Shown: positions 1-64,000 of the stretch, piece after piece
Layout of the letters: every line of letters begins with the position of its first letter
Numbering within the stretch: position 1 is the stretch's first letter
Assembly: GCA_024234615.1 (NCBI GenBank)
Contig: JACKNY010000001.1
Span: 1,030,334-1,094,333, forward strand
DNA from: Pseudomonadales bacterium
Lineage (GTDB): Bacteria > Pseudomonadota > Gammaproteobacteria > Pseudomonadales > IMCC2047
Length of the DNA stretch: 64,000 bases
Direction: 5' to 3'
Notes under the pieces: model-generated
Told to the model about the DNA's origin: nothing
Seen by the model: only the letters and a program-made list of their open reading frames with translations
Database searches by the model: none
Program-made: the position numbers and the translations under genes

Positions 1-947
1 ACCCTGTGCAAATCCATTCTGGGTCAGATCATTGACCGAAAACGCGCCACCAAACTGAGTCGTACCGGTAAGGTTTATCACAAAGTTAGAACTGGTGAGA
101 GGGTCGGGAAAGGGAAAAGCGGTCAGCGCCCCATCTCCTACAGCGGAACCATTGGGGTTGCCGCTGGCATTGACAGGGGTCCAATTAGTGACTGCCGCTA
201 ATGGTTGAGTGGTGCTGAGCGTACCATCATCATTGAATACCAAAGTATATGACTGCAGTGTGGCTGGAGAGCCTGGGCCAATATCCTGATCGTCAATTTT
301 GACATTCATCGTCCAGGTATTTAACGCTGCTTCCTTGACAAAATACTGTGTCATTACATGCGAGTTACCCTGACTATCGAACACGCTGATTGAGGTCGCA
401 TTATTAAAAGTATCGGTATTTTGCGGATCGAAAGGTGCTGTCGTAGGCGGTAAAGCTGAGGCATCCAGGTTGAGCAGGCTTCTTATTTCTGTGGTACGAA
501 TGGGTTCAAGGTTGCCGGTCTGAATCTGCATATTTGAAAGATCACTATCCAAGCCTCCCGCCCCAGTACTAGAAAACCCCTGTAAATTTGCACCATTATT
601 ACTGATGATATAGCCTTCACGGTCCAAGCTGAACAAACCTGAACGTGTATAGCCTCGCTCACCCTGCGCACTGGTGATAAAAAAGCCGGTGCCATTAATG
701 GCCAAATCCAGCGCATTATTAGTAAAGGAAATGTTTCCCTGACTGAATTGCTGCGCCACATCTGCTAACAACACCCCGCTACCAGCGGAGTTTTGACCGC
801 CGCCGACAACCGATGAGGCGTAGACATCGGCGAACTCAGCTACCGAGGATTTAAACCCCGTCGTGCTCGCGTTGGCGATATTGTTGCCGATAACATTAAG
901 ATCGGAGCTGGCGGCTCGTAAACCTGAAATTGCGGTATTAAATGCCA
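1..947 (-). CDS. flgE: Flagellar hook protein FlgE (5' part; 3' end lies beyond the window start)
   Basis: The reverse-strand ATG at 947-945 opens a frame reading MAFNTAISGLRAASSDLNVIGNNIANASTTGFKSS..., the conserved flagellar rod/hook N-terminal motif. The frame stays open to the window edge. It lies directly downstream of flgD, as in flgBCDE operons. Confidence 0.9.
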
Positions 948-971
948 TGATATTCTCCTATTTTTCAACCA

Positions 972-1643
972 TTAATTAATTTGTAGTATGTCGTTCAGAG
1001 CCACTGACCCCAGTGCTCCTTCGAGATTAAGAATGACGCCGCCCGATTGCCCCATGGTAACGCTATCGACATTCGCGTTGACCCGAGTCGCAAGTTGTTC
1101 AGACTGCTCACCCAGGTTAGCGTCAGCGGTTATGCGATAATAACCGGATGGCATTGCCTGCCCATTGGAGCCTATGCCATCCCAACTGAATTTAACCGTA
1201 CCCGCGCCATGGGCGCCCAAGGGTAACTGCCGTACCAGTTCGCCCGATTCGTTATATATTTTGAGCGCCAGATTTCCGGTACTGGCAGGTAACTCAACCA
1301 TACCCGTCAGTGCTGATCCTGAATTAAGACGGCCGGTATCGCTGGGAATCAAAACGCTACGCCCAACTAGGGCGGTTGCCTGCAATGCTTGGCTAGAAAG
1401 CATGCTGGAGCTGAATTTCTCCATGGTGAGGTTAAGCTTTTCTACTCCCTCAACCGTACTGAACTGAGCGAGTTGCGAGAGAAATTCGCCATTATCCTGT
1501 GGCGAAAGTGGGTTCTGGTTATTCAACTGTGCCACCAGCAATTTAAGAAAATCCGATTCCCCACTATCGCTTTTATCCGTTTGCGAGCGTTGATTTACCT
1601 GATCAATGATTGATTGGGTTGAGATGCCGCTGGTTTCATTCAT
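972..1643 (-). CDS. flgD: Flagellar hook capping/assembly protein FlgD
   Basis: The translation contains ...FLKLLVAQLNNQNPLSPQDNGEFLSQLAQFSTVEG..., typical of FlgD. I prefer the ATG at 1643 (MNETSG) because a GGAAGGA Shine-Dalgarno lies just upstream. The track ORF extends to 1664. Confidence 0.9.
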   Translation of the reverse strand: MNETSGISTQSIIDQVNQRSQTDKSDSGESDFLKLLVAQLNNQNPLSPQDNGEFLSQLAQFSTVEGVEKLNLTMEKFSSSMLSSQALQATALVGRSVLIPSDTGRLNSGSALTGMVELPASTGNLALKIYNESGELVRQLPLGAHGAGTVKFSWDGIGSNGQAMPSGYYRITADANLGEQSEQLATRVNANVDSVTMGQSGGVILNLEGALGSVALNDILQIN

Positions 1644-1715
1644 GAGTTGATCCTTCCACAACAAAGGTCTTTAGTATTTTATGTATTCAAAAGGCTTTTA
1701 TTTTTATCACGAGAG

Positions 1716-2147
1716 TTACTGCCCTAAGGTCAGTATTCGCTGCGTCAACTGCTTGGCGGTGTTCATCATTTCTATATTGGTTTCAAACGAGCGCGATGCA
1801 GAAATCATATCCGCCATTTCCTCGACCACATTAACGTTGGGGTAGAACACGAAACCTTCTTTATTTGCCATCGGATGATCTGGTTGATACTGTTGGCGCA
1901 ACGGCGATTGACTCTCGACGATGGCATCGACTCGCACACCGCTGCCAGCATCCCCCTGGTTGCTAAAGTCAAAATCATCGAACTGCGCCTTAATCACCGA
2001 GAACACAGGATGCCTTGCCCGATAGGTTTCCCCAGTACTGCTGCTCACGCTTTCGGCGTTGGCAATATTGCTGGAGATTGTATTTAGTCTGATTGTCTGC
2101 GCTGTCATGCCGGATCCGGCAACATCAAAAATATTTGAGAGCGACAT
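1716..2147 (-). CDS. flgC: Flagellar basal-body rod protein FlgC
   Basis: 143 aa. The N terminus reads MSLSNIFDVAGSGMTAQTIRLNTISSNIANAES and the C terminus has the ...SRSFETNIEMMNTAKQL rod motif. It sits between flgB and flgD. Confidence 0.95.
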   Translation of the reverse strand: MSLSNIFDVAGSGMTAQTIRLNTISSNIANAESVSSSTGETYRARHPVFSVIKAQFDDFDFSNQGDAGSGVRVDAIVESQSPLRQQYQPDHPMANKEGFVFYPNVNVVEEMADMISASRSFETNIEMMNTAKQLTQRILTLGQ

Positions 2148-2150
2148 AGA

Positions 2151-2546
2151 TTATTCTCCTTTGATAGCCTTGCTCAGGCCCTGAAATTTACCACTAAGAA
2201 AGGTAATGCTGGTTTGAAATCGTAAAGCGTTTTTGGCGAACTCAGCCTGTTCTATCTGCAGCTCTACTGTATTGCCATCTAGCGAGGGCTGCATTGGCAC
2301 GCGATACTGTAATTGTTCATTTCCGATGGAACGGGTTGCTGTCGAAATATGTTGGCTATTGGTCGCGGCTAGCTTTATGTTCTGCTTAATTTCACTGTTG
2401 AGTAGCTCACTAAAATTGAGATCACGGGCCTTGAATCCAGGCGTGTCCGTGTTCGCAATATTGTTAGCCAGAATTTCCGCTCGACGGCTATGCAACGCCA
2501 GAGCTTGGTCATGTATTCCTAATGCTGATTCGAAGTTAATTGGCAT
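2151..2546 (-). CDS. flgB: Flagellar basal-body rod protein FlgB
   Basis: 131 aa containing ...RAEILANNIANTDTPGFKARDLNF.... It is the first gene of the flgBCDE operon. Confidence 0.95.
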   Translation of the reverse strand: MPINFESALGIHDQALALHSRRAEILANNIANTDTPGFKARDLNFSELLNSEIKQNIKLAATNSQHISTATRSIGNEQLQYRVPMQPSLDGNTVELQIEQAEFAKNALRFQTSITFLSGKFQGLSKAIKGE

Positions 2547-2623
2547 TGTTGCTCTCGTGACTGATCGACTTATTCAGCTATCTACATTCGATGGCTGTAT
2601 TTACTCTTCTCACCGAAGCTAAA

Positions 2624-2639
2624 AGCAGAATGCGTGCCA
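2624..2639 (-). promoter_or_regulatory. Candidate sigma54 (-24/-12) promoter of the flgBCDE operon
   Basis: The reverse complement reads TGGCACGCATTCTGCT, i.e. GG-N10-GC with TGGCACG at -24 and CTGC at -12. It lies about 80 nt upstream of the flgB ATG. Polar-flagellum flgB operons are classically RpoN-dependent. Confidence 0.55.
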
Positions 2640-3012
2640 ACTTTTATTTTTATTTAAAAACATATGCTTACGTGATTTGTTGGTTTGATATGGGATAAGA
2701 GCGGCAAGCCGTTTCCGCCTTTTGGCCAGTTTATTTCCGCTTTTTTGAGTTAATATTCAATATTCTCGAAATCTAATTTTTCGATGATCGAAAGTCCCGA
2801 TTTACCTCTCTCATCGGTTTAGCGCGCACTTAGCGGCTTAGCAGCATCGTTTTAAAGGGTGCTTTTTAATAGGCATGGATATTGCTTCTACACTAGTGCA
2901 TGAATAATTATGGAGAGAAAGCGCCAATATATTGCCGCTTTCGGCGTCATTGCCAACACCAGTGCGCGTAAAAGAATTTGCGAATGAAGCTCAGCGAGAA
3001 TTATCAAAGCCA

Positions 3013-3744
3013 ATGCGATATCTAAAAGGAAGCGGTTACCCATCTTTAATAGTCACGCTAATGCTAGCACTGCTGGGGCTTCCCTCTCTCTCATCGGGCA
3101 CCACCAGTCCACAGCTCATCGAACAATTGGTGGAAGGTGAAGTAACCCGACAATTGGAAGTTCAACATATCCGGCAGCGGCCGGGTCAAAGGGTTAGTTT
3201 CCAACTTTCTCAAATTGACCCAAGGCTGCGTCTTGCCGACTGTGGAGCGCCCATCACTGTCGATTTAGGTACAGGCAAGTTGTTGGGGCGTGTGACTGCC
3301 AAGGTTGAGTGTAAAAGTCCGTCACCCTGGACTATCTATGTTCCGCTGACGATTCAGGTCTTCAAGAAAGTGGTCACTATTCGCGCTCCTGCCACTGCCG
3401 GAAAGCTATTAGAGCACAACGATTTGCAGCTGAGTGAGCAGGAAGTGTCGTCCTTAACGCAGGGCTACTTCACCCAAATCAAGCAAGTCTCAAACAAGCT
3501 ATTGAAACGTTCGATAACAATGAATGGTGTTATTACACCAAGGATGATTGAAGAACCAAAGGTGGTAAAAAAAGGAGATGAGGTAATGATCGTCGCTACC
3601 AAGGGGGCATTATCTGTAAGGAGCCCTGGCGTTGCGCTCAGCGACGGCCGTGTTGGTCAACAAATCAGTGTTAAAAACAGCGCAACGAAGCGCATTGTAA
3701 AGGCAAGAGTAAAGCGAAAAGGCTTGGTTCAGGTCACCATTTAA
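3013..3744 (+). CDS. flgA: Flagellar P-ring assembly chaperone FlgA
   Basis: It is divergent from flgB and precedes flgM. It has a signal-like N terminus (MRYLKGSGYPSLIVTLMLALLGLPSLS) and a C-terminal SAF-like segment (KKGDEVMIVA...VALSDGRVGQQISVKN). The start is uncertain, because the track ORF begins at a TTG at 2932. Confidence 0.8.
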   Translation: MRYLKGSGYPSLIVTLMLALLGLPSLSSGTTSPQLIEQLVEGEVTRQLEVQHIRQRPGQRVSFQLSQIDPRLRLADCGAPITVDLGTGKLLGRVTAKVECKSPSPWTIYVPLTIQVFKKVVTIRAPATAGKLLEHNDLQLSEQEVSSLTQGYFTQIKQVSNKLLKRSITMNGVITPRMIEEPKVVKKGDEVMIVATKGALSVRSPGVALSDGRVGQQISVKNSATKRIVKARVKRKGLVQVTI

Positions 3745-3838
3745 TTCTGCCCAAGTACACCCTTGATTGCCGCGAGACTGAAAATTTGAATTACCAAGGC
3801 ATATTGATAATATAGGACGCAGCTATCTTGAATTCTGC

Positions 3839-3865
3839 TAAAGTTATTCTTGGCGCAGCCGATAG
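3839..3865 (+). promoter_or_regulatory. Candidate sigma28 (FliA) promoter for flgMN
   Basis: TAAA (3839-3842), a 15-nt spacer, then GCCGATAG (3858-3865). This matches the TAAA-N15-GCCGATAA class III flagellar consensus and lies about 30 nt upstream of the flgM ATG. Confidence 0.6.
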
Positions 3866-3896
3866 CATTCATACTAGGGGAATCTAGAGAAACGAG

Positions 3897-4202
3897 ATGG
3901 TTAACGAAATAAACGGGCTTACCTCAACGATCACCACCGGTACCGGAAAAAAATCGGGCCGCGTGGATTCCGTGGGTGCAGACACTCAGTCGGTAGCAGA
4001 GGCCGCCAGCGACGCGCCGAGCGATAACTTTGAGCTAAGCACACAGGCGCAGTTGTTAAGCAAACTGGAAGCTACGATCAGCCGTTTGCCCGAAGTTGAC
4101 CAAGACCGTGTGAATGCCATTCGCGATGCTATAAACAGCGGAAATTTCGATATAGATAGCTTCAGTCTAGCTCAGGATATTATCAATTTTGAGTTTAAAT
4201 AA
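3897..4202 (+). CDS. flgM: Anti-sigma-28 factor FlgM
   Basis: 101 aa with a disordered Ser/Thr/Gly-rich N terminus and a C-terminal ...VDQDRVNAIRDAINSGNFDIDSFSLAQDII motif. It sits in the flgA-flgM-flgN position. Confidence 0.85.
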   Translation: MVNEINGLTSTITTGTGKKSGRVDSVGADTQSVAEAASDAPSDNFELSTQAQLLSKLEATISRLPEVDQDRVNAIRDAINSGNFDIDSFSLAQDIINFEFK

Positions 4203-4255
4203 AGGTCGCAGTATCTTGTTGCTGCCCTTAAGCACTACCAGACTGGAGATTGACC

Positions 4256-4735
4256 ATGACTCACCAGGAACGCTTTTCCTCGTTGATGCAGGAAGCAGCT
4301 ATTCTACTCGACCAACTTATTCTCCTGCTACAGGAGGAACGAAGTAGTTTATCTCAAAATAATGCTGCACTGACTCAACCTATTCTTACACGAAAAACTG
4401 AGCTATTGGCATTGTTGGAGCAGAACAGCCAGCAGCGTAACCAGCTCTTAGTCAGCCAAGGTCTGTCGGCGGATGACAGTGGCGTGCAAGCTTATTTCAA
4501 ATCCTTGCCACAAAATGTAGCGAAATCATATGCTGAAAAATGGCAGGTTTTGGAGGAAAAACTAGAGAATTGCAAAGCCGAAAACCTAATCAATGGTAAA
4601 ATTATTCATCGCTCACGGCAGCAAGTGGATGTGCTGCTCAACTTGCTTCAGGGCAATAGCGGTGCAAGCAAGATTTATACGGAGAACGGGCAGGCCAAAT
4701 CAGTGAACCGCCACCATCCGTTGGCGGAAGTCTAA
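4256..4735 (+). CDS. flgN: Flagellar export chaperone FlgN
   Basis: A helical, Leu/Gln-rich protein of about 159 aa immediately after flgM. The ATG at 4256 has a GGAG 7 nt upstream. The track ORF starts at a TTG at 4250. Confidence 0.8.
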   Translation: MTHQERFSSLMQEAAILLDQLILLLQEERSSLSQNNAALTQPILTRKTELLALLEQNSQQRNQLLVSQGLSADDSGVQAYFKSLPQNVAKSYAEKWQVLEEKLENCKAENLINGKIIHRSRQQVDVLLNLLQGNSGASKIYTENGQAKSVNRHHPLAEV

Positions 4736-4868
4736 AAACCATTGCCCGGCGCGCCGAAGACTTGCAGAGATATTAAGGAATTAATTAGAGGCTCCCTAGC
4801 ATTAGGCTGGTAAAATTTCGGACACCAACTAAACTTATTATTAAAATCAATTAGTTGCAGGTGGCTCA

Positions 4869-5621
4869 ATGGTCATTGAATCCGACATCGCTGAAACCAA
4901 CAACCAAGATGTTATCGGAATCCGCACGATTTCTGATAGACATCAGATTTTTAGCATTCTTAGCGCTGTACAAAAAGCAAGAACACCAATCTCAATTAAG
5001 TTCGAAAACCGAGAGCGTTATTATACCAGCCTGATACTGAGAACTGAGCTGGACGAAGCCTATATGATCATTGATGAGATCGCTCCTGAAGACGGCCATT
5101 TGCTCGCCATGAGTAAGCTGCCATTCTCTATTCGGGGTAGCCACGGCGGGGTTAGCCTCTTTTTTCGACCAAACGTTATTTCCGGCTCTGGCATCCAATC
5201 AGATATTGCTTTCTATAAAATAAAGTTTCCTGAAGAAATGATCTACCAGCAGCGCCGCAGTGCATTCAGAGCGCCAGTGGCGCGAGCGCTGCAAATTAAG
5301 GTGGCTGTCCGTTCTAAACAGCGTGACGAAATGCTGGTTGGAAGGCTCTATGATTTATCCATTAGCGGCTGTCGGATTAATTTTGAAGGCGAGATAAAAC
5401 CTGCCTTGATTCGTGGCGACAGCTTTGAGGAATGTAGCTTCTTTTTCAATGATTTTACTCTGAATGTACCGGTTACATTGAAGCACGCCAGCTATGTTCG
5501 CGACTGGGGCGAAACCACCTGTGGCTTTAAGTTTGAAGGGTTGGATAAAGCATCACAAAAACCCATTGACCGGTTTGTTTATTTTCTACAGCGTGAAGCT
5601 CGCCGTCTGGAGACGAAATAA
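4869..5621 (+). CDS. YcgR-like flagellar brake protein (PilZN + PilZ c-di-GMP binding domain)
   Basis: 250 aa. The PilZ motifs QQRRSAFR (RxxxR) and DLSISGCRI (D/NxSxxG) are present. It lies next to the flagellar genes. Confidence 0.85.
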   Translation: MVIESDIAETNNQDVIGIRTISDRHQIFSILSAVQKARTPISIKFENRERYYTSLILRTELDEAYMIIDEIAPEDGHLLAMSKLPFSIRGSHGGVSLFFRPNVISGSGIQSDIAFYKIKFPEEMIYQQRRSAFRAPVARALQIKVAVRSKQRDEMLVGRLYDLSISGCRINFEGEIKPALIRGDSFEECSFFFNDFTLNVPVTLKHASYVRDWGETTCGFKFEGLDKASQKPIDRFVYFLQREARRLETK

Positions 5622-5671
5622 TTGTAACGGAAATCTTACCTGCTTGTTTCCTGGTACTAAAAGCGGGCCAG

Positions 5672-7114
5672 TTAGCTAACAAAGAGCGATGCATTGATCC
5701 ACATGTGGACCGCAATACTAGCGGCATAACCCAGTGCAATGACAGGTGTCCATTTCAGGTGGCTTAAAAAAGTATATTGCCCTCGCGCTTGGCCCATCAG
5801 CGCCACGCCAGCTGCAGAGCCTATGGAGAGTAAACTACCTCCGACTCCGGCAGTCATTGTTACCAATAACCACTGTCCAGTGGACATCTCAGGCTGCATT
5901 GTCAAAACCGCGAACATCACAGGAATGTTGTCTATAACCGATGAAAGAACGCCGACCAAAATATTCGCCTGAGTTGCTCCCAACTGTATATACATCACTT
6001 CCGACATCATTGCCAAGTAACCCATATAACCAAGGCCACCGACACAGAGTACGACACCGCAAAAAAATAAAAGCGTGTCCCATTCGGCAGAGGCGACCTC
6101 ACTAAAAACGTCGAATGGTGCTGCTTCTCCCAGCCTTTCCAAGGAGACAGCGTCGCCATTTGCCCGCGCGATTGCTTTTTGCTTGGCAATAGCTTTCGGT
6201 AAGGTTTTACTTAGGTAATAACCAAAAAACTGGAGATAGGCAAGGCCCGTCAACATACCTATGACGGGAGGTAAGCCTAAGGCTGAATGGAAGATAACAG
6301 CGGTCACTATTGTGCAAAGAAATAGTAATACGATACGCTTCGCGCCAGGCTTTGTTACGATGTTGTCAGCACTGGCTAAAGGCCGCTCATTAGGAATAAA
6401 AAAGTGCATGATAGCGGCTGGTATCAGGAAATTAACCAAGGAGGGCACAAATAAAACAAAGAAGTCCTGGAAGGCAATTACACCCTTTTGCCAAACCATC
6501 AAGGTCGTAATATCACCAAATGGGCTAAATGCACCTCCGGCGTTTGCGGCAACCACGATATTAATGCAGGCCAGGCTGACAAACTTTCGATTGTTGCCAC
6601 CCATCGCTAACACTACGGCGCACATCAGCAAGGCTGTGGTCAGGTTATCCGCCACCGGTGAAATACAAAAGGATAAAACACCCGTCATCCAAAATAGTGC
6701 TCTGAAGCTAAACCCCCGTTGCAACAGCCAGCACCGCAGGGCGTCAAACACCTTACGCTCTTCCATCGCGCTGATATACGTCATGGCAACCAATAAAAAC
6801 AGCATAAGCTCTGCATATTCGAGCAGACTATGGCGAACCGCTTCCTCTACCAGATGGGGCAAATTATGTTCTGCATAGACCAAGGCGATAACTGCCCAAA
6901 TGAGACCGGCCGCGAGCAAAACAGGTTTTGATTTCCGTAAATGGGTCAGTTCTTCGGTCATCACCAAAAGATAGGCTAGGACAAATATCACGAGGGCAAA
7001 ATAACCGGCAGGGTGGGATGTAAGATTTAATGTTTGAGCTGTCTCTGAGGCCATTGAAGCATCTGACCAACCAAAAAGTAAACCGAACAACGAGAACCAA
7101 AGCCCGTATCTCAC
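5672..7114 (-). CDS. nhaD: NhaD-family Na+/H+ antiporter (CitMHS-like fold)
   Basis: 480 aa polytopic membrane protein whose length and motif pattern recall NhaD antiporters. It uses a GTG start. All other track ORFs inside it are antisense or out of frame and are ignored. Confidence 0.7.
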   Translation of the reverse strand: MRYGLWFSLFGLLFGWSDASMASETAQTLNLTSHPAGYFALVIFVLAYLLVMTEELTHLRKSKPVLLAAGLIWAVIALVYAEHNLPHLVEEAVRHSLLEYAELMLFLLVAMTYISAMEERKVFDALRCWLLQRGFSFRALFWMTGVLSFCISPVADNLTTALLMCAVVLAMGGNNRKFVSLACINIVVAANAGGAFSPFGDITTLMVWQKGVIAFQDFFVLFVPSLVNFLIPAAIMHFFIPNERPLASADNIVTKPGAKRIVLLFLCTIVTAVIFHSALGLPPVIGMLTGLAYLQFFGYYLSKTLPKAIAKQKAIARANGDAVSLERLGEAAPFDVFSEVASAEWDTLLFFCGVVLCVGGLGYMGYLAMMSEVMYIQLGATQANILVGVLSSVIDNIPVMFAVLTMQPEMSTGQWLLVTMTAGVGGSLLSIGSAAGVALMGQARGQYTFLSHLKWTPVIALGYAASIAVHMWINASLFVS

Positions 7115-7274
7115 GATATTTTCCTTTTACAAATAGTTAAAAAATCCAAAATCTAGCATACAAAAGAAAGCCTTTGGCTGAAAATCCTTGCTGTATTTTG
7201 TAAGGCAGAAATAAGCCGTAAATATATCCTAATGAGGGAGCCACCACCTATTCATATAAATTATGCTGGACATT

Positions 7275-7940
7275 TTAGGTCACATCGAAAAAATTATTTA
7301 GGCCGATGATCTCTTTTGTTGGCAGCAGGAGCCGTGCCAGATCCTCTGGACGATCTAAGTCCCATAGCGTCGGTAGTTGGATAACGTTCCAACCTATCTG
7401 CATCAGTCTTTGGCGGGTTTGCTCAAATACCTGAGCCGAGCCCCAATCTATATTTGAAAAGATTAAAGGGTCAATTTGGCGAAGTCCGATCAGGACATAA
7501 CCGCCGTCCTCCGCCGGGCCAATGACGGCTTTACTTTCAGGCTCACCCGTAACAAGTTGCTCCACTGCTATTTCCAGATATGCCCTGTCGAGCGTAGGGC
7601 AATCACTACCGATAAGAATGATGAAGTCATAGCATTCCAGAACTGCTGCTATCGCATGCATCATGCGCTCACCAAGATCCTCCCCCTGTTGCCAACGAAT
7701 GTCTGGCTGATATCTCTCAGCGATTGCGGCAATACTGGCATTTGTCGAGGAGGGATCACTTAACCAGAGTTCAACGGGACAAAGGTTGGCTGTTAGACAA
7801 GTAACTAATGTTTTTTCTAAAAAATGCTGATGTAGCGCCAATGCTTTTTCTGCACCGATTGAAGGAATTAAACGCGTCTTTACCTTACCTAGTTCCGGAG
7901 TCTTTGCAAACTGAATGATACAGCCCTGCGGATACTTCAC
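7275..7940 (-). CDS. DUF2064 / TIGR04282-family glycosyltransferase-like protein
   Basis: 221 aa with FAKTPELGKVKTRL, ILIGSDCPTL and GPAEDGGYVLIGL, the signature blocks of DUF2064. Its start overlaps the upstream GT2 gene stop by 4 nt. Confidence 0.7.
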   Translation of the reverse strand: MKYPQGCIIQFAKTPELGKVKTRLIPSIGAEKALALHQHFLEKTLVTCLTANLCPVELWLSDPSSTNASIAAIAERYQPDIRWQQGEDLGERMMHAIAAVLECYDFIILIGSDCPTLDRAYLEIAVEQLVTGEPESKAVIGPAEDGGYVLIGLRQIDPLIFSNIDWGSAQVFEQTRQRLMQIGWNVIQLPTLWDLDRPEDLARLLLPTKEIIGLNNFFDVT

Positions 7941-8644
7941 GGTAAATTTCCCTGGTAATTCGTGGAGTTATCATATTGTTTAACCAAACGAGAAGGGCTA
8001 ACACCCAGAAAATATAAGAAGCGTAATTTCCACATGAGCAAAATGGTGCGCCAGATACCACGTTGTTCCCAGCGTCGACTTGAGGTCACTAAAGGTGAGC
8101 CAATACAAAGTGGGCGGCTTAGGCGTTTCAATCGTTTGCTCAACTCAACATCTTCCATCAAGGGAATCTGGGCATACCCACCAATAGTTTGAAATAACGC
8201 TCTGCGTACAAAAATTGCCTGATCACCAGTGGCAATCCCTGTCATTTTCGACCGCAGGTTCATTAAGTGAGCAACCAATCGCAAATGCGGGTGAGAACCA
8301 CTCAGCCGAACGTCGAAGCGCCCCCAGGCTTGCTTGGCAGGCATTATTTTATCCCGCCAAATCGATTCAATATTTTGGGGTAGAAGGGTGTCCGCGTGCA
8401 AAAACATCAGCCATTCACCCTGCGCGATTTGTGCTCCAGCGTTCATTTGTAGTGCACGTCCGGCTTTGGTTTGAATAATTCGATCCGTGAATGGTGCTGC
8501 TATCGCTATGGTTTGGTCTTTGCTGCCACCATCAATCAGAATGATTTCGCTATTGAGAGCCTCTGTACTTTGTCGCAGGCTAGCAAGCGTCTGTGCTAAT
8601 ACTGCCGCTTCATTAAGAGTGGGGATGATGAAGCTAATCTGCAT
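7937..8644 (-). CDS. Family-2 glycosyltransferase (TIGR04283-like partner of DUF2064 and ArsS)
   Basis: 235 aa. The N terminus is ISFIIPTLNEAAVL...IILIDGGSKDQT and a ...HADT... block is present. It lies between arsS and the DUF2064 gene. Confidence 0.7.
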   Translation of the reverse strand: MQISFIIPTLNEAAVLAQTLASLRQSTEALNSEIILIDGGSKDQTIAIAAPFTDRIIQTKAGRALQMNAGAQIAQGEWLMFLHADTLLPQNIESIWRDKIMPAKQAWGRFDVRLSGSHPHLRLVAHLMNLRSKMTGIATGDQAIFVRRALFQTIGGYAQIPLMEDVELSKRLKRLSRPLCIGSPLVTSSRRWEQRGIWRTILLMWKLRFLYFLGVSPSRLVKQYDNSTNYQGNLP

Positions 8645-8662
8645 AAGGTCGGCAATGGTGTC

Positions 8663-9625
8663 TCAGGAAAGTGCGCCGCCACAGCTGCTGCCCTGTCCGG
8701 CGGTACAGCCGTAACAATGATCGGCGACCGCGATGGCTGCTCCGCGGATATCTTTATTCATAAGATCTTGCAGGTGGATTTTGGTGCGATCTGACGCCAA
8801 CAGTGGCATATCCAACATTTGGTTAAAATCGCAGTCGTATACAAAACCTTGCCAATCCACGCTGATTAAGCTTCGACACATCACCGTTGGTAAATTAGCG
8901 GGTTGAAAATTATTTTTTAGCAATTGAATGTAACTATCGAATTGTCGTTTGGATATTAGTGTGCTGCCGAAACGACTGATGGGCATATTAGCCAGCGCGA
9001 ATAGTTGATTAAACTCAATACCATAATGCTCACGTAACTCTCTTTTGTAGTCCTGTTCCAAAACTTGCTGAGGTGGTGGCAAAAATGGCCCGGTCGGGTT
9101 ATAAACCAGATTGAGCACTAGACCAGAGTTGGGCATTCCGTAGCCGAGCTGGTTTAAGAGCTGTAGCGCGGCGATACTATCCTTAAAAACACCCTTGCCA
9201 CGCTGTTGATCCACGTTCTGTTCCGAATAGCAAGGTAACGAGGCCGTCACAATCACCTGCTGGTCAGCGAGAAACTGAGCGTAATCCTCGTAACCTGGTT
9301 CCAGCAATATGGTTGGGTTGCAGCGGTCCATTACCTGCGCATTTCTGGCCCGGGCTTGTGTCACCAGATATTTAAAGTGAGGGTTCATTTCCGGCGAGCC
9401 GCCAGTCAGATCCAATAACCGAATGTTGCGATGTTCGATAAAAGCCAACACCCTATCGATATTATCTCGATCCATCAATTCGGTACGTCGAGGACCAGCG
9501 TTCACATGGCAGTGCACACAACTCAGGTTGCAAAGATAACCGAGGTTGACTTGGAGGGTTTCCAGCTTTTTGCGCTGTAGTGGAGGGAATGTAGTTGTCG
9601 CTAAAAGCGGTCGAGTATCGAGCAT
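8663..9625 (-). CDS. arsS: Radical SAM / Cys-rich domain protein ArsS (arsenosugar-biosynthesis type, Cys form)
   Basis: 320 aa with LQVNLGYLCNLSCVHCHVNAGPRRTE (CxxxCxxC radical SAM cluster) and a C-terminal HCYGCTAGQGSSCGGAL Cys-rich tail characteristic of the family. Confidence 0.78.
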   Translation of the reverse strand: MLDTRPLLATTTFPPLQRKKLETLQVNLGYLCNLSCVHCHVNAGPRRTELMDRDNIDRVLAFIEHRNIRLLDLTGGSPEMNPHFKYLVTQARARNAQVMDRCNPTILLEPGYEDYAQFLADQQVIVTASLPCYSEQNVDQQRGKGVFKDSIAALQLLNQLGYGMPNSGLVLNLVYNPTGPFLPPPQQVLEQDYKRELREHYGIEFNQLFALANMPISRFGSTLISKRQFDSYIQLLKNNFQPANLPTVMCRSLISVDWQGFVYDCDFNQMLDMPLLASDRTKIHLQDLMNKDIRGAAIAVADHCYGCTAGQGSSCGGALS

Positions 9626-9747
9626 GAGAAACCCGTTTTGGATGATGAAAAGAGCGAACTAAGGTCGCCAAAAGATCCATAATAGAGCACCTCGCTTATT
9701 ATGAACAGCAAGCGACCTATTCATTCCCGGTAATGCTGTCGGCCGGG

Positions 9748-10638
9748 TTAATTGGCGGATTGCTGCAACGCCCTGATCCGATCATCCAGCGGTGGGTGTG
9801 ACATAAACAGGCGCATGAAGCCTTGCTTAATGCCGCCTCCCTTAATACCAAAGGCTACCAACGTATCCGCCATTTGGCTAGGGGCATCGTATTCTGATTT
9901 TAAGCGCGCCAAAGCACCGATCATGGCACCACGCCCAGCAAGCTTTGCACCCGCAGCATCGGCCCGGTATTCGCGCCAACGGGAGAACCACATCACAATC
10001 ATGGATGCTAATAAGCCCAGAACTAGCTCGGCAATGATGGTCGTAATGTAATAACCAATGCCGTGCCCACGTTCAGTTTTAAAGATGACACGATCGACGG
10101 TATGACCAATAATGCGTGAAAAAAACATCACAAAAGTGTTAACGACACCTTGAATTAAGGTTAGTGTGATCATGTCACCATTGGCGACATGGCCGATTTC
10201 GTGTGCCAATACAGCCCTGACCTCTTCTTTATCGAATCGGCTGAGGAGCCCGGTACTAACCGCGACTAGAGCACTGTTTCGATTCCAGCCGGTAGCAAAG
10301 GCATTAGATTGCTCCGATGGAAACACGCCTACTTCTGGCATGCCGATCCCGGATTGCTCCGCTAATCGCTTAACCTCGTTCACCAGCCAGCGCTCGGGTT
10401 CGTTAGCGGGCTGTTCGATAATTTTTACCCCCATCGAACGTTTGGCCATCCACTTGGATATAAAGAGTGAAATTAATGAGCCGCTAACACCAAATATCGC
10501 ACAGAATACCAACAGAGCCTGTAAATCAAGGTCAATACCGTTAGCTGCCATGATGGAGTTAAACCCCAGCAGACTTAAAGTAATATTGGCAACGAATAGA
10601 ATAGCCAAGTTGGTCGCGATGAATAGTAATATGCGCAT
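9748..10638 (-). CDS. htpX: M48 zinc metalloprotease HtpX
   Basis: 296 aa with the N terminus MRILLFIATNLAILF, the zincin motif HEIGHVANGD and the C-terminal SHPPLDDRIRAL. Confidence 0.92.
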   Translation of the reverse strand: MRILLFIATNLAILFVANITLSLLGFNSIMAANGIDLDLQALLVFCAIFGVSGSLISLFISKWMAKRSMGVKIIEQPANEPERWLVNEVKRLAEQSGIGMPEVGVFPSEQSNAFATGWNRNSALVAVSTGLLSRFDKEEVRAVLAHEIGHVANGDMITLTLIQGVVNTFVMFFSRIIGHTVDRVIFKTERGHGIGYYITTIIAELVLGLLASMIVMWFSRWREYRADAAGAKLAGRGAMIGALARLKSEYDAPSQMADTLVAFGIKGGGIKQGFMRLFMSHPPLDDRIRALQQSAN

Positions 10639-10810
10639 AACAGCCCTTTACTCCACAGATAAATGATCAAGCCCTTTGACACAATATGCGGCCAATTCTA
10701 TCCCTTTCAATTGCAGATAGCCTGTAATTACTTTTGTGGCGATAGGGTAACCCGTTGCGAGAGCTGTGCTCTCTTCCCAAATTAGGAAGAGAGTTACAAC
10801 GAGAGATATT

Positions 10811-12037
10811 TTAACGAACAGCGATTTTTCGCACTAACGGCCATTTATCAAAGAAAGTATTAAAAAATAGTAGCGTCATCAATAACGCAAATTGCCCTGC
10901 TAAAATGCCAAGAGGAGAAACGCCCATGCCAAGGTCATTCGAGCCATAAGGAATGAGGGTATAGGTTTTAATCCAGATCACACCATAAATGGTGCCTCCG
11001 ATAAACCAAATTGCAATACGGATCAGCACCCGCGCGGCCTGGTTGGTAATTAATTCGGAGCTAGGATAATCATCAAACAGGTGATGCCAAGCTAACATAA
11101 AGACGATCACCGATAACTCCAAAGACGACACCACCACATCTATAGGTGGTCCTGTTACCAGATTCATTGGTTCAATAATAGCGCGCACGACTGGCGGCAC
11201 CACAAAGCCTGCGGCAACCGCAATTACAAATCCGGCAATACCCATCCAGGGTTGCCTTTTCGCAAAGAAGCGCATTGGGTAAAGCTCTCCACCCTCCACT
11301 GGCATAATGGCGAAAATGACATAAGCCTGGCAGAAGGCGATGAAAGCTGGCCAATTACCAAAAGGTGGAGCAACTATTTCATGATGTCCTAGGCTAAGAT
11401 TCATCCAACTCGGCACGATCATCGCCATCCATACTATCCAAGTGACAGCGATACCCATCGCGAGCACACCATAACCATCCGTAGGGCTTTCTGCTTTCCC
11501 CGCAAAGGGCCATTTTAACAACAGCGAGACCAAGGGGATTTGCGCGATAATGACTGATAGCGCGTAGAAGTTAGAAGTCTCCCATCCTTCAATGGCCAAG
11601 TGAATCTCATCAACCGACTGAGGCGTGAACATGAGCGTCAAGCTAAATGGCTTCCACCAAAGACCCAGCAGGCTAATTAGTACTAAGAAAGCAACTACGC
11701 CCAAAAACCAAGCCAGTAGTGTGTACCAAATACCTGCCCAGGGTTGTTTGTCTGTGAAATAAGTTTTTCCGTAATTGTTCATCACCAGCGTCATCCAAAT
11801 CCAGGTATTAATTACCATCCAGAAAAAAGTCCCCTCGGCTACTACGCTCGTCAACTTGCTTGTTAAATGAGCATCGAGCAAAGTAAGCGTCGGTCCGGCA
11901 ATAGCTAAATACAACTTTTGCATTGCCAACGACCAAATTGGCCAAATCAAATTGGCGGCAACAAAGCTCAAAGCCAACGCCGTAAAACCGGTTGCAAGCT
12001 TGCCTTGGAAAACACGTTTCACATCGTAGTGCTCCAC
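10811..12037 (-). CDS. Polytopic inner-membrane protein of unknown function (Trp-rich, about 10-12 TM)
   Basis: 408 aa ORF with a GTG start preceded by AAAGGAGGTG. Hydrophobic segments run throughout. I recognise no family. Confidence 0.6.
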   Translation of the reverse strand: MEHYDVKRVFQGKLATGFTALALSFVAANLIWPIWSLAMQKLYLAIAGPTLTLLDAHLTSKLTSVVAEGTFFWMVINTWIWMTLVMNNYGKTYFTDKQPWAGIWYTLLAWFLGVVAFLVLISLLGLWWKPFSLTLMFTPQSVDEIHLAIEGWETSNFYALSVIIAQIPLVSLLLKWPFAGKAESPTDGYGVLAMGIAVTWIVWMAMIVPSWMNLSLGHHEIVAPPFGNWPAFIAFCQAYVIFAIMPVEGGELYPMRFFAKRQPWMGIAGFVIAVAAGFVVPPVVRAIIEPMNLVTGPPIDVVVSSLELSVIVFMLAWHHLFDDYPSSELITNQAARVLIRIAIWFIGGTIYGVIWIKTYTLIPYGSNDLGMGVSPLGILAGQFALLMTLLFFNTFFDKWPLVRKIAVR

Positions 12038-12370
12038 TAAACACCTCCTTTAATATTTTTATGATAGGCAGTTTATTCTTTTAAGGTAGGTCAGCACTGA
12101 ATCCCTCCGGGAGCCGCCTCCATGGCTTTTTATGACCAATACGCTGAAAAGGTAATAATGGTTTCTTGTTGGAGACAGCTGTTTAAGAGGATTGGATAAT
12201 ATAATGCATCTTGCTTGTTGTCTATATGCAAAATAATGCATTCAAGGTGAAATAAAATTAACCCGGATTATTGTGTCCGCAGTGGAAGGTTTTGGTCAGG
12301 GCGATAAATAGAAAATGAGGGTGGCGACAAGCGAAGCGAATCAGTAGAATAGCGCCTCATCTACCGCATC

Positions 12371-12447
12371 GCTCCGGTGGCACAGCTGGATAGCGCAGCC
12401 CCCTCCTAAGGGGCAGGTCGCAGGTTCGAATCCTGCCCGGGGCGCCA
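12371..12447 (+). tRNA. tRNA-Arg (anticodon CCT)
   Basis: It folds by hand into a cloverleaf. The acceptor stem is GCTCCGG/CCGGGGC (one G-U pair). The anticodon stem GCCCC/GGGGC carries loop CTCCTAA. The T arm is GCAGG-TTCGAAT-CCTGC, followed by discriminator G and an encoded CCA. Confidence 0.9.
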
Positions 12448-13022
12448 ATTAAATCGAGGTTATACATTTTTTAATTGGGATGTCAGGCAAAAAATTTAAG
12501 TCCCTATTAAATCCATTGATATTTAAACTAACCAAGCTGCAGGAAAACTAGCAGCCTATTTTCCCTGCAGTCTCGTTATGAATTTTTAAACCTAAGTCAA
12601 AGGAAGTGCAATGAAGAATAAATTAGGATAATACTTTGCACAATTGTGGCAACAAGCTGCGCTGCTACTGGAAACAAATCTCTGTGCCATGAAAATAAGG
12701 ACTCAATTACAGAGAAATTTAAAAAGGGTACTACCCATAAAGATGAAGTGGTTTCACGTTAGGCACCCAACCGAAACCACTTTCACCGACGGAGGGTTTG
12801 AAATCATTAAGTATAAGGTGAGTACCGCTCTGGTATAGCTGAATAAACCAAAAATTTATATAAACAAAGGCAGCGGATGCTCATGCTGTCGTTTTGACCT
12901 TTGGAATACTTCGCGGTATGGGTGCCAGCTAGTATGTGTGGACATGCATGTAATCAGTTGGGGAAGTTGCTCCAGTCGGTCGCAAGATGTGGCTATCTCC
13001 ACATCTCTGCCGAAGGAGTTAA

Positions 13023-13358
13023 GTGTTCAATGGAGTCAGTGTGGCTTGGATTTATTTAATACTTGCAGGGCTATTTGAAATAGGTTGGCCTGTAGGCCTA
13101 AAAATGGCTCAAGAAGACGGTACACGCATTACGGGTGTACTCCTAGCAATTGTCTTTATGAGTGCTAGTGGTTTACTTTTGTGGTTGGCGCAGAAAGAAA
13201 TTCCTATTGGGACATCTTACGCAGTTTGGACTGGTATTGGTGCTGCAGGTACGTTCCTGGTTGGTATAATTTTCTATGGTGATCCGACCAGCTTGGCCCG
13301 CTATCTCGGCATAATATTAATCATTACAGGCGTTGCTACATTAAAGCTGGCACACTGA
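13023..13358 (+). CDS. sugE: SMR-family small multidrug resistance protein, SugE/Gdx (guanidinium exporter) type
   Basis: 111 aa with 4 TM segments and AWIYLILAGLFEIGWPVGLK plus IGTSYAVWTGIGAAGT, matching SugE signatures including the membrane Glu. It uses a GTG start 5 nt after GAAGGAG. Confidence 0.85.
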   Translation: MFNGVSVAWIYLILAGLFEIGWPVGLKMAQEDGTRITGVLLAIVFMSASGLLLWLAQKEIPIGTSYAVWTGIGAAGTFLVGIIFYGDPTSLARYLGIILIITGVATLKLAH

Positions 13359-13594
13359 TGTAAAGCGCACACTTAACTTCTGTATGGCCGCCCCTCGTTA
13401 ATAAGCAAAGCAGCGGACTCCACGAACCGTAACACCTTTTGCTTTCGCAAAAAAGCTATGTCGAATTTTTGCGTCCTCTATTTGGGGCATTACTGGTGGG
13501 CCTTCAGATTCTAGGGCAAGGGTTGGTTTAAAGTAAAATGGAGCTAAACGAAAAAATCTGTCTACTATGCGCCTACAATTAAAATTGATTTATA

Positions 13595-13626
13595 TGGTGC
13601 CGGAAGAGGCCGGGGCCGGATTTGAA
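13595..13626. repeat. Degenerate copy of the tRNA-Leu 3' end (candidate distal att site of the island)
   Basis: TGGTGCC-ggaagaggc-CGGGGCCGGA-TTTGAA here compares with TGGTGCC-CGGGGCCGGA-ATCGAA at 21339-21361. The 7-nt and 10-nt blocks are identical, the last 6 nt match 4/6, and this copy has a 9-nt insertion. Confidence 0.5.
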
Positions 13627-13866
13627 AATCACTTCAACTTGTTGAAATAAAAGATAAATATTTAAAATTTCCATTGTTTTGTGCTGACAATTATACCGTC
13701 AAAATAATATTTTAATAATTTTTGGGAATCGAATTGCGTAGTTTTATAACCTTTCGCTTGTGATTTTTATTTATTGAGCTTATGTATGGCAATTGGGGGG
13801 CTGAGTGTCTCAGTTCGGCCATAAGCGGACGTTCTAGTGAAGTTATAAATCAATTCTTTAGCTCTG

Positions 13867-15069
13867 TTAGGACCTACTTTTTACAAATCGTCGAATTGAA
13901 CCACTTTGCTTTTCTTGAATGCGGTGCTGTGCCCAAGGGTGGATGCCCATTATTTCATCGTCTCGGCATATATTTCTATTTATGAGATAATTGACAGCAG
14001 GGTTTATCCGTCTGGGGCTCCAATCAAACTTTTCTGCAATTTCAGTTAGACTTGTTGGAAAACGTTCATCATTTAGAATAGCTGAGGCCATTCTTAGAGC
14101 GTCTTTGTCAGGCTCCCACCCCATAAATGCTTTATCAAACTCCACAAATAACTCATTTTCAGGGATAATACTGTAGTGCTCTTCTTTGAAAAATGGTCTC
14201 AATTCATAAAGCCCATCTTCTATGTCTTTTTGGGTTAGCCCTGTTTCTTGAACTAAATCATCCATCTCAAGCATTGGGTCATGACTGGTTCCTGTTTCTG
14301 ACTTTGAACAAAAAACGTTAGCAATAGCTGTTGCAGCCACACTAAAACCGGTATCTGGCAATTCTTCATCTATAGGTGCTTTCCCTAAGGTGGGCTTTTT
14401 TGAAATTCCATGAATATCGTTTATCAACTGAGATAGGTCGAGTTCTTCAGTGACCTCAGGACTAAAATGTCCCGATAACAGAGCTGGTAATTTTTCGTGA
14501 GAAAGATTAAAACGTAATGGAATAAATTTGCACTTTTTGTCAAGCATGCGCACTAAACCTGCATCCATTTCCTGTTTAACCCAAGGTTTCTGAATAGCTG
14601 TTGGCGATAACAAAACAATAAAATGCGTGCAAGTACCTAACCCGTCATCAATACGCTGACGAAGGCTATCACCGGAAGCAATTTCCCATTCAGCCCACCA
14701 CGTATCGATCCGGTTACTCATAAGTTCATTAGCAATTTTTCCAGCTAGATCATGATCCTCCCAACCAAAACTAAGGAATACTTTTGGTGACAATACTTTT
14801 CTCCTCTCAACAAAATTCACACTTTTAAGCTCTTCTTCAGGTATTTTACTGCGTACGTGCTGAATAAGCTCTTTTGAACCTTCAACTTTCACAGACAAAT
14901 TATTCAAGTCGTTTCCATAAACTACAACCGTTGGGAATTCTTCTGTTTTAGGATGACGAATAGACCGAAGGCGTTCCGCAAACTCAACCTTAGCTATTTG
15001 TGTAACTCTATCTATTATGCTTTTTTGAAAGTCGCCAGCGTTAAATTTCTTACCGTTAAAAGTCAACAT
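13867..15069 (-). CDS. TIR-domain protein (N-terminal unknown domain, TIR, then a C-terminal region with two winged-helix-like segments)
   Basis: 400 aa. Residues about 95-195 read KVFLSFGWEDHDLAGKIANELMSNRIDTWWAEWEIASGDSLRQRIDDGLGTCTHFIVLLSPTAIQKPWVKQEMDAG. These are the bacterial TIR blocks (FxSxxxxD, GDSL, vLLSp...S.WvxxE). The candidate catalytic Glu167 codon is at 14569-14571. Confidence 0.85.
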   Translation of the reverse strand: MLTFNGKKFNAGDFQKSIIDRVTQIAKVEFAERLRSIRHPKTEEFPTVVVYGNDLNNLSVKVEGSKELIQHVRSKIPEEELKSVNFVERRKVLSPKVFLSFGWEDHDLAGKIANELMSNRIDTWWAEWEIASGDSLRQRIDDGLGTCTHFIVLLSPTAIQKPWVKQEMDAGLVRMLDKKCKFIPLRFNLSHEKLPALLSGHFSPEVTEELDLSQLINDIHGISKKPTLGKAPIDEELPDTGFSVAATAIANVFCSKSETGTSHDPMLEMDDLVQETGLTQKDIEDGLYELRPFFKEEHYSIIPENELFVEFDKAFMGWEPDKDALRMASAILNDERFPTSLTEIAEKFDWSPRRINPAVNYLINRNICRDDEIMGIHPWAQHRIQEKQSGSIRRFVKSRS

Positions 15070-15336
15070 AACTCAGTAACCAGCTCCGTAAAATTACCTA
15101 TAAACCGAAAGAAACATGTACTGTTCCATTCACGTTTCTTAAAGAAATATGCCTATCATTTCTTGTTGTTAAAACCTTCTTGATATTCACAGGCTTGTCC
15201 ATGAATGTTCACAATTAACCGATAGCGCTATTTCACTTCACTAAAATCGATCATCCAGAAAGTAGCGAATGCGGTATATAAAACCTTAACAAAAGTCTTT
15301 TTTTGAATACTTCAGTTAACGGCGGGGAGCAGACAT

Positions 15337-16194
15337 TTAATTTTTACTCTGACCCCGAACGATTGACCCCGAACGATTTGACTTGTTAGGCATTTTCTTT
15401 TGTTGCTCTCTCTGTCGCTGCCTTTCTCTTTTAACATAGCTCGCATCAACTAATTCTTCATGATCCAGTTGTAGAGCACAATTCATCACTTCTGAGATCG
15501 AATTATCCGAAAGCTCAAAGTTTTCTGGAATTAAACCAAATTTACGTCCACTATTCTCCTGGAGTGCGGAAAACAGAGCCCGTAGAAAATCTATCTTAGA
15601 TGGCCTGCTCGAAGCAGTTGATGCTTCTGTAAGTGAATCGGTAGCGTAAATATCTGCACTTCCAGCATCCAGACCTACTTCTGCTACTACCTCCTCTATA
15701 CTAGGCCAGTACTTTAGATCAAATTGGTGTTTTATATGACTTAATGGCTTTTTGATGTAGCTACGGTACAAGAAATTATCTTTCGACGCGTTCTCTATAA
15801 CATTAATAATGCTATAGTGGGTGCCACTAGAAAAACCTGAATGATTATGGAGTTCATCACGCCTCTCTAATAGGCCGACTAGCTGTTGTGCTACTTTAGC
15901 AATTTGTCTGTTTACTTCAAATAGTTCTTTCCTTTCAGTTCTGTAAGTGGCTGCTTTTTTCGGATTCCAAAACGCTGCACAAGACAAAACTAACGATAGA
16001 AATACTTCAATTTGTTGCTCGTTAAGTGATTTGGACAATTCGGCATATACATATTTCATGTTTTCCTTGTTATTAAGCAGCCGATCGATGACGCCATTCT
16101 CACTAGGTAAAATGGAATGCGCGATATTATAAGCCATAGATTTGCGAAGGATTTCTTCACATTTTTCTGTTGCTGTGGTTTGGTGTTCAGTCAT
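15337..16194 (-). CDS. Hypothetical helical protein with an Arg/Gln/Lys-rich C-terminal tail (island cargo)
   Basis: A long ORF. The preferred start is the ATG at 16194 (MTEHQTT), preceded by AAGGAGA. The track ORF extends to 16293. The tail reads KRERQRQREQQKKMPNKSNRSGSIVRGQSKN. I recognise no family. Confidence 0.55.
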   Translation of the reverse strand: MTEHQTTATEKCEEILRKSMAYNIAHSILPSENGVIDRLLNNKENMKYVYAELSKSLNEQQIEVFLSLVLSCAAFWNPKKAATYRTERKELFEVNRQIAKVAQQLVGLLERRDELHNHSGFSSGTHYSIINVIENASKDNFLYRSYIKKPLSHIKHQFDLKYWPSIEEVVAEVGLDAGSADIYATDSLTEASTASSRPSKIDFLRALFSALQENSGRKFGLIPENFELSDNSISEVMNCALQLDHEELVDASYVKRERQRQREQQKKMPNKSNRSGSIVRGQSKN

Positions 16195-16369
16195 TGGTAT
16201 TGTTCTCCTTATCGATAAATACCTTTCACACCAACAATTATATTTTCCAGAAATAGCTCTGTCGGTAACTGAAACTAAATTATCTTTACGCAATTCAGGT
16301 ACTTGTCCCTAGAATACCTAACGAGCCGCTAAAGAGCCGTAGTGCAGCAGCTGCACTTTTTGCGGTTTG

Positions 16370-17410
16370 TTATGAACGTTCTTTGCATTCAATCTCCCAA
16401 AATAATGCTCCAACGTCTTTAGATAGTTTTTGAATAATATGCTGCATGACGAGTGAATCAATATTGGGGTAGATTTCTAACAATCCAATTGAAATTTGAG
16501 TTAGAGACAGGGCTGTCAGGTCGGCAGGGTCGGTCATTCCTGAATTGCTTGGGCCGACTAATAGAACCTCCTCCTCTGCTTCAACCAAGCCAAGCTTATT
16601 TTTAATTCCATGCACATTTGCATGAACATTTTGGCTCGGCCATTTATAATAAGGGCGCAAGTGATCAAGCTCGACAGCTTCTTCCAGGCAAGAAAAATTA
16701 GGTCTTTTGTTGTTCAATGCTTCTGCTGCCCACCCATAGCTCTCTTTAAAATCTTTTCCGTACTTATTAAGCGCCTCGTCACGTGCCAATTTGCACTCGC
16801 GCAGCTCTACTTCGGAAAACCTTTCAACATTTAATCTTGGCTCATATTTATTGTACTGGACCATAGCTTTATAAGATTCAATTACTTCATGCTCAAAATA
16901 CCGAATAGCAAGTTCATTCCCATGATCAATTAAAAATAAAGCAGTGACTACCACCTCGTGCAAAGCACGCCATCTCGCATGCGCTGCATCAGCAAAACCG
17001 CCTTTAAGAAGCCAGAGTATTTCCGAAGAGATATGACAAGCCCTGGCATGCAAGCGAACTACTAGATCGAACTGTATGTTCTGCTCTTTGACTGCAAGTT
17101 CTCTATTCGTGTTATTGAATTCACTACCTGCCTCGAGGCATACGGAAATCAATATTTCAATGGCATCAAAACCCTTCTTCCACCTTTCAATATTTCTATC
17201 TACGAAACCATCTGCGTCGTCACGGTTTAACTTTAGTGTCTCTTGAGCATTTTCTTGCAGTGAATCAACAATGCCGTCAGCTATTTCTGGAACAGTGTCG
17301 CGAATCACATCTGAAACAAGGGGATACAATTCCTTTTCTGACAAATCTTTCTTCGCATTCTTGAGTGCATCGTCTAATATCTTCTCAAATATGCTTTGGA
17401 GACTATCCAT
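16370..17410 (-). CDS. Hypothetical all-helical protein, reminiscent of DUF5677-type proteins (island cargo)
   Basis: 346 aa. The central block RLHARACHISSEILWLLKGGFADAAHARWRALHEVVVTALFL resembles what I recall of the DUF5677 core. This assignment is from memory only. Confidence 0.55.
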   Translation of the reverse strand: MDSLQSIFEKILDDALKNAKKDLSEKELYPLVSDVIRDTVPEIADGIVDSLQENAQETLKLNRDDADGFVDRNIERWKKGFDAIEILISVCLEAGSEFNNTNRELAVKEQNIQFDLVVRLHARACHISSEILWLLKGGFADAAHARWRALHEVVVTALFLIDHGNELAIRYFEHEVIESYKAMVQYNKYEPRLNVERFSEVELRECKLARDEALNKYGKDFKESYGWAAEALNNKRPNFSCLEEAVELDHLRPYYKWPSQNVHANVHGIKNKLGLVEAEEEVLLVGPSNSGMTDPADLTALSLTQISIGLLEIYPNIDSLVMQHIIQKLSKDVGALFWEIECKERS

Positions 17411-17473
17411 ACGTCAGCCTAGTTCACGCCGTAGCAAACGGCTGCGTTTTCGCGTGCGTATTTACCTGCATTG

Positions 17474-17842
17474 TTATGAGAAGTTAATAAGATCACCGTA
17501 ACCCCATATAATTGTGCCTATAGCTGCTGCTGTAAAAGATGTTAAAGATAAGGCTGTATGCAACTTGCCATACTTAATTCTCATTGGCCATAGATGCTCA
17601 TCCCATATGCCCGACATATAAATAAGCCCATGAATGGTGAATAGCATATATTCTGATAGGAGGGCAAGAAAGACCATGATAGAGCCACTACGTTGAAGCC
17701 ATGTTGCTATGGTTTCGTTAGCAGGCATTAAAATACCGATATAAGCAAGAGTAGGTATTGCCACTGCGCCCAAAAGAAGCAATCCACAAATTAGCAAAGT
17801 GGTTACAATTTTTCCTTCTTGTGTCGGAACTTCCGTACTCAT
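17474..17842 (-). CDS. Small membrane protein, about 3 TM helices (first gene of the island cargo)
   Basis: 122 aa with hydrophobic stretches IVTTLLICGLLLLGAVAIPTLAYIGILM, SIMVFLALLSEYMLFTIHGLIYM and ALSLTSFTAAAIGTIIWGYG. It is co-oriented with the three downstream cargo genes. Confidence 0.55.
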   Translation of the reverse strand: MSTEVPTQEGKIVTTLLICGLLLLGAVAIPTLAYIGILMPANETIATWLQRSGSIMVFLALLSEYMLFTIHGLIYMSGIWDEHLWPMRIKYGKLHTALSLTSFTAAAIGTIIWGYGDLINFS

Positions 17843-18073
17843 TGTTTAGTACTCATAAAACGTGATAGAACTGGCCCTTGCAGTCAAAAAGCAAAACTTA
17901 GTCTTTGTCTATAAGGTACGGGAGGAGGGGGTTTGGGAAACACTACCAGGTTACCTCCCTATATACCTCGATAATTGAGATCCTATAGTACAAGATCATT
18001 TTAGCATTGACCAACGTGATATGGTTTATAGGTGTTCTGCTACAAGTGTTTGTACGTGCTGTTGAAAAAAGCT

Positions 18074-18089
18074 GTCCACAAGTCCACAA
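18074..18089. repeat. Perfect tandem octamer GTCCACAA-GTCCACAA (with inverted partial copies at 18158-18165 and 18167-18174)
   Basis: Read directly: GTCCACAAGTCCACAA. The sequences TTGTGGAT and CTGTGGTC about 70 nt downstream are reverse-complement relatives, giving four CCACA(A/G) cores within about 100 nt. Confidence 0.6.
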
Positions 18090-18249
18090 CCCTTACCTTA
18101 TTGCGAAGTGAACCCCATTGCTCGCGCAGCCCGAACGATGATGTTTAGGTTACGTCGTTGTGGATCCTGTGGTCAGGTTTTCCGTTCTGAATGATCGCTT
18201 TAACTATATTTAATCCGCAAGGTGTCCGCTATTATTGGCTGAGACTCCG

Positions 18250-18965
18250 CTCTGCGCCATCGTCACTGCCGAGCGCAGCGGGGTAGTGACGATGGCCCCG
18301 TGCCAGAAACCACGACAGGTGCCGCTCGAATTTCCTAGTTACGGATAAGTTTTCTGTTCTTATACTTGGTGCTATCTATCGAATCTATCCGCACGCCACA
18401 GCGGAAATGTGGCAAGGGGCTCCCGCCCTTGCTTTGGCGAAACGGGAACGGCGTTATAGGGCATCATTGATGCATCAGCCGAAAGGCTGATTGCCCATAT
18501 TTCTCATCACCGTTTTAACGGTTTCTTTAACTCAGCGGGCCGTTGGTTCCGCATTATTTAAGAGGAGGTGATTACTTCACCATGACAGTGGACTCTTTAA
18601 TGAGTCAATTGGTTTGCATCCTACCGGCTCCAACAGGAGCACGGGGATGTCGCCTGAAATCAGGCATATTCAGATTGCAACGGGAGTCGTGTCCCGAGGC
18701 CATTCCGCGAAAGCGGGTCAGTAGGCTACGAGCCTGCGATTGGTCATAAACACTCACCAGAAAGCAACCACACGAGAAGATCTGAATCACCAATTGAAGC
18801 CGCTGTGCAGTAGTATCCACAGCGACAGTTACGACAGTCAAGCCAACCGGCTATCGCTACTGTATCCGCTTATTGATCCTGTAGGGAACGAACAATCAAA
18901 GCATGGATTTACTTTCGCCTGTTTTGTTGGGTAGCAAAAGTCATTCGAAACCGCTTCGGTCTGTG
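18250..18965 (+). ncRNA. Candidate structured non-coding RNA / long structured leader upstream of alpA (family not identified)
   Basis: No ORF of 80 aa or more occurs across about 1.15 kb (17843-19037), and the stretch is GC-rich relative to the cargo. Several perfect hairpins are present. 18256-18267/18285-18296 is a 12-bp stem. 18395-18413 pairs GCCACA with TGTGGC. 18412-18432 is a 7-bp stem. 18474-18491 pairs ATCAGCC with GGCTGAT around a GAAA loop. 18509-18522, 18652-18665 and 18681-18696 are further hairpins. 18705-18716 is CCGC-GAAA-GCGG, and 18950-18960 is another. The GAAA loops read as GNRA only on the + strand. Confidence 0.3.
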
Positions 18966-19037
18966 TAGGCTTTTGCCGTTGTTTTCTCCTTGTTATTGCC
19001 TAGCATAGAGACGCTAGACAAAAGCAAGGAGACGTAT

Positions 19038-19220
19038 ATGAGTTTCAGAATCTTAAGGTTAAAAGAGGTCCAGCAGGTGACAGGATTATCCCGTTCAACT
19101 ATTTATGCCGAAATCGCCAAAGGTAAATTTCCCAAGCAGGTGAAACTCACCGGTGCTCGCTCTGTCGGTTGGCCTGAAAGTGTTATTGTGCAGTGGGTTG
19201 AATCCCGGCGGCAGGTGTAA
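19038..19220 (+). CDS. alpA: AlpA-family (MerR-like HTH) prophage/island regulator-excisionase
   Basis: 60 aa: MSFRILRLKEVQQVTGLSRSTIYAEIAKGKFPKQVKLTGARSVGWPESVIVQWVESR, the canonical AlpA pattern. The ATG at 19038 is preceded by AAGGAG. Confidence 0.85.
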   Translation: MSFRILRLKEVQQVTGLSRSTIYAEIAKGKFPKQVKLTGARSVGWPESVIVQWVESRRQV

Positions 19221-19251
19221 GCACCTCCAACATTTGGCCTTTCGACCGGTT

Positions 19252-19539
19252 TTACTTTAATGCCTCCTCAATATCTTCACGGCTTATTATTCGCACAATT
19301 TCAGCACAAGCTTGGCTCTGTCGGTAATAGATCGAGTGCACGCCGTACACACTACGGCGGCATCCCTCCAAATATTGGTCAGCGAGGGGATACATAAAAG
19401 GGCTATTCCCTATTGCCTCGAATCGCTGCTCCATGCCTTCGGCGTAACATTCCGCTTGCTCATAGCCAAAGTTCTCTATTCCATATTGATAAAGTCTCGC
19501 ATAATCAGCTGCTGCTTTATTGGTCAGTTTATAGGTCAT
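19252..19539 (-). CDS. parE: ParE/RelE-family type II toxin
   Basis: 95 aa: MTYKLTNKAAADYARLYQYGIENFGYEQAECYAEGMEQRFEAI...IVRIISRE. The pattern is typical of ParE. It overlaps the upstream antitoxin gene by 4 nt. Confidence 0.85.
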   Translation of the reverse strand: MTYKLTNKAAADYARLYQYGIENFGYEQAECYAEGMEQRFEAIGNSPFMYPLADQYLEGCRRSVYGVHSIYYRQSQACAEIVRIISREDIEEALK

Positions 19540-19784
19540 TCACCTGTCCGCTTTCCGTCCCTGATATCCTGCCTGATCTGAGCAGGGGTTAACTCCGACA
19601 AACCGCTTTTGATACCTTCCTGCAGCAGGGCCCGGATCGCTTCTGCTTCCGAACTTTCTCTTCTCCTCGCTTGCCGTATCAAGTCGTTTACAACTTCGCT
19701 ATTGCTACCGTACTCCTTACTTTCTATCTGCGCTTTTAGCCAATCAGCATTGGGCTCGGTAATTGTGATGCTTTGTCTTGGCAT
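19536..19784 (-). CDS. parD: ParD-family (ribbon-helix-helix) type II antitoxin
   Basis: 82 aa: MPRQSITITEPNADWLKAQIESKEYGSNSEVVNDLIRQARRRE...ALLQEGIKSG. This is ParD/COG3609-like and is translationally coupled to parE. Confidence 0.85.
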   Translation of the reverse strand: MPRQSITITEPNADWLKAQIESKEYGSNSEVVNDLIRQARRRESSEAEAIRALLQEGIKSGLSELTPAQIRQDIRDGKRTGE

Positions 19785-19909
19785 GATATGACTCCAGTTA
19801 GTTGGTGTATAAATGTATCAATATTACACCATTTATGCACCATAAAAGCCACAATCGTTTTATCCCTTCATAATCAAAGAAAGCTCGATACAAACAAAGC
19901 ATGCAGCAA

Positions 19910-21139
19910 TCAAAGGTTATTAACCCTGGAAAAAAGCGGCACCACCTTATTGGTAACCCGCATTTCATCTAGATAATCGGCCCACCATTGCATCATCTTG
20001 TATCGTTCTTCCAGGTAACGAGCGTGGTGGGTATAGGCAGCTCTTACGCCGTTCCGCTCCTGGTGGGCCAGTTGGCGCTCGATAGCGTCCGGGTTAAAGC
20101 CAGATTCGTTCAGTATCGAAGAGGCGGTGGCTCTAAAGCCGTGGGGAACAGCTTTACTCTTGCCAGGATGTTTGCCGTCGTAGCCAAGCTTAAATATGGC
20201 CTGACGCATGGTGTTGTCGGACATGGGTTGGTCGCGGTAGCGCTCGGATGGAAAAATCAGTTCGTATTTACCGGTCATGCCCTGCAGTAGTTCGAGTAGA
20301 TCCAACGCCTGAGGGGCGAGGGGAACTAGGTGTTCGGTACTCATCTTCATACGGGCGGCGGGGATTCGCCATACTTTGTTTTCGAAGTCGAACTCGACCC
20401 AGCGTGCGCCGCGCAGCTCGCCGGAACGGACAAAGGTAAGCAATAGGAGTTTGATTGCTCGTTTCGTCAGCAAGCGGCCACCGTAGGTTTCCAGCTCCCT
20501 AAGAAATTGAGGAAGTTCCTCCCTGGGTAGGGAAGGGTGATGTTGCACTTTCCTTTGTCTAACAATGCCGTCCAGATCGCTAGCTGGGTTACGGGTGGCG
20601 ATGCCCGTTTGTATCCCAAATCGGCAAATAGCTTTAATGGCCTGCTTGACGCGATTAGCAACGTCGAGAGCATCTCGGGCTTCAATTTTTCGAATGGTTG
20701 CTATTACCTGCATGGGAGTAATTTCATCGATGGTCAGATATCCCAGATCAGCAAAGGCGTTGTCTTCAAGACGCTTGAGTACTCGGGCCGCGTGGGTAGG
20801 CGTCCAGGTAGCGCGGTAATGATCCCACCATTGGCGGGCGACTGCCTCAAAGTGGTACATTTTCTGCGCGCGCTTTTCCTCTTTGCGCACGGCGCTGGGG
20901 TCTTGATCGTTACTGATTTGAATTTTTGCTGAGCGAAGTTTTTCCCGTGCGTCCTTGAGGCTGACCTGGGGATAGATGCCCAGGGCGATGGTTTTGCGTT
21001 TGCCGCGAAAGCGGTAATCCATACGCCAGTACTTGTTGCCGTTCTTTTTGACCAGCAAATACATACCGCCGCCATCATACAATTTGTAATCTTTGTCGCG
21101 GGGTTTTGCATCCTTGATGTGGATATTCACCAGAGCCAT
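19910..21139 (-). CDS. int: P4-type tyrosine integrase (DUF4102 N-terminal arm-binding domain + phage integrase catalytic domain)
   Basis: 409 aa. The N terminus reads IKDAKPRDKDYKLYDGGGMYLLVKKNGNKYWRMDYRFRGKRKTIALGIYPQVSLKDAR. The C terminus has ...RSGELRGARW..., HGFRATASSIL and ...LAH...AYTH. It lies adjacent to, and co-oriented with, tRNA-Leu. Confidence 0.95.
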   Translation of the reverse strand: MALVNIHIKDAKPRDKDYKLYDGGGMYLLVKKNGNKYWRMDYRFRGKRKTIALGIYPQVSLKDAREKLRSAKIQISNDQDPSAVRKEEKRAQKMYHFEAVARQWWDHYRATWTPTHAARVLKRLEDNAFADLGYLTIDEITPMQVIATIRKIEARDALDVANRVKQAIKAICRFGIQTGIATRNPASDLDGIVRQRKVQHHPSLPREELPQFLRELETYGGRLLTKRAIKLLLLTFVRSGELRGARWVEFDFENKVWRIPAARMKMSTEHLVPLAPQALDLLELLQGMTGKYELIFPSERYRDQPMSDNTMRQAIFKLGYDGKHPGKSKAVPHGFRATASSILNESGFNPDAIERQLAHQERNGVRAAYTHHARYLEERYKMMQWWADYLDEMRVTNKVVPLFSRVNNL

Positions 21140-21338
21140 GTGACGTCACCTTTCCTTGAATTCCGTTGACGGTATATTCCTTAATTGAAACGAAATCACG
21201 TGTAAAGTACCGACAAATGGTTCGGCTGTCAATAAACGCTGTTGAACGTAATAGAAAGATAGGGTTGTCGTAACTTATTGTTTTTGTTTGTTTAATGCAG
21301 CTTATTGGACTTCTTCGGATTTTACCGGAAGATGTCAA

Positions 21339-21425
21339 TGGTGCCCGGGGCCGGAATCGAACCGGCACGATGTTGCCATCGAGGGATTTTAAGTCCCTTG
21401 CGTCTACCAATTTCGCCACCCGGGC
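21339..21425 (-). tRNA. leuZ: tRNA-Leu (anticodon TAA), integration target of the island
   Basis: The reverse complement is GCCCGGGTGGCGAAATTGGTAGACGCAAGGGACTTAAAATCCCTCGATGGCAACATCGTGCCGGTTCGATTCCGGCCCCGGGCACCA. It has a long variable arm, anticodon loop CTTAAAA and an encoded CCA. Confidence 0.9.
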
Positions 21426-21459
21426 TGGGTGGGTAGGCTAAGCTAGCCTTTTTTAAAGC

Positions 21460-21533
21460 TGGAGGCGCGGGTCGGAATCGAACCGGCGTAGGCTGAGTTG
21501 CAGTCAGCTGCATAACCACTTTGCTACCGCGCC
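21460..21533 (-). tRNA. cysT: tRNA-Cys (anticodon GCA)
   Basis: The reverse complement is GGCGCGGTAGCAAAGTGGTTATGCAGCTGACTGCAACTCAGCCTACGCCGGTTCGATTCCGACCCGCGCCTCCA. It forms a cloverleaf with a GCA anticodon. Confidence 0.9.
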
Positions 21534-21550
21534 ATCTTGATCGTCAAACT

Positions 21551-21577
21551 AAAAAGCCTCGGTGATCAACCGAGGCT
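21551..21577 (-). terminator. Hairpin + T-run between tRNA-Gly and tRNA-Cys (candidate intrinsic terminator or processing hairpin)
   Basis: AGCCTCGG-tgatcaa-CCGAGGCT is an 8-bp perfect stem. On the minus strand it is followed by TTTT(T). Confidence 0.45.
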
Positions 21578-21582
21578 GAATT

Positions 21583-21658
<76 letters not shown>

Positions 21659-21763
21659 TTAAAACAAGGTGAGCTATTGTAGCCATATGCTATTTCGTGT
21701 CAAGACGCTTTTTGGTTCTAGGTGATTTAGCGGTGATCTTTCTTTCACGTTTTGTTAGCAATA

Positions 21764-22528
21764 CTAGCCATTCAATAAAAAATTAAGGGCGATACGGTTA
21801 AATATAGCTGGCTTCTCGGCATGTAGCCAGTGTCCTGTGCCGGCGATTATTTTGACGCTAGCGTTGGGAAATAACGTCAAGACGGTTTCTTTATGTTTGG
21901 CTTGAATATAAGCAGATTCACTGCCTTTGATAAAGAGGGTAGGGCCATGGAAGGGATTGCCGGAGGGCGCTAGAATGATATTTTCGTAGTTAGCAGCAAT
22001 GTCTTTGAGGTTAAATTTTAATTGGTAATTGCCGCTACTATTTTTTGTCAGGCTCTTTAGCAGGAATGCACGTACTTCTGGTTCCAACACATGTTTTGCC
22101 AAGAGTTGATCAGCCTCGCGGCGTGACTCTGGTTGGGCTTGTTTTACTTCGGTAAGTCCTTTGAGTACAGGATCATGTCTGCGTGAGTAGGTGACGGGGG
22201 CGATATCGGCCACAATTAGTTTATTGACACGCTCGGCGTGGTTCAGTGCTAACTGCATGGCGGCCTTACCACCCATAGAGTGACCCAGCAGATGCGCCTG
22301 CTTAATCTGCTGAGCGTTCATGAAACCAATGACATCGTCGGCCATATCACTAAAAGCCATGTCTGAATGATGCGGTGAGTCGCCGTGATTGCGCATATCC
22401 AAAAGGTATACGGAAAAGTGTCCTGCCAGGGCTTTGCTGACTTGGCTCAGGTTACGCAGCGACCCAAACAGGCCATGCAGTAATATGACCGGTTCGCCTT
22501 GGCCTTGATGGATAAAATTCAGTTTCAT
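21764..22528 (-). CDS. Alpha/beta-hydrolase, YbfF-like esterase
   Basis: 254 aa with PVILLHGLFGS, DMRNHGDSPH and the nucleophile elbow GHSMGG. Confidence 0.75.
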   Translation of the reverse strand: MKLNFIHQGQGEPVILLHGLFGSLRNLSQVSKALAGHFSVYLLDMRNHGDSPHHSDMAFSDMADDVIGFMNAQQIKQAHLLGHSMGGKAAMQLALNHAERVNKLIVADIAPVTYSRRHDPVLKGLTEVKQAQPESRREADQLLAKHVLEPEVRAFLLKSLTKNSSGNYQLKFNLKDIAANYENIILAPSGNPFHGPTLFIKGSESAYIQAKHKETVLTLFPNASVKIIAGTGHWLHAEKPAIFNRIALNFLLNG

Positions 22529-22630
22529 CTTGGTTGTTGCTATGATCCGTTTTCGTGATTGAAATCAACAGAAATCCTAAACGTGGGGCGTCGGTTGGTG
22601 ATTATAAAGCAATTGAGACGGATCTAGCCG

Positions 22631-23389
22631 ATGGACCCCATATTTTATTACCCATTATTGGTATTCACCGGACTGATTGCAGGGTTCGTTAATACCATCG
22701 CAGGTGGCGGTTCCAGTTTAACCATTCCTGCGCTGATGATTTTAGGCATGCCCGCTGATATCGCCAATGCCACTAACCGGGTTGGTGTACTGATGCACTC
22801 CATTGTGTCGACCATAGGGTTTCGGCGCGCGCAGATTGAGATTAACTCTGCGGATGCATTTGCTATTGTAGGCATCACCATTGTTGGTGGTATTGCCGGT
22901 GCAGTCATCGCCTCTTACCTACCAAACTTCTATCTAAAACCGATTTTGCTCGGTGTGATGGTGACGATGGCTTTGATTATTTTGCTAAAGCCGTCTGTCA
23001 TTGTGCCACCACCGGGTACGCCGATTGTTCGTATCAGGGAAAAGCCTGGCGCCTGGGGCGGTCTGTTTATTGCGGGCCTCTATGGTGGGTTTGTGCATGC
23101 GGGGGTGGGCTTTCTGTTGATTGGTGCGATTGCAGGGACCTTGCGTTATGACTTGGTGCGCACCAATGCGTTTAAGATGCTCTGTGTTCTCGCTTTCACC
23201 TTCGCCGCCTTGCTGATTTTTATTGCGCGCGGACAGGTGAGCTGGCTGCCCGGATTGATTCTAGCGTTGGGGATGATGGTGGGTGGTCACTATAGCGTTA
23301 AGTTTGCGGTAAATGTCAGCCAGCAGGTTTTAAAGTGGTTGTTATTTACAATGACTTTGGTGGTGAGTGGCATTGCTTTGTTGAGTTAG
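22631..23389 (+). CDS. TauE/SafE (DUF81) family anion exporter membrane protein
   Basis: 252 aa with about 7-8 TM segments. The N terminus has GFVNTIAGGGSSLTIPALMILG, repeated in the second half (GGFVHAGVGFLLIGA), as is typical of DUF81. Confidence 0.8.
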   Translation: MDPIFYYPLLVFTGLIAGFVNTIAGGGSSLTIPALMILGMPADIANATNRVGVLMHSIVSTIGFRRAQIEINSADAFAIVGITIVGGIAGAVIASYLPNFYLKPILLGVMVTMALIILLKPSVIVPPPGTPIVRIREKPGAWGGLFIAGLYGGFVHAGVGFLLIGAIAGTLRYDLVRTNAFKMLCVLAFTFAALLIFIARGQVSWLPGLILALGMMVGGHYSVKFAVNVSQQVLKWLLFTMTLVVSGIALLS

Positions 23390-23415
23390 GTGTTTTTCTC
23401 TGTTCTCAATCGTTA

Positions 23416-23510
23416 GCTCTCACCCTGGCCGTTTCCCGCAGAGGCTGTCGCGAAAGTCTGATCACTGTTCCCTCTCCCCTTTTTTTAGGGGAGGGGGCTA
23501 GGGTGAGGGG
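23416..23510. repeat. REP-like G/C-tract palindromic element in a convergent intergenic region
   Basis: CCCTCTCCCCT-ttttttt-AGGGGAGGGGG at 23470-23497 is a near-perfect hairpin. It is nested inside CTCACCCT (about 23418) pairing with AGGGTGAG (about 23502). A further CCTCTC...GAGAGG hairpin lies at about 23566-23584. The overlapping track ORF (PSPLFLGEGARVRG) is the usual translation artefact of such elements. Confidence 0.5.
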
Positions 23511-23646
23511 TAAAATAAAAACCAAACACATCAACATATTACAAGCTTTTCCCTCATCTCAATCCTCTCCCATAAAGAGAGGAAGAGTTTCTTTCTTGCC
23601 TTTCGCGACATCCCCCACAGGAAAGGGGGGTAGTCCTGCTGTTCGG

Positions 23647-24924
23647 CTAGGAAATTATTGTTAGCTTTTGATTGACTGAAGCAAGCTTCACGCAGTTTAC
23701 GAAGACCTGCATCGTAGCATCAATATCTTCAACACTGGGAAAAGATGGTGAGAGTCGGATATTCCGATCCTGCGGATCTTTACCGTAGGGGAAGGTAGCA
23801 CCGGCCGGAGTCAATTTGACGCCGACTTCATCGGCTAGACGGACAATTTCTTTCGCAAGCCCTGGGAGAGAATCAAAAGAGACGAAATAGCCGCCTTCGG
23901 GAGCTTGCCATTCACCTAGGTCATTATCGGAAAAATTAGCCTGTAAGTGATTCAATACGGTATCAAACCGTGGCTTGAGTATTGCTGCATGCTGTTGCAT
24001 ATGGGCGCTCAAGGCGTTGATGTCTGGAAGCAATCGCATGTGGCGTAGTTGATTGACTTTATCCGGGCCGATGGAGGAGATACCCAGGTGTTTTTTAAAG
24101 GCGGAGAGATTACTCTTTGATGCGCCCAGGAACGCGACACCGGAGCCAGCATGGGTGATCTTTGAGGTTGAGGCAAACTGGATGACGCTGTCTTCGGTAC
24201 CCTCAGCTATACAGGCCGCCATAATATTTGCTAGTGGTTTTGGGTTATCAACGAGGTCATGGACTGCGTAGGCGTTATCCCAGAACACGCGGAAATTTTT
24301 AGCGGCGATCAAGCCGAGTTTGGCAATCCGCTTTACGGTTTCATCGCTATAGATGATCCCGGTTGGATTGGAGTACTTGGGAACGCACCAGATTCCTTTG
24401 ATGCTTTGATCTGCTTTGATTAAGGATTCGACTTGATCCATATCCGGGCCGGTTTCAGTCATGGAGACCGGAATCATTTCAATAGCGAAATCTTCGCATA
24501 TAGAAAAATGGCGGTCATAGCCAGGGGCAGGGCAAAGAAACTTTACGCTGCTTTCATTTTTCCAAGCAGTGCCGTTTAGACCGAAGAAATAGGCGAAGCT
24601 AACGGTCTGGTGCATCATGGTCAGGCTGCTGCTGCCGCCTGCGAGGACTTGGTCTTGCTCCAAGCCAAGAATTGCAGCGCCCAATTGACGCGCTTCAGCG
24701 ATGCCGTCCAGGCCACCATAGTTGCGGGTGTCGGTACCATCAGCAGATTTGTAATTGCCATTAAGAATACCATCTAACCCATCTGACAGATTAAGCTGTT
24801 GCGCAGAGGGTTTGCCTCTGGTCAGATCAAGTTTTAGGTTTTGGTTTTTAAAGCTCTGGTGCTTCGCCTTGAGCTCCTCTTGCCATTGGCTGAGTTGTTC
24901 TTTGCTGGCGTTATTGAGTTGCAA
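23647..24924 (-). CDS. PLP-dependent aminotransferase (class I/II fold)
   Basis: 425 aa with ...WDNAYAVHDL... and ...FASTSKITHAGSGVAFL (candidate PLP lysine in SxSK). The size and pattern fit the aspartate/alanine aminotransferase-like family. Confidence 0.75.
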   Translation of the reverse strand: MQLNNASKEQLSQWQEELKAKHQSFKNQNLKLDLTRGKPSAQQLNLSDGLDGILNGNYKSADGTDTRNYGGLDGIAEARQLGAAILGLEQDQVLAGGSSSLTMMHQTVSFAYFFGLNGTAWKNESSVKFLCPAPGYDRHFSICEDFAIEMIPVSMTETGPDMDQVESLIKADQSIKGIWCVPKYSNPTGIIYSDETVKRIAKLGLIAAKNFRVFWDNAYAVHDLVDNPKPLANIMAACIAEGTEDSVIQFASTSKITHAGSGVAFLGASKSNLSAFKKHLGISSIGPDKVNQLRHMRLLPDINALSAHMQQHAAILKPRFDTVLNHLQANFSDNDLGEWQAPEGGYFVSFDSLPGLAKEIVRLADEVGVKLTPAGATFPYGKDPQDRNIRLSPSFPSVEDIDATMQVFVNCVKLASVNQKLTIIS

Positions 24925-25218
24925 GATGAAAGTCCTCTAAACAAAAGTGAATAAATTTGATGCTGTGCCTGCTGGTCGTGGGCGCTGTATTATAGCGGTT
25001 CTCCAGGATAGGCTAAAGATCGGGGGTAGCTATTTCAGGCAACATAAATTTGGACAACGTAAGCCCATGCCAAGATTTAGCTACTAATTTGACGCAACAA
25101 ATGCCATAGGAAATCACAGCGAAGAGCCTCAATGATTTCCTGCTGACCAACCCAATTGCAGCTAGTACACAAGTGGCTACTCAGGTGCCTCCTGTGATAG
25201 CGGCGAGTTACCTGGTAG

Positions 25219-25698
25219 TTAGTGGGCGTGGCTACCCTCGTGGGTGTGGCCATGCGAAAGCTCTTCTGCGGTTGCTTCACGCACTTGCTCAACCGTAACA
25301 TCGAAATGCAATGTTTGGCCCGCCAGAGGATGATTGCCATCCACTGTGACGGTTTCATCGCTGATTTCCGTCACTATGACGTGCATCGGCCCCTGGTCGG
25401 ACTGAGCCTGAAACTGCATGCCGGGTTTTATTTCATCCACTCCATCAAATGCGGAACGAGGAACGCTCTGCACCAATTGCGCTTGATGTTCGCCGTAGCC
25501 TTCAGCGGGTTCGACCACCACATTCAGTTGGTCACCGACTTTCTTGCCTACGAGCTTTTTTTCCAGACCGGGAATGATGTTTGATGCTCCATGCAAATAG
25601 TGCAAAGGTTCTTGTCCTTCGGAAGAATCCAGCACATCACCATCTTTATCGGTCAGAGTATAGTGGATACTGACGACGCAGTTTTCGCTAATTACCAT
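25219..25698 (-). CDS. slyD: FKBP-type peptidyl-prolyl isomerase / metallochaperone SlyD
   Basis: It reads MVISENCVVSIHYTLTDKDGDVLDSS...HYLHG....IPGLE..L.GK, with an IF-domain insert and a His-rich tail HGHTHEGSHAH. The preferred ATG is at 25698. Confidence 0.9.
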   Translation of the reverse strand: MVISENCVVSIHYTLTDKDGDVLDSSEGQEPLHYLHGASNIIPGLEKKLVGKKVGDQLNVVVEPAEGYGEHQAQLVQSVPRSAFDGVDEIKPGMQFQAQSDQGPMHVIVTEISDETVTVDGNHPLAGQTLHFDVTVEQVREATAEELSHGHTHEGSHAH

Positions 25699-25715
25699 AG
25701 TATTTTCCAACAAAT

Positions 25716-25925
25716 TTAAATTGCCTCAATGTTCTCCGCTTGAGGACCTTTTTTCCCTTCACCGATGGTGAATGAAACCCTTTGACCTTCCTGTAAAGAA
25801 CGGAATCCTTCTCCCACTACGTTGGTGTAATGAGCGAATACATCTGGGCCATCATCGCGTTGAATAAATCCAAAACCTTTGGAGTCGTTAAACCACTTTA
25901 CGGTGCCGGTTTGCTTCTCTGACAT
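25716..25925 (-). CDS. Cold-shock protein (CspA family)
   Basis: 69 aa: GTVKWFNDSKGFGFIQRDDGPDVFAHYT. RNP1 (KGFGFI) and RNP2 (VFAHY) are present. Confidence 0.95.
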   Translation of the reverse strand: MSEKQTGTVKWFNDSKGFGFIQRDDGPDVFAHYTNVVGEGFRSLQEGQRVSFTIGEGKKGPQAENIEAI

Positions 25926-26163
25926 GTTTCAAATCCTAATTAACTTAACTGCAGCTATGCAGTCTGGTTGTTGCTTTTTCTGGTTGAAGAACCAGTGGAA
26001 ATTTTAGAGAAACACGAGCAAGGCGAGAGGTATAAACTGACGGATTGCTGATAGTTGCAGGTAAAACGCCACCGATTCCTGCTGGCATTATATGTCTAGT
26101 CTCAGCTGAATTGAAGACAGCACATTGATTAAATTTAAAGGCCGAAGGCTTACAATGCGTGGC

Positions 26164-26781
26164 TTAGATCGCTGTACTGGGCTTTTCTGCAAGAATGGTT
26201 TTTACGATATCCATGTAGATGTAGTCGATGGCTTTGATATAAAACCCGGCCTTGCCAACATAGCTGGTGGTGTCTCGATTCATATCTGGACCAAGTTTGC
26301 CACTGATTGGCGTCATAATGTCCATCATCAGCTTAAAGGGTTGATAACGGCTGCCGGTGTGTTCGAACATGCGTAATTCGCCACCGGGTTTGAGAACACG
26401 GTGCAAAGCTTTGAGTCCTTCTATCGGCCTTGGCACCGAGCAAAAAGTGCAGGAGGTATAGATTTGATCGAAGTGGTTGTCTGGGAAGGTCAGGTCATGC
26501 ACATCCATTTCCAGTGCCTCTATTGTTCCTGAATATTTTTCAATGCGAGGCTGAGCAAAACTTAGCATTGCCGAGCTGATATCAATGGCGGTTATCTCTT
26601 TGCCTGGCGGGAAAAACTCGATATCCAATCCGGTGCCCAGTGCCAGGAACAATATTTTGCCATCCATGTGGCTGAAGAGTTCCCGTTTTTTCGGCGCCCA
26701 CCGTTTTTCCGCACCGATACCAGCCATGTAGTCGAATGATTTGGCGGCGCGATCCCATTTGCCTTTGGTGATCATATCCAT
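26164..26781 (-). CDS. Class I SAM-dependent methyltransferase
   Basis: 205 aa. Motif I (ILFLALGTGLD) and the later D-hF-D-IyTsCt and LKPGG blocks are present. Confidence 0.75.
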   Translation of the reverse strand: MDMITKGKWDRAAKSFDYMAGIGAEKRWAPKKRELFSHMDGKILFLALGTGLDIEFFPPGKEITAIDISSAMLSFAQPRIEKYSGTIEALEMDVHDLTFPDNHFDQIYTSCTFCSVPRPIEGLKALHRVLKPGGELRMFEHTGSRYQPFKLMMDIMTPISGKLGPDMNRDTTSYVGKAGFYIKAIDYIYMDIVKTILAEKPSTAI

Positions 26782-26786
26782 ACTGG

Positions 26787-27185
26787 TTACTCCTGCTCGG
26801 ATTGACTTTGCGAGATTTTCGCACCGCGGATTAAATAGTCGCTGTAATTACAGAAACACAGCGTAAATGCACCAATCAAAGCGCCGAGCAAAGCGGATAA
26901 GCCAATGGGTAGCGTTTGCATAGCGGCAATCATGCATACCAGCATGCCCGTGAACATGCCCGTTAGCATCGTCGGCACCATAACTTCATTGGCGCCAAAG
27001 TAGCGGAATAGTAAGACTAGGCCCAAGACCAGTGCGAGCAGCATGCCCAACGGCATACCAACCAGCATGGCTACCAGCATGTTCCATTCGGTACTCACCA
27101 TCCAGGCGCATAGGCTGGCGACGATTGCGCCGACTAACATGTTGGAGAACAAATCGCCGAGAAGGAAATAGAGCCTATCATTCAT
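26787..27185 (-). CDS. Small membrane protein of unknown function (about 4 TM)
   Basis: 132 aa, Met/Leu/Gly-rich and hydrophobic. It is tightly packed between the methyltransferase and DUF1499 genes (5-nt and 27-nt gaps). Confidence 0.5.
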   Translation of the reverse strand: MNDRLYFLLGDLFSNMLVGAIVASLCAWMVSTEWNMLVAMLVGMPLGMLLALVLGLVLLFRYFGANEVMVPTMLTGMFTGMLVCMIAAMQTLPIGLSALLGALIGAFTLCFCNYSDYLIRGAKISQSQSEQE

Positions 27186-27212
27186 GCTTGAATCCTCGCT
27201 TGGTTTGCCGCA

Positions 27213-27944
27213 TTATTTAGCGGATTTAAATGTCTCGATAAAGCGCGTAATTCTCGCCGCATTGGCGCCTAGATCGCTTTTGCCGACGCGCGAGACGGAG
27301 CGTAAATCCAACCGACTACCTGATTCGCTTGTTTGCACACGTATGACTACATCGTCTTTAAACCCCCACAGGAGGGTGGTGTCTACCGCTTCGATTCTAC
27401 CTTGGTCAGGGTTTTGGCCAACCACTTCCCAATGAAGTTGGTTGGCGACCAGCAGGGCTTTTGCAAATGCCTGGTTAGTGCTCAGCGGGGTTAGCAGGGG
27501 CTGAATTTTTGGATAAGCGGCTTGCTGTTGTGATGCTATTGATGCGCCTTCATAGCTGAGCGGATTGCTGGCGCTTCCTCTTAATGCAATGATGACATCG
27601 AACTCAGGTGGGTTGGCTGTGTCGGTGCTAATGTCGTGGATTACGGGTAACGACTTGCCTTTAATCACCTGTAGTGACAAGGCGATGGAAGGAATCAACA
27701 ACAGTAGTACCGCGATAGTACTGGTTCGCAGCGCCGTTGGGTCTTTTCGAAGCCAAGCTACCAATAATATAATAAGCGCCAGCGTCAGTAGCGCCAATCC
27801 AATAAAAAAGGTCGTTTGAATTAATAAGAAGGATTGACCCAGCGACCAAAGCTCCCAGCGATAGGCTGTGACAGCAACAGGAAAGCCCAACAGGCAAGCT
27901 ATGCTTCCCCATAGACAAAGTTTAGCGAGTGTTTGCTTGATCAT
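27213..27944 (-). CDS. DUF1499-like membrane-anchored protein
   Basis: 243 aa with N-terminal TM helices and the C-terminal block DDVVIRVQTSESGSRLDLRSVSRVGKSDLGANAARITRFIETF, typical of DUF1499. Confidence 0.6.
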   Translation of the reverse strand: MIKQTLAKLCLWGSIACLLGFPVAVTAYRWELWSLGQSFLLIQTTFFIGLALLTLALIILLVAWLRKDPTALRTSTIAVLLLLIPSIALSLQVIKGKSLPVIHDISTDTANPPEFDVIIALRGSASNPLSYEGASIASQQQAAYPKIQPLLTPLSTNQAFAKALLVANQLHWEVVGQNPDQGRIEAVDTTLLWGFKDDVVIRVQTSESGSRLDLRSVSRVGKSDLGANAARITRFIETFKSAK

Positions 27945-28037
27945 AGCTAACCCTCAAAGGTTGCGGCTAGTATTCATTTTTCGACTGAATACTAGCCTTG
28001 TCATTAAATTGGCCGTTCTCTATGTTAAGACGTTAAT

Positions 28038-29135
28038 TTAGAGATTCCTTATAGCTTCCTTAACGGCACCGACCACTAGGCCGACCTGCTCATTCGTCAT
28101 TTCTGGAAATACCGGCAGTGATAGGCATTGTGTGACGAGTGATTCTGTCACCGGCAAGGTTGGTTGCGATGTATCCTTAAAAGCCTGTTGGCGGTGCAAG
28201 GGAATCGGATAATAAATAGCGCAGGCAATACCCTGTTGTTGCAAGTGTTCCATGACAATTGCGCGATCAGGCATGAGCGTAGTGTATTGATGGTAGACAT
28301 GGTTGCCGATCCCGTCTTCATGGGGTGTGACCACCTTGGTGCCGGCAAATAGCTTCCGATAGGTGCTGGCGACACGGCGACGCTCGTGGTTGTAGTCCTC
28401 GATATGTTTTAATTTAGTACGTAAGATCACCGCTTGAATTTCATCCAGCCGGCTGTTCACACCAATTACATCGTGATGATAACGCTGGCGACTGCCATGA
28501 TTGCCATACATACGAAGACGATCGGCCATGGCGTCGGATTGTGTAGTGATCATGCCGCCATCGCCATAACAGCCGAGATTTTTACTGGGAAAGAAACTAA
28601 AGCAGCCGAAGTCGCCGATAGCACCGGTCATTTCCCCATTGACGGCCGCACCAAAGGACTGCGCGCAATCCTCGATCAGTAGCAATTGGTGGGCCTCACA
28701 GAGTGCTTTTAGTTTTGGCATATCCGCCGGTTGGCCAAACAAATGTACCGGTAAAATGGCTTTAGTCGACTTGGTTATTGCTTGTTCAACCAGTGCAGGG
28801 TCCAGGTTAAAACTGTCCGGTAAGACATCCACAAATACTGGTGTTGCGCCCACCGCACCAATGGCTTCCGCTGTGGCAATAAAGGTAAATGCGGTGGTGA
28901 TTACCTCGTCGCCGGGGCCAATGCCCGCCGCGAGCAAGGCGAGTTGGAGGGCGTCAGTCCCGGAGGCGCAACCTATGGCATGTTTGACATTGAGATATTC
29001 AGCGGCTTCGGTTTCAAAAGCAGAAACGTTGGGGCCCTGAATAAAATGGCAGTTCTGTAAGACGTCGCTAATACCCTGGTCAATATCATGTTTCAGCGTC
29101 TGATATTGTTGCTTGAGGTCGACCATTGGAATCAT
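28038..29135 (-). CDS. DegT/DnrJ/EryC1/StrS-family sugar aminotransferase (WbpE/GnnB-like)
   Basis: 365 aa with FIQGPNV..FE, CASGTDALQLAL, DCAQSFGA and SFFPSKNLGCYGDGG (PLP lysine). Confidence 0.88.
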   Translation of the reverse strand: MIPMVDLKQQYQTLKHDIDQGISDVLQNCHFIQGPNVSAFETEAAEYLNVKHAIGCASGTDALQLALLAAGIGPGDEVITTAFTFIATAEAIGAVGATPVFVDVLPDSFNLDPALVEQAITKSTKAILPVHLFGQPADMPKLKALCEAHQLLLIEDCAQSFGAAVNGEMTGAIGDFGCFSFFPSKNLGCYGDGGMITTQSDAMADRLRMYGNHGSRQRYHHDVIGVNSRLDEIQAVILRTKLKHIEDYNHERRRVASTYRKLFAGTKVVTPHEDGIGNHVYHQYTTLMPDRAIVMEHLQQQGIACAIYYPIPLHRQQAFKDTSQPTLPVTESLVTQCLSLPVFPEMTNEQVGLVVGAVKEAIRNL

Positions 29136-29154
29136 TGATTTGTTGTCCTTCTAT

Positions 29155-30108
29155 CTATGGGTTATTAAGCTGAAGTTTTTCTCTAATTTGGGTTGCTGTT
29201 TGCAGTGCTCTCAGTCCCGCTTCGCCGGACACCAAAGGTTGCCGATGCTGACGAACGCAGTCGATGAAGTCGGTGATTTCGGCTAACAGGGCATCGCCAT
29301 CCTCGTAAATAGTTTCCTTGCTGTCGATGTTAGGGACGCCAGGGAACATTTCCCCCTCGCCCTTACGGTGGTAGCTAAAGATTCGATTTTGAAAATCGAT
29401 GGAGATATAGGCGTTAGTTTGGAATATCCGCATTTTGCGCTCAGTCTTTAAACTGATACGACTGGCGGTAACATTCGCGACACAGCCGTTAGCAAAGGTT
29501 AGGCGAGCATTGGCAATATCCGTTGCGCTGGATAGCACACTGGTGCCGCTGACCGCGATATCAATCAACTCGGAGCGTACTGTCGCCAGAATGATATCAA
29601 TGTCGTGAATCATCAGGTCGAGGATGACATCCACATCGGTTGCCCGGGGTTTATAGGGCGCGAGTCGATGGGTTTCGATAAACTTTGGTTCGGTCAGCAC
29701 TTGATCCAGATCGAGCATAGCCGCGTTAAATCTTTCCAAGTGGCCGACCTGGAGAATCAAGTCTTTGGCCTTGGCAATGGTGACTAAATCCTGGGCATCT
29801 TCAATACTGACCGTGATCGGTTTTTCTACTAAAACATGCACGCCCTGATTGAGGAATGCTTTGGCAATGCCATGATGCAAGGTAGTGGGTGTCACTATGC
29901 TGACTGCGTCGACTTGGCCCAATAAAGCGTGATAATCATCAAAAGCCTTTACGCCATGCTGGGCGGCTACTGCCTTGGCTTGCTCTAGGTTAGGATCGAC
30001 CACCCCAACCAGATGGCTACCAGTAATGGAGGCATATTTTTCAGCGTGGAATTTGCCCAGGTAGCCTACACCCACGACAGCGGTGCGAATGGATTGGTGA
30101 CTCGTCAT
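29155..30108 (-). CDS. Gfo/Idh/MocA-family NAD-dependent sugar-nucleotide dehydrogenase (WbpB/GnnA-like)
   Basis: 317 aa with the Rossmann N terminus IRTAVVGVGYLGKFHA and the EKP motif (VLVEKPI). It lies immediately upstream of the DegT aminotransferase. Confidence 0.85.
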   Translation of the reverse strand: MTSHQSIRTAVVGVGYLGKFHAEKYASITGSHLVGVVDPNLEQAKAVAAQHGVKAFDDYHALLGQVDAVSIVTPTTLHHGIAKAFLNQGVHVLVEKPITVSIEDAQDLVTIAKAKDLILQVGHLERFNAAMLDLDQVLTEPKFIETHRLAPYKPRATDVDVILDLMIHDIDIILATVRSELIDIAVSGTSVLSSATDIANARLTFANGCVANVTASRISLKTERKMRIFQTNAYISIDFQNRIFSYHRKGEGEMFPGVPNIDSKETIYEDGDALLAEITDFIDCVRQHRQPLVSGEAGLRALQTATQIREKLQLNNP

Positions 30109-30236
30109 TTTGCTTGATTCTGGCTCATTACGTCGACAGCTAGTTTCGGCAGCTGGTTAAGGCGGCAAGTATAAGGGTTTATGGTGGCGCTTGTATATCG
30201 GCAAAAAGACCGACGCGCGGCGTGACTCAAAACCCA

Positions 30237-30268
30237 CCTTGCAGGCATATGCGCATTTGCCTGCAAGG
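30237..30268 (-). terminator. Intrinsic terminator of the nfeD-SPFH operon
   Basis: CCTTGCAGGCA-tatgcgcatt-TGCCTGCAAGG is an 11-bp perfect stem starting 14 nt past the SPFH stop. On the minus strand it is followed by GGTGGGTTTTGAG. Confidence 0.55.
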
Positions 30269-30281
30269 ACTAGGGTAAGTG

Positions 30282-31028
30282 TTACTCACCGCTGGATTTA
30301 AGTTTGTTCAGCAAATCCATCGGAATTGGGAAAACGATAGTATTGCTATGTTCTCCGGCAATTTCGGTGAGTGTTTGTAAATAACGCAATTGCAATGCTT
30401 GCTCCTGCTTCGCCAGCACTTGAGCCGCTTCGAGTAATTTATGCGATGCCTGCAATTCACCGTCGGCGTGAATTACTTTGGCGCGGCGCTCCCGTTCCGC
30501 TTCAGCCTGTTTGGCGATAGCACGGATCATACTTTCATCCAGATCGACATGTTTGATCTCAACGTTGATGACCTTAATGCCCCAAACATCGGTTTGCTTG
30601 TCCAGTATGGATTGAATATCGGCATTGAGTTTTTCCCGCGACGCCAACATTTCATCCAGTTCGTGCTGGCCCAATACGGAGCGCAGGGTAGTCTGCGCCA
30701 GTTGGCTGGTGGCATCATGAAAATTCTCGACATTGATAATTGCGTTTTGGGGGTCGACGACGCGGTAATAAATAACGGCGTTGACCTTAACGGACACATT
30801 ATCTCTGGAAATTACGTCCTGTGTGGGGACATCCAGTACGATGGTGCGCAGGTCGACACGCACCATTTGCTGAATGATCGGAACAATAACAATAAGTCCT
30901 GGGCCTTTGATTTTATGCAGTCGACCCAGCAAAAATACCACTGCTCTCTCGTATTCGCGAGTGACGTGGAATACATTTACCAAAATTAAGAAAATACCGC
31001 CGATCAGTGCCAATAGAAAATAGTTCAT
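30282..31028 (-). CDS. SPFH/Band-7 (stomatin-like) protein
   Basis: 248 aa with an N-terminal TM helix, then [13 protein letters not shown]...GPGLI.IVPI, and a coiled-coil Ala/Glu-rich segment [13 protein letters not shown]. Confidence 0.9.
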
Positions 31029-32455
31029 GCGTCCTCCTTTGCCTCCTTTAGTTCAGAATTCTGTGCTTGAATCTCCAGGTTCAGGCCACTCACTTTTACA
31101 ATGCGGGCTCGATCGCCTGGCTTAAATAGTTCTTTGGAGTGAGCGTTCCAAAGTTCGCCATGTAGCCAGACTTTGCCCTGTCCCTGTTCATACTCTGCGA
31201 CCTCAACGAGCTGGCCTAGCATTGCACTGGCACCGGTAACGCTTTGCTGATGGCGCGTTCGCATTAGCATTCGCGCAATTATCACTATGATGAGAAGGGA
31301 TATCACGCCAAGCGCGGCTATCAGCGGCAGCGCTATTTGAAAGGCAGGCAGTTTTGTATCCATCAAAATCACCGAGCCAAAAATAAAAGCAATGACGCCA
31401 CCGATACCTAACACACCGAAACTAGGGACAAAGGCTTCCGCTATCATCAGAGCGATGCCGAGCAGGAGTAGTCCCATCCCGGCATAACTGATGGGTAATA
31501 CCTGAAATGCATAGAGCGCGACCAAAAGACAGATGGCTCCGGCAATGCCGGGGACGCCCATGCCAGGGTTGTAAAACTCCAAGATTAATCCGTAAATTCC
31601 AATCAACATTAGAATATAGGCGACATTTGGATCGGTTATCGTCGCCAAAAACTGGTTGCGCCAATCAGGGTCGAGATATTCTACTTGTGGCGTATCGATC
31701 ACTAACTGCATCGGCTCGCCTTTGAGGTTAATGCTGCGGCCATTCAGCTGCTTGATTAAGTCATTCAAATCTTCGGCAATGAGGTCAATGACATTTTGTG
31801 CCAGTGCGTCGCTGGCAGTTAGACTTGCCGCCGAGCGTACCGCCTGTTCCGCCCATTCGATATTACGATTGTGTCGCTCGGCCAAGCCGCGAATGTAGGC
31901 GATGGCATCGTTAATCTGTTTGCGCTCTAGTGTGGTCAGCGAATCGCTGGGGGTTGTCTTGGTTTCGGGTTTGGCGTTATCTGTTTCTGGTGGTTCGGAG
32001 TCAGGGATGGGTTTCTTGGTGGGCGTGCCAGGCATGCCGGGAGCGCCAATCTGTATCGGTGTGGCCGCACCCAGATTAGTCGCTGGTGCCATCGCTGCAA
32101 TATGAGAGGCATAAAGAATATAGGTGCCCGCGCTGGCCGCCCGCGCGCCATGGGGTGTCACGTAGGTGGCGACAGGGGCGTCTGATTCCAAGATGGCTTG
32201 GATGATACTGCGCATGGATTTGTCGAGGCCACCGGGAGTGTCCATCTGGATGACAATTAAATCCACTGCGTTGGACGCTGCAGTCGCAATGGAACGGCTT
32301 ATATAATCGTTGGTAGCGGGGCCGATGGCTCCTTTTACGGTGAGCACCCGAATCTTATCGACGCTGTATTGAGCTGCATTGACAGGAATACAAAATAGTA
32401 GCGATAGCAACAGCAGGGTGGTGAATGTTTGCCATTGAGATGATGAGATTTTCAT
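31025..32455 (-). CDS. NfeD-family membrane-bound ClpP-class serine protease
   Basis: 476 aa with a signal peptide, a ClpP-like domain (IQMDTPGGL, ...[10 protein letters not shown]), a multi-TM block and a C-terminal OB NfeD domain. It overlaps the SPFH gene start by 4 nt. Confidence 0.85.
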
Positions 32456-32826
32456 AATCCGTTGCTCTGTTGGCCTGTTAGAAAACTTACTCCTCTAGAT
32501 CAACGGATGCAAATTTACTGATTGCAGGTTATTTGTCGTGGCCGTGCTGGATGGGTTCAATATCCGTTATTTTTTAAGCTTTGCTATTGTGTTTCGATTC
32601 TTAGCTGGTTTAGGCTAAAAAAGGAAACGCGGTGAAAATTCAACTGAAATCCCGCTATTACCGCAGAAAGTAAAGGAAATAAGTCGCTATTTTTAGAATC
32701 TTTGCTATTCCTAATTTTCAAGAAGTTTTTATTGTAAGCGCAGGTGCTGAAAGAATCGGCGTTCTGTCTTGATAGGTGTTTTGTTGAATTTAATTGATCC
32801 GCTGCGTAAAAGAAGAATTCTAATAT

Positions 32827-35463
32827 ATGGGTAAATCCTTAGTCATTGTCGAGTCTCCGGCAAAAGCAAAAACTATTAATAAATACTTGGGCAACCAGTT
32901 TGTGGTGAAATCCAGTATTGGTCATATTCGTGATTTACCGGTGAGCGGCAACGCCAAAAATAAACCGGTGGACGCTAAGGCGCGGGCTCAGGAGGCGGCT
33001 AAAACCCGTAAAATGGCACCGGCAGAGAAGGAGGAATACAAAAAACTCAAGGCGAAAACACAACTGATCGCCCGTATGGGGGTTGATCCGGAGCATGGCT
33101 GGAAAGCGCGCTATGAGATATTACCGGGCAAGGAAAAGGTTGTTAAAGAACTGAAAAAATTGGCAGAGGATGCCGATACTATCTATCTGGCGACGGATTT
33201 GGATAGAGAAGGAGAGGCTATCGCCTGGCATTTGCAGCAGGTTATCGGTGGCGATGAATCACGCTATAAGCGCGTGATATTCAATGAAATTACCAAAAAT
33301 GCGATTCAAGAAGCATTCAAGGATCCAACCCAGTTAGATCTGGATCGAGTCAATGCGCAGCATGCCCGGCGCTATCTCGATCGCGTCGTTGGTTTTATGG
33401 TGTCGCCATTGTTGTGGGCGAAGATTGCCCGTGGTCTATCGGCAGGCCGAGTGCAATCGGTAGCGGTAAGACTGGTCGTGGAGCGGGAGCGCGAGATTCG
33501 CGCTTTTATTCCAGAGGAATACTGGGAGGTTCATGCGGATCTTAAGCCGCAGACCGATAATGCACTGCGTTTTCAGGTCACCAAGCAACAGGGTAAAGCT
33601 TTCCGGCCGACTAGCCAAGAGCAAACAGATGCGGCGCTGGCGCTACTGCAACAGGCCAGTTATAGCGTCGCGGAGCGACAGGACAAGCCAACCAGTTCCA
33701 AACCCGGTGCGCCTTTTATTACATCTACCTTACAGCAGGCAGCGAGCACCCGGCTGGGGTTTGGTGTGAAAAAAACCATGATGATGGCGCAGCGTCTGTA
33801 TGAAGCGGGTTACATTACCTATATGCGTACTGACTCGACTAATCTTAGTGCGGATGCGGTTAGTGCTTGTCGAGATTATATTACCGATAGCTTTGGCAAA
33901 AAATATCTGACGGAAAAAGCGATTTCTTATAGCGCCAAAGAAGGCGCACAGGAAGCACATGAGGCAATTCGTCCTTCCGATGTGCAGGTCAAGGCAACGC
34001 AGTTAAGCGGGATGGAGCGGGACGCAGAGCGTCTGTATGAACTCATCTGGCGACAGTTTGTTGCCTGCCAAATGCCGAAAGCTGAGTTCTTAAGCTCAAC
34101 CATTACGGTTAAAGCCAGCGAGTTCGAACTCAAAGTAAAGGGTCGTATCTTGAAGTTTGACGGTTATCTAAAAGTGATGCCGCTGAATAAAAGCGATGAG
34201 GACGTTGAGCTACCTGACTTAAAAGTTGGTAGTAACTTAAGTCTCGTTGAGTTGTTGCCGAAACAGCATTTTACTAAGCCGCCAGCGCGTTATAGCGAGG
34301 CTAGTTTGGTCAAAGAATTGGAAAAACGTGATATTGGTCGACCTTCCACCTATGCTGCAATTATCTCTACCATTCAGGATCGTGGTTATGTGTCGCAGCA
34401 GAACCGCCGTTTTTATGCCGAAAAAATGGGTGATATTGTGACCGACCGTTTGGTGGAAAATTTTGACCACCTGATGGATTATGGCTTTACCGCGCGCATG
34501 GAAGATTCCCTCGACGAAATTGCCAACGGTCAGAAGAATTGGCAGCAGGTATTGGATGATTTTTACCATGATTTTGTGAAGCGCTTAGACGACGCCGAAT
34601 CAAGTGAAGGCGGTATGCGACCCAATTCGCCGACGGAAACGGATATTAAGTGCGTCGCCTGTGGCCGCAATATGCAGATTCGAACCGCTAGCACTGGTGT
34701 TTTCCTCGGGTGTTCGGGGTATGGTTTGGAACCTAAGGAGCGTTGTAAAGAAACGATCAATCTCACCCCAGGTGACGAAGCGGTTGATGTCGAGAAGGAC
34801 GAGGAAGGTGAGTCCAAGCTACTGCGTAAAAAGCATCGCTGCAAGCGCTGTGGTACAGCGATGGATAGTTACCTGCTCGATGCTGAGCGTAAATTGCACG
34901 TTTGCGGTAATGGTCCGGATTGCCCGGGTTTTGAAGTGGAATTTGGCAGTTACAAGATTAAAGGGTATGAAGGCCCAGTTATCGAGTGTGATAAGTGTGG
35001 CGCCGAAATGCAGTTGAAATCAGGTCGTTTCGGTAAATATTTTGGTTGTACCTCCAGCAACTGCAAAAATACCCGAAAACTTTTGCGTAACGGTGAAGCG
35101 GCTCCGCCTAAGATGGACCCTGTACCAATGCCAGAACTCAGTTGCGAATCAGTTGAAGATACTTATGTGTTGCGAGATGGCGCCGCTGGGATGTTCCTCG
35201 CTGCCAGCAAATTTCCTAAAAACCGCGAAACCCGTGCGCCATTGGTGAGCGAGTTGATTCCGCATCGGGATGAAATTGATCCTAAGTATCATTTTCTCAT
35301 GTCTGCGCCGATTGAAGATCCAGCAGGTAATCCGGCCATTATTCGCTTTAGCCGTAAAACGAAAGAGCAATATGTGATGAGCGAAGTTGATAAAAAGGCT
35401 ACCGGCTGGCAAGCCTATTACGTCGATGGCAAATGGAAAGAGCACAAGGCGACGAAAAAGTAA
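32827..35463 (+). CDS. topA: DNA topoisomerase I
   Basis: 878 aa with [22 protein letters not shown] (Toprim), [14 protein letters not shown], the ITYMRTDS active-site Tyr region, and C-terminal Cys4 zinc ribbons. Confidence 0.97.
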
Positions 35464-35796
35464 TATGAAGTGAATCACTCTGAAGAGCTTTTTTTCAGTA
35501 TCTTTCCTGCGTCGTTCCACTTTCCTTTCTAATTCTGGCTCGTGGTCTAAGAAACTGCGATGTGATTCGCCAGCAATCTAAAAATGGTTATTTTGTTCTG
35601 ACAGATATTTGACTCTCATCAAGAAAATGTTGAATGATCGCAGTGCATATCGAATATATCCCGAACACAGAAGGTCTTTAGGGTAAAATCCGGCTGACCT
35701 AAAGGCATGTATTTTATAAGGGTATGTGGGAAGCGTTCCCGGTGCTGACTGCTTTTTGGGGATAAGGTTCGCTTAACCAAATGAGGGTAATCAATC

Positions 35797-37245
35797 ATGA
35801 CTGATGTAAAACTTTATTCTGGAGAGAGCATCCCACTGGAGATGCACAAAGCTAAAATCATCCAGAAATTAAATCTTCCCCCTATTGATCATCGACTGGA
35901 AGCGATTTCGCAAGCGGGCAACAATACTTTCCTGCTGAAAAACCGAGATGTCTTTTTGGATATGCTGACAGACAGTGGCGTCAATGCAATGAGCGACCAA
36001 CAGTTGTCGGCCATGATGATTGCTGATGACAGCTATGCAGGGTCTGAAACATTCTACCGCATGGAGAGTAAAATTCAGGATCTCTTCAACAAGAAGTTTT
36101 TCTTACCCGCCCACCAAGGGCGTGCCTGTGAAAATATTCTGTGTCAGGTTTTTGTTAGCCCCGGCTCCATTGTGCCGATGAACTATCACTTCACAACGAC
36201 CAAGGCGCATATCGTGCTTAATGGTGGTAGAGTCGAGGAAATCTTTATCGACGAAGCGCTAGAGGTAACCAGCAGCCATCCCTTTAAAGGCAATATGGAT
36301 ATCACTAAACTCGAACAGCTGATTGAGCAGCATGGCGCTGATAAAATTCCTTTTGTTCGCCTAGAGGCGGGCACGAACTTGATTGGTGGACAACCACATT
36401 CACTGGAAAATATGCGTGAGATTCGCCGAGTTTGTGACCAGGCGGGTTTATTGTTGGTACTGGATGCGAGTCTGTTGGCGGATAATCTCTACTTTATTAA
36501 AGCTCGCGAGGAGAGCTGTAAGCAGAAGAGCATTCGTGAGATTACTCGCGAAATATCTGATCTCTGCGACATCATGTATTTCTCGGCACGTAAACTTGGT
36601 TGCGCGCGCGGTGGCGGTATCTGTACCAATAATGAAGAAGTGTATTTAAAAATGCGCGAGCTTATTCCATTACTGGAAGGCTTTCTCACCTACGGTGGTA
36701 TGTCTGTGCGCGAAATGGAAGCTATTACTGTCGGTTTGGAAGAGACCATGGACGACGATATGGTAAATCAAGGGCCGCAGTTTATCGACTTTATGATCTC
36801 AGAGTTGCAAAAGAGAGAAGTACCTGTAGTAACTCCTGCCGGTGGTTTAGGCTGTCACATCGATGCGGCGGCCTTCCTGCCTCATCTAGAGCGCACCGAG
36901 TATCCTTCCGGGGCACTGGCTTCGGCACTTTATTTGGTCAGTGGCATCCGCGGTATGGAACGTGGGACTATGTCCGAGCAGCGTGAAGAAAATGGTGAAG
37001 AAACTTTAGCACACCTTGAGCTATTACGACTGGCAATGCCACGTCGCGTATTCACCATGTCGCATATTAAATACGCCGTTGATCGAATTGCCTGGCTCTA
37101 TGAGAACCGCAATCTTATCGGTGGTTTGACCTTTGTTGAAGAACCGAAAATTTTGCGATTCTTCTTCGGAAAACTAGCCACCACTTCCAATTGGCAAAGC
37201 CAATTGGTCACCAAGTTCAAACAAGATTTTGGTGATAGTCCCTAA
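35797..37245 (+). CDS. Beta-eliminating lyase family enzyme (tryptophanase / tyrosine phenol-lyase type)
   Basis: 482 aa with N-terminal ...NNTFLLKNRDVFLDMLTDSGVNAMSDQQ, YAGSETFY, and a FSARK segment providing a candidate PLP Lys. Substrate specificity cannot be judged by eye. Confidence 0.78.
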   Translation: MTDVKLYSGESIPLEMHKAKIIQKLNLPPIDHRLEAISQAGNNTFLLKNRDVFLDMLTDSGVNAMSDQQLSAMMIADDSYAGSETFYRMESKIQDLFNKKFFLPAHQGRACENILCQVFVSPGSIVPMNYHFTTTKAHIVLNGGRVEEIFIDEALEVTSSHPFKGNMDITKLEQLIEQHGADKIPFVRLEAGTNLIGGQPHSLENMREIRRVCDQAGLLLVLDASLLADNLYFIKAREESCKQKSIREITREISDLCDIMYFSARKLGCARGGGICTNNEEVYLKMRELIPLLEGFLTYGGMSVREMEAITVGLEETMDDDMVNQGPQFIDFMISELQKREVPVVTPAGGLGCHIDAAAFLPHLERTEYPSGALASALYLVSGIRGMERGTMSEQREENGEETLAHLELLRLAMPRRVFTMSHIKYAVDRIAWLYENRNLIGGLTFVEEPKILRFFFGKLATTSNWQSQLVTKFKQDFGDSP

Positions 37246-37294
37246 TAAAAGCCCCTGGTAATAGTGCTGGGTTATTACCACTGCGGTTAAATTG

Positions 37295-37331
37295 AAATCA
37301 GGCCCTGTTTATCGCAAGGCCTGATTTTTTT
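37295..37331 (+). terminator. Intrinsic terminator downstream of the lyase gene
   Basis: AAATCAGGCC-13 nt-GGCCTGATTT is a 10-bp perfect stem followed by a T-run (TTTTTTT). Confidence 0.75.
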
Positions 37332-37548
37332 ATCTAATAGGGGTTTAATTAAGTGATATTTTGCTATCAGCCCGCACAGTAATGGTCTGCTATGAGGCGA
37401 CTTTCACCCTCACCATAAAAAGGTGCAGACCTTCTTTTTCCCTATCTTCCTGCACAGCTTGCGATTTTGGCCAATAGGAAATAAAGATCAACAGATCAGA
37501 CAAAGAATGGTAGAATGATACGCAGTTTCGTTCCAAAGAGTCTGTTGT

Positions 37549-37785
37549 ATGTCCAATTCCTACTATGAAATCGTAGAGCTAGCCGATGGTGAAATAGCGT
37601 TACAGCGCGTTGATGGTGATGGCGAGCCCTTGGTGAGAGTGAGCTTTTCCGATGAGGTGAAGTTTTACCTGCAGGAGCAGTGTGTGGATGTTGCCAAGGC
37701 AATGATCAACACGGGCATAAAGATCGTCGGGCAGATTCAGGAAGAGGATATGCCGGAAGAGGATTCCGGCAGGACTTTACATTAG
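37549..37785 (+). CDS. Small acidic hypothetical protein
   Basis: 78 aa ORF (MSNSYYEIVELADGEIALQRVDGDGEPLVRVSFSDEV...) with plausible composition. It is the only sensible ORF in this gap. I recognise no family. Confidence 0.45.
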   Translation: MSNSYYEIVELADGEIALQRVDGDGEPLVRVSFSDEVKFYLQEQCVDVAKAMINTGIKIVGQIQEEDMPEEDSGRTLH

Positions 37786-37878
37786 GTCGGTTTCAGCAAT
37801 CCATTCGATGAGTCATCGTTGAACTACGCTCATGCGAATTTTTGAGTGGGCTCGTGGATTGACATCCAAATAATAATC

Positions 37879-38493
37879 TCAGCTTACCCGCTGCCGTATA
37901 ACACCCACCACCAAGCCCTCAATGGCAAACTCTCCGCTTTGTGCATCGACCTTGATAGGCTGGAAATCCTTGTTTTCTGCAATCAGTAAAATTTGCTTCG
38001 GTTCCTTTTTATAGCGTTTTACCGTGACTTCATCATTAATTCGCGCAACCACGATCTGCCCATTGGCGATATCCTGCTGTTGTTTTACTGCAACCAAATC
38101 ACCGTCAAAGATACCCGCATCGATCATACTGTCGCCCTGCACCTTTAATAGATAGTTGGCCGTTGGGGAGAAACAGTTGGCGTTAATATTGGCATAGTGC
38201 TCAATATGTTGTTCCGCCAGAATCGGTGAGCCAGCGGCTACACGCCCAATTACAGGTAATCCTTGTGGTATGGTTTCTTCATCGACAACTAGGCGAAGTC
38301 CCCGTGATGCGCCATTGATCATTTCGATGACCCCTTTACGCGCCAAAGCTTTTAGATGATCTTCTGCGGCGTTGGCGGAGCGGAATCCTAAATCTCGCGC
38401 AATTTCCGCGCGAGTGGGGGGGTAGCCTGTATGGTCGATATGCTTTTTGATGCAAGCAAGCACTTCATTTTGACGAACGGTTAGCTTAACCAT
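37879..38493 (-). CDS. lexA: SOS repressor LexA
   Basis: 204 aa with MVKLTVRQNEVLACIKKHIDHTGYPPTRAEIARDLGFRS, the AG cleavage site in VAAGSP, and the catalytic S...K blocks (GDSM, VTVKR). Confidence 0.96.
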   Translation of the reverse strand: MVKLTVRQNEVLACIKKHIDHTGYPPTRAEIARDLGFRSANAAEDHLKALARKGVIEMINGASRGLRLVVDEETIPQGLPVIGRVAAGSPILAEQHIEHYANINANCFSPTANYLLKVQGDSMIDAGIFDGDLVAVKQQQDIANGQIVVARINDEVTVKRYKKEPKQILLIAENKDFQPIKVDAQSGEFAIEGLVVGVIRQRVS

Positions 38494-38502
38494 ACTGAGC
38501 CT

Positions 38503-38535
38503 CTGTTTATTTAAACAGGCTGTGATTATATACAG
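38503..38535. promoter_or_regulatory. Two tandem LexA (SOS) boxes in the lexA promoter
   Basis: CTGTttatttaaACAG (38503-38518) and CTGTgattatatACAG (38520-38535) both fit CTGT-N8-ACAG. They lie 10-40 nt upstream of the lexA start. Confidence 0.85.
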
Positions 38536-38675
38536 GAAGAGTTGGTGAAGGCAATAAATCAGTCGTCTTGCCGGAATATACTAATGCGAGGCGTTGCGGA
38601 TAGCGCTACACTCAATAACAGAAGTACCAATAACGTGACGCAAATTTGTGTGTTGTGAGCGGCAATGGAGTTAAG

Positions 38676-39332
38676 ATGGACGAGAATAAAGTACGTGAAG
38701 CATGGCGTGTCTTGCGCATCCAGTCGGAGTTAGTAGTTGGCACTGAAAGCCTAATCAAATTTAGTCGTGCAGTGACTATTTTCGGCAGCGCTCGGCTGGG
38801 CGCTGATTCAGATTATTACCACCAAGCGGAAAAGTTGGCCTACGGCATTGCCAAAGAGGGTATTCCGGTGATAACGGGTGGTGGCCCCGGTATTATGGAG
38901 GCGGCGAACATTGGCGCCATGACCGCGGATGGGCCAGATGAAGGTGAGTCGATAGGCTTGAATATCATGCTGCCAGCTGAGCAAAGTGCCAACAAATATC
39001 AGGATTTGTCGCTTAATTTTCGTTACTTTTTTGTACGTAAATATATGTTTGTTAAGCATGCGATTGCCTTTGTTATATTTCCCGGCGGTTATGGCACCCT
39101 TGATGAGCTGTTTGAAGCACTGACGCTGGTGCAGACGGAAAAGATTGTCAAGATACCTATTATTCTGGTCGGCTACGATTATTGGCAAGGTTTGTTGGGT
39201 TGGATCGAATCGACAATGATGGCGGAAAACTGTATTGATCAGCATGATCGGGATTTGATTACGGTGGTTGATGATGTGGATGACGTGCTGAAAATTATAC
39301 TTTCCCATCGAGCCTTGACGATCAATAACTAA
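38676..39332 (+). CDS. LOG-family (TIGR00730) nucleotide N-glycosidase-like protein
   Basis: It has VTIFGSAR, ITGGGPGIMEAAN and the PGGYGTLDELFE motif. The preferred ATG at 38676 follows a GGAG. Confidence 0.82.
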   Translation: MDENKVREAWRVLRIQSELVVGTESLIKFSRAVTIFGSARLGADSDYYHQAEKLAYGIAKEGIPVITGGGPGIMEAANIGAMTADGPDEGESIGLNIMLPAEQSANKYQDLSLNFRYFFVRKYMFVKHAIAFVIFPGGYGTLDELFEALTLVQTEKIVKIPIILVGYDYWQGLLGWIESTMMAENCIDQHDRDLITVVDDVDDVLKIILSHRALTINN

Positions 39333-39352
39333 AGGAACTGTCTCAATTAATA

Positions 39353-39844
39353 ATGGCTTCTCGAGAACTGATAAAAGTATGCCTTAAAGAGCAAAAGTTA
39401 CGCTATTACCGAGATGGTGTTTGCCAGCATGCTTATCTGATTTCGTCTGCTGCAAAGGGTGCTGGAGAACATCGAGGTAGTGAGCAGACTCCTTGCGGCG
39501 AGCATTATATCCGAGCCAAAGTTGGGGCTGGTCGGCCTGTTAACGCTGTGTTTGTCGGTCGTCGTTTTAGTGGTGAGATCTATAGTGAGCATTTGAAACA
39601 GCGGTTTCCCGGACGAGATTGGATATTAACTCGAATTCTCTGGCTCTGTGGACGCGAGGTTGGCAGGAATCGATTAGGCAGTGTCGATAGTATGCGCCGC
39701 TACATTTATATCCACGGCACCCCCGATTCTGAGCCTATGGGCGTACCGAAATCCCATGGTTGTATTCGTATGCGTAATCGTAATGTCATTGAGTTGTTTG
39801 AACTCGTATCAATTGGCTGTCCGGTTGAAATTAGTGAGAGCTAG
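39353..39844 (+). CDS. L,D-transpeptidase (YkuD) domain protein
   Basis: 163 aa with the catalytic block IHGTPDSEPMGVPKSHGCIRMRN. Confidence 0.8.
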   Translation: MASRELIKVCLKEQKLRYYRDGVCQHAYLISSAAKGAGEHRGSEQTPCGEHYIRAKVGAGRPVNAVFVGRRFSGEIYSEHLKQRFPGRDWILTRILWLCGREVGRNRLGSVDSMRRYIYIHGTPDSEPMGVPKSHGCIRMRNRNVIELFELVSIGCPVEISES

Positions 39845-40030
39845 CGAGCTTCTAACAATTTATGGTTTGCACAGAGACTCCCAAGGTGAATTTATCTGAA
39901 CCGACGGAATTCATACATCTTTAACTTTTCAATTATGCCTATTTTTTTCTATGAGCTTGGCTCTCCATGCTGCTGTCTTTAGAATAGCCGATGGATAAAA
40001 ATGAACGATTGTAATGAGGACTGAAAATAC

Positions 40031-41038
40031 ATGGCTATTGGGCCCTTGATGTTGGATCTGTCCAGCGTTAGTCTCACTTCGCAAGAGCGTGAACTGTTGG
40101 TTGATCCCCAGCTCGGAGGGATCATTCTTTTTACGCGTAATTACAGTACTAAACATCAACTCGATGATTTGATTAGTGAAATTAGGAGCCTGCGCCAGGA
40201 GCTTATTATTGCGGTTGACCATGAGGGGGGTAGAGTACAGCGCTTCCGTGAGGGCTTCACTCAATTGCCTGCAATGCGCCGGTTAGGCGAGCTATACCTT
40301 AAGGATCAGTTAGAGGCGATACAAACAGCTAAACAAGTAGCGTGGTTATTAGCGGCTGAATTGTTGGTGCATGATATCGATCTTAGTTTTGCCCCGGTGT
40401 TGGATTTAGATCATTGTATAAGCCAGGTGATAGGTGATCGTGCTTTTTCCAACGATACCGGCATTATCGTTGCGCTGGCGCAGGCGTTTATCGATGGATT
40501 TCACGAGGCGGGGATGGCAGCGACGGGAAAACATTTTCCTGGTCATGGTGGTGTTGTGGCGGATTCGCACTTGGATATTCCGATTGATGATAGAAGCTTG
40601 GCCGAATTGGAGCGTACTGATCTGGAGCCTTTTGCCCGGCTAGCGCAGACATTGGATGCGATAATGCCAGCACATGTTATTTACCCCTCAGTTGATGATA
40701 AGCCGGCAGGGTTTTCGCGAATTTGGTTGCAACAGGTATTACGGCAACAACTAAAGTTTGAGGGTGTAATATTTAGTGATGATCTGAGTATGCAGGGAGC
40801 AACGGTCGCCGGAGGGTTTGTCCAGCGCGCGGAGGCGGCTTTGGAAGCTGGCTGTGATATGGTGTTGGTCTGTAATGATAGAAAAGGAGCCTTGGAAGTG
40901 TTGGCCTCCCTCAATCGCTGCGGAATAACCCCATCGAAGCGTTTGGAGCAGTTAAAGCACAAGGCGCAGATGGGGAAAAACCTATCAGCGAATACGCATT
41001 GGCGAGAGGCGCGTAGCGCGTTATTGGCTTTAGGTTAA
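40031..41038 (+). CDS. nagZ: Beta-N-acetylhexosaminidase NagZ (peptidoglycan recycling)
   Basis: 335 aa with GPLMLDLSS..LT..E...L..P..GG.ILF.RN, DHEGGRVQRF, KHFPGHG and the FSDDLSM motif. Confidence 0.92.
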   Translation: MAIGPLMLDLSSVSLTSQERELLVDPQLGGIILFTRNYSTKHQLDDLISEIRSLRQELIIAVDHEGGRVQRFREGFTQLPAMRRLGELYLKDQLEAIQTAKQVAWLLAAELLVHDIDLSFAPVLDLDHCISQVIGDRAFSNDTGIIVALAQAFIDGFHEAGMAATGKHFPGHGGVVADSHLDIPIDDRSLAELERTDLEPFARLAQTLDAIMPAHVIYPSVDDKPAGFSRIWLQQVLRQQLKFEGVIFSDDLSMQGATVAGGFVQRAEAALEAGCDMVLVCNDRKGALEVLASLNRCGITPSKRLEQLKHKAQMGKNLSANTHWREARSALLALG

Positions 41039-41102
41039 AATGCCATCATGCCTTTGACGGTGAATAGTGAACGATTTTAAAGATAGATTTTGGGAATACT
41101 GA

Positions 41103-42224
41103 ATGGATATAAAAGAATTCTTGTCTGAATTTGGTTTAACGCAAGAGTGGCTGCTATTAGTGCAAGTGTTTGCTTTGGTGTTTATCACGTTGCTAACGAA
41201 CTTTATTGCGCTGAAGTTATTATCCCGAATTGTCCACCACATTCGAAAAACCAACAGTTTTTGGGATGATGTTTTTGTGCTTGCGGCACGCCGACCGCTG
41301 AGCCTGGTTATTTGGTTATTTGGTTTGAGTTGGGCGGCAGAGTTGGTGGCGTCTCAATCCGAGGCGGCCATTTTTACGGCCATCGACCCCTTTCGTAAGA
41401 TGTCGGTGATTATCATTCTTACCTGGTTCGTGGTTGATTTTGTCAAACGCGCCGAAATTGCGCTGTCATCGGATGATCGTCCCGAAGGCGCGATGGATGC
41501 CACGACTGTTATGGCGATTGGGAAGTTGATTCGGCTATCCGTCATTATTACTGCTGCTCTGGTGATGCTGCAAACGCTGGGGTATAGCATTTCAGGGGTG
41601 TTGGCCTTTGGTGGTATCGGCGGGATTGCGATAGGTTTTGCTGCGAAGGATCTGCTAGCCAATTTTTTTGGCGGCTTAATGATCTATATGGACAGACCTT
41701 TTGCGGTGGGTGAATGGGTGCGCTCTCCAGACCGGCAAATTGAAGGTACAGTCGAGGATATCGGCTGGCGACTGACGCGTATTCGCACTTTTGATAAAAG
41801 ACCCTTGTATATACCGAACGCTACTTTTGCCAGCATTACTGTAGAAAATCCTTCGCGTATGACCAATCGCCGTATCTATGAAACCATTGGATTGCGTTAT
41901 CAAGATGCTGACCAAGTAGAAAATATTGTGTCGGCAGTTAAGAAGATGCTAAGCCAGCATCCGGAAATTGATACTGACCAAACGCTCATTGTAAACTTTA
42001 ACGCCTATGGAGCTTCCTCGTTAGATTTCTTTATTTATACCTTTACGAAGACTACGAACTGGATCAAGTTTCATGAAATTAAACAGGATGTACTGTTGAA
42101 GATACTGGCTATTATCAGTGATCATAACGCAGATGTGGCTTATCCTACCTCAACGGTGCATTTGCCGGATGCCATTAGGCTGGATGCTCAGTCGTTGAAT
42201 CAATCAGGCGCGCAACAAAATTGA
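41103..42224 (+). CDS. MscS-family mechanosensitive channel
   Basis: 373 aa with N-terminal TM helices and the MscS core ...GIGGIAIGFAAKDLLANFFGGLMIYMDRPFAVGEWV.... Confidence 0.87.
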   Translation: MDIKEFLSEFGLTQEWLLLVQVFALVFITLLTNFIALKLLSRIVHHIRKTNSFWDDVFVLAARRPLSLVIWLFGLSWAAELVASQSEAAIFTAIDPFRKMSVIIILTWFVVDFVKRAEIALSSDDRPEGAMDATTVMAIGKLIRLSVIITAALVMLQTLGYSISGVLAFGGIGGIAIGFAAKDLLANFFGGLMIYMDRPFAVGEWVRSPDRQIEGTVEDIGWRLTRIRTFDKRPLYIPNATFASITVENPSRMTNRRIYETIGLRYQDADQVENIVSAVKKMLSQHPEIDTDQTLIVNFNAYGASSLDFFIYTFTKTTNWIKFHEIKQDVLLKILAIISDHNADVAYPTSTVHLPDAIRLDAQSLNQSGAQQN

Positions 42225-42240
42225 ATAAGGAGCAAAGCGA

Positions 42241-42990
42241 ATGATCCGTACACCTGAAATTGCTGTTATTGGTGGTACGGGGTTAGCTGACCTGGAGGGA
42301 ATTGAGATTCTCGAAAGCAAATGGCCAACTACCCGTTTTGGTGAAACCTCGTCACCTCTCATTTTTGGTAAGTTCAGAGGGCGTGAACTGGTATTTTTAC
42401 CGCGTCACGGTAAGGATCATCATCTGCCGCCGCATACGATTAACTACCGTGCGAATCTCTATGCCTTAAAGCAGGCCGGGGTCAGATCGATAGTGGCGAT
42501 GAACGCGGTAGGCGGTATTACATCAAAAATGGCGCCGCAGCAGCTGTGCGTGCCAGATCAAATTATCGATTATACCTACGGGCGCGAGCACACTTATTTT
42601 GATGGTTCTCAGGATCGGGTCAGTCATATTGACTTAACGATGCCCTACCATCCCAATGTGCGAAATAAATTGATCGAGGCTGCCGCTAATTTAAATATGC
42701 GTATCAATTCCGGTGGGGTTTACGGAGCGACTCAAGGGCCTCGTTTAGAAACCGCCGCTGAAATTAATAAGTTGGAACGAGATGGTTGTGACATTGTCGG
42801 TATGACCGGTATGCCAGAGGCCAGTTTAGCGCGTGAGTTGGGTTTGGAGTACGCGAGCTTGAGTTTAGTGGTTAACTGGGCTGCAGGCAGGAGCGATGAG
42901 GTGTTAACCCTCAATTCTCTCAAGGTACATCTTGATGCCGGAATGGTTAACGTCCGAGAGTTGTTGTTAGCGGTAATTCCGATACTTTAG
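42241..42990 (+). CDS. MTAP-family purine nucleoside phosphorylase (S-methyl-5'-thioinosine/adenosine phosphorylase)
   Basis: 249 aa with IAVIGGTG, FLPRHG..H..PPH.INYRAN and GPRLETAAE. It sits next to nagZ and mfd, as I recall for the Pseudomonas MTI phosphorylase locus. Confidence 0.8.
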   Translation: MIRTPEIAVIGGTGLADLEGIEILESKWPTTRFGETSSPLIFGKFRGRELVFLPRHGKDHHLPPHTINYRANLYALKQAGVRSIVAMNAVGGITSKMAPQQLCVPDQIIDYTYGREHTYFDGSQDRVSHIDLTMPYHPNVRNKLIEAAANLNMRINSGGVYGATQGPRLETAAEINKLERDGCDIVGMTGMPEASLARELGLEYASLSLVVNWAAGRSDEVLTLNSLKVHLDAGMVNVRELLLAVIPIL

Positions 42991-44095
42991 GCAGCGGCTT
43001 TCTGAGCGGTAATGCGTCCAGGTCAAAATCAGGCATTTCCAATACCGGGTCGGGGAGCTGGTAGGGCGAGACAATAAATAGCACGCCAAACAGCGGATGA
43101 TCGAGATAATGAATTTCGTTTTCCTTTATACGCCGCATGGACTTATAGTTAGCAGTTAACTCTCGTTCGAAGCCCGTGTCGACCGGTCTGAACAAATCAA
43201 ATGACTGTTCGCGCTCAGCACTAAAATGCTCAGCGTTGATTGCATCTGTTGCCGCTTGGTTTTCGGAAAATATTCCCCAATTCATGCGGTCATGCATTAA
43301 CCCTTGCTTGAAGGTTGAGTAAAATAAATTACTGTCAAAATGCAGATATCGGTTTTTCGACAGTGTCACGACGCCTTCGAGTTCAAAAGATAGACCATAC
43401 TGCTTGCCGACTTGCACCAATACCGGCTGAGCCAGTTCACTTTTGACAGGTTGTCGCCAGGCGAAATGGGCAAGTAAGCGCATATCTAAAGCGCGATCAA
43501 TACGTTGCTTGATACCGTTCAGCTGGAACTTGCTTTCCGGTAAAAACATGAATGACGTCTTTCTTAAATCGGTTGGTTCTGCCAGCTTTTGGGGCAATGA
43601 GGCGATGGTAATTTCTGTCAACATCGGCGACAGGGTTTGCTCCGCTTGGGTAGATTCAATGTCAGCACTGGGCATGGGGTCAAACTGTGAAAAGTTGTGC
43701 GCAGTTGGTGGTTCGGCAGATGGCGTATCGTTGCTGGTCTCTGGTTCTTCGTCGAGTGATGGTTCGATATCAAAAACCATGGCATCCTCTGCGACAAAGG
43801 ATCCGGTTGGCTCGGGCTTGTTTTGTAAAACGGTTGGGAGCTGGGGCTGTTTTAACACCTGTAAATTTTCTGGGTAGGTGATGTCAATTTTATCAGGCCA
43901 TTGCTCTGAGGTTGTCGAAAGGCCTGCTTCTTGGGCAAAGATGACAACCTCAACCTGAAACCAGGTTTCTGTATTTTCGGGTTTGAAGGTTGCTGCGTGA
44001 CTTGTGTGACAGACCATTACCAGCACAGAGGTAATAAGAGTGGTAATCAGTGTGACGGCTCTGTTTGTTCTCATCGTTAGTAAAGGCTTTTCCAT
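42947..44095 (-). CDS. Secreted hypothetical protein, possibly CsiV/DUF2803-like
   Basis: 382 aa with a signal peptide. It begins WFQVEVVIFAQ... and ends HYLDHPLFGVLFIVSPY, which I recall from CsiV-like proteins encoded next to mfd. This assignment is from memory only. Confidence 0.45.
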   Translation of the reverse strand: MEKPLLTMRTNRAVTLITTLITSVLVMVCHTSHAATFKPENTETWFQVEVVIFAQEAGLSTTSEQWPDKIDITYPENLQVLKQPQLPTVLQNKPEPTGSFVAEDAMVFDIEPSLDEEPETSNDTPSAEPPTAHNFSQFDPMPSADIESTQAEQTLSPMLTEITIASLPQKLAEPTDLRKTSFMFLPESKFQLNGIKQRIDRALDMRLLAHFAWRQPVKSELAQPVLVQVGKQYGLSFELEGVVTLSKNRYLHFDSNLFYSTFKQGLMHDRMNWGIFSENQAATDAINAEHFSAEREQSFDLFRPVDTGFERELTANYKSMRRIKENEIHYLDHPLFGVLFIVSPYQLPDPVLEMPDFDLDALPLRKPLPKVSELPLTTTLGR

Positions 44096-44133
44096 GAGTG
44101 ACCGGGGTGCCGGTTGCCGAAAGCGCTATTATG

Positions 44134-47100
44134 CTAACGGTAAGCCAATTGGTCTAGTAACTCGTGAGTTTTATTAATTCGGGCTTGTGCAGAATCCATC
44201 AGCATTTTAATTCTGAGTTGGTTGGCACCTTCGAGTTTAAAGACATGAGGCTGGATTTGTATCAGTTTAACCAGCTGTTGAGGCTGTACCTGCGTATCAT
44301 TTTCAAATTCCAATTTCCCACCCTGAGTATGCAGATCAATTTTACGAATACCCATCGCCTGTGCCAGCAGTTTAAGTTCGGTAACTTCAAAAAGATTTTT
44401 TATCGGATCTGGCAATAGGCCGAATCGATCAATCATCTCTACTTGCAATTCTCTTAACGCGTTCTTATTAACGGCATTGGCGATGCGTTTGTACATGACG
44501 AGGCGGGCATGGACATCGGGTAAATAGGTTTCCGGTATTAGCGTGGGGAAATGCAGGTTAACTTCCGTGCCGTGTTGAATCGGTTGCTCAAGATTAAAGG
44601 CCTTACCTTGTTTCAGTGATTTTACCGCCTGCTCTATTAATTCAGCATAGAGCGAAAAGCCAACCGTCTGAATGTGTCCGCTTTGGTTATCGCCGAGTAA
44701 TTCGCCCGCACCACGAATTTCCATATCGTGCGTTGCGAGAGTGAAGCCAGCGCCCAAGGCTTGAGCGTTAGCGATTGCCTCCAGGCGCTTGATGGCATCG
44801 GCGGTCATACTCTTGCGATGTGGGGTGAGTAAATAGGCGTAGGCTTGATGGTGAGAACGACCTACGCGGCCACGGAGTTGGTGCAGTTGAGCGAGTCCGA
44901 ACTTGTCTGCGCGCTCGATAATAATGGTGTTGGCGGAAGGGATGTCGATACCCGTTTCAATAATGGTGGTGCAAATCAGCAAATTAAAACGCTTGTGGTA
45001 AAAATCAGACATGACTTTTTCGAGGTCGCGTTCGCGCATTTGACCGTGTGCAATGCCAATGCGCGCCTGTGGCACGAGCTCAGCAATTTCCTTGGCCTTG
45101 CGTGCTATGCTGCTAACATCGTTATAAAGCAGGTATACCTGCCCGCCACGCAAAAGTTCACGGTTGATGGCTTCACGGCGTACGCCATTTTCCTGGCGAT
45201 GAATAAAGGTGTTGATGGCAAGGCGCTTGGCGGGAGGGGAGACAATAATTGAAATATCGCGGATGCCGGCAATGGCCATATTGAGGGTGCGTGGAATTGG
45301 TGTTGCGGTCAGTGCGAGAATATCTATATCCGATCTGAGGGATTTAATTTTTTCCTTCTGACGCACGCCAAAACGGTGTTCTTCATCGATAATCAATAAG
45401 CCGAGGTTTTTAAAGACAAAATTACCGACTATCAATTTGTGGGTGGCGATTAGGATGTCAATTTGTCCGGCGGCCACTTGCGTCTGTATACGTTCCTGCT
45501 CATCCCGGGTTTGAAAGCGTGAAATGACCGCGACATTGACCGGCCAGTTTGCAAAGCGATCGCTGAAGGAATCAAAATGTTGCTGCGCCAATAACGTAGT
45601 AGGCACTAGTATCGCAACCTGGGTGCTATTTTGAGCGGCGATAAAGGCTGCCCGCATGGCTACTTCAGTTTTACCAAAACCGACATCGCCGCAGATTAAA
45701 CGATCCATTGGTTGTGCCGAGCGCATGTCGTTCAGCGTCGCCGCAATAGCCGATAGCTGATCTTCCGTTTCTTCAAACGGAAAATCTGCGCAGAATCGTC
45801 GATACTCTTTTTCAGGAATTTCAAACGCGATGCCCTCTCTGGATGCGCGCCGGGCATGAATCTCTAATAATTCTGCGGCGGTATCTCTGGCTTGCTCGGC
45901 GGCTTTGCGCTTAGCCTTTTGCCATTTGTCACTGCCGAGCGTATGCAATGGCGCATTGGCCTCATCGTTTCCGGTGTAGCGGGCGATTAAATGCAATGAC
46001 GCTATAGGGACATAGAGTTTGGCATTACCTGCATACTCGAGGGTGAGAAATTCCTCCGCTTGAGCGTTAACCTCGATAGTTTCCAGGCCCCTGTATCTAC
46101 CGACGCCATGATCGATATGCACCACTGGCGAGTCAACTTGCAGTTCAGCCAGGTTTTTAATGATTTGATCTTGATAATCCTTGCTTTGGCTGCGTCGCCG
46201 CCGTTGCATAACCTGCTGACCGAAGAGTTGAGATTCGGTAATGATCACGATGCCTGATTCGGGTAAATACAAGCCTCTGTCGATATTTGCCGTGGTGATC
46301 GAAAGCGGGGCCGTGCTGGATAAAAAAGATTCCCAGTCCGGTTGCTCAACTGGGGTAAGATCGATCTTTTTGAGCATCGCCAGCAGAGCTTCCTTTCGAC
46401 CGGTTGATTCGGTACAAAAAAGTATTCTTGCGGAGGTTTGCTCGATATAGGTTTTTACCACGGCTAGTGGGTTATCTGTATGGTGATCCAACATGAAGCT
46501 CGGTGTAACTTTGCTATTGAAGTAGGCACCGGACTGATCTTTATTACTGCCGGAGGTATGATCCAGTTTGATGCGGCTGAACCGTTTAATTGCGCCGAAC
46601 AACTCATTATCGGGTAAATACAGTGAAGAGGGCGGTAGTAATGGCCGTTCTGGATCATGCCGGCGCTCTTCATAACGCTGGCTGATTTGTTGCCATTGTT
46701 CGGACATTGCTTGGTCTATCGAGCCGATCGAGAACAGCAGCGTTGATTCGGGGAAATAGTCGAACAGGTTAGCGCACTCGGAGAAAAATAAAGGCAGATA
46801 ATACTCAATGCCTGGTGCATTTAAGCCTGAAGAGACATCCTGATAAATGCTGCAAATCTGTGGATCGATATCAAAGTGCGTACGCCAATTCTGACGGAAT
46901 TTTTGGATAGCCGTTTTGTCGAAGGGGTATTCATGCGCAGGCAAAACACTTACTTTATCAATGCGCTCGATTGTACGCTGAGATTCTGGATCAAAGGTGC
47001 GCAGTTGGTCGATTTCTTCGTCAAATAAATCAATTCGATAGGGAGTGCTGCTTCCCATTGGAAATATATCAATGATGGCACCGCGTACTGCAAATTCGCC

Positions 47101-47583
47101 ATGCTCATAAACGGTGTCTACTTGGCGATAGCCATTATCGACCAGGTTGGTGCGTATCGATTGAAGGTCAAATTTTTGCCCCGGCTCCAGCAGCAGGCTA
47201 TTGCTGATGACATATTCTTTTGGCGCAATGCGGTGCATTAAGGTGGTCGCCGGCACGACCAAGATACCTCTGCTCAGGAATGGCAGTTGGTAGAGTGTTT
47301 TTAAACGTTCAGAAACGATGTCTTGGTGCGGAGAAAAGCTATCGTAAGGCAGAGTCTCCCAGTCGGGGAAAGCAAGCAAGGGTAACGACTCGTCACAAAA
47401 AAATGCCAGTTCGTTATGGAGTCTTTCGGTACTTTCCGTATCTGGTGTAATGACGACACAAAATCCTGCATAGTTATGAGTCGCCTCAGCAATCGCAAGA
47501 GCCGTCGCGGCATCAACTAGACCGTGCCAAGCTTGTTGTTTCTGATTGATAGGAGGCGGGTTAAGGAGCATTTTTGCGGGCAC
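44134..47583 (-). CDS. mfd: Transcription-repair coupling factor Mfd
   Basis: 1149 aa with a UvrB-homology N-terminal region, an RNAP-interacting domain, and the superfamily-2 motifs GDVGFGKTEVA, DEEHRFGV and LTATPIPRTL. Confidence 0.97.
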   Translation of the reverse strand: MPAKMLLNPPPINQKQQAWHGLVDAATALAIAEATHNYAGFCVVITPDTESTERLHNELAFFCDESLPLLAFPDWETLPYDSFSPHQDIVSERLKTLYQLPFLSRGILVVPATTLMHRIAPKEYVISNSLLLEPGQKFDLQSIRTNLVDNGYRQVDTVYEHGEFAVRGAIIDIFPMGSSTPYRIDLFDEEIDQLRTFDPESQRTIERIDKVSVLPAHEYPFDKTAIQKFRQNWRTHFDIDPQICSIYQDVSSGLNAPGIEYYLPLFFSECANLFDYFPESTLLFSIGSIDQAMSEQWQQISQRYEERRHDPERPLLPPSSLYLPDNELFGAIKRFSRIKLDHTSGSNKDQSGAYFNSKVTPSFMLDHHTDNPLAVVKTYIEQTSARILFCTESTGRKEALLAMLKKIDLTPVEQPDWESFLSSTAPLSITTANIDRGLYLPESGIVIITESQLFGQQVMQRRRRSQSKDYQDQIIKNLAELQVDSPVVHIDHGVGRYRGLETIEVNAQAEEFLTLEYAGNAKLYVPIASLHLIARYTGNDEANAPLHTLGSDKWQKAKRKAAEQARDTAAELLEIHARRASREGIAFEIPEKEYRRFCADFPFEETEDQLSAIAATLNDMRSAQPMDRLICGDVGFGKTEVAMRAAFIAAQNSTQVAILVPTTLLAQQHFDSFSDRFANWPVNVAVISRFQTRDEQERIQTQVAAGQIDILIATHKLIVGNFVFKNLGLLIIDEEHRFGVRQKEKIKSLRSDIDILALTATPIPRTLNMAIAGIRDISIIVSPPAKRLAINTFIHRQENGVRREAINRELLRGGQVYLLYNDVSSIARKAKEIAELVPQARIGIAHGQMRERDLEKVMSDFYHKRFNLLICTTIIETGIDIPSANTIIIERADKFGLAQLHQLRGRVGRSHHQAYAYLLTPHRKSMTADAIKRLEAIANAQALGAGFTLATHDMEIRGAGELLGDNQSGHIQTVGFSLYAELIEQAVKSLKQGKAFNLEQPIQHGTEVNLHFPTLIPETYLPDVHARLVMYKRIANAVNKNALRELQVEMIDRFGLLPDPIKNLFEVTELKLLAQAMGIRKIDLHTQGGKLEFENDTQVQPQQLVKLIQIQPHVFKLEGANQLRIKMLMDSAQARINKTHELLDQLAYR

Positions 47584-48072
47584 TTGGGTTACCTGACAGC
47601 TTTGAAAAGCCAGCTAGTTTACAAGGGCGTCTATGAGTAAGTCTAGCTGGGCTCGAATTGATAGGCTTCCGCCCAAAGTGATCCTGAGTATTTATAGTCG
47701 ATATCGATGGAGTGAATACTTATATTCAGATTAAATCATCTATAATGAGATTCAAAATGGTTATTTAAGATCAGGCGTTATATTTAAATAAATGGTAAAT
47801 TTAAAAGTTAAAATGTTCTCTGGAGATGGCTTGAAAACTGACTTAGATCATGGAATGTAAATCATTGTATTTGAAAAGTTAATTTTGTTTAAAAAACAGG
47901 CTTTGCATGGCAAAAAATATTAGAGAATGGCTTTGTTCTATGAGAGAATACGCGCGCCAAAAATCGGGCGCTTCTTGATGGATTTTGATTGATTAAAAGA
48001 TGGCTCGTCAGGCACTCATTCTTAATGCCAGGGAAATGATGTTTCGTTGGCAAATGTCAATAATATAGGGTA

Positions 48073-49530
48073 ATGCTAGTGACTCCAGAGATACTGACCT
48101 CATGCTCAAAAGACTGGGAAGAACGTGAACGCGCTGCAGAGGCAATGGTGCCATTGGTTGGTGCTTTATATCGAGACCGTTCGGTCGAAACTTCGATTTT
48201 TGGGCGGCTCATCGTCAAGCGCACCGTGCATGATATTCTTGTGGCGCATGAATTTGTTCAACAGGTTGAGAAGGTAACGGTTTCACCTTTTGATACGCTC
48301 GAAGTCCTGCAAGCGCTGACGGCATTACCGCTAGGCCCCTCCCATATAGATATCGGCAAGTTATTTGTTAATTATCAGAACAGCGATTCAGGGCAATCGT
48401 TACCGGAGTTTTTAAATGATACCTTAGCAGATGCTTTTGTCGAAGGAGCAGCCGAGGCTGCTGAGATTAAAGATGTGGTGCTATATGGCTTCGGCCGTAT
48501 CGGTCGTTTGTTGGCGCGGTTGCTCTGTGATCGTTCCGGCGGTGGCAAGGGGATTCGTCTGCGGGCTATTGTTGTGCGCAAAGGCAAAGGTAACGATCTG
48601 GCGAAACGCGCTAGCTTGCTCATGAAAGACTCTGTTCACGGTGCTTTTAAGGGGGTCGTGAATATTGATGAAGAAAATACCTCCCTCGTCGTCAATGGCC
48701 AACAAATCCAAGTAATCTATTCTGACTCCCCCGATGCTATCGACTATACGGCTTATGGCATTGATAACGCGGTTGTTGTCGATAATACCGGAAAGTGGCG
48801 CGACGAAGAGGGGCTCTCGTTGCACTTGCAGGCGAAAGGCGCTGCACAAGTGTTGCTGACAGCACCAGCCAAGGGCAGTATTAAAAATGTTGTGCACGGT
48901 ATCAACAACAATATTATCAGTGACGACGATAAGATTTTATCGGCGGCTTCCTGTACCACTAATGCGATCACGCCAGTACTGAAGGCAATGCATGAAAAGT
49001 TTGGCGTCATTAATGGCCATGTTGAAACAGTGCATGCTTATACTAACGATCAAAATCTAATCGATAACTATCACAAAGGCGACCGTCGTGGTCGTAGCGC
49101 GCCCTTGAATATGGTGTTGACTGAAACCGGAGCAGCAAAAGCGGTAGCGAAAGCGTTGCCGGAAATGGAAGGTAAGTTGACTGGTAGCTCGGTGCGTGTA
49201 CCGACCCCGAATGTTTCCCTCGCTATTTTAAATTTGAACCTCGAAGAAGCAGTCGATAAAGAAACGATTAATGATTATATGCGCTATATTGCTCTGCACT
49301 CTGAACTGCAAAAGCAGGTGGATTACTCGAATTCACCGGAAGCGGTTTCTTCCGATTTCGTAGGGTCGAGAGCGGCAGGCATTTTTGATGCGTTAGCGAC
49401 TATTGCTAACGGTAACCATTGTGTGCTCTATGTCTGGTACGACAATGAATTTGGCTATGCGTGCCAAGTGGTAAGGATTTTAAGACAGATTACTCATGCG
49501 ACCTTGCCGGTATACCCGGTAGAACAATAG
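48073..49530 (+). CDS. gap: Glyceraldehyde-3-phosphate dehydrogenase, long (about 485 aa) form
   Basis: It has LYGFGRIGR and the SAASCTTNA active-site Cys block, plus a leader of about 130 aa N-terminal to the Rossmann domain. It is divergent from mfd, as I recall for Pseudomonas. Confidence 0.9.
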   Translation: MLVTPEILTSCSKDWEERERAAEAMVPLVGALYRDRSVETSIFGRLIVKRTVHDILVAHEFVQQVEKVTVSPFDTLEVLQALTALPLGPSHIDIGKLFVNYQNSDSGQSLPEFLNDTLADAFVEGAAEAAEIKDVVLYGFGRIGRLLARLLCDRSGGGKGIRLRAIVVRKGKGNDLAKRASLLMKDSVHGAFKGVVNIDEENTSLVVNGQQIQVIYSDSPDAIDYTAYGIDNAVVVDNTGKWRDEEGLSLHLQAKGAAQVLLTAPAKGSIKNVVHGINNNIISDDDKILSAASCTTNAITPVLKAMHEKFGVINGHVETVHAYTNDQNLIDNYHKGDRRGRSAPLNMVLTETGAAKAVAKALPEMEGKLTGSSVRVPTPNVSLAILNLNLEEAVDKETINDYMRYIALHSELQKQVDYSNSPEAVSSDFVGSRAAGIFDALATIANGNHCVLYVWYDNEFGYACQVVRILRQITHATLPVYPVEQ

Positions 49531-49721
49531 TCGTCAGAAAGGTCGGCGATTAAGGTTAGAGTGATAGAACCCCGTGGGGGCAAAGCAGTGCGGTGATTCC
49601 ATTTCAACAGCGTTAACGTGTTGAAATAAACTCCAATATCTGATGCAAAAAGAGATTTTTGCGCCATTCGGTCTGAGGCTGTAGTGGTGCGATGTATGTT
49701 TTATTACTTTTAATTTAATAA

Positions 49722-51083
<1,362 letters not shown>

Positions 51084-51086
51084 GAC

Positions 51087-52283
51087 ATGGGCTTAAGAAA
51101 GATACTTGATAAAATTGAGCCGCATGTCACCAAAGGCGGCAAATACGAAAAGTGGTTCGCGTTATACGAAGCGACTGATACCTTTTTATACACACCGCCT
51201 TCGGTCACTAAAAATGCCTCGCATGTTAGAGATGGCATAGACCTTAAGCGCATCATGATCACCGTTTGGCTCTGTGCATTCCCAGCCATGTTTTTTGGGA
51301 TGTGGAATCTAGGTCATCTGGCTAATGAAGCGATGGCAAGCATGGGTATTGCTGCCGTTGAAGGCTGGCGAGGTGGCTTGATTGAGTTGTTCGCAGGCTA
51401 TGACCCTAACAGCATTTTGGATAATACTATCCACGGCGCTGCGTATTTAGTGCCGATCTACTTGGTGGTATTCATCGTTGGTGGTTTCTGGGAAGTGCTA
51501 TTTGCCATGATTCGTGGCCATGAAGTGAACGAAGGTTTTTTCGTCACGTCGATCTTGTTCGCACTGATTGTTCCTCCCGATATTCCTCTATGGCAGGCAG
51601 CGCTGGGTATCTCATTCGGTGTTGTGATCGCAAAAGAGGTGTTCGGCGGTACCGGTAAAAACTTCCTTAACCCAGCGTTGGCTGGTCGTGCATTCCTGTT
51701 CTTTGCATACCCAGCGCAGATGTCCGGCGATGCTATCTGGGTAGCGGTTGACGGTTTTAGCGGTGCGACGCCTTTGGGTCTCGCTGCGCTAGGCGGTGTT
51801 GAGGCGATTAATTACAGTTGGATGGATGCTTTTATCGGCATGATTCCTGGTTCGATCGGCGAAACTTCAACCTTGGCAATCTTTATCGGTGGTGCTGTGT
51901 TGCTTTACACGAAGATTGCTTCTTGGCGTATTGTTTCCGGAGTCATGCTCGGCATGATCGCAATGTCATTGATTTTTAATATGATTGGATCTGATAGTAA
52001 CCCGATGTTTGCCATGACTTGGGACTGGCATTTGGTGCTGGGTGGCTTTGCCTTCGGTATGCTGTTTATGGCAACTGACCCGGTTTCGGCGGCGATGACG
52101 GATACTGGTAAATGGGTTTTCGGTGCGTTGATAGGCGTGATGGTGGTGCTGATTCGTGTCGTCAATCCGGCCTTTCCAGAGGGCATGATGCTGGCGATCC
52201 TCTTTGGTAATCTGTTTGCGCCTTTGATTGATCACTTTGTGGTTCAGGCCAATATCAAGCGGAGGGCATTGCGCAATGTCTAG
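51087..52283 (+). CDS. nqrB: Na+-NQR subunit B
   Basis: 398 aa polytopic protein with the [11 protein letters not shown]-attachment region ([10 protein letters not shown]). Confidence 0.95.
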
Positions 52284-53046
52284 TAATGATACCGTTCAAA
52301 AAACCGTCAAAGTAGCGTTGCTACTTTGTCTAGTGTGTTCGATCGTGGTGTCCGGTGCGGCGGTAATCTTAAAACCAATTCAACTGGCCAATAAGGCGCT
52401 CGACCGTAAAACCAATATTCTCGCTGCAGCAGGCTTTGAAACAAAAGGCCAGGATATTGACGCGCTGTTCCATCAGTTTACGCCGAAGGTCGTGGACTTG
52501 GACGCTGGGGTTTATACCTCTGTTGTAGATGCGGAAACCTATGATCAGCGCAAGGCTGCAAAAGATCCGAAACTGTCCGACGCGTTAAGTGATGCTGATG
52601 ATACTGCGAGTATTAATCGTCGTGAGCGCTATGCGACGGTCTACCTGTTGGAAAAAGAAGGTAAAGTGGATCGTATCATCATTCCCGTTCACGGCTATGG
52701 CTTGTGGTCGACCCTCTATGGCTTTCTGGCCTTGGAGGGAGATGGCAACACGGTTGCGGGGTTAGGCTTTTATTCTCATGCTGAAACACCTGGGCTCGGC
52801 GGTGAGGTGGATAATCCTCGCTGGAAATCACAATGGGTTGGCAAGCACATTTTTGATGAGCAGGGGCAGGCTCAGATCGAGCTGGTTAAGTCTGTAGATC
52901 CAAGCGACCCAAGAGCAATATACAAAGTTGATGCGCTTTCTGGCGCAACGCTAACGAGTAACGGTGTGGAAAACCTCATTCGTTTCTGGATTGGTGAGAA
53001 AGGCTTTGGTTCCTATTTGGCTAATTTACGTGCGGGAGAGGTGTGA
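52276..53046 (+). CDS. nqrC: Na+-NQR subunit C
   Basis: The ATG at 52276 overlaps the nqrB stop. It has a single N-terminal TM helix and the [15 protein letters not shown]-attachment motif. Confidence 0.93.
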
Positions 53047-53048
53047 TT

Positions 53049-53720
53049 ATGTCAGAAGTCACCGCAAAATCAGTAGTAGTAACACCCATATTTGAGAATA
53101 ACCCGATTGCGCTGCAGATTCTTGGCATTTGTTCTGCGCTTGCGGTCACCAGCAGTTTACAGGTTACCCTGGTCATGTGTATCGCGCTGACCTTGGTAAC
53201 GGCTTTTTCAAACCTGTCGATTGCTGCAATACGTCACCATATTCCGAGTAGTATCCGGATTATCGTGCAAATGATCATTATCGCCTCTTTGGTAATAGTG
53301 GTGGACCAGATTCTTAAGGCTTATGCCTATAGCATCAGCAAACAGCTGTCAGTGTTTGTTGGTTTGATTATTACCAACTGTATCGTCATGGGTCGTGCCG
53401 AAGCCTTTGCCATGAAAAATCCTCCTGGACTGAGTTTTCTGGATGGGGTTGGTAATGGTTTAGGTTATAGCGTCGTGCTGATCTCCGTGGCGGTAATTCG
53501 AGAGCTATTTGGTGCGGGTAAGTTGTTTGGTATAGAAATATTTTCATTGGTGAATGACGGCGGTTGGTATGTTCCCAATGGTCTGTTGTTACTGCCGCCA
53601 AGTGCATTTTTCATTATCGGCTTGTTGATCTGGGCATTGCGTAGCTGGAAACCGAATCAAGTGGAAGCAAAGGAATATGAGCTAGCACCGCAAACCACTG
53701 GCATGCAGGAGGCACACTAA
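53049..53720 (+). CDS. nqrD: Na+-NQR subunit D
   Basis: It has [18 protein letters not shown] and [16 protein letters not shown]. It follows nqrC. Confidence 0.93.
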
Positions 53721-54331
53721 TGTTTGAGTATTACTTAAGTCTATTCGTGAAGGCTGTGTTTGTAGAAAACATGGCGTTAGCCTTTTTCCTCGGTATGTGT
53801 ACCTTTCTTGCAGTTTCCAAGAAGGTGCAAACGGCAATTGGATTAGGGGTTGCCGTGGTGGTGGTTCAGACCATCACAATTCCTGTTAATAATTTAATCT
53901 ATACCTACTTGCTGGCTGATGGCGCTTTGGCTTGGGCGGGTTTTCCCGAAGCAGATTTGAGCTTTTTGGGCCTGTTGAGTTATATCGGTGTTATCGCGGC
54001 GTTAGTACAGATTCTAGAAATGTTTTTGGATCGTTATGTACCCGCGCTATATAACGCGCTGGGGGTTTTCCTGCCCTTAATCACGGTGAACTGCGCAATT
54101 ATGGGTGGCTCTCTCTTTATGGTGGAACGTGACTACAATTTTGCCGAGAGCGTGGTGTATGGCTTGGGCTCTGGTACCGGCTGGGCGTTGGCTATTGCCA
54201 CGTTGGCCGGTATTCGGGAGAAATTGAAATACAGTGACGTACCTCATGGGTTGCGTGGACTAGGCATCACCTTTATTACCGTTGGATTGATGTCGCTTGG
54301 GTTTATGTCATTTTCTGGCATTCAACTCTAA
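53720..54331 (+). CDS. nqrE: Na+-NQR subunit E
   Basis: 203 aa with [20 protein letters not shown] and [10 protein letters not shown]. Its start abuts the nqrD stop. Confidence 0.95.
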
Positions 54332-54364
54332 TCAACTGAACGGGCAAATGGGAAAGATTTAACC

Positions 54365-55594
54365 ATGAATTTATCAGACATCTATTTAGGGGTCGGAATG
54401 TTCACCGCCATCGTGCTGTTTTTGGTGGTGGTGATCCTGATGGCCAGGGCGAAACTTGTTAGCTCCGGCGCGGTTACTATTGAAATCAACGGTGATCCAG
54501 CGCATACCATTAAGGTTGCGGCGGGCGATAAACTATTACAAACCCTTGCGGGTGCTGGCGTTTTCCTGTCTTCTGCTTGTGGCGGCGGCGGTACCTGCGC
54601 GCAGTGTAAATGTACTGTGCTGGAGGGTGGTGGATCCATGCTGCCGACGGAAGAAGGGCATTTCACACGCGGACAAAAACGCGCCGGAGAGCGTTTATCT
54701 TGCCAAGTGGCAGTTAAGCAGGATATGAAAATTGAAGTGCCGGAAGAAGTATTTGGTGTTAAACACTGGCGCTGCAAGGTTCGTTCGAACGACAACGTAG
54801 CAACCTTTATTAAAGAGTTAGTGCTGGAATTGCCAGAGGGCGAAAGTGTTGATTTCCGCGCTGGGGGATATGTTCAGCTGGAAGCGCCACCACATCACGT
54901 CAAATACAAAGATTTTATCGTTGACGAGAAGTATCACGGTGATTGGGATCGATTCAACATTTGGCAGCATGAGTCCCATGTGACAGAAAAGGTGATACGT
55001 GCTTATTCAATGGCGAACTACCCAGAGGAAAAGGGCATCGTAAAATTCAACATTCGGATTGCATCGCCGCCGCCGGGAACTAACTACCCAGCCGGTAAAA
55101 TGTCATCCTATGTGTTCAGCTTGAAACCGGGCGATGAAATCGATGTGTTCGGTCCATTCGGAGAGTTTTTTGCGAAGAAAACTGATGCTGAGATGGTGTT
55201 TATTGGCGGCGGTGCAGGCATGGCACCGATGCGTTCACATATTTTTGATCAGCTCAAGCGGCTTGGTAGTAAACGTAAAATGTCTTTCTGGTACGGCGCG
55301 CGCAGTATGCGTGAGATGTTCTATCAGGATGAATATGACCAACTGGCCAAGGACAATGAGAATTTTACCTGGCATGTTGCTTTGTCTGATCCGATGCCGG
55401 AAGATAATTGGACTGGCTACACAGGCTTTATTCACAACGTGCTTTATGAGAATTACCTCAAGGACCACCCCGCGCCGGAAGACTGTGAGTACTATATGTG
55501 TGGGCCTCCGATGATGAATGCCGCGGTGATTAAAATGCTGCAGGATTTGGGTGTAGAGCCGGAAAATATATTGTTGGACGATTTTGGTGGTTAA
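54365..55594 (+). CDS. nqrF: Na+-NQR subunit F (2Fe-2S ferredoxin + FAD/NADH domain)
   Basis: 409 aa with an N-terminal TM helix, [12 protein letters not shown] (2Fe-2S), RAYSMANY (FAD) and [11 protein letters not shown] (NAD). Confidence 0.96.
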
Positions 55595-56625
55595 TGCGCA
55601 CTGGCGTGCCTAGGTCAATACTCTATGCAATAACGCTGTTATTGCTACTGGTTGGCTGTTCAGCTAGGGAAAATGGGTCGGAGTTGGTTAGTATCTCCGG
55701 CCCAACTATGGGTACTCAGTTTAATATTAAATATTTTCTGCCTTCCGCTGCATCGATTTCTACAAAGAAAATTCAATCTAGAGTCGAGGCGCAGCTAGCC
55801 AACATTAATCAGCTGATGTCGACCTACTTACTGGATTCGGAATTAAGTCGCTTTAATCGCGCGAAAACGAATGAATGGTTTCCAGTATCAAAGGAAACGG
55901 TAACAGTGATTGACCTAGCGTTAGAAATTAGCACGCAGACGCAGGGAGCGTTTGATGTGACAGTCGCCTCCTTGGTTGATCTCTGGGGGTTTGGACCGAC
56001 CAAGCGAGCGCCAGAGCCACCTTCCGCTGAATTGATTGCCGCAGAGTTAGATAAAGTAGGATATACCTCTTTACAGGTTGATCAAGCCGCTTCAGCCTTG
56101 TTAAAAACTACGGAGCTAACGCTGGATTTATCTGCAATAGCCAAAGGGTATGCGGTTGATCGTGTGGCGGACGTGCTCAACCTGGCTGGTATTGACAGTT
56201 ACATGGTTGAAGTTGGTGGAGAGATTAGGGCCAAGGGCATGAAACCGGAGCAACAACCCTGGCGCATTGCAATAGAGTCGCCAGTACCTACACAGAGGGC
56301 GGTTCAGCGTGTCATAGAACTGACCGATATTGCGGTGGCGACATCTGGTGATTACAGGAATTATTTTGAAAAAGATGGTCGGCGATATTCGCATACCATT
56401 GACCCGGTAACCGGATATCCGATTACTCATGCGCTGGCCTCAGTGACCGTTTTGGCAGAGACAAGTGCGCGTGCGGATGCATTAGCAACGGCGCTGATGG
56501 TGATGGGGCCAGAACGGGCTCTGGTCTTTGCCAATAGCCATAAATTACCGGTTTTTTTAATTGTTAAGCAAGCATCAGGTTTTACGGAAGTTGCATCTGA
56601 TGCCTTTGCGGGCTGGATTAACTAG
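55594..56625 (+). CDS. apbE: FAD:protein FMN transferase ApbE (lipoprotein)
   Basis: 343 aa with the lipobox LLLVGCS, then GPTMGT, AKGYAVD and TSGDYRNYF. Its start overlaps the nqrF stop (TAATG). Confidence 0.93.
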   Translation: MRTGVPRSILYAITLLLLLVGCSARENGSELVSISGPTMGTQFNIKYFLPSAASISTKKIQSRVEAQLANINQLMSTYLLDSELSRFNRAKTNEWFPVSKETVTVIDLALEISTQTQGAFDVTVASLVDLWGFGPTKRAPEPPSAELIAAELDKVGYTSLQVDQAASALLKTTELTLDLSAIAKGYAVDRVADVLNLAGIDSYMVEVGGEIRAKGMKPEQQPWRIAIESPVPTQRAVQRVIELTDIAVATSGDYRNYFEKDGRRYSHTIDPVTGYPITHALASVTVLAETSARADALATALMVMGPERALVFANSHKLPVFLIVKQASGFTEVASDAFAGWIN

Positions 56626-56657
56626 CCGGCAGCAATAAGTATTATCCGAGGTATTCT

Positions 56658-56876
56658 ATGTCTGTCGTAATTGCCGTTTTTGTTTTTATGTTATTCATTG
56701 TGTTGGCGATGTCGGTTGGTGTGCTATTTACCGGTAAAGCCATTAAAGGTTCCTGCGGCGGACTCAGTGCGCTTGGCATGAAGTCGGCGTGCGATGTTTG
56801 TGGCGGCAAGGATGATGAATGTGAAAAAGAACAACAAAATAAAATCAAACTCCGCCAACTGGAAGATGATGCCTAA
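56658..56876 (+). CDS. nqrM: (Na+)-NQR maturation protein NqrM (DUF539)
   Basis: 72 aa with one TM helix followed by GSCGGLSALGMKSACDVCGG, the conserved Cys motif. Confidence 0.88.
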   Translation: MSVVIAVFVFMLFIVLAMSVGVLFTGKAIKGSCGGLSALGMKSACDVCGGKDDECEKEQQNKIKLRQLEDDA

Positions 56877-56983
56877 GTTGTCAGCGTTCAATCACCTCGC
56901 AAGCCAGTGTTATTGTGACTTAAGCACAAAAATGAGCATATAACCTTTAGCGTTATAGCGTTCTCAAACAGCAAGGGGGAAGA

Positions 56984-58438
56984 GTGGGAAACGCAGATAC
57001 ACATTATGATACGGTTGTCATCGGCAGTGGACCGGGTGGTGAAGCTGCGGCAATTAATCTGGCCAAGCATGGTCGCCGGGTCGCAGTAGTTGAACGTCAT
57101 AAATTTGTCGGCGGCGCCTGTACTCATCTCGGCACGATACCCTCCAAAGCCTTACGCCATTCAGTGCGAAGAACTATTCAATTTAATACTGACCCAATGT
57201 TCCGTAGTATCGGAGAGCCCCGGATTTTTACCTATCAGGAAGTGCTAAACCGGGCGGAAAAAGTGATAGAAAAGCAGGTGGATTTACGCACTGATTTCTA
57301 TCCTCATAATCGTATTAAGCTAATCCGTGGGCACGCACGCTTTGTCGATCAGAATACTCTTAACATTCAGACCGAAGATAAGGTGAAACAATTTGAAATC
57401 ACTGCGGATACCTTTGTTGTTGCCGTTGGCTCACACCCCTACCGTCCTTCAGATGTAGATTTTCAGCATGCGCGAGTCTACAGTAGCGATGATATTCTTG
57501 GTATGAAATTCACACCCCGTAGCTTGATTATTTATGGTGCGGGCGTGATTGGTTGTGAATACGCATCGATATTTGCCGGATTAGGTGCGCGGGTAGACTT
57601 GCTCAATTCCCGTGATCGCCTGCTTTCCTTTCTTGATGATGAGATATCTGATGCCCTTGGCTACCAGTTGCGTCGTAGCGGGGTGCGTATTCGTAATAAT
57701 GAAGAATACGAAAAGGTTGAAGTGGCCGACGAATATGTGGCGGTACAGCTGAAATCAGGTAAGGTGATTAAAGCCAATGCGTTACTCTGGTGTAATGGCC
57801 GGACTGGCAATACGCAGAATTTGGGGCTCGAGAATGTCGAATTGGAGGCCGATTCACGTGGCCTGCTCAAGGTCGACAAGTGTTTTCGTACTAAGGTACC
57901 CAATATCTATGCGGTCGGTGATGTTGTCGGTTGGCCCAGTCTGGCCAGCGCGTCGTACGATCAGGGACGTGCCGCGTCTTTTGATATCCTGGGTAAAGTG
58001 AGTTATTGGAAAGGGGATTATGTGCCAACCGGCATCTACACCATCCCTGAAATTAGCTCAGTGGGTAAAAATGAACGGGAATTGACGGCAGCAAAAATTC
58101 CCTATGAAGTCGGGCAGGCCAATTTCAGAGATACTGCGCGTGGTCATATTTCTGAAGAAAAAATAGGTATGCTAAAGCTTCTCTTTCACTCTGAAACACT
58201 GGAAATTCTCGGTATTCATTGTTTTGGTGATCAAGCTGCGGAGATTATCCATATCGGCCAAGCTATCATGAGTCAAAAGGGGGAGGGTAATACCATCAAG
58301 TATTTTACCTGCCATACCTTTAACTACCCCACGATGGCGGAAGCCTACCGTACGGCGGCATTAGATGGGTTAAACCGTATTCGTCACCGGGTGCCGGATA
58401 AGTGGGATATTGATTTAACGGGGCCTAAAGGAAAATAA
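56984..58438 (+). CDS. sthA: Soluble pyridine nucleotide transhydrogenase
   Basis: 484 aa with a GTG start. It has [16 protein letters not shown], the [10 protein letters not shown] redox-like block, a second dinucleotide fold [13 protein letters not shown], and a C-terminal dimerisation domain. Confidence 0.9.
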
Positions 58439-58467
58439 CGGCAAGAATTTGTGTCCCTGCCGTTTTT
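58439..58467 (+). terminator. Intrinsic terminator after sthA (convergent gap with the DAHP synthase gene)
   Basis: CGGCA-14 nt-TGCCG is followed by TTTTT and starts 1 nt after the sthA stop. Confidence 0.5.
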
Positions 58468-58473
58468 CGTATT

Positions 58474-59577
58474 CTAGCTGATCAAGGCGCAGCGTTTCTT
58501 GTAAGCATCATGCGCGATTTGAACATCTTCCAGGAATAAGGGTAATTCCTCCAGTAATAGCGCTTGGGGCCCATCTACCAAGGCTTTGCTTGGTGCCGGA
58601 TGGAAATCCACTAGCACCATATTGGCGCCAGCGATAATGCCTTGCGCGGTGGCATGCATTACGTCCAGCAAGCCATCAGGAGCGACTTCACGGGTACCTA
58701 CTGAGTGTGAGGGGTCGATACATACCGGCATACGGGTCAGGCGTTTAATCACTGGAACCTGAGCGAAATCGACCAGATTACGATGCGGTAAGCCAAACTC
58801 ACTTTTCATACCGCGCAAGCAAAAAATAACATTTGAGTTGCCTTCGCTGGCTAAGTATTCAGCGGCGTTTAATGACTCATTTAAGGTAATGCCAAAGCCC
58901 CTTTTGAGTAGTACTGGGTAGGTTTTTTGGCGGCCGATAGATTTTAATAGTTCAAAATTCTGGATATTCCGTGTACCTACCTGTAACAGAACGCCCGTAG
59001 GATTACCGCAAGCTTCCAGGCAGCGATGAATTTCTTCGATGTGCGATTCGTGTGTAATTTCCATCGCGATGACCTTAATGCCATATTTGCCTGCCAGTTC
59101 AAATACATAGGGCAAACAGGCTTCACCATGGCCCTGGAATGAATAAGGGTTGGTGCGCGGTTTGTAGGCACCCATACGCGTACATTGTTGATTGTTCTCT
59201 TGCAGCGCACGCAGTGTCAGCTCCACATGCTCAGGGTTATCGACTGCGCAAAGTCCAGCGAAGACGTTTAATCCTTTTTGGTCAAAGTGTACGCCGTTAT
59301 AATCGAAACCGAAGGTGCGTTGGTTATCCTTATGACGACCCAGAATACGGTATTCTTCCGAGATACGTATAACACGTTCTACGGCGGGAAGACTTTCGAT
59401 ATCCTCTTTTGTTACCGTGTGGGTATCACCCAATAAATAGATTTCAGTGAGCTTTTGTTTGTCGCCCTGGATATCATGTTTGTTCAGTTTAACGCCCTGT
59501 AACGATTCAAGGTGTCGCCAGGTTTCTTTGAACGCTTCACCGTTCTCATCAGTGTTGGGGTGTAAAATTACGAGCAT
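58474..59577 (-). CDS. 3-deoxy-7-phosphoheptulonate (DAHP) synthase, type I-beta with N-terminal regulatory domain
   Basis: 367 aa. The KDO8P/DAHP-synthase family blocks include ...GAYKPRTNPYSFQG..., VLLKRG and IDPSHSVG. An extension of about 90 aa precedes the barrel. Confidence 0.82.
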   Translation of the reverse strand: MLVILHPNTDENGEAFKETWRHLESLQGVKLNKHDIQGDKQKLTEIYLLGDTHTVTKEDIESLPAVERVIRISEEYRILGRHKDNQRTFGFDYNGVHFDQKGLNVFAGLCAVDNPEHVELTLRALQENNQQCTRMGAYKPRTNPYSFQGHGEACLPYVFELAGKYGIKVIAMEITHESHIEEIHRCLEACGNPTGVLLQVGTRNIQNFELLKSIGRQKTYPVLLKRGFGITLNESLNAAEYLASEGNSNVIFCLRGMKSEFGLPHRNLVDFAQVPVIKRLTRMPVCIDPSHSVGTREVAPDGLLDVMHATAQGIIAGANMVLVDFHPAPSKALVDGPQALLLEELPLFLEDVQIAHDAYKKRCALIS

Positions 59578-59661
59578 TAAGTAAAAGTCTCCGTGTTAGG
59601 TGAGTATTCTATAGTCAAAATTGGTATGCTGAGTATAACGCTAACTTGATATAGATGGTTA

Positions 59662-61116
59662 ATGAGCATTTGTTTAAATTTCAATAATAGCTTCAGCCAG
59701 TTGCCGGAGATATTTTATCGACGTAAGACCCCGCAAGGTTTAAGTAACCCACAGGTGGTTAGTTTTAATGCCAATGCTGCAATGCTAATAGGTTTGGCAG
59801 CAAATGCGGATAAAGAGAGCAATTTTGCTGACCTTTTCTGTGGTAATGAACTTGCGCCAGGCTCTGATCCTTTAGCCATGGTTTACTCCGGGCACCAATT
59901 TGGCGTCTACGTGCCGCAACTGGGAGATGGGCGTGCGCTCCTGCTCGGGGAAACGATAAATCAAATTGGGGAAAAATGGGATGTGCAGTTAAAGGGCGCT
60001 GGTGCTACCCCTTTTTCACGCATGGCTGATGGTCGTGCCGTGTTACGCTCCTGTATTCGTGAATATCTTTGTTCTGAAGCAATGCACGGACTGGGCATCC
60101 CGACGACACGTGCGCTTTGTATTATTGGCAGTGAAGATCCGGTTTATCGTGAAGAAATTGAAACGGCGGCGGTGATGACGCGCTTGTCGCCGAGCCATGT
60201 ACGATTTGGCAGTTTTGAATACTTTTATTACACCAAGCAGCCGCACGCGTCGCTACTATTGGCGGACTATGTCATCGACCAACATTTTAGCGAGTGGCGA
60301 AATTCAGACGACCGTTATCAGAGGCTTTTTGAGCAAGCGGTAGATCGTACTGCTTATATGATTGCGCAATGGCAGGCGGTTGGGTTTTCTCACGGTGTTA
60401 TGAATACGGACAATATGTCCATTTTGGGGTTGACCCTGGACTATGGCCCATTTGGGTTTATGGAGGATTATGACCCCGGGTATATTTGTAATCATTCCGA
60501 TGTGCAAGGGCGTTATGCGTTCAATCGTCAACCGATGATTGGCCTGTTTAATCTAAACTGCTTGGCGCACGCGTTCACTCCGATGCTCAGCGTTGAGCAG
60601 CTGAAGGTTTCACTGCAAAAATATGAAAGGCTTTATTTCAAATACTATGAAGGCTTAATGCGCAAAAAAATTGGTTTGGCTAAGGAAATGGCGGGAGATG
60701 ATAGGCTTATCGCCGATATGTTGGAATTACTGCATGCCAATCAGGTCGATTACAGTATCTTCCTGCGCCAGCTTAGTCAGGTGTCGATGCAGGATTCTTC
60801 GCACCCAATTGATACTCTGTTCAAAGACCAGCAGGGCTTTTATGAATGGTTTCGTGCTTATCAGACCCGGTTAGCGGTTGAGGGCGGGTCGGATCGCCAG
60901 CGTGCGACAGCAATGAATCGGGTTAACCCAAAATATATTCTGAGAAATTATTTGGCGCATCAGGCGATTACAGAAGCACAGCAAGGAAACTACGGTGAGA
61001 TAGATCGCCTTATGCAAATACTGAGCGCGCCATTTGACGAACATGCTGAGTTTGAACAATACGCTGTTGCTTCTCCGCAATGGGGAAAGGAGCTCGAGGT
61101 AAGTTGTTCATCTTAA
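59662..61116 (+). CDS. selO: Protein adenylyltransferase SelO (YdiU)
   Basis: 484 aa with GHQFGVYVPQLGDGRALLLGE, LKGAGATPFSR, the HGVMNTDNMSILGLTLDYGPFGF motif and YILRNYLA. Confidence 0.93.
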   Translation: MSICLNFNNSFSQLPEIFYRRKTPQGLSNPQVVSFNANAAMLIGLAANADKESNFADLFCGNELAPGSDPLAMVYSGHQFGVYVPQLGDGRALLLGETINQIGEKWDVQLKGAGATPFSRMADGRAVLRSCIREYLCSEAMHGLGIPTTRALCIIGSEDPVYREEIETAAVMTRLSPSHVRFGSFEYFYYTKQPHASLLLADYVIDQHFSEWRNSDDRYQRLFEQAVDRTAYMIAQWQAVGFSHGVMNTDNMSILGLTLDYGPFGFMEDYDPGYICNHSDVQGRYAFNRQPMIGLFNLNCLAHAFTPMLSVEQLKVSLQKYERLYFKYYEGLMRKKIGLAKEMAGDDRLIADMLELLHANQVDYSIFLRQLSQVSMQDSSHPIDTLFKDQQGFYEWFRAYQTRLAVEGGSDRQRATAMNRVNPKYILRNYLAHQAITEAQQGNYGEIDRLMQILSAPFDEHAEFEQYAVASPQWGKELEVSCSS

Positions 61117-61266
61117 TACTGATTCAACGATAGAGCATAGTGAAAAATTTACTTTTAAAATATTCCGATTTAGTGTCGGATGATTTAGTATTGGGTTGGT
61201 ACAATTATTGCCTATTCATAATTTTGTGGGTGGGAAGTCTGAGTTAATAATAAAAATAGGTTTACT

Positions 61267-61731
61267 ATGGGTCAGATAAATCGAACAGGAGTTGATCGGC
61301 GAATACAGTCTCAATCGGATATCAGTGCACTTGTTGCCTCCCGATCCGAGGCATTATCACTTTATACTGAACTAGCGGCACACCGCCCATTTATCCAAAA
61401 CGAACGTTTTGAAGAGGAATTGAAACACTTCTGTGAAGCCCTTATCGACTACACAGCGAGTGCACATTTCCGCCTTTATCAACACCTAGCGGAAAATAAA
61501 GAGCGGCGTAAGCCGGTAACCAATGTGGCAGATGACGTTTATCCCTTGATTGCCAAAACCACCGATAAAATTTTAGCCTTTAATGACCGTTACGGTGACG
61601 AAGCCGACCTCCGTAAACAGGCGGATCAGATTGAGCAAGACCTTTCTAAAATTGGCGAAATTCTAGCTGATCGTATTCAATGCGAAGATAAAGTGATAAA
61701 GGCAATGCGCAGCGAAAGACGTGACGGCTAA
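61267..61731 (+). CDS. rsd: Rsd/AlgQ-family regulator of sigma-70
   Basis: 154 aa. ...FCEALIDYTASAHFRLYQHL... is the hallmark Rsd/AlgQ block. Confidence 0.8.
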   Translation: MGQINRTGVDRRIQSQSDISALVASRSEALSLYTELAAHRPFIQNERFEEELKHFCEALIDYTASAHFRLYQHLAENKERRKPVTNVADDVYPLIAKTTDKILAFNDRYGDEADLRKQADQIEQDLSKIGEILADRIQCEDKVIKAMRSERRDG

Positions 61732-62053
61732 ACTGGCGAGCCCTCAGTTGTCATTGTTGGCATACTGGTTTAACAGGTTTATCCATTCCTCCCTATGAGC
61801 TTAATAGTACCCCAGATAAAGCCTTTAGAGGCTAATATCTGGGGCTCTTAGCTTTTTTGGCCTCGTTAGATTTTTAAGTGCTACCCACCTAAGCGATGCC
61901 ATCGTCTAATGGCCCTCAATTTGCAGCAGCACTTGATTACTTAAATCCCAATGTTATGGCATAAAATGCTTGTTTTTTGTCATTGCAGACAATTTCCTGT
62001 CAGACTATATTTCTTCAAGCTTTGCTAGTCTCTCTGTCAGAGGTATAAATAGA

Positions 62054-63022
62054 ATGACGCAATATGTGGACTTCCTGCTCTATGATGACGCAGTCGGTTT
62101 GGACATTACCGGACCGTTAGAAGTATTAAATACTGCGTCGATACTATTGCGCCAAAACGGCGTGATTGAGCAAGCGTATCGCGCCAGATTTTGGGCACAG
62201 AGCGTAGGGTTGGTTCGGTTAAGCTCGGGTCTTTGTGTGCAAGCGGATCATGCCCTCGGCGAAGCCATGAAGTCAGATATTTTGATTGTCCCCGGTACTG
62301 TTGATCCCGAATTAATCATCAAAAACTCTGCTTTTCTCAATGCTGTCAAGCACGCTTCAAAACAGGCAAAGCGAATAGTATCTGTTTGTACGGGTGCCTT
62401 TATTTTGGCGGCGTGTGGACTGCTTGATGGACGCCAAGCAACCACGCATTGGTTACAGACTGATCTGTTAGCAGCGCGCTATCCTAGGATAAAGGTTGTG
62501 CCGAATGCTATCTACACCAGAGACGGCGCGATATCAACCAGTGCCGGTGTGACTGCCGGTATCGATCTAGCACTGGCTTTAGTAGAAGAAGATTACGGAG
62601 CCGAATTAGCGATAGAAATTTCACGCTGTTTAGTTGTCTACCTACGCAGACCCGGTGGTCAAACGCAGTTTAGCGCGCCGCTTGAATTGGAAAAGAAGGC
62701 TGGCGAGCGTTTTAGCAAACTACATTCTTGGCTGTTACAAAACTTAGATCAGCCTGTGGCTGTTGAGGATATGGCGGAGCAGGTGGATATGAGCCCACGC
62801 AATTTTTCCCGTGTGTTTAGTAAGATGACAGGTATAACGCCAGGAAAATACGTTGAATCGATACGGCTGGAGCGTGCCAGAGAGCTGTTGGAAAGCGGAA
62901 AGCCGCCAATCAACAGAGTCGCACAACTGAGCGGTTTTGGGCGCGAGGAGCGCATGCGCCGCGCTTTTATACGTGAGTTAGGGGTAACTCCCGGCTTGTA
63001 TCAAAGTCATTTCGGCAGATAG
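62054..63022 (+). CDS. GlxA-family transcriptional regulator (DJ-1/PfpI-like domain + AraC HTH)
   Basis: It has an N-terminal amidotransferase-like domain with SVCTGAFILAACGLLDGRQATTHW and a C-terminal AraC HTH (MSPRNFSRVFSKMTGITPGKYVESIRLERAREL). The preferred ATG is at 62054. Confidence 0.85.
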   Translation: MTQYVDFLLYDDAVGLDITGPLEVLNTASILLRQNGVIEQAYRARFWAQSVGLVRLSSGLCVQADHALGEAMKSDILIVPGTVDPELIIKNSAFLNAVKHASKQAKRIVSVCTGAFILAACGLLDGRQATTHWLQTDLLAARYPRIKVVPNAIYTRDGAISTSAGVTAGIDLALALVEEDYGAELAIEISRCLVVYLRRPGGQTQFSAPLELEKKAGERFSKLHSWLLQNLDQPVAVEDMAEQVDMSPRNFSRVFSKMTGITPGKYVESIRLERARELLESGKPPINRVAQLSGFGREERMRRAFIRELGVTPGLYQSHFGR

Positions 63023-63046
63023 AACTTTATTTTTGAACAGGAGAAC

Positions 63047-63643
63047 ATGATGAGTTACACCTACGGAATATTTATATACGATAAAGTAGCAGCGCTCGAC
63101 TTCGTCGGACCCAGCGAAACTTTCACGGTCTCAAACTTCCTGAAAGGCGAAGGTAGAGTAATTACTATCGCTGCTAGTACAGAACCCGTCACCTGCCTTT
63201 CCGGCATGCGTGTCATACCGGATTACAACTTTGAAAATGCTCCGCCCGTTGATGTGGTACTAGTACCGGGGACTGAAGGTGTTGATGAGCTGTTGGCCAT
63301 GGATAGCGCGATTGCTTGGGTTAAGTCGCAGGCGGGTCAGGTAAAATACATGACCGCCGTTTGCACTGGTGCATTATTACTGCAAAAAGCGGGGTTGTTG
63401 AAAAATCGTAAGGCGACCACCCATTGGATGCTAACCGAAGCGCTGGCACAGGATCCCAGTATCGAGCTGATGGCCGATATGCGCTACGTGTGTGATGGTA
63501 ATATAGTTACCTCACAGGGTATTTCTGCGGGTATTGATATGTCACTTTGGTTGGTTGGTCAACTGCATTCCCCCGCTCACGCACGTGAAGTGCGCAAATT
63601 ACTGCAGTATGATCCAGCACCACCCTATACTGCCGAGGTATAG
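63047..63643 (+). CDS. DJ-1/PfpI-family protein (isonitrile-hydratase-like)
   Basis: 198 aa with the nucleophile-elbow block AVCTGALLLQKAGLLKNRKATTHW. It lies downstream of the GlxA-type regulator, which is a common pairing. Confidence 0.85.
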   Translation: MMSYTYGIFIYDKVAALDFVGPSETFTVSNFLKGEGRVITIAASTEPVTCLSGMRVIPDYNFENAPPVDVVLVPGTEGVDELLAMDSAIAWVKSQAGQVKYMTAVCTGALLLQKAGLLKNRKATTHWMLTEALAQDPSIELMADMRYVCDGNIVTSQGISAGIDMSLWLVGQLHSPAHAREVRKLLQYDPAPPYTAEV

Positions 63644-63725
63644 TTTTAGCAAGCCCATAATTACCTTTATCTTGCCGGCTGGATGGATTAGTGTATCTGG
63701 GATATCACCAATCTCGGATACTGCC

Positions 63726-63986
63726 ATGAAGAAAATAAAGAACGAAAGTGCCTTATTCAAAGAGGCCATTCGAGTGGGTACCATCTATTTACAGAAAAGA
63801 GGAGTAGATCACTTCGATACTACCGATGATGTCGGTTTTAAGGCTAAAGCAATTTACACGCTCTTGGTCATGGATAAGTTGATTCAGCCATTACCGAAAG
63901 CACATGAAGATAACGTAAATATTAAGCATAAGCTGGCAATTTGGATTTCCAAACGCTTACCAGAAGATCATGAACTACTGCGCTAG
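63726..63986 (+). CDS. Hypothetical small protein
   Basis: It is 86 aa from the ATG at 63726 (MKKIKNESALFKEAIRVG...). The upstream part of the track ORF (63534-) overlaps the DJ-1 gene out of frame. I recognise no family. Confidence 0.35.
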   Translation: MKKIKNESALFKEAIRVGTIYLQKRGVDHFDTTDDVGFKAKAIYTLLVMDKLIQPLPKAHEDNVNIKHKLAIWISKRLPEDHELLR

Positions 63987-64000
63987 CAGCCCTGTGGCAT

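What the first reader, a model, noticed from the sequence alone, without database searches (positions are those of the whole stretch)
13867..17842. Four-gene AT-rich cargo (3-TM protein, two orphan helical proteins, TIR protein): candidate undescribed defence/abortive-infection locus
The whole cargo of the tRNA-Leu island is four co-oriented minus-strand genes. They are a 122-aa protein with about three TM helices (17842-17474), a 346-aa helical protein (17410-16370), a 286-318-aa helical protein with a strongly basic tail (16194/16293-15337) and a 400-aa TIR-domain protein (15069-13867). By eye they are much AT-richer than the surrounding core and than the int/alpA end of the island, which suggests recent foreign origin. 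TIR domains are the NAD-consuming or signal-generating modules of Thoeris, TIR-STING CBASS, Pycsar, SPARTA, some retrons and Avs-type systems. None of the hallmark partners of those systems is present anywhere in the island: no SIR2/SLOG or Macro ThsA, no CD-NTase or cyclase, no short pAgo/APAZ, no reverse transcriptase and no STAND NTPase. Small TM proteins paired with TIR genes have precedent in phage-satellite hotspots (I recall a 2TM-1TM-TIR type), but the two large helical proteins between them are not part of any system I can name. The intergenic gaps are 63 nt, 76-175 nt and 267 nt. The four genes could therefore be one operon or two to three stacked single-gene or two-gene systems.
Basis: partly seen in the sequence, partly recalled or inferred. 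Interest (0 to 1): 0.85.

Follow-up and report, generated by a model that had tools for sequence, protein, structure and literature searches.

The report
Four unrelated cargo genes, not one system
The four AT-rich genes are real and sit in a tRNA-Leu genomic island, but in other genomes each one travels alone, so they are a stack of independent accessory genes (one a probable NAD-cleaving TIR immunity protein) and not a new four-gene defence system.

Summary
Four co-oriented minus-strand ORFs lie at the stated coordinates. The block has 39.9% GC against 47.4 ± 1.1% for the flanks, and it sits inside an int/ParDE/AlpA island at tRNA-Leu.

I call the genes A (small TM protein), B (DUF5677), C (orphan) and D (TIR).
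- Each belongs to its own conserved family.
- I examined 80 genome loci with C homologues, 80 metagenome loci with D homologues, 37 loci with B homologues and 31 prophage loci with A homologues.
- Profile HMMs found none of the window's partner families next to another, apart from contigs with protein-identical copies of the genes.
- Even the nearest relatives lack the other three genes (B at 87% and 78% identity, C at 68%, D at 76% and 71%); the 71% C relative sits at a contig end with no downstream sequence.

What each gene is:
- **D** is a conserved 400-aa family: an N-terminal domain, an AbTir-like TIR with invariant Glu167, and a probable tandem winged-helix C-terminus. It occurs in defence islands and as transposon cargo.
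- **B** occurs as a lone insert in prophages and has no detectable structural relative.
- **C** is carried mainly on integrative conjugative elements (ICEs) and conjugative plasmids.
- **A** is a small membrane protein found in prophages.

Only D has an inferable mechanism, and defence activity is untested for all four.

The parts
17474..17842 (-). Gene A: 122-aa small membrane protein. It belongs to an unnamed family of about 120 aa with the motifs WFQRSGS and GTxIWGYGD.
   Evidence: ORF. No Pfam, PADLOC, NCBIfam or PHROG hit. 257 representative clusters at E<=1e-3. Invariant W48, Q50, R51, S52, G53, G109, T110, W113, G114, G116, D117. 31 IMG/VR prophage loci with variable neighbours and no B, C or D.
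16370..17410 (-). Gene B: 346-aa all-helical DUF5677 protein (long form with invariant ARWRALHE, HARACH and WASQN[IV]H motifs).
   Evidence: PF18928 1.7e-31, 110 bits against a cutoff of 27.1. phrog_27456 matches full length at 1.9e-82. 794 clusters at E<=1e-5. AF2 model pLDDT 85.7. No structural match in PDB or BFVD. It occurs alone in defence-island-like contexts and as a lone insert in prophages.
15337..16194 (-). Gene C: 285-aa protein of an unnamed family of about 270 aa (motif FDLKYWPS, basic C-terminus).
   Evidence: 52 clusters and alignment A1. 158 matches in the species-level genome collection. 163 plasmid records, of which 120 are conjugative. No Pfam or PDB relative. Neighbours are variable; ParB_N is within about 7 kb in 16 of 80 loci, and DUF932, DUF736 and RadC each in 10-12.
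13867..15069 (-). Gene D: 400-aa TIR protein. It has an N-terminal alpha/beta domain (1-90), an AbTir-like TIR (96-222, Glu167), a linker, and a C-terminal region with two helix-helix-helix-strand-strand units (244-400).
   Evidence: Pfam TIR_2. 617 clusters, many full length at 45-76% identity. Alignment A3 has 58 invariant columns, including E167 and the RRFVKSRS tail. PDB profile hits AbTir, BtTir and PdTIR at 1e-19 to 1e-20. AF2 pLDDT 79 and Foldseek target TM about 0.7 to the same TIRs.
16237..16265 (-). Promoter-like site (CCGACA, 17-nt spacer, TATAAT) upstream of gene C. It suggests C has its own promoter.
   Evidence: Best-scoring minus-strand consensus match in the block, 10 of 12. 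AAGGAG lies before ATG 16194. This is a consensus match only.
15350..15377 (-). 14-nt tandem duplication inside the 3' end of gene C. It is read in two frames and lengthens the tail by a few residues.
   Evidence: (repeat family D13).
13596..13626 (.). Degenerate copy of the tRNA-Leu 3' end (TGGTGCC...CCGGGGCCGGATTTGAA). It is the probable distal att remnant and left island boundary.
   Evidence: (repeat families D1, D2).
18990..21425 (.). Island backbone: AlpA (18990-19220, +), ParE (19252-19539, -), ParD (19536-19784, -), tyrosine integrase (19910-21139, -) and tRNA-Leu(taa) (21339-21425, -).

Best explanation
The 4-kb block is the accessory cargo of a small integrase/AlpA island inserted at tRNA-Leu. 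It consists of four separately acquired, independently circulating single-gene modules, not one system.

**Gene D.** This is the only gene with an inferable mechanism.
- It is a member of a conserved 400-aa family whose central domain is an AbTir/BtTir/PdTIR-type TIR with the catalytic glutamate.
- Most likely it is a self-contained sensor-effector. The N-terminal domain and/or the C-terminal tandem winged-helix-like region hold the TIR inactive until an infection cue appears. The TIR domains then self-associate and cleave NAD+ (depletion and/or cyclic-ADPR-type products), which aborts the infection.
- Shown here: the domain, the invariant Glu, full-length conservation, the absence of any fixed partner, and the defence-island and transposon-cargo contexts.
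- Inferred: NADase activity, the trigger, and abortive infection.

**Gene B.** This long-form DUF5677 protein behaves as a stand-alone insert of lambdoid and other prophages (flanked by virion-morphogenesis and baseplate-V-like genes) and of defence-island-like regions. It is probably a single-gene exclusion or defence candidate, or another conflict gene, with a conserved polar site (H121, C125, R146, R148, H151, E152, R252, H263, S288, S290). Its chemistry is unknown.

**Gene C.** This is mainly an ICE and conjugative-plasmid gene. It is often near ParB-like, DUF932, DUF736 and RadC backbone genes, so an element-establishment or anti-defence role is at least as likely as defence.

**Gene A.** This is a small membrane protein of prophages with unknown function.

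In this island A and B are probably co-transcribed (63-nt gap, no terminator). C appears to have its own promoter.
For: **No conserved linkage**
- 80 genome loci with C homologues (40-71% identity; 71 have at least 1.5 kb upstream and 70 at least 1.8 kb downstream) contain no A or B. TIR-family hits occur in only 4 loci, all to other TIR proteins.
- 80 metagenome loci with D homologues (51 with at least 1.5 kb upstream) contain no A, B or C.
- 37 B loci and 31 A loci contain none of the others.
- No small TM ORF lies upstream of B in any other context.
- The nearest relatives lack the other genes: B at 87% and 78%, C at 68%, D at 76% and 71%.

**Neighbour censuses**
- The commonest Pfam family among 107 immediate neighbours of D has 4 members. 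The list mixes ThsB_TIR, AbiH, AbiEii, AbiJ and restriction enzymes with integrases, relaxases and transposases.
- Among 86 second and third neighbours of D, DUF5677 did not reach 2 members even with one known positive added.
- Among 124 neighbours of C, the commonest family also has 4 members.

**Gene D**
- TIR_2 at 6.9e-22. PDB profile hits to AbTir, BtTir and PdTIR at 1e-19 to 1e-20, with E167 aligned to the Glu of AbTir's WTNYELD segment.
- Foldseek target TM about 0.7.
- Contexts include cargo inside a type I-F CRISPR-associated Tn7-like transposon, a TIR-rich defence island, and a position next to ThsB_TIR+SLATT.

**Gene B**
- It lies in lambdoid prophages between the lambda-P replication gene and DinI. 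In other prophages it is transcribed opposite to the flanking virion-morphogenesis and baseplate-V-like genes.

**Gene C**
- ParB_N, DUF932, DUF736 and RadC neighbours are confirmed by Pfam. 120 of 163 plasmid records are conjugative.

**Composition and signals**
- GC 39.9% against 47.4%. A promoter-like site and Shine-Dalgarno sequence precede C.
Against: - The four genes are co-oriented, similarly AT-rich (39-41% GC each) and tightly packed. Protein-identical copies of the genes in the same order recur on three short contigs from other sequencing runs, only one of which spans all four. They therefore move as one unit at least in this lineage.
- Two domain-level recurrences exist. A 71%-identical D homologue is followed by a 229-aa gene and a very divergent 269-aa DUF5677 gene. 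One C homologue in Halomonas is followed, on the same strand after about 300 nt, by an unrelated 319-aa TIR_2 protein.
- The samples were the best 80 of 158 and of 192 matches. Many metagenome contigs are short.
- The B and A samples are dominated by prophages.
- No experiment supports defence for any of the four. The only DUF5677 ORF tested, from a Bacillota lactic acid bacterium, was not among the protective hits (PMC12632615).
- C was not modelled structurally.
Confidence: 0.78

Rival explanations
1. One four-gene defence or abortive-infection operon. The TM protein and the two helical proteins act as sensor, regulator or membrane effector for the TIR NADase.
For: The genes are co-oriented, compact and uniformly AT-rich. 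The same gene order with identical proteins is found on three other short contigs. No strong terminator was found between the genes.
Against: There is no co-occurrence of the window's families in about 230 homologue loci, even for relatives at 68-87% identity. Each family is individually conserved with its own variable contexts. C has its own promoter-like site and Shine-Dalgarno sequence. No PADLOC multigene model matches.
Confidence: 0.03
2. Lineage-specific two-gene modules: A+B (63-nt gap, probably co-transcribed) and/or C+D function together here, even though the pairing is not conserved. This would be modular sensor-effector shuffling at the level of domain classes (DUF5677 with TIR; C family with TIR).
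For: The A-B gap is 63 nt without a terminator. A D homologue has a divergent DUF5677 gene two genes downstream. A C homologue is directly followed by a different TIR_2 protein. TIR-family hits occur within 10 kb of C in 4 of 80 loci.
Against: These are single instances among about 80 loci each. DUF5677 was not recurrent among 193 near neighbours of D. B's 87% and 78% relatives have no TM gene upstream. Defence islands bring unrelated defence genes together by chance. The C-D gap is 267 nt.
Confidence: 0.1
3. Some or all of the genes are not anti-phage defence. C (and perhaps A or B) may serve mobile-element establishment, anti-defence or exclusion. D may be an AbTir/BtpA-like NADase used in other conflicts or in host interaction.
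For: The C family sits near ParB-like, DUF932, DUF736 and RadC genes in ICE backbones and on conjugative plasmids. D's TIR is closest to AbTir, BtpA/TcpB and PdTIR, which were deposited as virulence-type or generic bacterial TIR proteins. A DUF5677 ORF did not protect in the one published test.
Against: D's neighbours are dominated by defence and mobility genes. D has no signal peptide or secretion-associated neighbour that I noticed. B sits at classic accessory-gene positions in prophages, which usually carry exclusion or defence functions.
Confidence: 0.25

Closest known systems
AbTir / BtTir / PdTIR / BtpA-type bacterial TIR NADases (PDB 7UWG, 7UXU, 7UXR, 3H16, 4LZP)
   Same: D residues 96-225 match these TIR domains by profile (1e-19 to 1e-20) and by fold (target TM about 0.7). 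The Glu of their W..x.E.D segment aligns with the invariant E167.
   Different: Those matches cover the TIR domain only. D places the TIR in the middle of a 400-aa protein, with a conserved 90-aa alpha/beta N-domain and a 160-aa C-terminal region that looks like two winged helices. Neither flanking region matches any solved structure.
Single-gene TIR defence candidates in PADLOC-DB (PDC-S66, bSEFIR)
   Same: These are the best PADLOC hits (PDC-S66 1.3e-19, bSEFIR 5.3e-12). Like them, D has no fixed partner and lies in defence islands.
   Different: The PDC-S66 match covers only the TIR part (model positions 141-272 of 282). The bSEFIR match covers model positions 37-257 of 412. Pfam SEFIR matches 1 of 23 family members, at E=0.23. 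D is therefore not a full-length member of either.
   Same: All involve a TIR protein. Pfam ThsB_TIR is weakly matched (3.2e-4, at the cutoff). A small TM protein is present in the same island.
   Different: There is no ThsA (SIR2, Macro or SLOG) in the island. The TM gene A is two genes away from D, has no PADLOC hit, and is never found near D homologues.
Pfam DUF5677 (PF18928) / phrog_27456
   Same: B is a clear member: 110 bits against a cutoff of 27.1, and a full-length PHROG match at 1.9e-82.
   Different: The family has no assigned function. The one published functional test, of a distant Bacillota member, found no protection. B's long form has an extra 115-residue helical N-terminus and invariant motifs that the short DUF5677 protein of L235 lacks.
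Defence islands and prophage or integrative-island accessory-gene hotspots
   Same: The block is AT-rich foreign cargo in a tRNA-integrated int/AlpA island that also carries ParDE. The homologues sit in defence islands, prophage hotspots, ICEs and a CRISPR-associated Tn7-like transposon.
   Different: Nothing differs in kind. This is an ordinary example whose four genes happen to be uncharacterised.

Membership tests
Multigene defence system (any) | The component genes are conserved neighbours across divergent genomes. | tested here: not met
   None of the window's families co-occur in 80 C, 80 D, 37 B and 31 A loci by tblastn and family HMMs. The nearest relatives lack the other genes.
TIR domain (Pfam TIR_2, PF13676), NADase-competent type | TIR fold with a conserved catalytic glutamate. 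| tested here: met
   78.7 bits against a cutoff of 28. E167 is invariant in 23 sequences and aligned to the Glu of AbTir's WTNYELD segment. Fold match has target TM about 0.7. Enzymatic activity was not tested.
Thoeris | ThsB TIR gene adjacent to a ThsA effector (SIR2, Macro or SLOG). | tested here: not met
   No such domain occurs in any island ORF. PADLOC ThsB models match only at 5e-8 or weaker, over the TIR region.
bSEFIR (single-gene) | SEFIR-type domain and a full-length match to the family model. | tested here: not met
   The PADLOC bSEFIR match is partial (model positions 37-257 of 412, E=5.3e-12). Pfam SEFIR matches 1 of 23 family members, at E=0.23.
PADLOC PDC-S66 | Full-length match to the 282-position model. 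| tested here: not met
   Only model positions 141-272 (the TIR part) align to D residues 87-222.
Rst_2TM_1TM_TIR | TIR gene with adjacent 2TM and 1TM partner genes. | tested here: not met
   The only TM gene (A) is separated from D by B and C. A has no PADLOC hit and is absent from all 80 D loci.
CBASS / Pycsar / SPARTA / retron-TIR / Avs | CD-NTase or cyclase, short pAgo/APAZ, reverse transcriptase or STAND NTPase partner or fusion. | tested here: not met
   No such domains were found in the island's proteins. The NCBIfam retron-TIR match is to the TIR part only (52 bits against a cutoff of 600).
DUF5677 (PF18928) | Score above Pfam's gathering threshold. | tested here: met
   B scores 110 bits against 27.1. 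All 38 aligned homologues match.
HEPN ribonucleases (considered for B because of the invariant R146-x4-H151 motif) | HEPN four-helix fold or profile match with the Rx4-6H motif. | tested here: not met
   The motif is present in the long-form family. However, there is no HEPN Pfam hit even at E<=1 in 38 members, no PDB profile hit, and no Foldseek match below E=0.1 in PDB or BFVD. The short DUF5677 protein lacks the motif.
tRNA-integrated genomic island (P4-type integrase plus AlpA) | Tyrosine integrase next to a tRNA gene, AlpA regulator, direct repeat of the tRNA 3' end at the far boundary, and deviant composition. | tested here: met
   The distal repeat is degenerate: 7 plus 17 nt, with an 8-nt insertion and 2 mismatches.

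The most novel reading that the evidence does not exclude
The most novel reading still open is that two of the four genes found new single-gene immunity families. D would be a widespread, self-contained family (617 clusters at 90% identity) that combines an N-terminal domain, a TIR and tandem winged helices, senses a phage cue through its winged-helix region and depletes NAD+. B, the long-form DUF5677 protein carried by Klebsiella, Pectobacterium and Serratia prophages, would be a new single-gene exclusion protein with an unprecedented all-helical fold. A weaker version is that TIR and DUF5677 proteins, or C-family and TIR proteins, cooperate as a loose functional guild.
Probability: 0.3. Interest if true: 0.55.

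Novelty: new member of a known kind. Interest (0 to 1): 0.3.

Why it matters
- **It removes a false lead.** The locus is not an undescribed four-component TIR system. Effort spent reconstituting it as one would be wasted.
- **It leaves four candidates for single-gene testing.** Each gene belongs to a well-conserved, uncharacterised family associated with mobile elements, and each can be tested cheaply on its own.
  - The D family is a TIR architecture that PADLOC-DB v2 does not cover at full length. It is common in defence islands and is even carried as cargo of a CRISPR-associated transposon.
  - The long-form DUF5677 family sits at accessory-gene positions in prophages of clinically relevant Enterobacterales and has no detectable structural relative.
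  - If either protects against phages, it would add one more single-gene system to a long list. That would be useful but not surprising.

Tried and rejected
- **HEPN hypothesis for B.** It was prompted by the invariant RWRALHE motif. I rejected it because there was no HEPN profile hit, no PDB sequence hit, no Foldseek hit in PDB or BFVD, and the motif is absent from a short DUF5677 protein.
- **First genome scan with the 36-sequence C alignment.** It failed because no stretch was conserved enough. I repeated it with 13 sequences.
- **PDB profile search for C.** Nothing was found below E=0.06. Relaxed Pfam scans of 36 C members gave only scattered one-off hits.
- **D's C-terminal region.** Only weak, scattered HTH or winged-helix Pfam hits appeared. 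The 'tandem winged helix' label rests on the secondary-structure order in the AF2 model, not on a significant match.
- **Literature.** Two papers mention DUF5677 and only one reports a functional test, which was negative. Searches for PDC-S66, bSEFIR and TIR plus winged helix gave nothing relevant.
- **D-DUF5677 association suggested by L235/L236.** A Pfam census of 86 second and third neighbours of D, plus a positive control, showed no recurrence.
- **Rfam on the island.** Only tRNAs were found.
- **Not done.** PADLOC was not run on neighbours in bulk. There was no test for an empty tRNA-Leu site in relatives.

Full report
**1. Observation**

I call them:
- A: 17842-17474, 122 aa.
- B: 17410-16370, 346 aa.
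- C: 16194-15337, 285 aa.
- D: 15069-13867, 400 aa.

C starts at ATG 16194, not TTG 16293. All 35 aligned homologues begin there. The public gene call on an identical contig is 285 aa. An AAGGAG motif precedes that ATG.

The block is 39.9% GC. The 238 same-size windows outside the island average 47.4%, sd 1.1, minimum 45.4. The integrase end of the island is 46-52%.

The island itself is well supported.
- tRNA-Leu(taa) lies at 21339-21425.
- Next to it are a tyrosine integrase with an Arm-DNA-binding domain, a ParD/ParE pair and AlpA.
- A degenerate copy of the tRNA 3' end lies at about 13596-13626.

The source is a Pseudomonadales MAG (names attached to the identical proteins).

**2. What each protein is**

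*Gene D*
- It has a Pfam TIR_2 domain at residues 97-199, E=6.9e-22.
- It belongs to a family conserved along the whole 400 residues. There are 617 clusters at 90% identity, and many are full length at 45-76% identity.
- Alignment A3 has 58 invariant positions, including E167 and a C-terminal RRFVKSRS.
- A profile of the family hits the TIR domains of AbTir, BtTir, PdTIR and BtpA/TcpB at 1e-13 to 1e-20. E167 sits opposite the Glu of AbTir's WTNYELD segment. From my own knowledge, that residue is AbTir's catalytic Glu208.
- The AF2 model (pLDDT 79) matches the same TIRs with target TM about 0.7.
- Outside the TIR, the model shows a small alpha/beta N-domain (1-90) and, after a disordered linker, two helix-helix-helix-strand-strand units at 244-400. 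These look like winged helices. Only weak, scattered HTH Pfam hits support this.
- The PADLOC hits (PDC-S66, bSEFIR, ThsB) and the NCBIfam hit (retron-TIR) cover the TIR part only or are partial.

*Gene B*
- It is a clear DUF5677 member (110 bits; phrog_27456 full length at 1.9e-82).
- It comes from a large, highly conserved family with 794 clusters at E<=1e-5. Invariant motifs include HARACH, ARWRALHE, RPYYKW.SQN.H and G.SNSGM.DPA.
- Its AF2 model is confident (pLDDT 85.7) and all-helical.
- It has no significant match in PDB or BFVD and no PDB sequence relative.
- An initial HEPN idea, based on the Rx4H motif, found no support.

*Gene C*
- It belongs to an unnamed family of about 270 aa with the motif FDLKYWPS and a basic C-terminus. 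It has no Pfam or PDB relative.

*Gene A*
- It belongs to an unnamed family of about 120-aa membrane proteins, with 257 representative clusters. Invariant motifs are WFQRSGS and GTxIWGYGD.

**3. Are the four genes a system?**

*C loci*
- I examined 80 species-level genome loci with C homologues, the best of 158. They span Gamma-, Beta- and Alphaproteobacteria. Of these, 71 have at least 1.5 kb upstream and 70 have at least 1.8 kb downstream.
- None contains A or B.
- Four contain some TIR protein within 10 kb, and none of those belongs to the D family.

*D loci*
- I examined 80 metagenome loci with D homologues, the best of 192. Of these, 51 have at least 1.5 kb upstream.
- None contains A, B or C.

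*B loci*
- The set comprises 10 loci from look-ups and 27 IMG/VR prophage contigs.
- None contains A, C or D. No small TM ORF sits upstream of B in any of them.

*A loci*
- 31 prophage contigs contain none of the others.

*Nearest relatives.* These are the strongest test.
- B at 87% identity (Microbulbifer echini) and 78% lacks the other three genes.
- C at 68% lacks them. The 71% C relative (L004) is at a contig end, so its downstream side is unknown.
- D at 76% and 71% lacks A, C and the B family.

*Where the block does recur.* Protein-identical copies of the genes in the same order appear only on three short Logan contigs. Only one of them (L001) spans all four genes.

*Pfam censuses.*
- The commonest family among 107 immediate neighbours of D has 4 members.
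- The commonest family among 124 immediate neighbours of C has 4 members.

**4. Contexts, and what they suggest**

*D.* It lies among defence and mobility genes.
- Its immediate neighbours include ThsB_TIR, AbiH, AbiEii, AbiJ, type I/ISP/XhoI restriction genes, integrases, TrwC relaxases and TnsE.
- In Neiella marina it is cargo between the tnsA-tnsB-tniB genes and the tniQ-csy2-csy3-csy4 genes of a type I-F CRISPR-associated Tn7-like element.
- In Ensifer it sits in a TIR-rich island with ThsB_TIR-Nmad2 pairs, a patatin gene and a CAP12-type TIR.
- Its closest relative sits next to ThsB_TIR+SLATT.
- Together with the absence of a fixed partner, this is the pattern of a self-contained defence gene.

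*B.*
- In Klebsiella-type lambdoid prophages it sits between the lambda-P replication gene and DinI.
- In other prophages it is inserted between virion-morphogenesis and baseplate-V-like genes, often on the opposite strand to them.
- Its 78% and 87% relatives sit beside RES, RelA_SpoT, DUF4238, AAA_15/21 and Dnd genes.
- The only published functional test of a DUF5677 ORF used a Bacillota gene in E. faecalis against six phages. It was not among the five protective candidates (PMC12632615).

*C.*
- The ICE-type backbone genes ParB_N-like, DUF932, DUF736 and RadC lie within about 7 kb of C in 16, 10, 11 and 12 of the 80 loci respectively. C often lies between the DUF932 and RadC genes.
- Distant homologues are on 163 PLSDB plasmids, 120 of them conjugative. 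Neighbours there are also variable.
- A role in element establishment or anti-defence is therefore at least as plausible as defence.

**5. Local transcription**
- The A-B gap is 63 nt. It contains a short hairpin but no T-run on the coding strand, so co-transcription is likely.
- The B-C gap contains a 6-bp hairpin. It also holds the best minus-strand promoter-like match in the block (CCGACA, 17-nt spacer, TATAAT) and a strong Shine-Dalgarno sequence for C.
- The C-D gap is 267 nt and 36% GC.
- These are consensus matches only, not evidence of function.

**6. Residual signals in favour of some linkage**

Two exceptions need to be stated.
- In L235/L236, the 71% D homologue is followed by a 229-aa gene that overlaps a 269-aa protein. 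Pfam calls this protein DUF5677. It is so divergent from B that B's family HMM does not detect it at E<=10, and it lacks the RWRALHE motif.
- In Halomonas (L025), a C homologue is followed after about 300 nt, on the same strand, by an unrelated 319-aa protein with an N-terminal TIR_2 domain.

I tested the first exception. Among 86 second and third neighbours of D, plus that protein as a positive control, DUF5677 did not reach two members. I read both exceptions as chance co-location in defence and mobile regions, but I keep a 10% rival for loose pairings.

**7. Verdict**
- The genes, their composition and the island are real.
- The TIR call and Glu167 are correct.
- No known multi-gene TIR system fits.
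- The block is not a new four-gene system either. It is four independently mobile accessory genes stacked in one small island.
- D is a reasonable single-gene TIR NADase defence candidate of an architecture not covered at full length by PADLOC-DB v2.
- B is an uncharacterised accessory gene of prophages and genomic islands with no detectable structural relative.
- C is mainly an ICE and plasmid gene.
- A is a small membrane protein of prophages.
- This is an ordinary kind of locus made of uncharacterised parts, and interest is modest.

Noticed in passing
window 15350-15377: An exact 14-nt tandem duplication (TGACCCCGAACGAT twice on the + strand) lies in the last codons of gene C. It is read in two frames (NRSGS / IVRGQ) and lengthens the tail relative to homologues. 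It looks like a recent slippage event.
   Followed up: partly
window 17843-18989: A 1.15-kb stretch between gene A and alpA has no ORF longer than 78 aa and has backbone-like GC (48%). It contains a 22-nt inverted repeat at 18249-18303 (82% complementary, 11-nt loop). There is no Rfam match. It could be a decayed gene, a regulatory or origin region of the island, or an unannotated RNA.
   Followed up: no
L232 (Neiella marina NGNS01000023.1), D homologue at 8001-9203: A 66%-identical D homologue lies inside a type I-F CRISPR-associated Tn7-like transposon, between the tnsA-tnsB-tniB genes and the tniQ-csy2-csy3-csy4 genes. It starts immediately after the end of a DUF3644 gene, and VspR-like and helicase genes lie upstream.
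   Followed up: no
L233/L234 (Ensifer sp. Root127): A remarkably TIR-dense island. It holds two divergent ThsB_TIR+Nmad2 pairs, MazG_C, UDG, thymidylate kinase, an 868-aa patatin protein, the D homologue, another ThsB_TIR, a CAP12-type TIR and a second 396-aa TIR_2 protein.
   Followed up: no
L235 9382-10870 and L236: Downstream of a 71%-identical D homologue there is an overlapping gene pair: a 229-aa protein with no family, plus a 269-aa short-form DUF5677 protein. This may be a separate two-gene module.
   Followed up: partly
L025 (Halomonas sp. AOP13-D3-9) 9836-12085: A C homologue is followed, on the same strand after about 300 nt, by a 319-aa protein with an N-terminal TIR_2 domain. That protein is unrelated to D outside the TIR (27% identity over 96 aa).
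   Followed up: partly
L051, L062, L067, L070 (Hydrogenophaga/Acidovorax), C homologue plus next gene: In a clade of about 5 loci, the C homologue is followed, within about 30 nt where checked, by a conserved 663-aa protein with no Pfam domain. This is a lineage-specific partner not seen elsewhere.
   Followed up: no
L153, L156, L163, L170: The D homologue is preceded by a shorter (313-316 aa) ORF that clusters with the D family. This may be a tandem paralogue.
   Followed up: no
window 19252-19784: A ParE/ParD toxin-antitoxin pair (overlapping by 4 nt) lies between alpA and the integrase. It is probably the island's addiction module and is not part of the AT-rich block.
   Followed up: partly

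Follow-up and report, generated by a model that had tools for sequence, protein, structure and literature searches.

The question raised by this locus is whether a TIR protein with further domains on both sides of the TIR carries its own sensor, and what that sensor would respond to. Single-protein TIR and TIR-like NADases are a growing class of bacterial immune effectors, with parallels in SARM1, plant TIRs and TEP1, and it is the sensor that sets them apart and decides which phages they stop. In the window (the whole stretch of 64,000 nucleotides that was analysed, from a Pseudomonadales bacterium) a complete gene was found at 13867..15069 on the minus strand, with an ATG start and a stop codon at 13867-13869 in the ORF list, encoding a 400-aa protein made up of an N-terminal domain (N-domain), a TIR domain and a tandem winged-helix (WH) module; all parts of this gene are given below with their minus-strand positions. 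The ORF was thus present as described in an earlier note on this DNA, and all the peptide blocks quoted there were found in the protein. An identical protein is on record from a Pseudomonadales MAG under the name 'TIR domain-containing protein', and no other family name was found in the literature or the databases. The start MLTFNGK was common to the homologues in an alignment of 49.

The three-part architecture had been called unusual. In the sense of rare this turned out to be wrong, because the architecture is conserved in many homologues; a shorter form, TIR-WH alone, is no less common. Among the matches listed, more than 120 were full-length homologues (45-76% identity), and 49 loci were obtained when the conserved C-terminal motif RRFVKSRS was used as a genome-scan pattern; the three parts occurred together in 40 of the 49 species genomes with the WH module. 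The homologues are spread patchily over several phyla, on islands, Tn7-like transposons and megaplasmids, and a search for phage-encoded copies returned only TIR-only matches. The gene is therefore not a one-off, and its family is widespread yet unstudied. Our verdict is that it is an uncharacterised variant of the single-protein TIR abortive-infection systems.

The TIR domain (residues ~95-222, 14404..14787) was assigned through Pfam TIR_2, PDB profile matches and Foldseek. The TIR_2 match covered residues 97-199 with an E-value of 6.9e-22 and 78.7 bits against a cut-off of 28, which is far beyond chance, and TIR_2 was carried by all 49 aligned homologues. AbTir, BtTir, PdTIR and TcpB were matched in the PDB profile search (E 5e-21 to 1e-13), and Foldseek gave a TM to target of 0.65-0.73 for the same group. 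Judged by these matches, the domain is a canonical TIR_2 domain nearest to AbTir, PdTIR and TcpB. In the profile alignment the stretch K-P-W-V-K-Q-E lay opposite K-D-W-T-N-Y-E of AbTir, K161, W163 and E167 corresponding to K202, W204 and E208. The WxxxE motif (14569..14583) runs from W163 (14581-14583) to the catalytic E167 (14569-14571), with K161 just upstream; E167 was invariant in the 49 homologues, and W163 and K161 were conserved in at least 90%. The BB-loop G133-D134-S135 (14665..14673) corresponded in the same alignment to AbTir G174-D175-S176, and both G133 and S135 were invariant. In AbTir, activity is abolished by G174A and S176A, and catalytic, cyclisation and assembly roles have been shown for K202/W204/E208 and the BB loop (bioRxiv 10.1101/2022.05.07.491051). 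The proposed location of Glu167 at the NADase catalytic position was confirmed both by the codon, read as GAA at 14571-14569, and by the AbTir alignment, and the catalytic machinery was indeed intact, E167, W163 and the BB-loop Gly and Ser all being kept. The domain is predicted to cleave NAD+, and since the aromatic residue of ADPR cyclisation is kept, the products may include a cADPR isomer besides ADPR and nicotinamide.

AbTir, BtTir, PdTIR and TcpB (BtpA) are the nearest relatives in both sequence and fold, with K-x-W-x-x-x-E and a G-D-S-L-R-Q BB loop in common. The likeness ends outside the TIR: in AbTir and BtTir a coiled coil comes first and the TIR is C-terminal (bioRxiv 10.1101/2022.05.07.491051), whereas in the present protein the TIR lies in the middle, with a family-specific module on either side. 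Neither the N-domain nor the tandem WH module was seen in any of these matches, as neither profile matched any PDB sequence.

A flexible linker (residues ~223-235, 14365..14403; pLDDT <50 at residues 222-234) leads from the TIR to the C-terminal 165 amino acids, which were modelled by AF2 with a pLDDT of 94.8 as two tandem winged helices and a basic terminal helix. The model secondary structure placed winged helix 1 (WH1) at residues ~243-304 (14158..14343), and winged helix 2 (WH2) lay at residues ~320-388 of the model (13906..14112); the topology H-(beta)-H-H-beta-hairpin occurred twice. The conserved basic C-terminal helix ending in RRFVKSRS (13870..13905) was seen in the alignment and as helix 391-399 in the model. 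The inter-domain geometry of the full-protein model was uncertain (pTM 0.59). Both segments that the earlier note had quoted as looking like winged-helix recognition units, in putative nucleic-acid-binding wHTH modules, fell inside the two winged-helix units of this confident model. Hence the C-terminal region is, as modelled, composed of two winged-helix units, and the wHTH reading holds at the level of the fold because the C-terminal 165 amino acids are confidently modelled in this way; its other half, nucleic-acid binding, was not supported, and WH1 is strongly acidic.

All the named top PDB and viral Foldseek matches of the WH model were WH or HTH proteins (E 1e-3 to 0.1). The best of them were tandem-WH modules, headed by WH3-WH4 of SelB, which bind SECIS RNA, and including the protein-binding ScpB, ESCRT-II, UFL1/DDRGK1 and Stn1; these tandem matches were marginal (E 3e-3 to 0.1, TM ~0.3). 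All have two consecutive WH units as here, with no sequence similarity, and the likeness in the model is one of fold class only.

The reading that we favour, with a probability of about 0.6, is that the gene encodes a single-protein abortive-infection anti-phage effector, carried as cargo of a tRNA-Leu island, in which a TIR NADase is switched on by sensing and assembly through the WH module. The central TIR, of the AbTir/PdTIR/TcpB sequence clade, would be the NAD+-cleaving enzyme, and sensing and assembly would fall to the tandem WH module with its basic terminal helix. A TIR active site arises at the junction of two adjacent TIRs. An infection-specific trigger would cause the WH module to gather the TIR domains, and the gathered TIRs would then turn on the consumption of NAD+, by which the infected cell would be stopped. 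We infer a defence role and activation driven by oligomerisation, and as for the trigger we lean slightly towards a phage protein rather than a nucleic acid. No current view is overturned by this; its value lies in a well-defined, testable candidate.

The N-domain (residues 1-94, 14788..15069; AF2 pLDDT ~77-86) would be an accessory that not every member needs, with a regulatory role or as a further input for oligomerisation or sensing. It was modelled as beta-beta-long helix-beta-beta-helix-helix-beta, with G6, P40, E44, F45, P46, E63 and S65 invariant. The earlier statement that the ~94 amino acids before the TIR could not be placed was confirmed, as no match was found in Pfam or among PDB sequences. 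Sub-threshold matches to DUF6959 recurred in 11 of 23 members, and a homologue search with the N-domain matched only fragments of the same family. The N-domain was missing from ~40 TIR-WH representatives; it is family-specific and, in the wider family, optional.

That the TIR is instead activated when the tandem wHTH binds a nucleic acid, be it phage DNA, RNA or some unusual structure, which would make the protein a nucleic-acid sensor-effector, is in our view rather unlikely. The winged-helix fold itself, the SelB WH3-WH4 match and viral fold matches that include the Z-DNA/Z-RNA-binding Zalpha domains are consistent with it, but the fold matches are marginal and point equally to protein-binding tandem WHs. 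Weak HTH matches recurred in Pfam across the members in a member-dependent manner (HTH_Mga 3e-06, HTH_Crp_2 2.5e-05, MarR_2), yet no HTH family rose above threshold for any WH-module member searched. The charges are likewise divided. WH2 has a basic helix that is conserved across the family (+3), with W350, R353, R354, N356 and R365 invariant, and the tail RRFVKSR (+3) contains the invariant R393 and R394 of the C-terminal helix. On the other side, WH1 has a mean net charge of -6.6, its 'recognition' helix (280-289) is acidic (-4, with D282, D285 and E289 invariant), the module as a whole is net negative, and within the fold the invariant acidic residues could pair with the basic ones. A further point against a nucleic-acid trigger is that Swarozyc (KpSwz), the nearest functional precedent for a WH on a TIR-like NADase, binds a protein: the C-terminal HTH/WH of this DUF4062 NADase rings the phage portal, which leads to NAD+ hydrolysis (bioRxiv 10.64898/2026.05.01.722283). 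Membership of a DNA-binding wHTH transcription-factor family (MarR, Crp, GntR, Mga) was also considered and rejected on the sub-threshold profile matches and the -4 of the WH1 recognition helix, the WH2 helix being at +3.

Swarozyc is also the closest functional precedent for the protein as a whole. It is a single protein that acts in abortive infection by NAD+ depletion (bioRxiv 10.64898/2026.05.01.722283) and has a TIR-like NADase in front of a C-terminal HTH/winged-helix sensor. It differs in its effector, which is DUF4062 (NIR) instead of TIR_2, and DUF4062 gave no Pfam match in the 400-aa protein. The KpSwz sequence was recovered via a Vibrio homologue. That the WH module and the AUX domain of KpSwz are homologous was rejected (hhalign probability 0.4%), and the WH profile gave no KpSwz match at E <= 10 in a sequence set that contained it; KpSwz was also absent among the best 50 fold matches of the WH model, in a fold library (to 2026-04-08) that may lack it. 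Judged by its sequence, AUX may consist of one WH and a hairpin anchor instead of a tandem WH. Swarozyc is analogous, not homologous, to the present protein, and in the absence of homology between AUX and the WH module portal sensing cannot be transferred from it.

The WH module is not confined to this architecture. A search with its profile gave 741 protein clusters, the majority of which were TIR-WH without the N-domain, and the module was placed after a TIR (with or without the N-domain), a double TIR, DUF4062 or unknown domains, and was also joined to AbiJ_NTD3 plus a protein kinase and to Schlafen-AlbA_2 plus HATPase_c_4. In one protein (P0292) it stood behind a DUF4062 domain, the position of the Swarozyc AUX domain, and another (P0291) had a valid N-domain and WH module without a TIR; P0212 was rejected as a second case of the latter, since significance was limited to its WH part. 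A search of enterobacterial plasmids found the module on none. Joined as it is to such varied domains, the WH module behaves like a portable unit for sensing or assembly. This double winged-helix module is previously undescribed and occurs on other immune enzymes as well.

Since the module is present in at least five effectors (TIR, DUF4062/NIR, AbiJ_NTD3-kinase, Schlafen-AlbA_2 and unknown domains), we tentatively propose, as something possible rather than probable, that the tandem WH with its RRFVKSR tail is an unrecognised, widely shared infection-sensing module that defines a new single-protein immune family with a common trigger, the N-domain and paired short and long paralogues, such as those of Zoogloea (L036), forming a second regulatory layer. 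The mean column identity of the module was 59%, with many invariant charged residues. This speaks against the favoured reading, since such conservation is seen more typically where a conserved ligand binds than on a surface that recognises proteins and evolves fast. If the proposal of a shared module is true, its many invariant charged residues would suit the recognition of a small molecule or nucleic-acid feature that is conserved and made during infection, unlike Swarozyc and SpbK, which sense variable phage proteins. The family offers a sensor module that is compact, modelled with confidence and reused in evolution by several effectors unrelated to one another, and the identity of its trigger would add a new recognition principle and explain hundreds of 'TIR domain-containing protein' genes.

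Other stand-alone TIR systems are precedents for the favoured abortive-infection reading. SpbK of B. subtilis ICEBs1 is a TIR NADase for which an interaction with YonE, a protein of SPbeta, is reported. Of 32 TIR systems tested in E. coli, 12 defend, all of them needing the TIR active site, and the single-protein systems TIR-II, V, VI and IX recognise varied phage components (Nat Commun 2024, PMC11350192). SpbK and these E. coli systems resemble the present one in being stand-alone TIRs on mobile elements; they act in abortive infection and require the TIR catalytic residue. No sequence relationship was seen outside the TIR. The published E. coli systems carry TPR, TM, AAA or DUF4238, or the TIR alone (PMC11350192).

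The proposal that the gene is a self-contained unit was borne out, because eight homologous loci share no conserved partner gene, their neighbours being unrelated. All eight had a defence or mobile context. The present gene lies in an integrase island with ParDE, other homologues are cargo of Tn7-like or CAST transposons, one adjoins a CBASS type III system, two loci contain clusters of ThsB-TIR, Nmad2, patatin and SLATT, and a further homologue is accompanied by BrxR, GmrSD and Mrr. These data also bear on a second alternative, that the TIR generates a signal as ThsB does, a cADPR isomer or similar nucleotide that would activate an effector whose gene lies elsewhere in the genome, with no killing by NAD+ depletion of its own. 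The kept cyclisation Trp, the TIR fold shared with Thoeris ThsB, the weak ThsB-profile matches (PADLOC ThsB models at E 5e-08 or weaker) and the two loci beside ThsB-TIR, SLATT, Nmad2 or patatin genes are in its favour. We nevertheless find it improbable: the ThsB_TIR match reached 21.5 bits against a cut-off of 21.2 over 40 residues only, no ThsA effector (SIR2/SLOG or Macro) was found in the window or adjoining the gene in the eight loci, where no other gene consistently adjoined it either, and the ThsB/SLATT pairs nearby seem to be systems of their own. Identity with Thoeris was rejected, the ThsB match being partial and driven by the TIR and an adjacent ThsA being absent. Of the outcome that the earlier note named as counting against its reading, a common, already annotated ThsB subtype, only 'common' was substantiated; it is not ThsB, and its annotation goes no further than 'TIR domain-containing protein'.

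The best PADLOC matches were to two systems that are single-gene as here, PDC-S66 (1.3e-19, 68.7 bits) and bSEFIR (5.3e-12, 44 bits). Identity with PDC-S66 was rejected, as only positions 141-272 of the 282-position profile were covered, likewise in all 49 homologues, and the match was driven by the TIR. A bSEFIR protein is defined by an N-terminal SEFIR match stronger than its TIR match; here no SEFIR family was present in the Pfam results, TIR_2 was strong and the domain is central, and this identity was also rejected, the low-scoring match being again partial and driven by the TIR. The same applied to the retron-TIR (type XII), for which NCBIfam gave 52 bits against a cut-off of 600, on the TIR part only.

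A role outside defence is very unlikely, whether as an NAD-linked transcription regulator with wHTH domains that bind DNA of the host or the island, as a Tcp-like effector against a eukaryotic host or as a mobile-element addiction toxin. In its favour, the PDB entries of the nearest TIR sequences, TcpB/BtpA, name a Brucella immunosuppressor, wHTH modules commonly belong to regulators, and the gene is always on mobile elements. Against it, most hosts are free-living bacteria from the sea, soil and wastewater, there is no conserved secretion signal or partner antitoxin, WH1 is acidic, and the same WH module is carried by the conflict-system effectors DUF4062, AbiJ_NTD3-kinase and Schlafen.

The island that would carry the abortive-infection effector as cargo is a low-GC region of ~7.8 kb at a tRNA-Leu (13596..21425), with a GC of 0.38-0.41 against 0.48 in the flanks. 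It extends from a degenerate attachment-site copy (13596-13626) to the tRNA-Leu (21339-21425) and holds, besides the TIR gene, orf318 (15337-16293), a DUF5677 gene (16370-17410), a 122-aa ORF that is a putative membrane protein by its sequence (17474-17842), AlpA (18990-19220), ParE/ParD (19252-19784) and a P4-type integrase (19910-21139). The 267-nt gap upstream of the TIR gene (15070..15336, minus strand) and its palindromes were found as the earlier note had reported, namely TTTCTTTAAGAAA and an inverted repeat at 15109-15118/15131-15140. The suggestion made there, that the gene has its own regulated promoter, fails: the palindromes do not exceed chance, their observed counts being reached in 38% and 18% of dinucleotide-preserving shuffles, and there is no conservation of the gap among homologues, which begin 3-131 nt past unrelated upstream genes; nor was a sigma-70-like site found on the strand of the TIR gene in 15070-15336. 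The window's neighbour genes showed no relation to the TIR, WH and N-domain profiles, and orf318, the DUF5677 gene and the 122-aa ORF, having in addition no similarity to the neighbours at a homologous locus (L004), were rejected as partners. A DUF5677 gene was nearby in two of the eight homologous loci, which looks like ordinary co-location in defence islands.

The most economical reading of the 400-codon open reading frame at 13867-15069 (minus strand, ATG start, sequence read directly) is that it encodes a single-protein abortive-infection system. All the peptide blocks cited in the earlier note were found in its product. Residues 97-199 match the Pfam TIR_2 profile (E 6.9e-22, 78.7 bits against a curated cut-off of 28), and a profile of 49 homologues matches the solved TIR domains of AbTir (E 4.6e-21), BtTir, PdTIR and TcpB/BtpA. 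AlphaFold modelling of the full-length protein (pLDDT 80.5) gave a structure that fits those of AbTir, BtTir, PdTIR and TcpB with a TM to target of 0.65-0.73. In the profile alignment, K161-P-W163-V-K-Q-E167 falls on K202-D-W204-T-N-Y-E208 of AbTir, and G133-D-S135 on G174-D-S176. In AbTir, E208 is the catalytic residue, ADPR cyclisation needs W204 of the WxxxE motif, K202 touches the diphosphate, and activity is lost in G174A and in S176A (bioRxiv 10.1101/2022.05.07.491051). E167 (codon GAA, 14571-14569), G133 and S135 are invariant in the family alignment, and conservation is at least 90% for W163 and K161. This invariance, together with the alignment on functional residues of AbTir, supports the claim of an intact catalytic glutamate. 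Judged on every sequence criterion, the domain belongs to the TIR_2/AbTir-like group; we infer an NAD-processing activity, and the enzyme is predicted to be capable of forming a cyclic product.

The C-terminal region (residues 236-400) was modelled alone, with 23 homologues, giving a confident model (pLDDT 94.8, pTM 0.87) in which the order helix, short strand, helix, helix, beta-hairpin occurs twice and is followed by a terminal helix. According to this model the region is formed by two winged-helix units (WH1 and WH2) and a tail. Hence, the guess that winged-helix elements lie here holds at the level of the fold; the two segments originally proposed map to the third helix of WH1 and to helices 2-3 of WH2. 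The top named Foldseek matches in the PDB were all winged-helix proteins, the best being tandem forms (SelB WH3-WH4, E 3.2e-03; ESCRT-II, ScpB, UFL1/DDRGK1, Stn1 and Mga), and the named matches among viral structures were Zalpha domains, MarR, RepL and other HTH proteins. The fold scores were marginal (E 1e-3 to 0.1, TM about 0.3), no sequence-profile match of this WH module to any solved structure was found, and Pfam gave only sub-threshold HTH matches that differed between members; the fold class is therefore supported, and a specific wHTH family is not.

Over 49 homologues WH1 has a net charge of -6.6 +/- 2.5 and its 'recognition' helix one of -4, with D282, D285 and E289 invariant, a pattern that speaks against classical DNA binding by this unit. 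WH2 contains a conserved basic helix (+3; W350, R353, R354, N356 and R365), and the tail RRFVKSR has a charge of +3. Possible roles for these surfaces are binding of nucleic acid through WH2 and the tail, of a protein partner or of a small ligand, or the formation of internal salt bridges. Arguments for nucleic-acid sensing, the idea of the earlier note, are that the WH2 helix and the tail are basic and invariant and that SelB and Zalpha are among the fold matches. However, WH1 is acidic, the whole module is net negative, and at these marginal scores protein-binding tandem winged-helix proteins match equally well, so that we consider it somewhat unlikely.

The gene neighbourhoods were compared at eight loci carrying homologues at 46-100% identity. 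No partner gene was conserved across the eight and the neighbours were unrelated, in agreement with the proposal of a self-contained unit. Besides the island in the window, these were a locus with IS21, integrase, PIN_12 and DUF5677 neighbours (L004), a Tn7-like CRISPR-associated transposon of Neiella marina with the gene as cargo, an Ensifer locus with ThsB-TIR, Nmad2, patatin and MazG genes, a type III CBASS operon in Afipia, a locus with ThsB-TIR plus SLATT and a resolvase, another with BrxR/WYL, GmrSD, HNH-helicase and Mrr, and one (L013) in which the homologue lies directly beside Tn7-like TnsA/TnsB/TniB/TniQ genes. In Neiella the gene is flanked by TniB, VspR, a helicase and DUF3644 on one side and by TniQ and Cas Csy2, Csy3 and Csy4 on the other. 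DUF5677 occurs near the gene at two of the eight loci (the window and L004), where the DUF5677 proteins and the intervening genes are unrelated in sequence. These contexts are most consistent with a unit of one gene that travels as cargo in defence islands and mobile elements. With no receptor or effector gene conserved in its vicinity, a signalling role of the Thoeris type is unlikely.

The 267-nt gap (15070-15336) that separates the gene from the next upstream gene carries the palindrome TTTCTTTAAGAAA and an inverted repeat (15109-15118/15131-15140), from which a regulated promoter of its own had been suggested. Dinucleotide-preserving shuffles of this AT-rich gap gave an equally good 10-nt inverted repeat in 38% of cases and an equally good short palindrome in 18%, indicating that these repeats are the chance expectation for such a stretch. 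A search of the gap gave no sigma-70-like site on the coding strand, and the promoter proposal was not borne out. At the eight loci, between 3 and 267 nt separate the gene from its upstream neighbour.

An exhaustive search with the WH-module profile recovered 741 cluster representatives at E <= 1e-3, of which 434 pass 1e-10 and 91 pass 1e-30; the top 150 were classed using local HMMs for the three parts. The N-terminal domain, TIR and WH module were joined in 31 of them (about 400-440 aa), 56 had the TIR and WH module but no N-domain, some 40 of these being complete proteins of about 305-337 aa, one was TIR-TIR-WH, and about 10 carried the module behind something else: DUF4062 (P0292), AbiJ_NTD3 plus a protein kinase (P0314), Schlafen-AlbA_2 plus HATPase_c_4 (P0375) or, in seven cases, an N-terminal region with no Pfam match. 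In P0359 a nucleotidyltransferase is added after the module. In conflict systems, a module that stays constant while its enzymatic partner is exchanged usually marks a sensor or regulatory domain, and by this established pattern the WH module would have such a role. A non-defence function (regulator, Tcp-like virulence factor or addiction toxin) is poorly supported, as the hosts are environmental and the module is also fused to other typical immune effectors.

Under the abortive-infection reading, the WH module, whose fold, conservation and portability were observed, would recognise an infection cue; recognition would gather the protein into clusters, the clustered TIR domains would begin to consume NAD+, and the infected cell would no longer support phage growth. 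In AbTir, the active sites form across two neighbouring subunits (bioRxiv 10.1101/2022.05.07.491051). This reading is supported by three precedents. In Swarozyc, a TIR-like NADase of the DUF4062 type, the C-terminal HTH/winged-helix (AUX) domains assemble side by side round the phage portal, which activates NAD+ hydrolysis (bioRxiv 10.64898/2026.05.01.722283). The TIR NADase SpbK interacts with YonE, a protein of SPbeta. Of 32 TIR systems tested in an E. coli survey, 12 protect against phages, each of them dependent on the TIR active site (PMC11350192). The Swarozyc analogy is strengthened by P0292, in which the WH module occupies the AUX position behind DUF4062. The Swarozyc protein KpSwz is present in the PDB sequence set, and its sequence was recovered via a Vibrio homologue. 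When a profile of its stalk and AUX region was compared with that of the WH module, the probability was 0.4%, and homology was rejected; the likeness being analogy, portal sensing is not transferable to the TIR-tandem-WH family. Effector and sensor both differ, so the protein is not Swarozyc.

Other named systems were also rejected. The absence of ThsA at the eight loci and a ThsB match of only 40 residues, at threshold, speak against the protein being ThsB. The earlier note had allowed for a common, annotated ThsB subtype; the family is indeed common, but it is probably not ThsB. bSEFIR is excluded because the N-terminal SEFIR match that defines it is absent, and PDC-S66 because the match is confined to the TIR half of that profile; retron-TIR was rejected by NCBIfam comparison.

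A protein search gave 617 matches, the best 120 of which are almost all full-length (399-406 aa), 45-76% identical across 100% of the query and named at most 'TIR domain-containing protein'. In the family alignment, invariant residues occur in the N-domain, TIR and WH module alike. Full-length relatives were found on megaplasmids of Methylorubrum, Sinorhizobium, Bradyrhizobium and Sphingomonas, and none in phage genomes. Scanning species-representative genomes with the tail motif yielded 49 loci in Alpha-, Beta-, Gamma- and Deltaproteobacteria, Acidobacteriota, Longimicrobium and Binatia, 40 with the three-part form and nine with the TIR-WH form. With such counts, the architecture cannot be called unusual in the sense of rare. 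Single-protein TIR NADase defence is already known, and another modular TIR defence protein would not in itself surprise a specialist; the interest lies in an uncharacterised, portable tandem winged-helix sensor module with an optional N-domain, in a large, unstudied family open to direct testing. No paper describing it was found, which is weak evidence because most subscription-journal papers fall outside the literature search.

Four betaproteobacterial genomes (two Zoogloea, Thiobacillus and Burkholderiales; L036 1268-3477, L039 1268-3477, L050 1268-3462 and L057 1244-3486) have two family genes in a row on one strand, first a short TIR-WH form (318-335 aa) and, immediately downstream, a long N-TIR-WH form. 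WxxxE is retained in both paralogues, which share 48-53% identity; such a pair may represent the system in a two-gene form that acts as a hetero-oligomer.

The homologue search did not find the N-domain outside this family, and comparison with PDB sequences and Pfam gave no match apart from sub-threshold DUF6959, signals of which recur in 11 of 23 members. 'DUF1883 domain-containing' TIR proteins from Burkholderia glumae and Gordonia plasmids (H11-H15) align from query residue 40-54 on, about 40 residues before the TIR, and the NCBIfam and PADLOC retron-TIR profiles begin matching at residues 60-61. From these starting points, the last third of the 'N-domain' may be a TIR-associated extension common to other TIR families. 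P0291 (277 aa) lacks a TIR, its N-domain (E 1e-19) running straight into the WH module (E 1e-53); candidate explanations are a TIR-less derivative, a decoy, a regulator and a decayed copy. P0212 (287 aa) looked similar by eye and was discarded as a second case, only its WH part being significant. A match to WH2 and the tail only (module residues 72-161, 37.5% identity) occurs on 32 Agrobacterium Ti-type plasmids; on pTiBo542 (L011, 3234-3800) it is split across two small adjacent 'hypothetical protein' ORFs adjoining a zeta-toxin gene. This is probably a decayed remnant conserved across Ti plasmids.

In the window, the gene lies in an island of about 7.8 kb with low GC (0.38-0.41 against 0.48), which also holds a P4-type integrase, AlpA and ParDE. 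The right end is a tRNA-Leu (21339-21425) and the left end (13596-13626) only a degenerate copy of its 3' end, 15/17 identical in the core CCGGGGCCGGAWTYGAA, which suggests that the integration is old or eroded. Close to the island, but not part of it, are a tRNA-Arg (12371-12447) and a gene for an SMR transporter (13023-13358). Within 17843-18990 (about 1.1 kb) GC is higher (0.45-0.49), there is no ORF above 78 aa, and an Rfam gathering scan gave no RNA genes. Three genes on the same strand lie upstream of the TIR gene within 15337-17842: orf318 (15337-16293), with no family match, a DUF5677 protein (16370-17410, E 1.7e-31) and a 122-aa ORF (17474-17842) that, judged from sequence, is a putative membrane protein. 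None of the three gave a TIR, WH or N-domain signal, and they could form a separate cargo module. The 3' end of orf318 contains a perfect 14-nt tandem duplication (TGACCCCGAACGAT twice, 15350-15377), which encodes the repeated ...RSGSIVRGQS... C-terminus of its product.

Follow-up and report, generated by a model that had tools for sequence, protein, structure and literature searches.

The block at positions 17843-19037 of the window, the whole stretch of 64,000 nucleotides that was analysed, is a conserved and strongly structured non-coding element. The core of the block (about 18068-18790) shows homology to the 700-800 nt located directly 5' of a gene for a 288-amino-acid Integrase_1 protein (PF12835) in PFGI-1/ICEclc-class ICEs across Gammaproteobacteria. 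The explanation we favour, with moderate confidence, is a composite mob module with an oriT- or operator-like 5' half and a structured RNA leader as 3' half, orphaned from its relaxase gene and now heading alpA. Judged from the sequences compared, the native partner of the block is not alpA but an mpsA-like relaxase-type gene that heads the pilL2/T4SS genes of PFGI-1-class ICEs, and we infer that the MpsA-like protein is the relaxase of these ICEs.

A preliminary description had noted that the block lacks ORFs of at least 80 amino acids, is richer in GC than the neighbouring cargo and holds many hairpins. These observations are borne out. The longest internal ORFs have 78 (18605-18841, minus strand), 68 (18543-18749, plus strand), 64 and 48 amino acids, none with a Pfam match above the cut-off, the GC content is 0.43-0.51 against 0.36-0.42 in the cargo, and the listed hairpins are present in the sequence. 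The region 18040-18810 folds with -273.8 kcal/mol on the plus strand (z -5.2) and -262.9 kcal/mol on the minus strand (z -4.5), values that none of 20 shuffles equalled on either strand. That the block could not be matched to a known RNA family is confirmed by an Rfam 15 search of the window and five homologues, where tRNAs alone reach the threshold and, at permissive E-values too, the best other match has E > 1.

Over 1151 nt the block shares 88% identity with its counterpart in a second tRNA-Leu/alpA island (G002:C23), and over about 940-949 nt it shares 78-80% with ICE copies in two same-genus genomes (G001 and G002), the homology to these ICEs being limited to 17873-18807. A profile made from the four same-genus sequences alone finds matches just 5' of the Integrase_1 gene in other families (E 3e-48 to 1.7e-25), and about 35 homologues are found once more loci are added. 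The leader is present in about 7% of the sampled genomes of the order. The ICE in G001 has genes for PFGI-1 ParB, the STY4528 replication protein, PilL2, TIGR03759, PFL_4695, TraD and TIGR03747, and PilL2 (TIGR03748) is the next gene after the mpsA-like gene in G001, G078, G329 and G404. The MpsA-like product shares 32% identity (E 8e-24) with a Salmonella MpsA-type protein, both being PF12835 members, and that Salmonella protein has the published MpsA catalytic residues R162, H247, R250, H251 and Y319 (PMC6414798). The MpsA-like protein itself has more than 7,700 homologues, enough for hundreds of leaders to be gathered. MOBH relaxase profiles, run with these queries and without a positive control, gave no match in eight genomes. 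Searches for the block by blastn in plasmid, phage and E. coli collections and for the hairpin pattern in metagenomes rendered no match, and an exact-pattern scan of genome contigs for the CCACA motif found only the three same-genus loci already known.

The elements of the block and its borders are as follows.

17873-18060, no strand assigned: cargo-side arm, found within the genus only (two islands and two ICE copies)
18014-18009 and 17990-17985, minus strand: promoter-like site in the cargo-side arm (TTGGTC, 18 nt, TACTAT), facing the defence cargo and read from the sequence
18068-18080 with 18168-18180 (18068-18180), plus strand: long-range helix, with GTCCACAA octamers and their inverted partners in its arms
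18108-18125 and 18137-18166, plus strand: hairpins enclosed by the long-range helix
18256-18296 (arms 18256-18267 and 18285-18296), plus strand: hairpin with a 12-bp stem and a near-invariant 17-nt loop, (A/G)(G/C)CGAGCGCAGCGGGGT
18338-18366, plus strand: conserved sigma70-like promoter (GTTACG, 17 nt, TATACT), predicted start near 18373
18395-18413, plus strand: leader hairpin, GCCACA/TGTGGC
18461-18495, plus strand: nested leader stem, with inner stem 18472-18494
18509-18530, plus strand: terminator-like hairpin from the terminator scan, ACCGTT/AACGGT followed by TTTCTTT
18562-18572, plus strand: anti-16S element GAGGAGGTGAT, which is nearly invariant and matches the complement of the 3' end of 16S rRNA
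18587-18762, plus strand: 3' structured domain of about 175 nt (model R1), with junction and pseudoknot
18592-18605, plus strand: R1 helix H1
18614-18649, plus strand: R1 helix H2, inner stem 18627-18640
18652-18656 with 18661-18665, plus strand: R1 stem S1
18658-18660 with 18674-18676, plus strand: R1 pseudoknot stem S2
18681-18696, plus strand: R1 helix H4 with the conserved loop GUNGUG
18698-18701 with 18742-18745, plus strand: R1 helix H5, which closes the junction
18705-18716, plus strand: R1 helix H6
18721-18737, plus strand: R1 helix H7
18746-18758, plus strand: conserved R1 tail AUAAACACUCACC
18807-19037, plus strand: island-specific spacer; the ICE homology ends at 18807, 230 nt before alpA
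18985-19004 with 19013-19032, plus strand: inverted repeat in the spacer, the 3' arm covering the Shine-Dalgarno sequence of alpA
19038-19220, plus strand: alpA (60 amino acids, PF05930, Pfam E 8.5e-20), the first gene downstream on the same strand

The structure of the whole core comprises 113 pairs, 53 of them with compensatory changes compared with 9-17 in slid controls, and 93.4% of the cells are paired against 30-40% in the controls. None of 500 shuffles matches the real alignments in any measure but the number of further pair types (25 of 500 for the whole core and 3 of 500 for the 25-sequence alignment), and the covariation score is 0.35-0.40 against at most 0.15 in slid controls. MAFFT alignments of the diverse sets of 34 or 16 sequences were misregistered, and a hand-drawn structure with a covariance model was used there in preference to RNAalifold. 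The comparison of homologous intergenic regions that the preliminary description had proposed gives compensatory changes beyond controls, and the stems it named at 18256-18296, 18395-18413, 18472-18494, 18509-18522, 18652-18665, 18681-18696 and 18705-18716 are all kept with such changes. Some of its details did not hold. The widely conserved part does not include the stem at 18950-18960, and the alternative switch-like pairing at 18247-18283 was rejected as specific to the present copy, the homologues having CCGATCTACGC there. The GAAA loops are not kept either: at 18705-18716 the loop is GNRA in 9 of 34 homologues and UUCG or CUCG in 3 of 34, and at 18474-18491 it is GAAA, GCAA, GCCA or other.

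Several features distinguish the strands. The alifold energy is -116.5 on the plus strand versus -99.5 on the minus strand, helices predicted on both strands hold 35 G-U versus 16 A-C, and the 3' domain has 105 G-U versus 65 A-C, a modest wobble bias of about 1.6-2.2 to 1. In 15 of 34 homologues the H7 loop has the sequence UACG, UUCG or UGCG, and seven more have UACG plus one nucleotide; it is on the plus strand alone that the UNCG and GNRA loops can be read. Together with the covariation and the position of the homologues 5' of a gene on the same strand, the loops and the G-U excess point to the plus strand, that of alpA, as the probable functional one. Conserved structure beyond controls and strand-specific features, the marks of a structured cis-regulatory or non-coding RNA, are accordingly both present.

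Conservation across families starts abruptly at the CCACA helix. This long-range helix, helix 1 of RNAalifold, is 88% paired, with covariation in three outer pairs and one inner pair, and an enclosed hairpin is kept despite a wholly different sequence (GGGGCCGC/GCGGCGCC versus ACGATG/CGTCGT). The 12-bp hairpin is 97.7% paired across 11 homologues, shows A-T to C-G compensatory changes and has G-T wobbles on the plus strand. A second, solo copy of it is located 3.6 kb away across the cargo in the ICEs of G001 and G002. The MpsA-like enzyme may recognise or nick this hairpin, which would make it a candidate oriT; alternatively, the hairpin may belong to a longer RNA. Since a transfer-origin or operator region explains the 5' half equally well, the earlier suggestion of an origin stays alive for this half. 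The att-arm named along with it is unsupported: ICEs from other families have kept the CCACA octamers too, and the flanking bases covary as those of a helix do. A DnaA-box/oriV reading of the octamers was also set aside, as they are helix arms conserved in ICEs.

The promoter between the halves has a -10 element of TATACT, TAAACT, TATAGT, TAAAGT, TAGAGT or GATACT in 16 homologues, with A2 and T6 invariant, a spacer of 17 nt in 15 of the 16 and a GT(T/G)AC(A/G)-like -35 element. It scores below the threshold of the consensus promoter scan, which recognises none 5' of 18068 and does not list the minus-strand site at 18014-17985. The internal location of this conserved promoter suggests that the part that needs to be RNA is the 3' half alone, from about 18373 onward. 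The helices 5' of the promoter covary too, which implies either a function in single-stranded DNA or an RNA start further upstream, as in the SGI1 primary transcript. Transcription of the block is weakly hinted at by metatranscriptome contigs from two studies (depth 2-10, possible contaminating DNA) that cover 18321-18479, 18531-18666 (100% identical) and 18577-18897. Metatranscriptome contigs of ICE relatives run into the relaxase-type gene (depth 2-10, possible DNA carry-over), and low-depth RNA-library contigs of ICE relatives extend over the 12-bp hairpin and its 5' flank.

Of the leader hairpins at 18395-18495, helix 9 is 100% and helix 10 is 85% paired, and there are compensatory changes from A-U to U-A and from CAGCC/GGCUG to CGGC/GCCG to CGACC/GGUCG. 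The terminator-like stem shows covariation as well, being CCGCG/CGCGG in G001, and in most homologues it is followed by a T-rich tract. In the anti-16S element GGAGGTG is invariant or nearly so in homologue alignments A2 and A3, and the element is partly sequestered by a hairpin, GGTGA/TCACC (18566-18581). No conserved start codon follows it, and three homologues have an ORF of four codons there (MKPP or MKPH, then stop).

Model R1 of the 3' domain shows compensatory change in 38 of 49 pairs on 34 homologues. Pairing extends to 81.7% of the cells, compared with 34-49% in slid controls, and none of 500 shuffles does as well. The 25-sequence alignment agrees for this domain, both pseudoknot stems included. 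The R1 covariance model scores 158 bits at the present block, within the range of intact ICE copies, and has 42 matches at E < 1e-5, all of them 5' of the gene and on its strand. In most homologues about 20 nt separate the end of the domain from the start codon of the gene, which is on the same strand. Two further contacts showed no consistent covariation and were rejected: a kissing contact of the H4 loop with the AAACACU tail, and base pairs between GGUGA and U(N)ACC close to the start codon. The preliminary view of a long structured leader or non-coding RNA directed towards alpA is thereby partly supported: a conserved structured non-coding element on the plus strand stands, while alpA is not the native partner and perhaps only the 3' half need be RNA.

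The host island is a 7.7-kb tRNA-Leu island with int, parDE, alpA and a TIR cargo, and its P4-type integrase gene adjoins tRNA-Leu. No TraD (TIGR03754), no MOBH (TIGR03760, PF07514; searched without a positive control) and no mpsA-like gene was found in the present genome. The island thus bears an integrase and no relaxase or mating-pore genes, as expected of a relaxase-less mobilisable island, and little beyond one non-coding oriT-like stretch (17873-18807, a candidate oriT) is common to island and conjugative element. A relaxase gene directly downstream, as in a mobSGI1-type module, is found in the ICE homologues, whereas the next gene here is alpA. Island and ICE occur together in G002, and G000 has the island only. 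The present island and G002:C23 have different integrases, tRNA targets, toxin-antitoxin modules and cargos. The alpA genes share 93.7% nucleotide identity, and the spacer is common (88%) only to G002:C23, up to 19015. On the other side the homology begins exactly at 17873 in all three related loci, beside three different TIR-based cargos.

Other explanations have to be weighed against the composite module. The whole core (18068-18790) could be one long structured RNA that starts 5' of the CCACA helix and acts as a regulatory leader or as a processed trans-acting RNA like sgm-sRNA, with no oriT. Covarying helices span the core on both sides of the internal promoter, the RNA-library contigs of ICE relatives reach 5' of it, and the SGI1 primary RNA likewise spans oriT (PMC9299015). 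We find this doubtful, given the abrupt start of cross-family conservation at the CCACA helix with no recognisable promoter before it, the near-invariant loop and solo second copy of the 12-bp hairpin, which resemble a protein recognition site, and the invariant -35/-10 positions and 17-nt spacing, which are hard to explain as RNA structure. The structure might instead act in single-stranded DNA only, as an oriT together with leading-region elements (single-strand promoter or priming signal) that would fold in the transferred strand; no RNA structure would then be functional. Each strand folds more stably than its shuffles, 84 of the roughly 115 predicted pairs occur on the two strands alike, DNA hairpins tolerate G-T wobbles, and inverted repeats abound in the oriTs used by this class of relaxase (PMC6414798, PMC8152469). 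However, interchanging UACG, UUCG and UGCG loops with C-G closing pairs, GNRA loops and a pseudoknot covarying in both stems are hallmarks of RNA, and these, with the invariant anti-16S element and the end of the 3' domain some 20 nt before a same-strand start codon in most homologues, make an exclusive role in DNA unlikely.

The block could also be an inert remnant of a decayed ICE beside alpA, with no current role in the island. The genome has no helper ICE, relaxase or T4SS, about 90 nt of all ICE copies are missing from both islands, and 12 of the 113 pairs are unpaired in the present copy, six of them through this deletion, so that a few stems are weakened. Orphan or truncated leader copies in G547 show that such leaders can merely be left over from decay, and G002:C2 holds a decayed fragment. 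This is nevertheless quite unlikely for the island copy. The block is 88% and alpA 94% identical in two islands that are otherwise unlike and whose integrases barely align; between them the stems differ at 4.7% and the unpaired positions at 11.8%, i.e. the stems evolve 2.5 times slower; six of nine changed pairs still pair; and the R1 score is that of an intact copy. Decay of a protein-coding gene such as a primase or helicase, which the preliminary description had named as a finding that would overturn it, has the size of the gap alone in its favour and hardly any probability, since 15 homologues show no consistent reading frame, the internal ORFs match no Pfam family above the cut-off, and substitutions track base pairs and not codons.

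Under the favoured explanation of a composite mob module, the 5' half (18068-18337), with the CCACA-repeat long-range helix and the 12-bp hairpin 5' of the promoter, would be cis-acting DNA, a candidate transfer origin and/or operator. A structured leader RNA of about 400 nt would be made from about 18373, with the hairpins, the terminator-like stem, the anti-16S element (GGAGGUGAU) and the 175-nt junction-pseudoknot domain. The module would have been detached from its gene and now, in the 7.7-kb island, would point into alpA. When a helper ICE of the same class is active, the signals for the ICE's own leader would activate the island copy and thereby alpA, leading to excision, and the 5' hairpin region would let the MpsA-like enzyme and T4SS of the helper mobilise the island in trans. 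The orphaned module may in this way serve the hitch-hiking of the island on ICEs.

A more far-reaching proposal, which we regard as unlikely, is that the 175-nt RNA is an obligate partner of the MpsA-like relaxase in a ribonucleoprotein relaxosome, where it would aid in finding or processing the conserved hairpin. It would then be a general, structurally defined counterpart of SGI1 sgm-sRNA, and defence islands would carry copies of RNA and hairpin to capture the enzyme of the helper. Still bolder is the variant in which the two hairpin copies flanking the ICE cargo would be recombination sites for cassette-like exchange of defence genes.

The Rfam motifs int-alpA, STAXI, radC and DUF3577 are likewise structured and non-coding, and they occur close to integrase, alpA or ICE genes of mobile elements. 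The present element differs from them in that no Rfam 15 family other than tRNA matches the window or the five homologues.

The mobSGI1 module of Salmonella Genomic Island 1 consists of promoter P5, oriT_SGI1, sgm-sRNA, mpsA and mpsB; oriT and the 650-700-nt sgm-sRNA are located 5' of mpsA, and the functional part of the RNA is the 3' portion adjoining mpsA (PMC6414798, PMC9299015). The ICE homologues resemble it in that a hairpin-dense non-coding region of about 700 nt precedes an MpsA homologue (PF12835, 32% identity, R..HxxRH..Y residues), and a terminator-like stem lies inside the leader in both. The non-coding regions, on the other hand, have no detectable homology in sequence or structure: in the SGI1 mob region the nhmmer profile has no match at E < 100 and the R1 covariance model none at E up to 1 (L060), so the parallel is one of architecture and neighbouring protein, not of the RNA or oriT itself. 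The systems also differ in that PilL2 and not an mpsB-like gene comes next after the relaxase gene (G001, G078, G329, G404), that the native host of the leader is a self-transmissible ICE whereas SGI1 is an IncC-dependent island, and that the relaxase gene is absent altogether from the present window.

In pIGRK, which has a tyrosine-recombinase-like relaxase, the minimal oriT is just 5' of the mobK promoter, and AGCGA motifs and a G-rich tract or G-run have been reported in it (PMC8152469). The invariant hairpin loop here, AGCGAGCGCAGCGGGG, contains AGCGA and a G-run, a resemblance only, by the description in that paper. Unlike the elements compared here, pIGRK is a small plasmid, and no structured RNA is described for it.

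Relaxase-less islands that carry only an oriT ('iOriT' hitchers), with defence genes concentrated near oriT, have been described (bioRxiv 10.64898/2026.01.13.699239), as have MGIs mobilised by SXT (Daccord et al. 2010, as cited in PMC6414798). The present island is similarly small, bears an integrase and no relaxase or T4SS, has only a non-coding stretch in common with a conjugative element of the same genus, and carries an AlpA-type factor and defence genes beside that stretch. It differs in that the stretch, a candidate oriT, is unusually long (about 940 nt) and includes a promoter and a domain that resembles a structured RNA.

Little is understood of tyrosine-recombinase-like (MOB_M) relaxases, and the sole RNA that such a system is known to need, sgm-sRNA of SGI1, lacks a known mechanism and structure. 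The present analysis defines a widespread, covariation-rich leader 5' of MpsA homologues in PFGI-1-class ICEs, together with a model of its secondary structure, a conserved promoter and a hairpin that is a candidate for recognition. Mutagenesis, structure probing and mobilisation assays can start directly from these. The leader is also a candidate new RNA family for Rfam. The orphan copy before alpA suggests how a 7.7-kb defence island without transfer genes could sense and exploit a helper ICE, which bears on the spread of anti-phage cargo.

The block at 17843-19037, which has few reading frames and many hairpins, lies between a cargo gene and alpA in a 7.7-kb element at a tRNA-Leu gene (the island). 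Counted from the tRNA gene, the order is integrase, ParD/ParE, alpA, block and a four-gene cargo, and the genome (G000) has a single block, a single alpA and a single P4-type integrase.

13867-15069, - strand, TIR protein, last gene of the four-gene cargo
17474-17842, - strand, first cargo gene, for a 122-aa membrane protein
19038-19220, + strand, alpA (PF05930, E 8.5e-20)
19252-19784, - strand, ParD/ParE
19910-21139, - strand, P4-type integrase
21339-21425, tRNA-Leu(UAA), end of the island

The preliminary description of the block agrees with our results: there is no ORF of 80 aa or more (none of the four longest internal ORFs matches a Pfam family above cut-off), the block is GC-richer than the cargo (0.43-0.51 compared to 0.36-0.42), the inverted repeats it listed are found in the sequence, and a search of Rfam 15 gave chance-level matches only, in line with its failure to match the block to the RNA types it considered. 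On either strand, the predicted fold of the segment 18040-18810 is far more stable than those of dinucleotide shuffles (z -5.2 on + and -4.5 on -). Closer to alpA, an inverted repeat at 18985-19032 (20-nt arms, 85% complementary) overlaps the alpA Shine-Dalgarno sequence with its 3' arm and could occlude alpA translation. A second island in the genus, on contig C23 of genome G002, has a 110-nt insertion in its place.

Two more species of the genus (genomes G001 and G002) carry the block, according to a whole-genome search of relatives. Over 1151 nt the G002:C23 copy is 88% identical, and the architecture there is as in the window. Its surroundings include a tRNA-Leu (GAG) and a Phd/ParE toxin-antitoxin, both different from those in the window, the two integrases are barely alignable, and the cargo (ThsB-TIR, Nmad2, TIR-SLOG, MazG_C and UDG) is wholly unlike. 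The copies on G001:C1 and G002:C2 (78-80% identity, 949 nt) are flanked by another TIR cargo on one side and on the other by a gene for a 288-aa protein with the domains Phage_int_SAM_2 and Integrase_1 (PF12835). This gene is followed by PilL2, TIGR03759, an SLT lytic transglycosylase, PFL_4695, TraD (TIGR03754) and TIGR03747, and a PFGI-1 ParB and an STY4528-family replication protein are found upstream; judged by gene content, the element is an ICE of the PFGI-1/ICEclc/PAPI-1 class. The homology starts at exactly 17873 in every copy of the genus; its other limit, for the ICE copies, is 18807, which aligns with the Integrase_1 start codon.

The cargo-side arm of the block (window 17873-18060; L012, the G001 ICE locus, 11098-11280; L014 8826-9010) is kept beside three unrelated TIR-based defence cargos and has a promoter-like site on the minus strand, oriented into the cargo. 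The arm resembles a fixed platform for expressing swappable defence cassettes, or a recombination boundary for them. The 70-bp core of the arm (17947-18015) has copies with 79-83% identity at L004 666-734 (G004:C92) and L011 334-379 (G002:C17). The G004 copy is located just 3' of a gene whose 400-480-aa product resembles a rolling-circle Rep and has one HUH-like (HVHIL) and one YxxK-like motif. At L010 1500-1610 (G002:C2, about 344.2 kb) the hairpin-to-promoter part of the block is present as a decayed fragment (79% identity), distant from every ICE gene examined.

Thousands of relatives share about 70% identity with the 288-aa protein. Among plasmid records, tblastn found a Salmonella entry for a PF12835 protein of 321 aa with R162, H247, R250, H251 and Y319, the catalytic residues of SGI1 MpsA (PMC6414798); its gene has a UvrD-type helicase gene upstream. 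With 32% identity to this Salmonella protein (E 8e-24), the ICE protein is, by sequence comparison, an MpsA homologue. MpsA, MobK (pIGRK) and TcpM (pCW3) are tyrosine-recombinase-like 'MOB_M' relaxases with oriT just 5' of the gene (PMC6414798, PMC8152469), and in SGI1 an RNA of 650-700 nt across that region is processed to sgm-sRNA, which is essential for transfer (PMC9299015). Profile searches without a positive control gave no match to the usual PFGI-1 MOBH relaxase, with TIGR03760 in eight genomes with these ICEs or islands (G000-G002, G078, G329, G350, G404 and G617) and with PF07514 in G000-G002. If this absence is real, the MpsA-like protein may be the sole relaxase of these ICEs.

About 60 loci were collected by sampling 400 genomes each from the class and the order with the 288-aa protein. 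In other families, a DNA profile from the four genus sequences alone matched the 700-800 nt directly 5' of the gene (E 3e-48 to 1.7e-25), and with a broader profile, block homologues, complete or partial, were recovered from about 35 loci; PilL2 follows the mpsA-like gene also in G078, G329 and G404. No reading frame is common to the homologues and the internal ORFs are without Pfam match above cut-off, hence a decayed protein gene is effectively excluded. Five diverse homologues matched no family in Rfam. R1, our covariance model of the 3' structured domain (175 positions), gives the copy in the window 158 bits and has 42 matches at E < 1e-5, every one 5' of an mpsA-like gene and on the same strand. 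It has a match in 10 of 151 genomes of the order and none in the SGI1 locus.

More orphan copies of the 3' domain occur in genome G547 (L094, C2:325587-325763, and L104, C1). For one, with a score of 140.8 bits, no mpsA-like gene lies within 1.5 kb, and in the other the mpsA-like gene after the domain consists of its first 58 codons only. In a divergent subgroup (L070, L077-L080, L083, L087 and L089) the domain is found 275-440 nt 5' of the mpsA-like start, compared to the usual ~20 nt, and the 5' half of the leader is replaced, thus something has been inserted between leader and gene.

For the whole core (about 18068-18790), aligned from 11 sequences, RNAalifold predicted 113 pairs, of which 53 show compensatory double changes. 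When the 3' partner was slid 1-3 columns as a control, the share of paired cells fell from 93.4% to 30-40%, the pairs with compensatory change from 53 to 9-17 and the covariation score from 0.362 to at most 0.077. None of 500 shuffles equalled the observed value on four of five measures, and 25 of 500 did so on the number of further pair types. Compensatory changes in homologous regions, proposed earlier as a check, are accordingly seen well above controls. The 3' 175-nt structure was drawn by hand and tested on 34 homologues. It consists of H1, H2, S1, H4, a three-way junction closed by H5 and containing H6 and H7, and a pseudoknot stem S2. Paired cells constitute 81.7% (34-49% in slid controls) and 38 of 49 pairs covary, with support for both S1 and S2; a cleaner alignment of 25 sequences left the result unchanged.

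All 16 aligned homologues have a -35-like GT(T/G)AC(A/G) and a -10 TAnAnT (one GATACT) in which A2 and T6 are invariant, with a 17-nt spacer in 15. This internal promoter divides the block in two.

18068-18080 with 18168-18180, 5' of the promoter, long-range helix with CCACA octamers as arms
18256-18296, 5' of the promoter, 12-bp hairpin with a near-invariant 17-nt loop
18338-18366, + strand, promoter (GTTACG, 17 nt, TATACT), predicted start about 18373
3' of the promoter, leader hairpins
18509-18530, terminator-like stem and U-tract
next, anti-16S element
18587-18762, R1 domain

In the ICEs the 41-bp hairpin has a solo second copy, 93% identical and on the same strand, 3.6 kb away across the cargo (L012 7815-7855 in G001 and the equivalent site in G002:C2), so that a hairpin copy stands on each side of the TIR cargo; the second copy is absent in both small islands. 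It could be a second oriT or a recombination site. ICEclc reportedly has two oriTs. The oriT motifs described for pIGRK (AGCGA and a G-run) are present inside the loop of the 12-bp hairpin.

The helices 5' of the promoter covary too and must therefore act single-stranded, as part of a longer RNA or of the DNA strand in transfer. Less likely rival readings of the block are a single long RNA, across the internal promoter, and a purely single-stranded-DNA element. Folding of the alignment gave -116.5 kcal/mol for the + strand and -99.5 for the - strand (covariation term -10.0 and -6.1). The 84 pairs common to both predictions include 35 G-U against 16 A-C, and the hand-drawn 3' domain 105 against 65, a modest wobble bias toward the + strand. 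It is outweighed as strand evidence by the loops, which would be unremarkable if read on the opposite strand: among the 34 homologues, H7 has a canonical UNCG tetraloop (UACG, UUCG or UGCG) in 15 and UACG with one added nucleotide in another 7, and H6 has GNRA in 9 and UUCG/CUCG in 3. The modelled pseudoknot, with both stems covarying, and the location of the 3' domain ~20 nt 5' of a same-strand start codon in most homologues argue for RNA rather than DNA in this half. Metatranscriptome contigs from three runs in two studies (the organism is found in runs from activated sludge and wastewater) cover 18256-18296, 18321-18479, 18531-18666 and 18577-18897 at depth 2-10 with possible DNA carry-over; the contig over 18531-18666 is 100% identical with adapter-flanked ends. 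Contigs from ICE relatives, with the same depth and possible carry-over, extend into the start of the mpsA-like gene. Together they are a weak hint of transcription.

The nearly invariant GGAGGUGAU at the 5' edge of the 3' domain is the complement of the 16S 3' end, and no conserved start codon follows it in the homologues. Three loci (L027, L028 and L048; columns 860-930 of A2, the alignment of block homologues) have a 4-codon ORF, MKPH or MKPP and then stop, 4-6 nt after GGAGGUGAU, possibly a stalling leader peptide. This ORF is not kept in the lineage of the window.

The island copy might also be an inert remnant: ~90 nt present in every ICE copy are missing from both island copies, TraD, an mpsA-like gene and a MOBH relaxase were not found in the G000 genome, and simple decay is conceivable since orphan and truncated copies occur in G547. 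The two island copies differ in 4.7% of paired and 11.8% of unpaired positions, 6 of 9 changed pairs still pair, and the block and alpA are conserved far above the integrases. In G002 the island and ICEs are found together.

The best-supported reading is a composite ICE mob module, with a candidate oriT/operator in the 5' half and a structured RNA leader in the 3' half, that has been separated from its relaxase gene and is now ahead of alpA in a small defence island. Helper signals would fire the promoter of the block and drive alpA, leading to excision, and the hairpin region might allow mobilisation of the island in trans. New findings are a leader of PFGI-1-class ICEs that is distinct, widely conserved, supported by covariation and not in Rfam, a concrete junction-plus-pseudoknot model of it, a conserved promoter within it and an orphaned copy heading alpA.

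The architecture of SGI1 is in agreement with that of the block. By analogy with SXT-mobilised MGIs, SGI1 and oriT-only islands, the module may have been co-opted by the island; in oriT-only islands, defence genes cluster near oriT (bioRxiv 10.64898/2026.01.13.699239).
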